A program made the position numbers and the translations under genes. A DNA stretch of 63,673 bases, counting the filler, from Octopus bimaculoides (Eukaryota): NCBI RefSeq assembly GCF_001194135.2. It is 5 parts of 5 records of this genome, joined end to end, with 100 filler letters (N's around TTAATTAATTAA, not from the genome) between each part and the next. Parts side by side here need not be neighbours in the genome. Positions count along the whole stretch, not along the records: positions 43,585 to 59,781 come from NC_068998.1; 4 more parts are not named here. One strand, given 5' to 3'. The notes under the pieces were generated by a model. That model saw only the letters and a list, made by a program, of their open reading frames with translations, was not told the origin of the DNA and made no database searches. Positions 1 through 63,673 of the stretch are shown one piece after another. Positions within the stretch are counted from its first letter, which is position 1. Each line of letters opens with the position of its first letter.

Positions 1-84
1 GAAGTAGGAGTCGGAGCAGGAGGTGGGGGAGGGGAAAGATGGGTGGTAGGAGGGAGGGTGGGGGAGAGAGACAGGAGGAGGGGG

Positions 85-294
85 TTAGATGAAGAGTGGA
101 GGGGAGTTGAGCCCATGTGGCGCAAAGGAGCGAAGATAGAAGATTAATCCCTGTTCACGGCGCAAACGGGAGTCCGGATGGCCCCTCTGCATGGACAATC
201 CAAACACAGACAGGTGTTGCCGCAAGGAGTGGCCGGCAGAACGGAAGTGGCGTGACACCGGGGTGTCATTGCCGACGTTGATGTCTCGGAGGTG
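85..294 (-). mobile_element. Penelope-like element, C-terminal GIY-YIG endonuclease remnant (5'-truncated)
   Basis: Manual minus-strand translation HLRDINVGNDTPVSRHFRSAGHSLRQHLSVFGLSMQRGHPDSRLRREQGLIFYLRSFAPHGLNSPPLFI* fits the PLE pattern EH..I......V..HF...H....RE..I..L....P.GLN; an upstream in-frame TAA replaces the expected GAA. Confidence 0.8.
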
Positions 295-693
295 TTATAC
301 ATGTATAAATGTGTATAGTTATTTATTTATATATACATATGTGTGTGTGTGTGTGGTTTTATATATATATATATATATGTTTATATACCCAGGTTTTCAC
401 CACTTTCTCCCCCCTCCGCACTCTTTAATCATACTTCCTTTGCAAAATCCTGCCAGTTATATTATGGCATTTGTATCTCAAGAGTATGCCCTGGCACTTG
501 CCACCATCTATATCTCTCTCTTCCTGTACTCAATCATCCCATTTTTATTCTGATCTCTTTCTTTTGTGAGTATACATGGCACTTTGCCACCATCTCTATC
601 CTGATGTCTCCCACTCCCCCTCTCTCCTTCTCCTGCACTTCCTTCAGGTTGGGTAACCTTTGCAGCAGCGCACCTGCTTCTGTCTTCATTCCT

Positions 694-751
<58 letters not shown>

Positions 752-879
752 GCTGTGTAACCTTGTACCTCCTCTACATCTTTTTCTGTCTCTCTGCTTC
801 ACTATAACCTTTCATCATCTGACATAACATCACCTCCTCCAATTCCCCCTCGCCCCTCAAAAGGGAATTTTTTGTTTTG

Positions 880-1222
880 TTTTGGTGACCCTGTCAGTGC
901 AGGTGCCTCTTAAAAGCACTTAAAAGTGGTTGGCGTTTGGAAGAGCAGCCAATTGTAAAATCCTTGCCAAAACTGACCTCGCCTGTGCTTGAGCCATGTA
1001 AAAACACTAAGTCCATTCTGCTGAGTGGTTGGTATTAGGAATGGCATCCAGCTGTAAAAATCCTGCCAAAACAGTTACAGAAGTCTGGTGTAGGTTTCTG
1101 CTTGGCCAACTCTTGTCAAACTGTCCCACCCATCTGGGGCAGGCTTCTGCCTGCCTGGCTCTTGTCAAACCATCCCACCCATGCCGGCATGGAAGGCAGA
1201 CGTTAAACGACGACGACGACGA
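880..1222 (+). repeat. 3' portion of a SINE/LINE (RTE-like tail) ending in (GAC/GAT)n
   Basis: Ends CCCATGCCGGCATGGAAGGCAGACGTTAAACGACGACGAC; the same tail recurs at 7262-7320 (CCCATGCTAGCATGGAAAGCGGACGTTAAACGATGATGAT). Confidence 0.55.
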
Positions 1223-1599
1223 TAATATGTATGTATATGTATATAATTATATATCCTTCAGTTCGTTTACAGGAAACGTTTTTGAGTAATTACATAAAAG
1301 CTCCTATGTTATTATGTTAGCTATGGCCTTGTGATTCCAACTTGCAACAGCAGTTTTATGGGATTGTACCAAGCTCTGCTGACATAATGTAGGATAAATA
1401 TACTAATAATAATAATGATTCATGGATGAAATTTATAAGTATTTTAATGTATCACTATGTGTGTTTCCACAAATCATGTCTTTTTGTGACCATGATTCAC
1501 ATTCATGGAATGATTACAATACAATTTGTAATATCCATAGATATCAGGTGGGTCTTTGTTCATATGTTCATTTCTTCAGGTGATATAGCATGTACACAA

Positions 1600-2045
1600 C
1601 TTAAACACAGAAGAAGAACAGGAAAACAGGAAAAGGTACTGTAGCATGTAACTTCAGACAGAAAAATGAATGCAAATTTAATAACTGCATGATAAAGAAA
1701 GTAATTTACAAATGTAAAGTGAATGCAGATACACTAAAATATGTGCACATTGGTACAACTGGAGACACCATGAAAAATCGTCTACAAAACCATCTTACAT
1801 CAATTTCCAATGAAAACAAAAGTCACTACACATCATTATCTAATCTCATCTGGAGGTTCAAGCAGAATGGAGTGGAACATACAACTAACTGATCTATAAT
1901 AAAAAAAATATAGATCATACAATAGAACATTGTGGGTGTGTAACTTATACTTGGAGGAAACTCTGGAGATCATTACATCCAAGAACCATGTAATTAATAG
2001 GCATCCAGAAGTAATTGTATCATGCAAACATAAGATCAAAGTATC
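1600..2045 (+). mobile_element. Penelope-like element, degenerate GIY-YIG domain (second PLE family)
   Basis: CNFRQKNECKFNNCMIKKVIYKCKV...HIGTTGDTMKNRLQNHLTS...TSLSNLIWRFKQNG, then after a frameshift CNLYLEETLEII...NRHPEVIVSCKHK; this matches the Cys-rich linker plus GIY-YIG layout of PLEs. Confidence 0.8.
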
Positions 2046-2109
2046 CTTCCTAGGATTCGAAACATTACAAAATAGAGAAACACTAATCACCATTAGCATC
2101 TTATTCTTA

Positions 2110-3818
2110 GTGCAAGTTTTGAAGAATTTGGTTTGTATTGCTGTTGTATTGTGGTTTAATTATTGTTGTAGTGTTTGCTGAACACTTTGGTTTTTGCTGC
2201 CTTGTGTAAGTCTGGTTGTACTTTCCCTCCTCATAGAGGAGGTTAGGCCAGGTAGAAAAATGGAAGACATCAGATTTTCAGATTGCAGCTACACTGAGGT
2301 ATCCAATTCTGAGCAGTCGGACATTCCATGGACCACTAAGAAGGAGAAAAAAGCAAGGCTAGATAGAAGCTTTGCTGAGGTGACAAAAATATCGGAGTAC
2401 AATATGGAAAGAAACGAGTGGAAGGACTGTTCAAAAATGATGAAAAGGGAAGGAACTAATGTGGAAGTGGCAGCCCCAATGGATATTATCCTTAATATGG
2501 TGGAATGTACGGTAGTATACAAAACATATTCAGTGGACGCAGGAAGAATCAACAAAATGACGACAAATCAAGTAGAGAAAGCACTAAGGCCAGTCTGGAA
2601 GGAAATCAAATATCTAACCAGAGGGAGTAAATTTGGAACAGCTGAAGTTCGATTTAAGGATGCAACCGTAGCAAATTTGAACATGGCAACAATCTTAAGA
2701 ACTGATGAAGTGGTGATGTTGCCGATATATCGTGGAAGGTGTGCCATAAGGGTTAACGTAGAGGGAATCCCCCCAGACACCGACATGGCCTGGATAGCAG
2801 CTGCTGTCTTGTTCAGCAATGAGGAAGAGATAGCGGTTTTCCAGGCCACCAAGATGGAAACAAGAAACTGGAAAGGGCAATCCCTAAATATGATGATACA
2901 AGGACCGAAGGAAATAATAGAAGAGCTGCCGGAAACAATAGCATTTGACAGTGTAATAATGGTAGTTAGGGTAGAGAGCAGGATTCCGGCCAGAAAGGCC
3001 ACATTAGAGCAAACTGCCCTCTACAAGACAAAAAGAGAAAGGAAGAACCGGCAAGAGAAAAGGAAAAAAATAACATTACCACCACCAGCAGAAACAAAAG
3101 AAAGCGGAACAGAAGGTGAATGGGTGACACCAGGCAAGAATAGGGAAAGAAATAGGAGGAAACCAGGTAAAATAAATACAGAACCCCACTCCATCCAACA
3201 CCCANNNNNNNNNNNNNNNNNNNNNNNNNAACACCCACCCACACCCCCTTCCTCCCACCCGCTCCTTATCCCACTCCAACACAAAAACAAATACAGTCAG
3301 ACACAAGCCGTTCAACCTCTCCACCTCCTGAAAAAAAGAAAAGAAGTAACTTTGCTATTATGTATGACAATACTAATAAGGACCTGTGTGAAGAAATAAA
3401 AAGTGGAAAAATATAAGAGTGGTGGACACTTGCAAGTTCGACAATGTACAAGGGTGGCATTGCTGCCTGTTGTTGGATGAGGAGCAGAGGGAAAAAGTTA
3501 CAAAATTCAAAGGAGGATTTAAAATGTGGGAAGTCGAACTAGACATTCAAAAATTACCATGGAACATAGATTACACGCAATTACTAAAGGAGTACGGTTT
3601 CGACATCTTGAAAGGCACCAAGTACAAAAAGAAAAAATGAACAAAGGAAAAAAGAAGCAACTCAGAGGTGGAGCTGAGAATACTTCATTTCATCTCTCAT
3701 TTTCATTTTGTCATTCATTGTAACATGCACTTGTGGTCCTTTTTTTAAAATTTGTTATATGTCCCCACATGTCCTTGTATTGTCCCCTCTATGTCGGCCC
3801 CTTGTGGGCAATAAAAAT
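2110..3818 (+). mobile_element. L1/Tx1-type ORF1-only (half-L1-like) non-autonomous retroelement
   Basis: The ORF1-like ORF is followed directly by a 3' UTR ending TGTATTGTCCCCTCTATGTCGGCCCCTTGTGGGCAATAAAAA, similar to the 3' end of the ORF2 fragment at 5340-5400. No endonuclease/RT lies between them. Confidence 0.55.
2260..3399 (+). CDS. LINE ORF1-like (gag-like, RRM-type) protein; continuation probably in 3419-3640 after a frameshift or gap
   Basis: ATG at 2260 (MEDIRFSD...), long open frame with an RRM-like core (YLTRGSKFGTAEVRF...RVNVEGIPP) and a basic low-complexity C-terminus; 26-N gap at 3205-3230. Confidence 0.6.
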   Translation: MEDIRFSDCSYTEVSNSEQSDIPWTTKKEKKARLDRSFAEVTKISEYNMERNEWKDCSKMMKREGTNVEVAAPMDIILNMVECTVVYKTYSVDAGRINKMTTNQVEKALRPVWKEIKYLTRGSKFGTAEVRFKDATVANLNMATILRTDEVVMLPIYRGRCAIRVNVEGIPPDTDMAWIAAAVLFSNEEEIAVFQATKMETRNWKGQSLNMMIQGPKEIIEELPETIAFDSVIMVVRVESRIPARKATLEQTALYKTKRERKNRQEKRKKITLPPPAETKESGTEGEWVTPGKNRERNRRKPGKINTEPHSIQHPXXXXXXXXXHPPTPPSSHPLLIPLQHKNKYSQTQAVQPLHLLKKRKEVTLLLCMTILIRTCVKK

Positions 3819-4039
3819 CGACTATTCATCATTAGCATCTAACTGAACAACAGAAGGACTTTGTAGATGAACTAAACAAAAGAACCATTATATTCCTAAG
3901 TTATATTATCTGAAAATTTTAACACATTGGAATACATACATCTACGTCTCCAACTAAAACAATACACAAAATACAGTAAGTGCTTGATATTACATAACTA
4001 AGCATACATGGCAATCAATAGTAGCTGAACCTACTGGCT

Positions 4040-5404
4040 TCATGCAAACACTAGCAATGGATGGGCAGAAGTGGCAAATGCTTACATCACCTCCGTTATC
4101 ATTTATCATCTGACCATTGTGTCTCATCCCAGTTACTGCTTGACCAGGCTTGAGCGTCTCTTATTTAAGTTCCTGTGGAAGGGATATGTTCCAATGGTCA
4201 GGTGGTTAGTCTGTTGCCAGCATCCTTTGAGTGGTGGATCAGGTATGCTGTGGCTTCTAATGTGCAGACATGCTTTTTGGTTATGCCACCTGCAACAATT
4301 TCTGGACGGTGAGCGTGTGTGGGCTCCGTTTGTGAGGCTCGTCTTTCTGCAGCTCATTTCCTTGATGGAGCTGCAGTCCAGCATAAAGAAAAGACAGAGA
4401 ATGGGCACCTGGCACCTAGAATATTGTCAGGTGCTCACAGCCCTCTACCAGTCGAGCAATGGGATTGGTGGATGTTCTGCTTTAGAAATTTATAGAGGAT
4501 TAGTGGTGGGAAAATGCAATGATGTTCTTGGAGAGACTCTAGGCACCAACGCAAACAAACTGGCTAGTCTGTTCCGGAGGCCTTTCTGGTTGGGAACTAT
4601 CATGGATAATTTCCAGATGTCCTTGGTCTGGCAATCTACTGGGAGGTACTATCGGTTTGAGATAAACTCTACAGGCACGGATGTGCTCTCAGACAGACTT
4701 GTCTGAGGTGCACACAGAGTGAAGAAACCATTCTGCACGAACCCGTTCAGTGTTTGGGCATTGCTGACTTGTTGGGTTATGTCGAACAGCTGTTGTCACA
4801 TGTAGGACGGATCTCACTGTCGGTCGAGTCTGTAGGAATGATTGCCTCACCGCCCTCCTTCAATCAGGTAGGCAAGACAGTTTTCCTTTGCCTAGTGGCT
4901 GTGACGAAAAAGGTTGTTTGGTGGACAAGGCTGAAAGGCATGAGGACAGATACATTCCTCTTTGGTAGAGCTCTCATTGACTTCTTCAAGTTTCACTTGA
5001 AAAGAAATCGAGAGTGGAGAGAGAAAGGCTGTTCTTGAAAGCATTCGATAAGTGGGTGAAAGTTGCGAAAATGACAAAAGTGGACGGTACCTCTCTCACT
5101 ATAGACCTGCAAGTTGGAGAGAAGGAATTGGAGAGGTCACTTGCTCTTGGTGTTCAGGGAAATCTCAGACAGTGGGGTTCCCCAAATATCCCAAGAAATC
5201 CTCCTGTATTAGGAGTGCTATATCTCTATCATTCTCTCCCCTTTGTTTTTAAACCATTGTATACTATGTATATGTCTTTTCTTTTTCAGTGTATACCGTG
5301 TGTACTTACCCTTCTTTTTATCATTTCATTATATGTAAATCCCCACACTTTATATCTATTTTTGTATTGTTCCCCTCATCCTTTGCTTTTGTGGCAAGTA
5401 AATG

Positions 5405-5420
<16 letters not shown>
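4040..5420 (+). mobile_element. Tx1/L1-clade ORF2 3' fragment with (ATT)n tail
   Basis: LERLLFKFLWKG...CCQHPLSGGSGM post-RT motif, CLRCTQSEETILHEPVQC zinc knuckle, F..KWVKVAKM C-terminus; frameshifted; ends in AGTAAATG(ATT)n. Confidence 0.8.
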
Positions 5421-5452
<32 letters not shown>

Positions 5453-5476
5453 AACAACAACAACAACAACAACAAC

Positions 5477-5514
<38 letters not shown>

Positions 5515-5516
5515 TG

Positions 5517-5879
5517 CTGCACAAGACCAAAGCCTCCCCACCAGAAATTACTAAATACACATAATGAAAAGAAACATAACAAGTAACTGTAGAATTTGTG
5601 GAGATGGACAAGAAACAATAAATCATATTATCTCTGGCTGCCCAGTCCTGGCTAAGAAGGAATATATTCACAGGCACGACAGAACTGGGACCTATATACA
5701 CTGGAAGCTATGCCAACACTATGGAATAAAAACAGAAAAAAGATGGTATAAACACACGCCAGAAAAGGTCACAGAAAACGAGAAAGCAACCATACTCTGG
5801 GATATGCCAATACACACAGATAGAGAAATTAAGGAAAATAGACCAGATATAGTTGTCAAAGATCATGAAGAAAAAGAAA
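5517..5879 (+). mobile_element. R4/Dong-clade non-LTR element, CCHC plus restriction-like endonuclease (5'-truncated)
   Basis: AAQDQSLPTRNY...CRICGDGQETINHIISGCPVLAKKEYIHRHD...ILWDMPIHTDREIKENRPDIVVKD (RHD, WD..I.TD, NRPDI motifs). Confidence 0.85.
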
Positions 5880-6496
5880 NNNNNNNNNNNNNNNNNNNNN
5901 NNNNNNNNNNNNNNNNNNNNNNNNNNNNNNNNNNNNNNNNNNNNNNNNNNNNNNNNNNNNNNNNNNNNNNNNNNNNNNNNNNNNNNNNNNNNNNNNNNNN
6001 NNNNNNNNNNNNNNNNNNNNNNNNNNNNNNNNNNNNNNNNNNNNNNNNNNNNNNNNNNNNNNNNNNNNNNNNNNNNNNNNNNNNNNNNNNNNNNNNNNNN
6101 NNNNNNNNNNNNNNNNNNNNNNNNNNNNNNNNNNNNNNNNNNNNNNNNNNNNNNNNNNNNNNNNNNNNNNNNNNNNNNNNNNNNNNNNNNNNNNNNNNNN
6201 NNNNNNNNNNNNNNNNNNNNNNNNNNNNNNNNNNNNNNNNNNNNNNNNNNNNNNNNNNNNNNNNNNNNNNNNNNNNNNNNNNNNNNNNNNNNNNNNNNNN
6301 NNNNNNNNNNNNNNNNNNNNNNNNNNNNNNNNNNNNNNNNNNNNNNNNNNNNNNNNNNNNNNNNNNNNNNNNNNNNNNNNNNNNNNNNNNNNNNNNNNNN
6401 NNNNNNNNNNNNNNNNNNNNAAGAAGAAGAAGAAGAAGAAGAAGAAGAAGAAGAAGAAGAAGAAGAAGAAGAAGAAGAAGAAGAAGAAGAAGAAGA

Positions 6497-6715
6497 AGGT
6501 GGCGAGCTGGCAGAATCATTAGCACGCCGGGTGAAATGCTTAGCGGTATTTCATCTGCCGCTATGTTCTAAGTTCAAATTCTACCAAGGTCAATTTCGCT
6601 TTTCATCCTTTCAGGGGTTGATGAAATAAGTACCAGTTACACACTAGGGTCAATGTAATTGACTAACCCCCTTCCCCCAATATTTTCAAGGCCTTGTGCT
6701 TAGAATAGAATTAAT
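6497..6715 (+). repeat. tRNA-derived SINE family A (tail type 1)
   Basis: GGCGAGCTGGCAGAATCATTAGC head, GTTCAAATTC B-box-like, core CTTTTCATCCTTTCAGGGGTTGATGAAATAAGTACCAG, tail AGGCCTTGTGC..AGAATAGAA. Confidence 0.8.
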
Positions 6716-7229
6716 AACCAAGCAGTGGCTCTCATGGCTTCTGATCTTAATTGACTGGAAATGTTATCATGTACACTGTTTTGTCTTGGTATAAAAGATG
6801 GGCTACAGCAAATATTCTGCTCAATACCACAGATTTGCTTGTCAGTTGCTTGACCGTAACCAGTTGAGCATGTCCTTAGGCTGATGTATCTCTGATCATG
6901 AGCAGAAGTAGTGGGGAAGCATCATAGCCATGTATTGAGAGGAATTCTTTGGGGTTTGGATAATTCACCTTTGGAAACGTGTATTTTGTTCATCATTTTT
7001 AAACAACCCTTATTCAGTGACCTTTTGAGCGGGGTGGGCTACTAGACCTGAAGAAAATTCTAACTGGACCACCACTTGCAAGGTCATGTGCTGGTTATCT
7101 TGATATGAGATGACTATGTCATGCACGTGCCTGGTGTACCCTTATCTGATGGGTAGTCATGATGGGTATACTGGGCTTCGTATATGTTATCCCAGTGTCA
7201 CTTTGATGGCATGCACTGCTCTCTCATTC

Positions 7230-7230
<1 letters not shown>
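6716..7230 (-). repeat. Interspersed repeat, probable 5' part of a LINE or LINE-derived element with a structured 5' end
   Basis: Sharp boundary against (TAA)n at 7231; the minus-strand start has ACTGGG/CCCAGT and ACCC/GGGT hairpins; the family call comes from recalled similarity only. Confidence 0.35.
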
Positions 7231-7263
<33 letters not shown>

Positions 7264-7320
7264 CGTCCAACCCATGCTAGCATGGAAAGCGGACGTTAAA
7301 CGATGATGATGATGATGATG

Positions 7321-7372
<52 letters not shown>

Positions 7373-7373
<1 letters not shown>

Positions 7374-7576
7374 GGAGGCTAGCTGGCAGAATTGTTTCAC
7401 ATTGGACAAAATGCTTAGCGGTATTTCGCCCGTCACTCCATTCTGAGTTCAAATTCCGCAGATATTGACTTTGCCTTTTATCCTTTGGGGTCAACAAATT
7501 AAGTACCACTGGGGTCAATATAATCAACTCATCCCCTCCCCCCCAAAACTGCTGCTGTTGTGGCAAAATTGGAAAC

Positions 7577-7627
<51 letters not shown>

Positions 7628-8065
7628 GGTGGAAAGCTGTGGCAGAATGGTTAGCATGCCGGACAAAATACTTATTGGCGAGCTGGCAGAAACGTTAGCA
7701 CACCGGGCGAAATGCTTAGCGGTATTTCGTCTGCCAGTGCGTTCTGAGTTCAAATTCCGCCGAGGTCGACTTTGCCTTTCATCCTTTCGGGGTCGATAAA
7801 TTAAGTACCAGTTACGCACTGGGGTCGATATAATCGACTTAATCCTGTGTCTGTCCTTGTTTGTCCCCTCTGTGTGTAGCCCCTTGTGGGAAGTAAAGAA
7901 ATAGGTATTTTGTCCCTCTTTAAGTTCTGAGTTCAAATTTCGTCGACTTTGATTTTCATCTTTTCAAGGTCGACAAAAGAAGTAAAAGTTGAGTACTGGA
8001 GTCAATATAATCATCTTATTCCCTCCCCAAAATTACAGGCCTTGTGCCACAATTTGAAGAAAAAT
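7373..8065 (+). repeat. Cluster of 3-4 SINE family A copies separated by (TTA)n
   Basis: Copies at about 7373-7570, 7628-7905 (best preserved, with Tx1-like tail) and 7920-8065 share the head/core with 6497-6715. Confidence 0.8.
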
Positions 8066-8229
8066 CATTATTATTATTATTATTCATTTTTTTCATATAC
8101 ACATACGTGTGTATTTATCATTATTTTTATGTATTATATTCAATTTTAGAAAAATCAAAGCATGTCTTTGTCAATTCTGAAGTGTTTTTGAACTTATTTG
8201 TTTATGACTCTTAGCCCACTCTATACATA

Positions 8230-8508
8230 TTTCTTTATTTGTACATCTTAGACTTACAGCTGTTTCTGATATGCATTATAGATGCATTCATAGTTCTGTT
8301 TACGCAATTGCCCGACTGAAAAAATTGAAAGACCCAAACAAATACTATTATCATCAGAATGTATGGATTCTGAAAATGATAGTAATTGTTAAGGTCATTC
8401 AATTTTTTTTTCAGTCACTCTATCTACCGACTGAGAAAATGGAACTATGAATGCCTCTATAATGCATATCAGAAACAGCTGTAACTCTAAGATGCATAAA
8501 TAAAGAAA
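8230..8508. mobile_element. Foldback/MITE-like element with ~110-bp inverted arms
   Basis: The left arm TTTCTTTATTTGTACATCTTAGACTTACAGCTGTTTCTGATATGCATTATAGATGCATTCATAGTTC is the near reverse complement of GAACTATGAATGCCTCTATAATGCATATCAGAAACAGCTGTAACTCTAAGATGCATAAATAAAGAAA; inner arms GACTGAAAAAATTGAAAGACC/GGTCATTCAATTTTTTTTCAGTC. Confidence 0.8.
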
Positions 8509-9525
8509 AATGTAAAATCTATCAGTTATGCCTTTTCTTGTATATCACTCTGTGAAAAATACCATATTAACTGGGGAATGCAATGATGGATTTACAAAGG
8601 CAACAAGTGATGAAATTTAACTACAGATCTTGCTTTGGGATAACTTGGTGTTTGTTACTAATCTGAAAACCTTTTGTTAGCCTGGTGTATTTGTATTAAC
8701 AGAGAATTTGAGAAGTATTTTGTCAGGACTGATAATCCCTTATAAATAACTCGTTATTCTGATATATATACTCATAACCATCTTTTTCATCACATCATCA
8801 TTCTCAACATCACCATCATTATCATCATCATCATCATCATCGTCATTGCTCTGGGCTGACTGAAGTCATGTGAGTGGACTTGGTAGACAGAAACTGAAAG
8901 AAATCCATTGTTTGTGTACGTACATACACACTCTAAAATGTGACACAAGAAGACAATAAAGAAACATAGAAAACAGGAGAAACACAGGACGGATATGGGG
9001 GATGTAAACAGACATCACCATCATACAGTTGGTGATGTTCATTTGCAATCTTCCCGGAAAACATATGAAGTCTCTATAATCAAAGAACTGAGTGGAGTGT
9101 TACCTTATTTGGAAGTCAGTCAGTGTTTGTGACAGGAAAAGCATCCAGTTTAACAAATTTTATCTGACACTTACAAGAGTAGAATAAAGATATGTCAATT
9201 ACTATGTAAGCTAAATTTTTGATTTTCTGAAATTGTCTCCCTTTAGAGAGAAGAGTAAACAAATGCCTTGTGGAAATTGCAATCAACTCCAAATTAGATG
9301 ATTAGATAATTTCAAGAATCAAAACATTTCTCCAAAACTGCCATGCCATTAAGTAAAAGGCAACTGGAAACAAGAGTACAGCAGTGGATAATGGACATAT
9401 GTCTGTGTCTAAATAGTTGTCATAAGCTCAGCAGTTTTCCTATATTGAATTCAGAAGATGTGATACTTAGACAAAGATATACATTTTGTAGCATTAGTAA
9501 CAACATAGAAATTATGTTGAAATTA

Positions 9526-10768
9526 TGGTGAAATATCAAAAAGTTCCCAGACTAGTTCTGTAGCATGCCAACAGATTGCAGCCCATGGTTGCATGTGCAG
9601 TGACCTTCATGAGTAGTGTACCGAGTGACATCGCTGTGTTTACTTTACAAGCTGGAAATTTGTGTTTTTGTGATCATGTGTATGCTGTAGACGGCGATTT
9701 TGTCATGGACAGGAAGTTGGAACAAAGAGCCAATGTAAAATTTTGTGTTAAACTTGGGATGTCTGTTATAGAGACATTGAGCATGCTTCAGCAAGCTTAC
9801 AGCAATGAGACAATGGGTTGTACGCAATGTTTCGAGTGGCACAGGTGCTTCAAAAGCAAAAGAACATCTCTGAAAGACCTGCCATGGGCGTCACTCCCGG
9901 AAATGTAAAGAAAATCCATCAGCTTGTGCATGAGGATCATTTGAGGGCAATCAACGACATTGCTGATGTTGTTGGTCTGTGCAGGCAATCATAATGTCTG
10001 AATTGAACATGTGGCGTTTCTCTGCCAAGTTTTTCCCCCGCCTGCTGACCACTGAGCAGAAAGAACATCGCGTCGAAGTCTGTTAAGATCCCCATCAATG
10101 TGCCGCTGATGTCCCATCCTTCATGTCAAGGATCATCACTGGTGACGAGACTTGGGCCTACGGGTGTGACAGTGAGACGAATCAACAGCTGTTGCAATGG
10201 AACAGCCCTTCATCTGTTTGACCAAAGAAGGCACGACCAAGCCACAGCTCAATCAAGAGCTTACTCATCGTTTTTTCCAGCATCCATGGTATTGTGCATC
10301 AAGAATTCGTCCCCCAGGGTCAGACTGTCAACTGAGAGTTCTACTGCGACGTTTTGAAGTGTTTGAGGGAGGACATTCAGCAAAAACAACTGGATCTATG
10401 GAGCATGGAGAATTGGATTCTTCATGACAACAATGCACCCTGTCACCGAGCTCTCCTCACTCATGAGTTTTTTGCCAAAAGCAACAGGTTATCACTTCTG
10501 CATCCGCCCTATTTACCATATTTAGTACCTGTGGACTTCCATTTCTTCCCTAAGATGAAAATGCAGCTCAAAAGTCACCGTTTTAACATTGTTGTCGAGC
10601 GAATCGCAGAAGATCCTTGACTTGCTTATGGAAAGCGACTTTAAAGCTGGATTCCCAAAGTGGCAGGAATGCTGGACAAGGTGATTATTTTGAGGATGAT
10701 GTTGAAACTTAGGTAAATAAGTTATTTTTTATTGAACATAAGTAGTTCAGAAACTTTTTGATACCACC
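9526..10768 (+). mobile_element. Mariner (DD34D) transposon, near full length, inactivated
   Basis: Imperfect ~28-bp TIRs (…TATCAAAAAGTTCCCAGACTA / TAGTTCAGAAACTTTTTGATA…) flanked by TA. Transposase EQRANVKFCVKLG, IITGDETW, ILHDNNAPCH, HPPYLPYLVPVDFHFFPKMK; multiple frameshifts. Confidence 0.9.
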
Positions 10769-11021
10769 TAATGTGTATAAGACATGGACCCCAAACTACT
10801 CTGGGAGGTTAGTAACTCCAAACAGATACGGGACTGGGCTGTGATGATGATGGTCTTAATTATCTAATATCATTTTGATTTAATTAAATTCTATGTCTTT
10901 GTGCAGCTGAGGATTGCTCTGTATTTAAATTGATATAATATAATGGTTACATTGTGCAATTAAATGGAGTTGCATGAAACGATCGTACTGCATTACCTCT
11001 GGATATACTTGTTGCTTATTT

Positions 11022-11056
<35 letters not shown>

Positions 11057-11542
11057 NNNNNNNNNNNNNNNNNNNNNNNNNNNNNNNNNNNNNNNNNNNN
11101 NNNNNNNNNNNNNNNNNNNNNNNNNNNNNNNNNNNNNNNNNNNNNNNNNNNNNNNNNNNNNNNNNNNNNNNNNNNNNNNNNNNNNNNNNNNNNNNNNNNN
11201 NNNNNNNNNNNNNNNNNNNNNNNNNNNNNNNNNNNNNNNNNNNNNNNNNNNNNNNNNNNNNNNNNNNNNNNNNNNNNNNNNNNNNNNNNNNNNNNNNNNN
11301 NNNNNNNNNNNNNNNNNNNNNNNNNNNNNNNNNNNNNNNNNNNNNNNNNNNNNNNNNNNNNNNNNNNNNNNNNNNNNNNNNNNNNNNNNNNNNNNNNNNN
11401 NNNNNNNNNNNNNNNNNNNNNNNNNNNNNNNNNNNNNNNNNNNNNNNNNNNNNNNNNNNNNNNNNNNCTTAATTTAATTTTAATTTTTATAAATTGATTT
11501 TAATTGAGTTTTTACCTGTAATTTTGGATTTTTATCCCTAAT

Positions 11543-11574
<32 letters not shown>

Positions 11575-38699: not shown

Positions 38700-39795
38700 G
38701 TAAGCTAAATCAGACATCCCGGTGAATTTAAAGTCATCGTTCGATTTATTAAAATAGTTTGACAGTCACGTTGAAGCCTTTAGAATAGACAACAAAAAAT
38801 GATACATTTAACAAAATATATTCAAAGTGGAATTATTATGACATTCATATATATGACTTGCATTTTAGAATGAAGAGGACCGTCCTATATCGTTATCCAT
38901 AAAAAAAAAAAAAAAAATACATGATTGTGCTTATCTCCACCATTATTAGATTTTTGTCTTCAGCAGTCTTTTTACTATGTTACTGTGTCCTTACTTAGTT
39001 TATTTCCCCTGTATTTCATTCCCTCTTTCTTTCCTCTTTCCTTTTTTCCGACATTTTTTCCGACATTACTTTTTTCCATTCTCTGCTCTTTCCTTTTTTT
39101 GGTTTACGATGTGTCTTTTATTACCTAACACGTTTTTTTTCCCTTCCAGTTTCTTTCTCCGCAGTCTCTCTCTTACATTTTATCTCCATCTTTCTGTATA
39201 TGAGAGACAAAATTAAAGAAATAAAGGAATTTAAGAACGTGGTAGATAATGAAAGTCAAATAGAAAATCAGAGCTCAACACACACACACACACCGCAAAC
39301 ACATACAAGGAACATACACACACGCACACACACACACACATGCACACGCACGCACACGCACACAAGCTCACAGGCATAGACATAGATTCATTGATAATGT
39401 CGGATGTATATATATCGCATGATCTTATAACTGCAGCATTCATATATATATGCCTGTGTCTATACGTATATATGTTCATACATTTCTTTAACGATGCCTG
39501 TCGTCCCTTCTACGAGTTGTTTATGTCTGTTGATTTGATTGCTTGTTCCCTCTCTCTATTCATCTGTCTTTCGCAATCGATTGATATATTTGTTTATTCA
39601 TCACAAAGAGATTTCAACGAATATAACTTGGTTTTATGTAGTGGCGATATATTGTACAGCAAGAGTATGATACATCATCATCATTAAAACTGAAAGGAAA
39701 AACTCAGTATGGTACAGTATTTTTTCGTGAGATTATATGAAATAAATTTGTTTCACTGGTGATACGCTTAGTGAGGAGATTTTCCATATCATTAC

Positions 39796-39900
39796 CTGTT
39801 TGTTCACTGCCTCTAAGGGAGTCCACCCTGTTGCACTGCCATAGTCATTCAGACCAGGTCTATGAGCTGAGGTTTCTTTCACAGTTATAAGGATACTGCT
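39796..39900 (-). CDS. Candidate internal exon (SSILITVKETSAHRPGLNDYGSATGWTPLEAVNKQ)
   Basis: 105 nt open in phase 0; TGCAG acceptor and strong CAG|GTAATG donor; lies in unique sequence. Confidence 0.3.
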
Positions 39901-41394
39901 CTGCAATCTGCGACTCCAAAATGTAAATTGAATTATTGAAGTTAGATTTAAATGGAAGTTTATTGTGGTCATGGAAGCATTTCAGAGGGGACTTACATTT
40001 TAATTAAATACAAAGAACGCAGCGTCATATACGTTGAGCTATTGAGAGATTACTCTTGCGGTAATTTGACTTGAAAAAAATACTAGCATTTTAAAATAAC
40101 ACTAAGGGAAGATACAGTGGGCAATGCAAATGTTGAAGGACTATGTTTTGATAGGAGACGGTGTGGACTGAGTTAAAGTGCTTTTTTTTCTTCTTTTTTT
40201 TATTGTATACCTATGTAATCTGATATGGAATAAGTAACAACAGCAATAACATGATAAAAACTGAGTGTAATAAGGTTACTAGAGTATTGACGAATGTATG
40301 TCTGTCAACAGGCTTGGTGAATGGTAACAGTTTTTCTTTCAGTTTAGAGGTAAAGATTTGTAGTTCGAATGCAATCTAGTACAATTTACATCTTAAGAAC
40401 AATACGAGCAATAGGGTTCGAAGATCCAACAATCCTAACCGTATTGGAGAGGTAGATATTTAAAACAAAAAGAATATCTCTGTAACAAGAGTTTAACTGT
40501 CCAATAATTACAAATTTGTTAAAAAGTAACCCCAGAGTTTGAATATCTAATATTTGTTAAGTACTCAGAATATTATGTAAAACGTCGTGTCAGAGTTAAG
40601 GGTTTAAATATCGATTGTTGTTATACACGTGGATTTATATTCTCTTCCACTCCTCTACAAACCTTCGGCCAATGCCTTCTATCATAGCCTCTCAAGTTAA
40701 CGAAAGAAATGTGCGCAGATGGAAGCTCTGTTGCTCGGAGCAACACACCAACCTGACCTTTAAACCTAACGAGTAAATTTGGAAATATATCTCCAATTAT
40801 TTTAATGAGATGTTCGCTTGTGGTGGTTTAAAGGAACGCCTTTATCATATCAATTTCAAGTGCAAATATGTGGAGAATTGATTTAGCATATTGTTTGAGA
40901 AACCCCCCACTTTCATTTAAAGCAGCCGCGTCTTTACGCAGAATCTTCTATACACGTTCAAGAAGCATATAAAATACTGTTACATTATCTTATTCTGCAA
41001 CCCCTAAATTTGATTAAAATATTATATTTTCGAAAGTTGTTTGATTAACACGTAGTAACGATAATACAACTGGTTGCTGGCTGTAGTTATAATGCAAATT
41101 GCTACTATGTTAATAGCAATAATTACCCAGTAGGTGAAAATTATTAAATTAATGACTTAGGATGTAAATGTACGGTTAACACACGCATGACTAATAGGAC
41201 TTATATCAATTTAACAGTCAATATATTTAAGTCTAGATTTCATACATACTCATTTGTCTTAGAACTTAGATAGAACAAATACAACGGAAATTTAACCATA
41301 TACCTGGAGCTTTAGAGATCAGAAAATAAAAATCCAGTAAAGATTAAATTTTATAATAATAATAAATTACCTTGAGATTTCTGTACTATTTCAG

Positions 41395-41427
41395 GTTTGA
41401 ATAGGAATTATGAACTAATTTCCGCTT
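41395..41427 (+). CDS. Candidate 33-nt exon (xLNRNYELISA)
   Basis: TTTCTGTACTATTTCAG acceptor, T|GTGAGT donor, only one frame open (phase 1-1). Confidence 0.3.
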
Positions 41428-41865
41428 GTGAGTATAGGACTTTTAAAGTGTACTTTATACTAAAGTTGAAGTATTTATAGAAATGGATTAAATTTGCTTT
41501 TATATCTCTATACCATACTGATAGTCTATCATCTTTATAAAGGTGAATGTAAAGAAATGAGGTGGCTGTGGTGATGTCAGATTTTAAATCATTATATTAC
41601 GTCTAGAATTTTGTACATGGGATTATGCTGTTATAAATCAAATTTGTTCTGAAAGTTTGAATCACAAAAATGGCTCTGAAATAATTTTGCAACGTTTACA
41701 TATTTAAGATATTTCAGTTTCTGAAGAGCTATTTGAATAAGCAAAATCTCAGATGATTTTCTTCAACAATAAATCTATAAAATAATCACTCATATATTAC
41801 TGATATTTTTGAACATTTGTTTTCTTGAACTTTGGTTCAAGACATTTCCGATAGGTATATGTACA

Positions 41866-41925
<60 letters not shown>

Positions 41926-42061
41926 NNNNNNNNNNNNNNNNNNNNNNNNNNNNNNNNNNNNNNNNNNNNNNNNNNNNNNNNNNNNNNNNNNNNNNNNNNN
42001 NNNNNNNNNNNNNNNNNNNNNNNNNNNNNNNNNNNNNTTATATATATATATATGTATATAC

Positions 42062-42092
<31 letters not shown>

Positions 42093-42880
42093 TGTATACT
42101 TGTATACTTATATTTAGGTGTGCGTATGTATTTTCTTTACGTATAGATACTGAATCAGAAGTCTTTTTAGTATTCAAATGATTTAAAATTCAATTTCTTA
42201 AGTTTGTTACAATTTTATTTGTATATATTTCAAATATAATCTTTGATATTTTGAAGAATATCTTTAACGTATGTATCTACTTTCTGCTATATACATTTTA
42301 AAATAAAACATCATTATGAAGAGAAGAAAATACTCGCTCTCACAAAATTGGCACAATATAATATAAATCTTGTTCATTTGATCTTGTTTATCTTGTTGAA
42401 ACGCCTGGAGTGAATCGGGTGTCCCTGGGAGTGTGATCGGTAGATATCCTGTAATCTTTGAGCCATCGTAGTTAAATAGGAGATTAGACCCGGTGGTCAA
42501 TGAGTACAGTGGGGTGGTAGGTTTGTGCTGCACATGGGAGATTTGATAGAAGAATTAAAAGAAAGATACAGAGGGTACTGAAGCTCAACTGTTCTCAGGT
42601 TTTAGATGCTTACTGCTAAAGGACATTTGAAATACTCTGGCAATATTAACGAGTGCTTGAAGGGTTATTTATGATGGAGAAGAGAAATATTACTCAAATA
42701 ATCTCAATACTACACAATCAAAACACTAAAACGTTAAAAGGAAGATCAGGACCACGAACGCCCATTGACTAGGGAAGTAAAATGTGGGTCATGGAAATAT
42801 AAAGCAGTAAAATATATATAAATAAGAAATATATATATATAAATAAGATATATATATATATATATAATTTATATTATTAT

Positions 42881-43484
42881 ATGATTGAACGCCGTGCATC
42901 TTCTTCCAAGTAAGTTTTATCTTAATAATTCTGATGCGTACTCTATACGATATTTTTACCTTTTCGTTTTTTCTCTCTCTTGTACTTGTACCTCCTCTGC
43001 TGTATCCATTCTATCCTATTACACTGTCACTCTCTCCTCCTCACTCCTCCTCTCTTGTTCACGTGGCTCCCACGTGACCATCGGTCATTTTTCTTTCTTT
43101 CAGTTGTAGCTGGAACAAGGAAGACATGTTATTGTTTGTTTCCTGTCCTAGCTTGATTTACGTGTTGGTCACCACAATCTACTTTAGGCTTAGCAGCCCT
43201 TTCTGATTGTTTCACTGTCCTGCGTGTGTATTACCTATTTTGACTCACCAGAAAATCCCAAATCTTATTTAATTTGCTTTACGGGAGCAACTGTTTTATC
43301 GAAAGCGTATATTGCTGTTAAATTCTCAAAATACGAGACGAGAGAAACAACCAACAACTGATGAAGGGTCATTCTTTATGGTGATTATTTTGTTTTCCAT
43401 TGTCTTTCTTTGCTCGAAATAATACTTCATGTTCCATGTACTCGTGCTTCGTACTTTTTGTTGTATACGTTTCATGACGTATAT
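42881..43484 (+). mobile_element. Near-complete but decayed copy of the permuted-hammerhead element
   Basis: Aligns with 60436-61002 (ATGA(T/C)GAACGCC..CATC(C/T)T(T/C)TTCCAAGTAAGTTTTATCTTAATAATT; TATTTAATTT.CTTT.CGGGA; CAACTGA(T/C)GAAGGG). Confidence 0.75.
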
Positions 43485-43584
43485 NNNNNNNNNNNNNNNN
43501 NNNNNNNNNNNNNNNNNNNNNNNNNNNNTTAATTAATTAANNNNNNNNNNNNNNNNNNNNNNNNNNNNNNNNNNNNNNNNNNNN
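43485..43584. other. Artificial scaffold join
   Basis: N44-TTAATTAATTAA-N44. Confidence 0.9.
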
Positions 43585-43820
43585 AGACACATACACTCAT
43601 ACACTCATACACTCATACACGCATACACTCATAGACACATACACTCATACACTCATACACTCATACACGCATACACTCATAGACACATACACTCATAGAC
43701 ACATACACTCATAGACACATACACTCATAGACACATACACTCATAGACACATACACTCATACACGCATACACTCATAGACACATACACTCATAGACACAT
43801 ACACTCATAGACACATACAC
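43585..43820. repeat. 8/16-bp minisatellite (AGACACATACACTCAT and variants)
   Basis: Direct reading of the periodic sequence. Confidence 0.9.
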
Positions 43821-44790
43821 ACACACATTCCCAAATATGCAGATGAAAAGGGAGAGCTTGAGATAGAGTAGGAGAAGCTGCAGAACTCCGGTGAGAGAGA
43901 GAACTCCGGTGACAAATAAACAGACAGCCCACCTACCGGCCAGCCAGCCAGCCAGCCAACCAAACATTCAAACAAACCGACAGACAGACAGGCAAGCAGA
44001 CACGCAGGCAGACAGACTGACAGACAGATTGATGAAGAACAGTAACTGGTCGGTAATGATTCCTCTTAATATCACTGTGTAATGTTCTCTTTTATGACCG
44101 TAGACGGTTTATTGTGTGCCCGCTGTTTTTATCGCCCTCTATCGGCGGCGGTCATGACTAGGGGGGGGGGGATTAAGTGGATAGAGTAGGGATAGGCATG
44201 GAAGGGAGGTGAAGGGAGAGGCGAGAAGGCAAGTGTCGGTGGCGTGACGGTTGTGGTGGTGAGCGGGTTTGTTCTAGGGATATGGCTAAAATGTTAATGG
44301 GGTGATTGTAGAAATTAGCTTAAATCGTTGATAGCTGTGGCAGCCATATTAAAAAAAAACAGCAGCCATGTTGTCTCCACTATAGGATGATCGTAAACTG
44401 CTCAGAGAAGCTAAGCCTTGGGCTATATAACAAAAATAACGCCAAGGACACGAAGGAGGTTATATTCAGTCACCGGTCACCTAGAAGTAGCAGCCAAATC
44501 TCTTTCGGATCGCTTCCTATTCTATTTAAAGAAGGGTGCATTGTAGAATATGGCTTTATAATCTATATGTGCAGAAACAAGACGGAATAGTCATGGATGG
44601 AAAGTCTTTGATCATAGAATGATGTGACGGAGTTGACTTGGTACTAAATAATTAACAAACAGCAGCAACAACAACAACAGTAGTAGTTGTAATGGAAGTG
44701 GTGGTTGTAGGAGGAGTTACTACAGAGAAAGTGGCAGCGAAGATTAATAAAAAAAAAACGCTGATTCTAGTCCTATAAATGATAACAATT

Positions 44791-44832
<42 letters not shown>

Positions 44833-44849
44833 GGTTTCCACTGAATTAG

Positions 44850-44940
44850 GGATCTCCATCAGGTACTTTAGTCGACTTATGAATCGCTTAGGTTTAAGAA
44901 AAGATAGAGAGAAATGGGAAATACATCCCACTCATATGAA
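44850..44940 (+). CDS. Candidate exon resembling the entry to a tyrosine-kinase domain (ISIRYFSRLMNRLGLRKDREKWEIHPTHM)
   Basis: Perfect AA|GTAAGT donor at 44941 with an in-frame stop if unspliced. GL.KD..KWEI.P resembles the W-E-I motif preceding the glycine loop of Src/RTK kinases. The acceptor is ambiguous (44849 or 44862) and no downstream kinase exon was found. Confidence 0.4.
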
Positions 44941-46059
44941 GTAAGTGTATACCTTCTTTTTCTTACGCCTGTAGATACCAACGATCGTATCAGGTTGAAA
45001 ATATAAGTCAGCCTGTGTTCTGGCGGAAGAGAAAAGACAACTTAACTAATTCAGAATTTAAAGATAAAACCGCTATAAATATGACCATAAAAATCTGTGA
45101 GACGTTCTTAAAATGTAAAGAAATGAATGAGTGTGGTTGACGGATCGAGAAGAACAATATAATCGCCTCCGCTGTTTTTATTTTGTTTTATTTCACTTTT
45201 ATTCTATGTTATCTCATGTGTAACCTTTACCATGGAGAAGGGGCCATGTTTGAATGAACAGTAAATGATACTATCAGGAAGAGAACACGCGTACATGTAT
45301 ACGTTTATATATACGCGCGCGTGTGTGTGTATATGTGTGTGTGTTTGTTTGTATGTCTGTATGTATGTATGAATGCATGTAAGTGCATGTTTGGATGTGT
45401 GTATGTATGTATGCGTGTATGCATGTATTTAATAAGTTTGCATGCATGTATGTATTTATGTATGTATGTATGTAAGTACATATGTATGTATGTGTATGTA
45501 TGTATTATGTAAGTATGCATGTATGTACATAGGTACATATGTATGTACATGTGTATGATAAATTAAGTACCAGGTGCATACTGGGGTCGATCCAATCGAC
45601 TGGCCCCCTCCCCTAACTGCTAAGCCTCACCCCTAACTACGAAATGCCGCTAAGCATTTCGTCCAACGTGCTAATGATTCTGCCAGTTCACCGCCTTTTT
45701 TGATGCTTTAATAATGATGACTGTTCGCACGTATATCATCAGAATGTTTAAAGTTTCATAATGTTCTTCATATACCATTTAACGGAGCCTTTCTCGAGTA
45801 ATTTCTCGCTGTTTCGCTGGAAAGATTCCTTTTGTACATAAGTAGGAAGGATTAAATGGTCTTTCTTTCAAGTGTACAGTTTCGTATCTAACTCCCAATC
45901 ATTTCTAATATATTAAAGAGATCGTCTTATTCATGTCTATGTTTGGTAAAGGTTTGATCATCAGAGAACATCATGTTAAGTCTACAACTAAACTTACTGA
46001 TGTACTAGTGCCTGACTTTTCGTTGTTCTAAGCATTGTCACTGTTACTGCCACTACTGT

Positions 46060-46470
46060 AAGCTGGTGGAATCGTTAGCACAACGGATAAAATAGTTCCG
46101 AGTTCAAATCTCACCAAGGACGATTTTACCTTTTATCTTTTCGGAGTGGATAAAGTGAGAAGCAGTCAAGCATCGGGATCATAATTTATTTAATCTGTCC
46201 CCCAACACCCAAAGATTCAGAAAATTGCTAAAATTGCTAGCATTGGTTGTCAAGCGATGGGGGGAGGACAAACGCAGACACAAAGACGCATACACACACA
46301 TATATATATGAATATATAGCAGGCTACTTTCAGTTTCCGTCTACTAAATCCGCTCACAAGCATTTGGTCGGCCGGAGGCTATAGCAGAAGACACTTGCCT
46401 AAAGTACCACGCAGTGGGACTGAACCCACAACCACGTGGTTGGGAAATAAGCATCTTACCACCACAGCAA
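46060..46470. repeat. Diverged SINE A (+, 46060-46220) adjacent to SINE B (-, 46240-46470)
   Basis: Motif matches to both families. Confidence 0.7.
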
Positions 46471-47631
46471 TGACAAGAACAAAAAAAAAACAATTATTCA
46501 ATTACAATCTATGTTAGATGGATTCGAACTCATAACACAGACTAAGGAAAGGAACGGAAAACAACAGCAAAAAAAGCACACACACACACACACACACACA
46601 CCAACCTATCCGTTGTCCAACTCATCCGCCTCCGCACAAAGCCAGGATTAAGTAAGATAACTGCAGAAACATGAATACCTGATAATATTAGTCGAAGCAA
46701 CGATGTATGCAAGTAGGGAAGAATAGTGAGAGGAGAGAGGTAGAGGCCGAAGCTGTATGCAACGCATTAGTCTATTATAGGAAGGTGTATGTGTCTATTT
46801 TGGCTAATATAGTTGAGGCCATAAAATATATACACGTGACAAGGATTGAGATTGAATAAGGAATGGTAGTAATGCTTTTTCGTTATGTATCTCTGTTAAT
46901 ATGCTAATGCTGTGAAAAGAGTAATATATTTACGCGTCAGCGCGTGGTTGAAAGTGTGTGTATGAGTATATATGTGCGTGTGTGTGTGCATGTATGTGCG
47001 AGTGTGTGTGTGAATGCGTGTATGAAGTACATATATATATATATACATACGCACCCATATTCCCACATATATATAAACATACGCACCCATATACCCACAT
47101 ATATATATACATACGCACCACACGTATATTTATACATATGTAAATACGAATCAATATAGATGTATATGTGTGTGTGCGTGTGTAAAAATGTATATGTATG
47201 TATACATATATGTGTGCATGTACATATATATATGTGTGTTTATGTATATATATCTATATATATATATATATATATATATNNNNNNNNNNNNNNNNNNNNN
47301 NNNNNNNNNNNNNNNNNNNNNNNNNNNNNNNNNNNNNNNNNNNNNNNNNNNNNNNNNNNNNNNNNNNNNNNNNNNNNNNNNNNNNNNNNNNNNNNNNNNN
47401 NNNNNNNNNNNNNNNNNNNNNNNNNNNNNNNNNNNNNNNNNNNNNNNNNNNNNNNNNNNNNNNNNNNNNNNNNNNNNNNNNNNNNNNNNNNNNNNNNNNN
47501 NNNNNNNNNNNNNNNNNNNNNNNNNNNNNNNNNNNNNNNNNNNNNNNNNNNNNNNNNNNNNNNNNNNNNNNNNNNNNNNNNNNNNNNNNNNNNNNNNNNN
47601 NNNNNNNNNNNNNNNNNNNNNNNNNNNNNNN

Positions 47632-47666
<35 letters not shown>

Positions 47667-47882
47667 CGTGTGAGTGTAAATGTGAGTATTCGTATATAAA
47701 TATATATATTACGTATAGTATATATACATATATGTGTTTGTGTGTGTGTGTATGTATATAAAAATGGCACTTGCATGTATATATAACAACTTAGTATGTG
47801 AAAATGTATATATACATATGTGTGTGTGTGTGTATGTGTATTTATGTATATATGCATATATATGTGCATAAATATATCTATC

Positions 47883-47936
<54 letters not shown>

Positions 47937-48539
47937 TGCAAGCATAGAACGGAATACATACGTGTAAGCGTATCTACAAATGTATTTCTTGTATGTCAGA
48001 ATCCCTGTGTGTTTGCGCATGCGTGTGGGCAAGCACGTGTATCACATTTTAATTTGGTTCTGTGTTTCATGTACGCGGTTTGTCTTTTTGAAGCCCGAAA
48101 ACCACATAACGTAACATTACAGGAATATTTTTATTAATATCCATCGGCGGCAAAGATTACGCCATTTACTGCCGCAGAAATAACATCGCCACGCCACCTC
48201 TACCACCACCACCATCACCATCATCACCACCACCACCACCATCACCATCCTATACCGACCAATAAGCCAGCCATGCAGCCAGCCAGCCAGCCAGGCAACA
48301 AACCCACCAGCTTGATAACCAACCAACCAACTAACCAACCAGCCAATCAACAACTGCTAACCGTTACTAACAACCACCAGGGGTCGTGCATTAACTACCG
48401 TCATCCGGTTATGTTTCTCTCATTTTAACTACTCGAAGTGACAATTAATGTGTATGTTAATATGCATACATACACGCATATATACATACATATATAAATA
48501 TACACTCATACATACATATATACATACATACCTACACAC

Positions 48540-48584
<45 letters not shown>

Positions 48585-48627
48585 CACAATCATACATACA
48601 TATATACATACATACATGCATGTATGC

Positions 48628-48666
<39 letters not shown>

Positions 48667-49253
48667 NNNNNNNNNNNNNNNNNNNNNNNNNNNNNNNNNN
48701 NNNNNNNNNNNNNNNNNNNNNNNNNNNNNNNNNNNNNNNNNNNNNNNNNNNNNNNNNNNNNNNNNNNNNNNNNNNNNNNNNNNNNNNNNNNNNNNNNNNN
48801 NNNNNNNNNNNNNNNNNNNNNNNNNNNNNNNNNNNNNNNNNNNNNNNNNNNNNNNNNNNNNNNNNNNNNNNNNNNNNNNNNNNNNNNNNNNNNNNNNNNN
48901 NNNNNNNNNNNNNNNNNNNNNNNNNNNNNNNNNNNNNNNNNNNNNNNNNNNNNNNNNNNNNNNNNNNNNNNNNNNNNNNNNNNNNNNNNNNNNNNNNNNN
49001 NNNNNNNNNNNNNNNNNNNNNNNNNNNNNNNNNNNNNNNNNNNNNNNNNNNNNNNNNNNNNNNNNNNNNNNNNNNNNNNNNNNNNNNNNNNNNNNNNNNN
49101 NNNNNNNNNNNNNNNNNNNNNNNNNNNNNNNNNNNNNNNNNNNNNNNNNNNNNNNNNNNNNNNNNNNNNNNNNNNNNNNNNNNNNNNNNNNNNNNNNNNN
49201 NNNNNNNNNNNNNNNNNNNNNNNNNGTTGGTTGATCCACTACTCAGGAAGAGA

Positions 49254-49327
49254 CTATTCTAGAGTACGTCCTGTCTGGTCTTCGAAACGTCTAGATAGAA
49301 TAGAGACAGCTGATGAAGGGATATTCC
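49254..49327 (+). ncRNA. Candidate non-circularly permuted hammerhead ribozyme (best copy)
   Basis: ACGUC cleavage after 49270; stem I CTGTCT(49271-76)/AGACAG(49304-09); GAAA 49284-87; stem III ACGT/ACGT plus an 8-bp extension CTATTCTA/TAGAATAG; CUGAUGA 49310-16; short stem II (A)GGG/TTC. Confidence 0.7.
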
Positions 49328-49470
49328 AAGGGGCTTTCCGTTTTCCTATGTGTTCGTTCCGTTGTCTGTAGTTTATTGTTCTAACGTCCTGTACCTTGAT
49401 ATGCATGTATATACACATGTAGATGTAAGTATGTACATATATGTGTGTATACATGTATATATATTCTTTG

Positions 49471-49511
<41 letters not shown>

Positions 49512-49583
49512 TGTCTGTGTCTGTGTCTGTGTGTGTGTGTGTGTATGCATGTATGCATGTATGTTTACAAGTATATAAAGAAC

Positions 49584-49630
<47 letters not shown>

Positions 49631-49678
49631 GCATACAGACAGGCAGACAAACAGATAGAGAGAGATACATTGATTGAG

Positions 49679-49715
<37 letters not shown>

Positions 49716-50045
49716 TTTAACATAAATGTGTAGATACACATATACACTACATCTATACATGTGCCCTAGCGCGTGTGCGTGTGGGGGGTTTCTTCTGCTG
49801 ATGTTGGCATTACTCAGCGACATTTTTGGTCCCTTTTTCTGGAGTTGCCTTCAATAACATATTGTTTGTTTTTATTTCTTTACAAATTAGATTAAAGTAA
49901 CTTTCCACTTTTTCACTCCATTGTGCATCAACAATGATTCGATCGTGGAACCAAACAGTGAAATAGATTTGGAAGTCTTATCGACTACTTTGGTCAGATC
50001 TGGATGGACCTATTCTTTTAATGAAGGATCAGAATTTAAACGAAC

Positions 50046-50147
50046 CTGTCTTTTGGCTCGGACAGCACCAACATCAAATATGAGACCCAGGTTAGCTGTA
50101 GGATATTCTAAAGCTTTCTGAAATTCCTTCAGATGTGAACCAGCATA
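50046..50147 (-). CDS. Candidate internal exon (YAGSHLKEFQKALEYPTANLGLIFDVGAVRAKRQ)
   Basis: 102 nt, phase 0-0; pyrimidine-containing TTCAG acceptor, CAG|GTTCGT donor; protein-like composition; family not recognised. Confidence 0.35.
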
Positions 50148-50235
50148 CTGAATTCCAGTCAAAGCAACAAATAATGGTAGAATATCATATATATATATAA
50201 TATTATTATCGAGCTCCAAAATAGAGAAGTCTAAA

Positions 50236-50568
50236 GGATACAAATTAATTTATTAATTAATTAACATATTCACCTACAGTTGTTTCGTTTCACACAGAAA
50301 GTTTTAAGATTACAAAAAATATATAAATATATATAACTTTAACGCATGAGTGCACACACACATAGATTTGACTACACATTCTGAGCTTGCCAATGGATCA
50401 GAATGTAATCCTTGTATTGTCCTCCGTACACCCTGATGAGTTTCCATCAAAGGTATTTTAAGATGCAAAAAATATATATTTATGCATGTTTTGTAGTTTT
50501 AATTTTGGTTGTGAAATGAAACAATTGTAGGTGAATATGTTAATTAATTAGTAAATTTATTTGTATCC
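50236..50568. mobile_element. Inverted-arm element (59-bp arms) carrying a hammerhead 3' half in both arms
   Basis: 50236-50294 is the near reverse complement of 50510-50568; both arms contain GAAA(C/T)GAAACAA(C/T)TGTAGGTG. Confidence 0.75.
50426..50536 (+). ncRNA. Type I minimal hammerhead with long loop II
   Basis: Stem I CACC/GGTG; CUGAUGA 50433-39; stem II GTTTC/GAAAT; GAAA 50518-21; palindrome ACAATTGT; GUA cleavage after 50529. Confidence 0.65.
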
Positions 50569-50664
50569 ATTAGATCTCTCTGACTTCTAACACGATAACA
50601 ATATTTGATATTTTACGATATTTTATATAATCTATTCACTGAAGAAATATCTCTTCAAAATATA

Positions 50665-50790
50665 CAGGGTGTCCACAAATCTGGGTACATGCGGATTAAC
50701 ACATACTTTAAGAAATCATTATTTCTTATATTTAATTGTTTATGTTATGATTTTATTTACTCCATGTACCCAGACTTTGTGGACACTCTG
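50665..50790. mobile_element. Tc1/mariner-type MITE (126 bp)
   Basis: TIRs CAGGGTGTCCACAAATCTGGGTACATG / CATGTACCCAGACTTTGTGGACACTCTG with TA on both sides. Confidence 0.85.
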
Positions 50791-51416
50791 TAATATATTA
50801 AATCAGTGTATCTTGGATTAAAAAAATATCCCTATAAGAGGTTTAAATAGCCACATTGTGACTATATATATATAGAGAGAGAGANNNNNNNNNNNNNNNN
50901 NNNNNNNNNNNNNNNNNNNNNNNNNNNNNNNNNNNNNNNNNNNNNNNNNNNNNNNNNNNNNNNNNNNNNNNNNNNNNNNNNNNNNNNNNNNNNNNNNNNN
51001 NNNNNNNNNNNNNNNNNNNNNNNNNNNNNNNNNNNNNNNNNNNNNNNNNNNNNNNNNNNNNNNNNNNNNNNNNNNNNNNNNNNNNNNNNNNNNNNNNNNN
51101 NNNNNNNNNNNNNNNNNNNNNNNNNNNNNNNNNNNNNNNNNNNNNGGGGAGGGGGGAGAGAGAGGGGAGACACTTATAGCATGCAAGTACGCACTTTTAG
51201 AGACAAAGCAGTTTACATACATGTATACTGCTTTGTCTCTATACATGTGTGCCTATACATACATGTATAGAGACACGTGTAGGCATATACGTATTTATAT
51301 ATACATATACATACAGAAATACACATACAATACACTGTAGACACATACATGCACACATATTTTTTCATGCATGTATTTATACACGCGAATACACGCATAC
51401 ATACATGCACACACAA

Positions 51417-51465
<49 letters not shown>

Positions 51466-51904
51466 CACGTACACACACACACACACACATTAGCCAGTCA
51501 TTAATTAATAGCTTAGTTACACCAACACCGCCAACAACTAGAACTTCAACACCAACATGGCCGCCACCACCACCACCACCACTACTATANNNNNNNNNNN
51601 NNNNNNNNNNNNNNNNNNNNNNNNNNNNNNNNNNNNNNNNNNNNNNNNNNNNNNNNNNNNNNNNNNNNNNNNNNNNNNNNNNNNNNNNNNNNNNNNNNNN
51701 NNNNNNNNNNNNNNNNNNNNNNNNNNNNNNNNNNNNNNNNNNNNNNNNNNNNNNNNNNNNNNNNNNNNNNNNNNNNNNNNNNNNNNNNNNNNNNNNNNNN
51801 NNNNNNNNNNNNNNNNNNNNNNNNNNNNNNNNNNNNNNNNNNNNNNNNNNNNNNNNNNAACCAGTGTGACTATGACGAGAGCAAACGAACATAACAACCA
51901 TTTA

Positions 51905-51988
51905 ACGATGACGGTGGTGAACGATGACGGTGGTGAACGATGACGGTGGTGAACGATGACGGTGGTGAACGATGACGGTGGTGAACGA
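51905..51988. repeat. 16-bp minisatellite (ACGATGACGGTGGTGA) x5
   Basis: Direct reading. Confidence 0.9.
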
Positions 51989-52771
51989 TTAGATATGCTT
52001 CGTCATCATCATTATCATCACCAGCATCATCATTATCACCAAAATCATCATCTCCCTCGTTATCATCGTCATCATCATCATCACCATCATCATTATCACC
52101 ATCATCATCATTATCACCAAAATCATCATCTTCATCGTTATCATCGTCATCATCGTCATCACCATCATCGTCATCATCATCATCATTATTATCATCATCA
52201 TTATCATCATCAGCAGCAGCAGTATCATTATCACCATCGTCGTCGTCGTCATCATCATCATCATCATCATCATCATCGTCATTGTTATCATTATCATGAT
52301 CAAGAACGACAACATCGTCACCGACGCGGTTGTTCTCCATTTCCTCCTAGTCCTCCTCCTCCTCATCATCATCATCATCATCACCATCACCATCATCATC
52401 ATCATCATCATCATCATCCTCATCATCATCATCATCATCGTCATCATCTCCCAACACTGCAACCATCACCGCCACCACCACCAACACCAGTTGCGTACTA
52501 GGGTCGATCTAATCGACTGGTCCCACCTTCCCCAAAACATTGCGGGCTTTGTACCTAGAGTAGAAAAGAGTACTTTTGCCAATACCACCAACATACTGCC
52601 ACCAATACCAACCACACCACCGAAGCCATCACGCCAGCCATCGATTGAACCAATCTCTGGTCGTTCGCCTTGCTAGATACAGCAGTCGAATTTCCCTCAA
52701 ATCAAGACCTGCCACCTTAAGAAAGAATACATGGTGGTGTTGATGGTAGTGGTGATGGGCCTGTTATTGTT

Positions 52772-52828
<57 letters not shown>

Positions 52829-53498
52829 GGTTACGCGCGTAGTATGATGGTGGTATCTGTGTGGTATGGCGAGGGAATGGCTGCGGTGATGGTGGCGTTG
52901 TTTGTGCTGGAGGTAACTTCCCTGGTTATAATTATACATGGTTCTTGTTCCACTGCACGTTGGAGAAAAAAAAAAGCCAAACGTCGTGATGGTCATGAGT
53001 GGAATGTCTTCGATCATAGAGCTACTAAACTGCAACCACGCCACCGAGCATACGTCACTGCAACAGCCTCGACCAACACACAACAACTAAAACCACCAGC
53101 ATCACCTCCTCATCATCATCATCATTATCATCATCGTCTTTTCCACCTTCTCCCCTTCTCCTCCTCCTCCTCCTCCTCCCCCTCCTCCTCCGCCTCTTCT
53201 CCCCCCTGCACCACCTCCTCCAATAGTTTTTTTTTATGCCACTTCAACATATTCTCCTTCATTCATTTAGTCTCCGTTTCATGATTTGCCCCGCGGGTAT
53301 CACGTCGAAAGTGTCACTGTTTAATGTGATGTAGTGAACGTACGAATGTGCGCGCGCGTGCGCGTGTGTATGCGTTTGTATGTGTTTGTATGCGCGTGCG
53401 CGTATATATTTGAGCATGGTGTGTTCTGACGTTACGTATGTGGCTATACAATTGTACTGTGTATCGTGTGATGTATTGTTATATATATATATACATAA

Positions 53499-53564
<66 letters not shown>

Positions 53565-53747
53565 ATAGCATGGCGACTGTGCGTAGTGTATGGTGAGCGA
53601 TGTGTATAGTATGGAATGTGGTTTGTAGTGTCTGCAGTGTTTTGGAGTGTTGGTGTGAGTGACGTGGGGCGTGTGTATTATGTAGGGGTATTGTGTTATG
53701 AGAGACAATCCACACACGTCAATACTGTGTGTGTGTGTGTGTGTGTA

Positions 53748-53791
<44 letters not shown>

Positions 53792-53971
53792 AGAAACCAA
53801 GAGGGGACAACTCTTCAGAAAAACTGACGTGGAGGATGTCAAAAAATATCTAAGCACATGTCAACATAGTACTGGTTCATATACATACACACACACACAC
53901 AAACACACACGCAGACACACACACATACACACGCATAGAAAACAAACGAACAAACAAACGCATGCATATTA

Positions 53972-54041
53972 GGTGCAGGGGTGGGTGAGTGGTAAAAAGC
54001 TTACTTCCCAACCACATGGTTCCGGGTTCAGTCCCACTGCG
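53972..54041 (+). repeat. Isolated SINE family B head
   Basis: GGTGCAGGGGTGGGTGAGTGGTAAAAAGCTTACTTCCCAACCACATGGTTCCGGGTTCAGTCCCACTGCGT. Confidence 0.75.
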
Positions 54042-54044
54042 TCG

Positions 54045-54580
54045 AGTTTACCGTTCATCTTTAGAGGGTTGATGAAAGACGTACAAACTTGGGCTTGCTC
54101 CTCTTTATAATCTATATAAAAGACCTTCCCAGCGTCGTAAATCACTGCAAAGTGAAAATATTTGCTGATGATGCTAAGCTCCAGCAAATCATCAATGAAG
54201 AAGAAGACCGAACCCAACTCCAGTCTGATCTATATGCTGTGAGTCAATGGGCAGATAAAAACAAAATGAAGCTGAACGAGGGAAAATCTGAGTTGATGNN
54301 NNNNNNNNAAAAACAAAATGAAGCTGAACGAGGGAAAATCTGAGTTGATGCATTTTGGAAGAAAGTCTATACTAAAACAGCCATACTCCCTTCCTTCAGG
54401 GGAACCGCTCACGGCATCCAACAATATCAGAGACCTAGGAGTAATTGTTTATAACAATCTCAGATGGAGTTCCCACATCGACAATAAGGTCGATATAGCT
54501 CGTAGGATGAGCTCCTGGATCTTAAGAACCTTCCGGTCCAGAGAACAAGGTGTCATCATTCCACTTTTCGCCTCCTTTGT
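54045..54580 (+). mobile_element. CR1-group LINE RT fragment
   Basis: LLFIIYIKDLP...IFADDAKL...LQSDL..V..WA..NKMKLNEGKSELMHFG...RDLGVI; a 41-bp duplication flanks the 10-N gap. Confidence 0.85.
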
Positions 54581-54774
54581 ACGGTGGTGGTGGTGGTGGT
54601 CGTCGTCGTCGTGGCCGTTGTTCTCGTCGTCGTCATAGAGACAGCCGTTATGGAGTGCAGTTGGTAGTCTTGGTAGCACTGACAAAGTAGTAGTAGTAGT
54701 AGTAGTAGTATAGTTTGGAGGTGGTGTCTTTGCTGGGGTGATATTGTCATCGTTGTAGTAGTAGTAGTAGTAGC

Positions 54775-54833
<59 letters not shown>

Positions 54834-56201
54834 CAGTGGGGGTGATATCAGAGATGGTGGACTTAGCGAAAACAGTAGCAACATTAGTAGTAACAGTCGT
54901 AGTAGAAGTAGTTGTAGTAGTGGTGGAATTGGTGGTGGTGGTGGTGGTGGCGGAGGTAGTAGTAGCACTGGACAAGGTGAACATGGTTCAGGAAGTAGTA
55001 GAATCGGTTACTGATGGTAGCAAAAGAGAGTTGAGCCTACAGTGATCGTCATGAACTCAAAAGTTGGTTTGAACAGTGTAATGGCTGTAATAGAAGGTGG
55101 TGGTCGTGGCGGCGGTGGCAGCGGCGGCTGCGGTGGCGGCGGTGGTGGTGGTGGTGGAGGTGTTAGTGGAATAATGTGTCGGCTGATAGATGAGTTTGTT
55201 ACTGACAATTGACGATGTACTCCTGAAGGCTAAAAAATTATTAGAAACTCGTTTTNNNNNNNNNNNNNNNNNNNNNNNNNNNNNNNNNNNNNNNNNNNNN
55301 NNNNNNNNNNNNNNNNNNNNNNNNNNNNNNNNNNNNNNNNNNNNNNNNNNNNNNNNNNNNNNNNNNNNNNNNNNNNNNNNNNNNNNNNNNNNNNNNNNNN
55401 NNNNNNNNNNNNNNNNNNNNNNNNNNNNNNNNNNNNNNNNNNNNNNNNNNNNNNNNNNNNNNNNNNNNNNNNNNNNNNNNNNNNNNNNNNNNNNNNNNNN
55501 NNNNNNNNNNNNNNNNNNNNNNNNNNNNNNNNNNNNNNNNNNNNNNNNNNNNNNNNNNNNNNNNNNNNNNNNNNNNNNNNNNNNNNNNNNNNNNNNNNNN
55601 NNNNNNNNNNNNNNNNNNNNNNNNNNNNNNNNNNNNNNNNNNNNNNNNNNNNNNNNNNNNNNNNNNNNNNNNNNNNNNNNNNNNNNNNNNNNNNNNNNNN
55701 NNNNNNNNNNNNNNNNNNNNNNNNNNNNNNNNNNNNNNNNNNNNNNNNNNNNNNNNNNNNNNNNNNNNNNNNNNNNNNNNNNNNNNNNNNNNNNNNNNNN
55801 NNNNNNNNNNNNNNNNNNNNNNNNNNNNNNNNNNNNNNNNNNNNNNNNNNNNNNNNNNNNNNNNNNNNNNNNNNNNNNNNNNNNNNNNNNNNNNNNNNNN
55901 NNNNNNNNNNNNNNNNNNNNNNNNNNNNNNNNNNNNNNNNNNNNNNNNNNNNNNNNNNNNNNNNNNNNNNNNNNNNNNNNNNNNNNNNNNNNNNNNNNNN
56001 NNNNNNNNNNNNNNNNNNNNNNNNNNNNNNNNNNNNNNNNNNNNNNNNNNNNNNNNNNNNNNNNNNNNNNNNNNNNNNNNNNNNNNNNNNNNNNNNNNNN
56101 NNNNNNNNNNNNNNNNNNNNNNNNNNNNNNNNNNNNNNNNNNNNNNNNNNNNNNNNNNNNNNNNNNNNNNNNNNNNNNNNNNNNNNNNNNNNNNNNNNNN
56201 N

Positions 56202-56224
<23 letters not shown>

Positions 56225-56232
<8 letters not shown>

Positions 56233-56552
56233 CTTTTACTTGTTTCAGTCATTTGACTGCGGTCATGCTGGAGCACCGCCTTTAGCCGAATAAATCGAAT
56301 TCAGGACTTATTCTTTGTAAGCCTAGTACTTATTCTATCCGTCCCTTTTTGCCGAACCGCTAAGTGACGGGGACGTAAACACACCGACATCGGTTGTCAA
56401 GCGATGGTGGGCGGGACATATACAGACACAAACAACAAACACATACATACATATATATATATATATACACATACTACGGGCTTCTTTCAGTTTCTGTCAA
56501 CCAAATCCACTTACAAGCCTTGGTCGGCCCGAGGCTATAGTAGAAGACACTT
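56225..56552 (-). repeat. SINE family B lacking its head
   Basis: Reverse complement match to 27548-27950. Confidence 0.85.
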
Positions 56553-56755
56553 AAGATTGTAAGGTCTTGGTTTCGATTCCTTGTCCACGCGTCTCCATGT
56601 ATTCTTGAATAAAATACTTCAGTTCCTCCACTACTACTTTCAGGCCCCTTCTTTCAATATTATACTCCCTTTTCAGCACCCTGTATTTTTGTTCGCTTTT
56701 AATCTCCTCTTTCTCTTTTCGGTCTAACACAGAGGTTTTCTTCGAGAGCATTTCT
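56553..56755 (-). mobile_element. R4/Dong-clade internal fragment
   Basis: YRVLKREYNIERRGLKVVVEELK resembles the L..KY.I...GL..V.EELKQ motif upstream of the RT in R4/Dong ORFs (recalled). Confidence 0.55.
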
Positions 56756-56759
56756 CATC

Positions 56760-57627
56760 ATGAACATCATGAACATCATCATCATCATTATTATTATTAT
56801 TATTGGTGGTGGTGGTGGTGGTGGTNNNNNNNNNNNNNNNNNNNNNNNNNNNNNNNNNNNNNNNNNNNNNNNNNNNNNNNNNNNNNNNNNNNNNNNNNNN
56901 NNNNNNNNNNNNNNNNNNNNNNNNNNNNNNNNNNNNNNNNNNNNNNNNNNNNNNNNNNNNNNNNNNNNNNNNNNNNNNNNNNNNNNNNNNNNNNNNNNNN
57001 NNNNNNNNNNNNNNNNNNNNNNNNNNNNNNNNNNNNNNNNNNNNNNNNNNNNNNNNNNNGTGGTGGAGGTGGTGGTGGTGGTGTCTAAATGCTGTAAGTC
57101 TTGTTGTAAATCAATACATTTGTACCAAATGCTGAATCACAATCAACGTTTCGACAGAGACGACAACGATAACAACAGCAACAACAACACCAACAAAAAC
57201 AACAACATCATCATAGGAAATAACAAGAACAAAAACAGCAACAATGATTACAAAGTTAAGAAAAACAAGCCAAGGTAAGCTAGCAAACAAACGAAACAAA
57301 ACAAAACAAAACAACGGCTGCTTCAAAAACATAATTAATTACGTTTTCGTGACCTTCATCATTGTCTCCTCATCACCATCATCATCGTCATCATCACAGT
57401 CGTTGTCGGTATTATTACAAACGTTCGAAACCATCGCTCGCACGATCACCGTTATCGTCAATGTAAGTGTCAACATCACCGCCCCCCTTTTCCTCCTCCT
57501 ACCACCGCTCCTTCTTCTTCCGACTCTTCCGTCTCCCTCCGCCTCCTTTACTTCTTCCTCCTCGACGGCTCCATCCTCCGCAACAACAACATCATCATCA
57601 GCAGCAGCAGCAGCATCCCCATCATCG

Positions 57628-57666
<39 letters not shown>

Positions 57667-58435
57667 CCATCATCATCCCCATCATCGTCAACATCATCAT
57701 CATCATCCTCAGCATCATATACTTATATGTATACTTATAATTATATATACGAATGGGTGAAATTGTTTCCGCTTCTCAGAACATATGTTTCAGAGTTATG
57801 CTTTAATAAGAAGTGAGATGGTATAGCCATGGTTGCTAAGTTAGCACCCACGTAGTCAAATTCCTATGTAGTCATGACAGAAACGAGTGTAGTACCAAAA
57901 ACCCTAAGCATACGGTGACATATTCAACGTACTGGGTACAGGGTAAGAAGACAACAGATTAAAGGAGTACATGGACACATAACTCTGTACTTTATTCAAC
58001 ATTGAAAATCGTTGAGATAAAACTTGAAGCAAAATAATTCCTTATTTATAGCATGGAGTAAACATCTTAGTCATTGAAAAACATGGAAAGACTTATGAAA
58101 GGACTTATGATGACAAATGATAAATGTTTAGCTTGTATCGCTTACCAAGCAAGAACACTTCCGTTATTTGTTAATTTTTAGCCATAAACGTTTAAGTACG
58201 CCGACGACAAGAGGAACAGTAAAATTATAAAAGACATTAAGAAGAACAATAGCAACAATGACATTAACAATAATGATATTAATAATGACAATAACAACAA
58301 CAGCGACGACAACAAACGCAATTATAACAACCGCAATTATAGAAACAGTAACAATAACAGTAACAAAAACGAAGATTACAATTGTGATAAATACCAAAAT
58401 AATCGACAAAACAACAACAGTGACAATAACAAAAC

Positions 58436-58510
<75 letters not shown>

Positions 58511-59154
58511 CATGGACGTCATTAATAGGCATAACAACGACGACGACGACGTTAATAACAACAACAGTAACAACACCAACAAGAGGGAATTATTCGACAA
58601 GACTATTAAGAAAACAAGCAAGTCTAATAGGTTGGAGTCTTTTATTGTTGGTTTCGTGACTTGGGTTTGGTATGGAGGAATGAAGGTGGGGTGGGGGTAC
58701 TGTTGGCGATGGTGATGGTGGTATGATGACGTTGGTGGTGATGGGATTGGTGCTGAGGCTTGTTTTTGTTGTTTTGGTGGTGGTGGTGGTGGTGGTGGTG
58801 CTGCTGCTGCTGCCGCCGCTGCTGTTGCTGCTCGTGCTGATGGTGGGGAAATTGGTGGTGATGGTGATGGTGTTGGCGGTGATGGTGCTGGTGGTGTTCG
58901 TCGTGCCGGCGGTGGCGTTGGTCGTGATGGTGGTGGAGTTGTGGGACGTGGTGGTGGTGGTGGTGGTGGTGGAGCTCGATTTGTTAATTGGTTTCCTGTT
59001 GGTAGTGATATGTCGGAATGGTAAGCATGTCCTCATTGATGGTATTCTGCCGACATTGCAAGTTTGGTAGGGTCTGCTTTAGGGGTTTTTGTTGCCAAAT
59101 AACGCGGTTGAGGATGATAATGGTGATGGTGCTGCAGCTGATGATGATGATGAA

Positions 59155-59192
<38 letters not shown>

Positions 59193-59740
59193 CGATGATG
59201 ATGATGACGATGACGAGGATGATGATGGCGATGATGATGATGGCGATGATGATGATGATGATGGCGATGATGATGATGACGATGATGATGATGATGATGA
59301 TGATGATGACGAGAATGATGATGATGATGACAAGGATGATGATGGCGTGATGATGATGGCGATGATGATGAAGGTGATGATGATGAGGAGTAGGGGGGAA
59401 TGATGCTGCTGAAGATGATGATTATGACGATGATGTTGATGTTTACAATAATGATGATGAGAAGTAAGATGAATGACAAGGAAAATGACAATGAGGATGA
59501 CGCTGATGGTGATGATGATGATGATGAGGAGGAGGAGGAGGAGGAGGAGGAGGAGGAGGCTGCGAAGGAGGAGAAGCAGAAAGGGAGAAAATAAGAGGAG
59601 GGAGAGGATGACGATGAGAAGGAGGAGGATGATCATGACAATCATGATCATGATCATGTCAATGATGAGGGTGAGTCGTGCTAAAAGTATTAGTATTATT
59701 AGCAACATCAGAACGTACAGCAGCAGCATCAGTAGCATGC

Positions 59741-59781
<41 letters not shown>
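56760..59781. repeat. Mosaic trinucleotide low-complexity tract (CAT/GAT/GGT/AAT/TAG)
   Basis: The poly-H/S/D/M/I ORFs in all frames are by-products of the repeats; similar tracts lie at 51990-52480 and 54590-55160. Confidence 0.85.
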
Positions 59782-59881
59782 NNNNNNNNNNNNNNNNNNN
59801 NNNNNNNNNNNNNNNNNNNNNNNNNTTAATTAATTAANNNNNNNNNNNNNNNNNNNNNNNNNNNNNNNNNNNNNNNNNNNN
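59782..59881. other. Artificial scaffold join
   Basis: N44-TTAATTAATTAA-N44. Confidence 0.9.
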
Positions 59882-59887
59882 TGTAAA

Positions 59888-59923
<36 letters not shown>

Positions 59924-60092
59924 TTGCATGTATGCACTTCTGCTTGCTTATGTGAGTGTGTGTATGTGTGTATGTGTGTATGTGTGTATGCGTGTGTATG
60001 CATGCATATGTGTCTACGCGCGTTTTATCAATATTTGCAAGCAGATGAGTGTATGTACATGTATAACTACTCACACACACACATATACAAAC

Positions 60093-60127
<35 letters not shown>

Positions 60128-60319
60128 CACACACATACAAACACACACACACACAAACACATGCACACACACTGAGACATACACACCGACACATGCACAC
60201 GCACACACACAGACATTTAAATACACACACACACATACAAAAACACACACTCAAACACACACACAAACACACACACAAACATACATGCACACGCACACAC
60301 ATAGACACTTAAGACGTTA

Positions 60320-61002
60320 ATAACGTTATTTTGATGTCCTGTACCCATATATGCATGTATATATACATATATATGTAGGTATGTACATATATGTATGAAT
60401 ATATGCATATATATTATTATTATTATTATTATTATATGATCGAACGCCACGCATCCTTTTCCAAGTAAGTTTTATCTTAATAATTACGATGCGCACTCTT
60501 CTACTATCTCTTCCCTGTCTATCTCTCTCCCTCTCTTGTTCTTCATCCTTTCTGTTTTTCTCTCCCACCCTTTCACTATTCTTCTCTCCCTTTCACCGTT
60601 CCCTCTCTCTCTGACTCTTCCTCCTTGACTCTCTCGTCACTGACACGTGACGAAATGGGATCTTTCTTTCTGTCCACTGCCTTCCTAAAGAAAAGACGTG
60701 CCTTTTTCTTTCTCTTCTCTCATGGCTCATCTACCTAGAGTTCATAATAATTTTTCTATCGTCTTGGCTCAACAGCCCTCACCGTTTGTTTTTACTGTCT
60801 TGTTCTTGATAACACTTTCACTTTCCGCAAAAAATCTCAAATTTTATTTAATTTCCTTTGCGGGAAGGACTGCTCCAACGAAGTCGGTATTGTCCTTGCC
60901 TTCGAAACGCGGAGTAGATGAAACAGGGACAACTGACGAAGGGATATACTCTTTATGTTGCATGTCTCGTTTCTCTGTTTTTTTCGTTGTTCAAAAAAAA
61001 GT
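60320..61002 (+). mobile_element. Permuted-hammerhead element: tail of one unit followed by the head and body of the next
   Basis: Tail motif GATGTCCTGTACCCATATATGCATG at 60333 precedes head motif ATGATCGAACGCC at 60436; the body aligns with 42881-43400. Confidence 0.7.
60885..60945 (+). ncRNA. Second candidate non-circularly permuted hammerhead
   Basis: GUA cleavage after 60889; 9-bp stem I TTGTCCTTG(60890-98)/CAGGGACAA(60924-32); GAAA 60904-07; CUGACGA 60933-39; stem III only 2 bp in this copy. Confidence 0.6.
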
Positions 61003-61544
61003 NNNNNNNNNNNNNNNNNNNNNNNNNNNNNNNNNNNNNNNNNNNNNNNNNNNNNNNNNNNNNNNNNNNNNNNNNNNNNNNNNNNNNNNNNNNNNNNNNN
61101 NNNNNNNNNNNNNNNNNNNNNNNNNNNNNNNNNNNNNNNNNNNNNNNNNNNNNNNNNNNNNNNNNNNNNNNNNNNNNNNNNNNNNNNNNNNNNNNNNNNN
61201 NNNNNNNNNNNNNNNNNNNNNNNNNNNNNNNNNNNNNNNNNNNNNNNNNNNNNNNNNNNNNNNNNNNNNNNNNNNNNNNNNNNNNNNNNNNNNNNNNNNN
61301 NNNNNNNNNNNNNNNNNNNNNNNNNNNNNNNNNNNNNNNNNNNNNNNNNNNNNNNNNNNNNNNNNNNNNNNNNNNNNNTATATATATATATATATATATA
61401 TATACACAAACACACATACAGACAGATACGTATACTTGTACGCAGAGAGACAGACATTTATACATACATTGATGTAGTTATCCATCTGTCTCTATATCTC
61501 TCTGTACATCTGTGTGTGTATGTGTGTGCGCGTGTGTGTTTGTG

Positions 61545-61578
<34 letters not shown>

Positions 61579-61763
61579 CGCGTGCGTGCGTGCGTGCGTG
61601 CCACTCCCTCTGTCGCGAAATTAGGACACCGAAAGTAACTCAACACATCCTGCAAAAACCATAACATGAATAAATAAATAAATAAATAAATAAAAAGAAA
61701 TAAATAAAATTAAAAAAGTACAAAATTCACCCAGGAAAGCAACACCAACGATTGTAACGACAG

Positions 61764-62089
61764 CCTCTACATGCTTATCAATTCTGCTAGAAATAGCAGC
61801 CAAATCTCCCTCAAATCACACCCTACTCTCTTATCTATGGATATATATGTATGTATGAGCCAATGAGGGAGACCTCTACGTGGTAGCTAGACCTGGTAGA
61901 AATAGCAGCCAAATCTCCCTCAAATCACACCCTACTCTCTCATCTATGGATATATGTATGAGCCAATGAGGGAGACCTCTACATGGTAGCTAGACCTGCT
62001 AGAAATAGCAGCCAAATCTCCCTCAAATCACACCCTACTCTCTTATATGTGTATATATGTATGTATGAGCCAATGAGGGAGGCCTCTAC
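61764..62089 (+). repeat. ~103-109-bp tandem array (at least 3 units, runs into a gap) built from a dispersed-repeat arm
   Basis: TAGAAATAGCAGCC starts at 61788, 61897 and 62000. Confidence 0.9.
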
Positions 62090-62992
62090 NNNNNNNNNNN
62101 NNNNNNNNNNNNNNNNNNNNNNNNNNNNNNNNNNNNNNNNNNNNNNNNNNNNNNNNNNNNNNNNNNNNNNNNNNNNNNNNNNNNNNNNNNNNNNNNNNNN
62201 NNNNNNNNNNNNNNNNNNNNNNNNNNNNNNNNNNNNNNNNNNNNNNNNNNNNNNNNNNNNNNNNNNNNNNNNNNNNNNNNNNNNNNNNNNNNNNNNNNNN
62301 NNNNNNNNNNNNNNNNNNNNNNNNNNNNNNNNNNNNNNNNNNNNNNNNNNNNNNNNNNNNNNNNNNNNNNNNNNNNNNNNNNNNNNNNNNNNNNNNNNNN
62401 NNNNNNNNNNNNNNNNNNNNNNNNNNNNNNNNNNNNNNNNNNNNNNNNNNNNNNNNNNNNNNNNNNNNNNNNNNNNNNNNNNNNNNNNNNNNNNNNNNNN
62501 NNNNNNNNNNNNNNNNNNNNNNNNNNNNNNNNNNNNNNNNNNNNNNNNNNNNNNNNNNNNNNNNNNNNNNNNNNNNNNNNNNNNNNNNNNNNNNNNNNNN
62601 NNNNNNNNNNNNNNNNNNNNNNNNNNNNNNNNNNNNNNNNNNNNNNNNNNNNNNNNNNNNNNNNNNNNNNNNNNNNNNNNNNNNNNNNNNNNNNNNNNNN
62701 NNNNNNNNNNNNNNNNNNNNNNNNNNNNNNNNNNNNNNNNNNNNNNNNNNNNNNNNNNNNNNNNNNNNNNNNNNNNNNNNNNNNNNNNNNNNNNNNNNNN
62801 NNNNNNNNNNNNNNNNNNNNNNNNNNNNNNNNNNNNNNNNNNNNNNNNNNNNNNNNNNNNNNNNNNNNNNNNNNNNNNNNNNNNNNNNNNNNNNNNNNNN
62901 NNNNNNNNNNNNNNNNNNNNNNNNNNNNNNNNNNNNNNNNNNNNNNNNNNNNNNNNNNNNNNNATTTTAAAACAGCAGAAATATAACAAAAG

Positions 62993-63032
62993 ACTGTTAT
63001 TCGGAGTTTCACGTTCCCGTTCATCGGACAGT
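62993..63032 (-). ncRNA. Compact type I hammerhead variant (U4C, C-A mismatch in stem III)
   Basis: ACTGT-CCGATGA-ACG GGAA CGT-GAAA-CTCCGAA-TA(cut)-ACAGT; its 5' half is inverted-duplicated as a perfect 17-bp hairpin 63018-63034/63041-63057. Confidence 0.5.
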
Positions 63033-63074
63033 TTCTAACAAAACTGTCCGATGAACGCGACGATACAAACTTTT

Positions 63075-63673
63075 GTATCGCAGACGATACAAAAGTCTCG
63101 CAGAAAATACAGAACCGCAGCGATGTTGCACACCTGCAGCAGGTGTTGGACTCAATTTAGAGATGGGCTGAGGATAATAATATGCAGTTTAATGCTGGGG
63201 AATTCCAAACCCTGCGCTACCAGCGCCCAACACTGAAGATAAAACTTACAGGGTACACTGACCCACAGGGGATGACAATCTCAGAGCCTAAATCAGTGCG
63301 GGACCTGGGTATCGACATGAGTGCACATTATCAGGGTGGCGACAAAGTGCAGACGACTGGCTGCATAGATCCTGAGAACCTTCAGAACCAGTGAGAAAGA
63401 AATCCTGATGGTCCTATGGAGGATATTCGTCCTCAGCCGCCTGGATTACTGCTCCAAACTATAGTCACCTCACAGGGTAAAATTAACAGCAGATCATGAA
63501 GCAATCCAGCGAAGCTTCACAAAGAAGATCGTCTCGTTGCAACAGTTCACCTACTGGGAAAGGCTGAAACAGCTAAGACTCTACTGCCTGGAGCTACAAC
63601 AAGGCCAGAACTGGTCGACACTACACAGTGCCAAAGATCCCAGCAATGCCATCGCACTTCAGGACCAGTTACT
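63075..63673 (+). mobile_element. CR1-group LINE, decayed RT C-terminal half
   Basis: ADDTKVSQKI...WAEDNNMQFNAGEF..LRY...VRDLGI...RLDYCS...QRSFTKKI...YWERLKQLRLY; several stops. Confidence 0.85.

What the first reader, a model, noticed from the sequence alone, without database searches (positions are those of the whole stretch)
49254..49327. Hammerhead ribozyme with its strands in a non-circularly permuted (Z-Y-X) order
SEEN: 5'-ACGUC|CUGUCU-GGUCUUC-GAAACGU...AGACAG-CUGAUGA-AGGG-3'. All conserved core nucleotides are present. Stem I (CTGTCT/AGACAG) abuts both the GUC site and CUGAUGA, and stem III (ACGT/ACGT) is extended by CTATTCTA/TAGAATAG. KNOWN: with X = stemI-CUGANGA-stemII, Y = stemII-GAAA-stemIII and Z = stemIII-UH-stemI, types I/II/III are the circular orders XYZ, YZX and ZXY. 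INFERENCE: the order here is ZYX, which is not a circular permutation and must fold as a pseudoknot-like monomer or act as a dimer. Linking stem I directly to stem II is plausible because these helices lie side by side in the active fold. Standard HHR descriptors would miss it. As I recall, non-circularly permuted hammerheads have been reported by a comparative-genomics screen, so the novelty of this particular family needs checking. Weak point: stem II is only 3-4 bp, G-U rich, with an extra A after A9.
Basis: partly seen in the sequence, partly recalled or inferred. Interest (0 to 1): 0.92.

Follow-up and report, generated by a model that had tools for sequence, protein, structure and literature searches.

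The report
Single permuted (type-SGC) hammerhead candidate
One stretch of about 75 bases in a repeat-rich animal scaffold has every core base of a hammerhead self-cutting RNA in a rearranged order that was first described in 2023. It is a lone copy with a weak middle helix, so it is a plausible but unproven new example, not a new kind of ribozyme.

Summary
ACGUC|CUGUCU-GGU-CUUC-GAAA-CGU...AGACAG-CUGAUGA-A-GGG lies at 49266-49320 on the + strand, inside one contig that starts 28 nt upstream, after a 559-N gap.

The "Z-Y-X" order is the published type-SGC hammerhead (Eckert et al. 2023, PMC10085705), which was shown to cleave, so the topology is not new.

- A 3-4 nt linker joins stems I and II.
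- One unpaired base follows CUGAUGA. This holds for all 30 parsed family members and for SGC-3, so the "extra A" is a hallmark and not a defect.
- A 5-bp helix, GAAUA/UAUUC, sits where the family's bridging helix lies.

A covariance model built only from published sequences ranks this locus first in the piece (13.4 bits, E 0.025).

A loose descriptor hits random sequence about 1-3 times per 100 Mb.

Points against:
- No second copy turned up in any collection searched, so covariation cannot be tested.
- Stem II is only G-C plus two G·U pairs.
- The bridging helix is marginal.
- An 8-bp hairpin extension competes with the active fold.

A copy of the cleavage-site block 118 nt downstream (p about 0.006) hints at an excisable unit.

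Verdict: probable new member, or decayed copy, of a known kind. Cleavage is untested.

The parts
49254..49261 (+). CUAUUCUA: 5' arm of an 8-bp helix with 49296-49303. It is an alternative, probably inactive, extension of stem III.
   Evidence: The duplex with the whole extended stem is -10.4 kcal/mol. Pseudoknot geometry makes it incompatible with stem I (inference).
49266..49270 (+). S block. ACGU is the stem III 5' strand (16.4-16.1) and C49270 is C17. The predicted scissile bond is between 49270 and 49271.
49271..49276 (+). Stem I 5' strand, CUGUCU
   Evidence: Six Watson-Crick pairs with 49304-49309, -6.3 kcal/mol as a duplex
49277..49280 (+). Linker GGU, plus the mismatched C49280, joining stem I directly to stem II
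   Evidence: The paper describes a linker of 'typically three nucleotides'.
49281..49283 (+). Stem II 3' strand, UUC (11.3-11.1)
   Evidence: It pairs with GGG 49318-20 as G-C, G·U, G·U. The isolated duplex has no net stability.
49284..49290 (+). G block. GAAA is G12-A15.1, and ACGU (49287-49290, sharing A15.1 with GAAA) is the stem III 3' strand.
49291..49303 (+). 13-nt spacer CUAGAUAGAAUAG. It holds the candidate bridging-helix strand GAAUA (49298-49302) and the competing arm UAGAAUAG (49296-49303).
   Evidence: The spacer length is within the published 0-44 nt.
49304..49309 (+). Stem I 3' strand, AGACAG
49310..49317 (+). C block core: CUGAUGA (C3-A9) plus one unpaired A
   Evidence: An extra nucleotide is present in every parsed published member.
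49318..49320 (+). Stem II 5' strand, GGG (10.1-10.3)
49322..49326 (+). UAUUC: candidate 3' strand of the helix that bridges stems I and II
   Evidence: Five Watson-Crick pairs with 49298-49302, offset 1 nt from stem I and 1 nt from stem II. Only -1.1 kcal/mol.
49376..49392 (+). Second S-like block, UUGUUCUA-ACGUC|CUGU. It copies 49257-61 plus 49266-74 with a 4-nt indel. A second cleavage would fall between 49388 and 49389.
   Evidence: Gapped alignment reaches this score in 121 of 20000 shuffles. The 9-mer occurs only at these two places in the piece.

Best explanation
This is a DNA-encoded copy of a type-SGC (non-circularly permuted) hammerhead-like RNA motif in an animal genome.

Proposed mechanism if the + strand is transcribed:
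- The RNA would fold into the double-pseudoknot hammerhead core.
- Stem III (ACGU/ACGU) pairs the site block with the GAAA block.
- Stem I (CUGUCU/AGACAG) pairs the site block with the CUGAUGA block.
- Stem II (GGG/UUC) pairs the GAAA block with the CUGAUGA block.
- A 3-4 nt linker on one side, and a short helix GAAUA/UAUUC on the other, hold stems I and II side by side.
- Cleavage would follow C49270.

Shown here: the sequence anatomy and its fit to the published family.
Inferred: folding and catalysis.

Stem II and the bridging helix are marginal, and a stronger hairpin (49254-49303) competes with the active fold. The copy is therefore most likely a slow, conditional or decayed ribozyme, not a robust one.
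For: - All core nucleotides and three helices are in S-G-C order, and this is the only such site in the piece.
- The loose descriptor is rare in null sequence: 1 hit per 100 Mb with independent bases, 9 per 340 Mb with the Markov-3 model.
- The order equals the validated type SGC.
- Every spacing parameter falls within the range of the published examples:
  - the linker;
  - one unpaired nucleotide after A9, seen in 30 of 30 parsed members and in SGC-3;
  - the 13-nt spacer;
  - the bridging-helix offsets.
- A covariance model built only from 21 HRIMA-1 sequences plus SGC-3 places this locus first, full length: 13.4 bits, E 0.025, against 6.0 bits for the next hit.
- An extra A at this position is tolerated in a natural hammerhead.
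- The site block is repeated 118 nt downstream, while the G and C blocks are not.
Against: - No relative was found anywhere:
  - pattern scans of viral, metagenome and prokaryote genome contigs;
  - two protein-space searches of the frames that are open across the island;
  - the rest of the piece.
  So there is no covariation evidence.
- The control scans for the known HRIMA-1 family also found nothing. These collections could not have shown RNA-only relatives, and none of them holds animal genomes.
- Stem II has one G-C and two G·U pairs and no net duplex stability. Published examples range from -2.1 to -7.1 kcal/mol.
- The bridging helix is -1.1 kcal/mol, against -6.6 to -13.3 in the published examples.
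- The competing extended hairpin is -10.4 kcal/mol.
- The stem I strands resemble (GTCT)n/(AGAC)n microsatellite motifs that are common in this piece.
- The finding comes from a scan of an unknown number of windows, and a loose match is expected tens of times per large genome.
Confidence: 0.5

Rival explanations
1. It is a chance look-alike. Decayed microsatellite and palindromic sequence ((GTCT)n/(AGAC)n, (TAGA)n/(TCTA)n, TTCGAA, ACGT, TCTAGA) happens to place CUGAUGA, GAAA and GUC next to short complementary runs. No ribozyme was ever selected here.
For: - The loose descriptor is expected about 2.6 times per 100 Mb in Markov-3 sequence, so tens of times per animal genome. Some random hits look quite like type SGC (first hit).
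- The piece is saturated with simple repeats, including the stem I motifs.
- The copy is single, with no relatives.
- Stem II and the bridging helix are at or below the stability expected by chance.
- The ordinary minimum-free-energy fold is no better than that of shuffled sequence, z = +1.06. That method cannot see pseudoknots.
Against:
- With these included, the expectation falls to about 10^-5 per window (my arithmetic).
- A model built only from published sequences gives E 0.025.
- The site block is duplicated (p about 0.006).
Confidence: 0.33
2. It is a two-site cassette, S1-G-C-S2. The one catalytic G-C module cuts both the upstream site (SGC topology, after 49270) and the downstream copy of the site (GCS topology, after 49388). 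This would free a 118-nt RNA (49271-49388) with ends that can be ligated into a circle, as satellite and retrozyme hammerheads do.
For: - TTCTA...ACGTCCTGT recurs 118 nt downstream.
- The upstream arm of the copy, UUGUUCUA, still pairs with UAGAAUAG. Its two differences from CUAUUCUA are both transitions that keep pairing as wobbles (read).
- SGC, GCS and CSG are rotations of one another, so a unit-plus copy of a circular or tandem RNA would look like this.
Against: - Stem I at the second site is only 4 bp.
- The repeat is short, and p about 0.006 becomes about 0.02 after allowing for three blocks tested.
- There is no tandem repeat by TRF.
- The flanks beyond about 22 nt are unrelated.
- 118 nt is smaller than any such RNA I know of (own knowledge).
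- The only published GCS example is a weak candidate.
Confidence: 0.12
3. It is a fragment or mis-join of a canonical hammerhead element, for example a tandem type I unit, with the remainder hidden in the 559-N gap directly upstream.
For: - The contig starts 28 nt before the motif.
- Assembly gaps often mark tandem repeats (own knowledge).
- Animal hammerheads are typically in repeats (own knowledge; Cervera & de la Pena 2014, cited).
Against: - All three blocks and all helices lie within one contig, with no gap inside.
- No canonical order can be completed. There is no GAAA downstream of CUGAUGA within 100 nt, and no GAAAC-hairpin upstream of the GUC.
- There is no Rfam hammerhead hit.
- There is no tandem repeat.
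Confidence: 0.05

Closest known systems
Type-SGC hammerhead ribozyme, 'variant' group (example SGC-3; Eckert et al. 2023, PMC10085705)
   Same: - The same block order, site-GAAA-CUGAnGA.
- A 6-bp stem I of non-fixed sequence.
- A short linker directly joining stem I to stem II.
- One unpaired nucleotide after CUGAUGA.
- A helix between the segment 5' of the stem I 3' strand and the segment 3' of stem II.
- GUC/AUC-type site, and a stem III of 4-5 bp.
   Different: - Ours has a 3-bp wobble-rich stem II, against 4 Watson-Crick pairs.
- Ours has a 5-bp A/U bridging helix, against 7 bp.
- The unpaired base is A, not U.
- Ours is encoded in animal genomic DNA, while the known ones are reported from metatranscriptome RNA (for HRIMA-1).
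- There is no sequence similarity beyond the core.
Type-SGC / HRIMA-1 motif (407 sequences, soil, spruce and sludge metatranscriptomes)
   Same: Topology, core, linker, extra nucleotide and bridging helix. A covariance model built mostly from this family hits our locus full length.
   Different: - HRIMA-1 has an invariant stem I, AUGUU/AACAU. Ours is CUGUCU/AGACAG.
- HRIMA-1 lies opposite a hairpin ribozyme on small RNA contigs. No hairpin ribozyme is detected here.
Type II (GSC) hammerhead
   Same: The G...C part of our motif is a type II ribozyme strand closed by stem II.
   Different: In type II the site block sits between G and C. Here it is moved outside, to the 5' side (and perhaps also the 3' side), and a 13-nt spacer takes its place. 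This creates crossing helices.
CChMVd (+) hammerhead with extra A10
   Same: An additional A between A9 and G10.1. It is reported to lower the trans-cleaving rate only moderately.
   Different: It is a canonical hammerhead of a plant viroid with no permutation.
Hammerheads of animal repeats (Penelope-like elements, retrozymes, satellite DNAs)
   Same: The setting is animal genomic DNA, and the function may be release of a small RNA from a longer transcript.
   Different: Those are canonical type I motifs in tandem or terminal repeats (own knowledge; Cervera & de la Pena 2014, cited). Here there is no tandem array. The only reverse-transcriptase fragment nearby is LINE-like and 4.7 kb away.

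Membership tests
Type-SGC hammerhead ribozyme (Eckert et al. 2023) | Blocks in the 5'-3' order S (site), G (GAAA), C (CUGAnGA) | tested here: met
   S 49266-76, G 49280-90, C 49304-20
Type-SGC hammerhead ribozyme (Eckert et al. 2023) | All conserved core nucleotides: C3 U4 G5 A6 N7 G8 A9, G12 A13 A14, A15.1-U16.1, H17 not G | tested here: met
   CUGAUGA, GAAA, an A-U pair closing stem III, and C17
Type-SGC hammerhead ribozyme (Eckert et al. 2023) | Stem I and stem III abut the core | tested here: met
   Stem I has 6 Watson-Crick bp and stem III has 4 Watson-Crick bp
Type-SGC hammerhead ribozyme (Eckert et al. 2023) | A stable stem II closed by G10.1-C11.1 | tested here: inconclusive
   G-C is present but is followed only by two G·U pairs. 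Duplex energy is 0.0 kcal/mol, and -2.0 in the alternative register that loses G10.1-C11.1. Published examples are -2.1 to -7.1. My automatic parse of the published sample gave mostly 5 bp.
Type-SGC hammerhead ribozyme (Eckert et al. 2023) | A short linker (typically 3 nt) joins the stem I 5' strand to the stem II 3' strand | tested here: met
   GGU plus the mismatched C, 3-4 nt
Type-SGC hammerhead ribozyme (Eckert et al. 2023) | One unpaired nucleotide between CUGAnGA and stem II. This is my observation on the published sequences, not a criterion stated by the authors. | tested here: met
   A49317. It is U in 30 of 30 parsed HRIMA-1 rows and in SGC-1, -2 and -3.
Type-SGC hammerhead ribozyme (Eckert et al. 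2023) | A helix bridging the other sides of stems I and II. It was required for cleavage of SGC-3. | tested here: inconclusive
   GAAUA 49298-302 pairs with UAUUC 49322-26 as 5 Watson-Crick bp at the right offsets. It is only -1.1 kcal/mol, and the 8-bp helix with 49254-61 competes for the same bases.
Type-SGC hammerhead ribozyme (Eckert et al. 2023) | Recognised by a model built from published members | tested here: inconclusive
   Model R1 (21 HRIMA-1 sequences plus SGC-3; stem III and the bridging helix only) gives 49264-49332 as the top hit: 13.4 bits, E 0.025 in 32 kb, with rough calibration. This would not be significant genome-wide.
Type-SGC hammerhead ribozyme (Eckert et al. 2023) | Covariation in stems I-III among homologues | not testable with these tools
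   No homologue was found. No animal-genome DNA collection is available here.
Type-SGC hammerhead ribozyme (Eckert et al. 2023) | Site-specific self-cleavage that is abolished by the G5 mutation | not testable with these tools
   This needs a bench assay.
HRIMA-1 subfamily | Invariant stem I AUGUU/AACAU, small RNA contigs, and a hairpin ribozyme on the opposite strand | tested here: not met
   Stem I is CUGUCU/AGACAG. The context is animal genomic DNA. There is no hairpin-ribozyme hit.
Canonical hammerheads, types I/II/III | A three-way junction in the order CGS, GSC or SCG, matched by the Rfam hammerhead models | tested here: not met
   No hammerhead family appears at E<=10 on the island, nor among the 150 best of 188 matches listed for the whole piece. 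No canonical order can be completed by eye.
Retrozyme / Penelope-like element hammerhead | A type I motif within tandem or terminal repeats of a retroelement | tested here: not met
   No tandem repeat and no second full copy. The nearby reverse-transcriptase fragment is LINE-like and 4.7 kb away.

The most novel reading that the evidence does not exclude
An animal genome encodes a working non-circularly permuted hammerhead. One G-C catalytic module is flanked by two copies of its own cleavage site (SGC upstream, GCS downstream). It would excise a 118-nt RNA that can circularise. This would be the first DNA-encoded, eukaryotic example of this topology, and the first locus to use two permutations with one core.
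Probability: 0.1. Interest if true: 0.8.

Novelty: new member of a known kind. Interest (0 to 1): 0.42.

Why it matters
- In the paper read here, the main type-SGC family (HRIMA-1) is reported from environmental RNA only, on small contigs that carry a hairpin ribozyme on the other strand and are thought to be circular virus-like RNAs.
- A working copy in an animal chromosome would extend this topology to cellular DNA genomes.
- It would raise the question of whether it arose by integration of such an RNA, by rearrangement of a type II motif, or independently.
- It would also show that descriptor and Rfam screens of eukaryotic genomes miss a class of ribozymes.
- As it stands, the locus is a good and cheap candidate for a cleavage assay, but it is not evidence of any of this.

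Tried and rejected
1. Canonical type I/II/III reading. No order can be completed, and Rfam gives no hit.
2. Other copies in the piece. There are none; the repeat finder returned only microsatellite families.
3. Relatives elsewhere. Two complementary gapped patterns in viral, metagenome and prokaryote genome contigs gave 0 hits.
   - The control pattern for HRIMA-1 also gave 0 hits. These collections lack the metatranscriptomes, so they are uninformative for RNA relatives.
4. Protein-space route to eukaryotic assemblies. Both frames that are open across the island gave no candidates. Exact-ORF look-ups found nothing on record.
5. Organism identification through the reverse-transcriptase fragment. 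The nearest relatives (64-76% identity) are in NCBI assembly GCA_024449705.1, whose organism I could not resolve.
6. Whole-unit tandem duplication. A permissive alignment gave p about 0.02 with many gaps, and TRF found nothing. I rejected this in favour of a short repeat of the site block only.
7. tRNA or SINE head upstream. ARAGORN found nothing.
8. Vector or synthetic ribozyme contamination. No plasmid or phage match.
9. Nested minimum-free-energy folding. It is uninformative because it cannot model pseudoknots; z = +1.06.
10. The many mir-297, mir-3149 and similar Rfam hits are sub-threshold matches to TG/TA microsatellites, not genes.

Full report
**What is there**

The piece (43585-59781) is a draft eukaryotic scaffold. 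It has eight N gaps and is saturated with TG/TA, GAT/ATC and similar microsatellites. The finding sits in a 175-nt island of complex sequence (49226-49400). That island lies at the very start of a contig, between a 559-N gap and a (TA)n/(TG)n tract.

The + strand reads:

CUAUUCUA-GAGU-ACGUC|CUGUCU-GGU-CUUC-GAAA-CGU-CUAGAUAGAAUAG-AGACAG-CUGAUGA-A-GGGA-UAUUCC

**Is it more than chance?**

I wrote a descriptor for the order site-GAAA-CUGANGA. It required:
- stem I of at least 5 bp;
- stem III of at least 4 bp;
- stem II of at least 3 bp;
- 0 or 1 nucleotide after CUGANGA.

It finds this site and nothing else on either strand of the piece.

In null sequence it finds:
- 1 hit in 100 Mb of sequence with independent bases;
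- 9 hits in 340 Mb of order-3 Markov sequence trained on this repeat-rich piece.

That is roughly 3 x 10^-3 per 60-kb window, but tens to a hundred per large animal genome. The loose match alone would therefore not be convincing in a genome-wide screen.

I then added the published spacing rules and a bridging helix of at least 5 bp. By arithmetic on the same base frequencies, this brings the expectation to about 10^-10 per position. That is about 10^-5 per window and about 0.5 per 2-Gb genome.

**What the order means**

- They divide the ribozyme into blocks S (site), G (GAAA) and C (CUGAnGA).
- They show that types I, II and III are CGS, GSC and SCG.
- They report SGC, with 407 HRIMA-1 and 176 'variant' sequences, as a natural non-circular permutation.
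- That permutation cleaves at the predicted bond, is killed by the G5 mutation, and needs stems I, II, III and a fourth helix that bridges stems I and II.

The topology is therefore known. I found no later paper in the held library that reports it in a eukaryotic genome.

**Fit to the published family**

I rebuilt SGC-1, SGC-2 and SGC-3 from the oligonucleotide table. I also read about 40 HRIMA-1 sequences from the machine-read copy of Supplementary Figure 6.
- A 2-4 nt linker runs from the stem I 5' strand to the stem II 3' strand.
- One unpaired nucleotide follows CUGAnGA. It is U in 30 of 30 sequences my script could parse, and in SGC-3.
- The bridging-helix 5' strand ends 0-1 nt before the stem I 3' strand.
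- Its partner starts 1-3 nt after stem II.

Our locus has matching features:
- a 3-4 nt linker (GGU, then a mismatched C);
- one unpaired A;
- a 13-nt spacer, within the published range of 0-44 nt;
- five Watson-Crick pairs, GAAUA (49298-302) with UAUUC (49322-26), at offsets of 1 and 1.

An extra A10 is also a natural variant of the CChMVd (+) hammerhead and lowers the cleavage rate only moderately.

I built a covariance model from 21 HRIMA-1 sequences plus SGC-3. It modelled only the two mutually nested helices, stem III and the bridging helix. It ranks 49264-49332 first in the piece, full length, at 13.4 bits with E about 0.025. The next hit scores 6.0 bits. This is an independent but weak confirmation. 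It would not be significant genome-wide.

**What speaks against a good ribozyme**

Helix energies, computed as isolated duplexes:

| Helix | This locus (kcal/mol) | SGC-1, -2, -3 (kcal/mol) |
|---|---|---|
| Stem I | -6.3 | -1.2 to -2.9 |
| Stem III | -1.7 | -2.9 to -4.5 |
| Stem II | 0.0 | -2.1 to -7.1 |
| Bridging helix | -1.1 | -6.6 to -13.3 |

- Stem II here is G-C, G·U, G·U. The alternative register AGGGAU/GUCUUC gives -2.0 but loses the G10.1-C11.1 pair.
- The 3' end of that extension (G49303) abuts the stem I 3' strand (A49304) with no linker.
- In a pseudoknot, the strand that follows the first stem must cross it. A 14-bp stem cannot be crossed by zero nucleotides. This is an inference from standard H-type pseudoknot geometry.
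- The extension also uses the same bases as the bridging helix.
- It is therefore an alternative, presumably inactive, conformer and not part of the active fold.

The locus thus has a perfect core in a poor scaffold. That fits a slow or switchable ribozyme, a decayed copy, or a coincidence.

**A second site**

The site block recurs 118 nt downstream. TTCTA (49379-83) plus ACGTC|CTGT (49384-92) matches 49257-61 plus 49266-74 with a 4-nt indel.
- A gapped alignment of the S block against the next 150 nt is reached by 121 of 20000 shuffles. The G and C blocks show nothing.
- The 9-mer occurs only at these two places in the piece.
- The copy's upstream arm, UUGUUCUA, differs from CUAUUCUA by two transitions. 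Both transitions keep pairing with UAGAAUAG as wobbles.
- TRF finds no tandem repeat, and the flanks beyond about 22 nt are unrelated.

The layout S1-G-C-S2 would let one catalytic module cut on both sides, in SGC and then GCS topology. These two orders are rotations of each other. The result would be a 118-nt RNA. I treat this as a suggestive lead and not as a finding.

**Search for relatives and context**

- No copy of the element was found in the pattern scans of viral, metagenome or prokaryotic genome contigs.
- Control scans for HRIMA-1 also failed in the viral and metagenome contigs. Those collections cannot show RNA-only relatives, and none of them holds animal genomes.
- Searching the 5.8-billion-protein collection with the two frames that are open across the island gave no candidate.
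- There is no plasmid or phage match and no tRNA.
- The only recognisable gene remnant in the piece is a frameshifted LINE-type reverse-transcriptase fragment at about 53980-54640 (Pfam RVT_1, E 1e-5).
- The nearest relatives of that fragment (64-76% identity) lie on tiny contigs of NCBI assembly GCA_024449705.1. I could not resolve that organism.
- The host is therefore an animal-like eukaryote with an extremely repeat-rich genome. I cannot say more.

**Verdict**

- The most likely reading is a genuine type-SGC hammerhead-like element, active weakly or no longer. I give this about 0.5, with a further 0.1 for the two-site cassette version.
- The main rival is a chance look-alike in repeat-derived sequence, at about 0.33.
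- If real, it is a new member of a known kind in a new setting: animal DNA, where the main published family (HRIMA-1) is known only from environmental RNA.
- Two things would settle it. One is a single cleavage assay. The other is a homology search of the source genome. Neither can be done with these tools.

Noticed in passing
window 53980-54640 (+): A frameshifted fragment of a LINE-type reverse transcriptase (Pfam RVT_1, E 1e-5; motifs ...IFADDAKL... and ...NEGKSELMHFG...). Its nearest relatives, at 64-76% identity, are on very small contigs of NCBI assembly GCA_024449705.1.
   Followed up: partly
window 54299-54308: The same peptide stretch, NKMKLNEGKSELM, is encoded on both sides of a 10-N gap, in two different reading frames of the translation. 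This looks like two overlapping contig ends that the assembler failed to merge.
   Followed up: no
window 43585-59781, e.g. 45284-45555, 46946-47270, 47636-48046, 48444-48636, 53338-53573: There are dozens of Rfam matches to mir-297, mir-3149, mir-466, mir-5014 and similar families. All are far below the gathering scores. They are TG/TA/CA microsatellites folding on themselves, not microRNA genes.
   Followed up: yes
window 52000-52440 and 59100-59350: Long (ATC)n/(GAT)n-type trinucleotide arrays lie in inverted orientation about 6.8 kb apart, 73-80% complementary over about 240 nt. They generate long spurious ORFs on both strands.
   Followed up: no
window 49280-49295: Three palindromic hexamers or tetramers sit in a row within the G block: TTCGAA, ACGT and TCTAGA. 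TCTAGA also occurs at 49258-63, which gives a second possible register for the stem III extension.
   Followed up: partly
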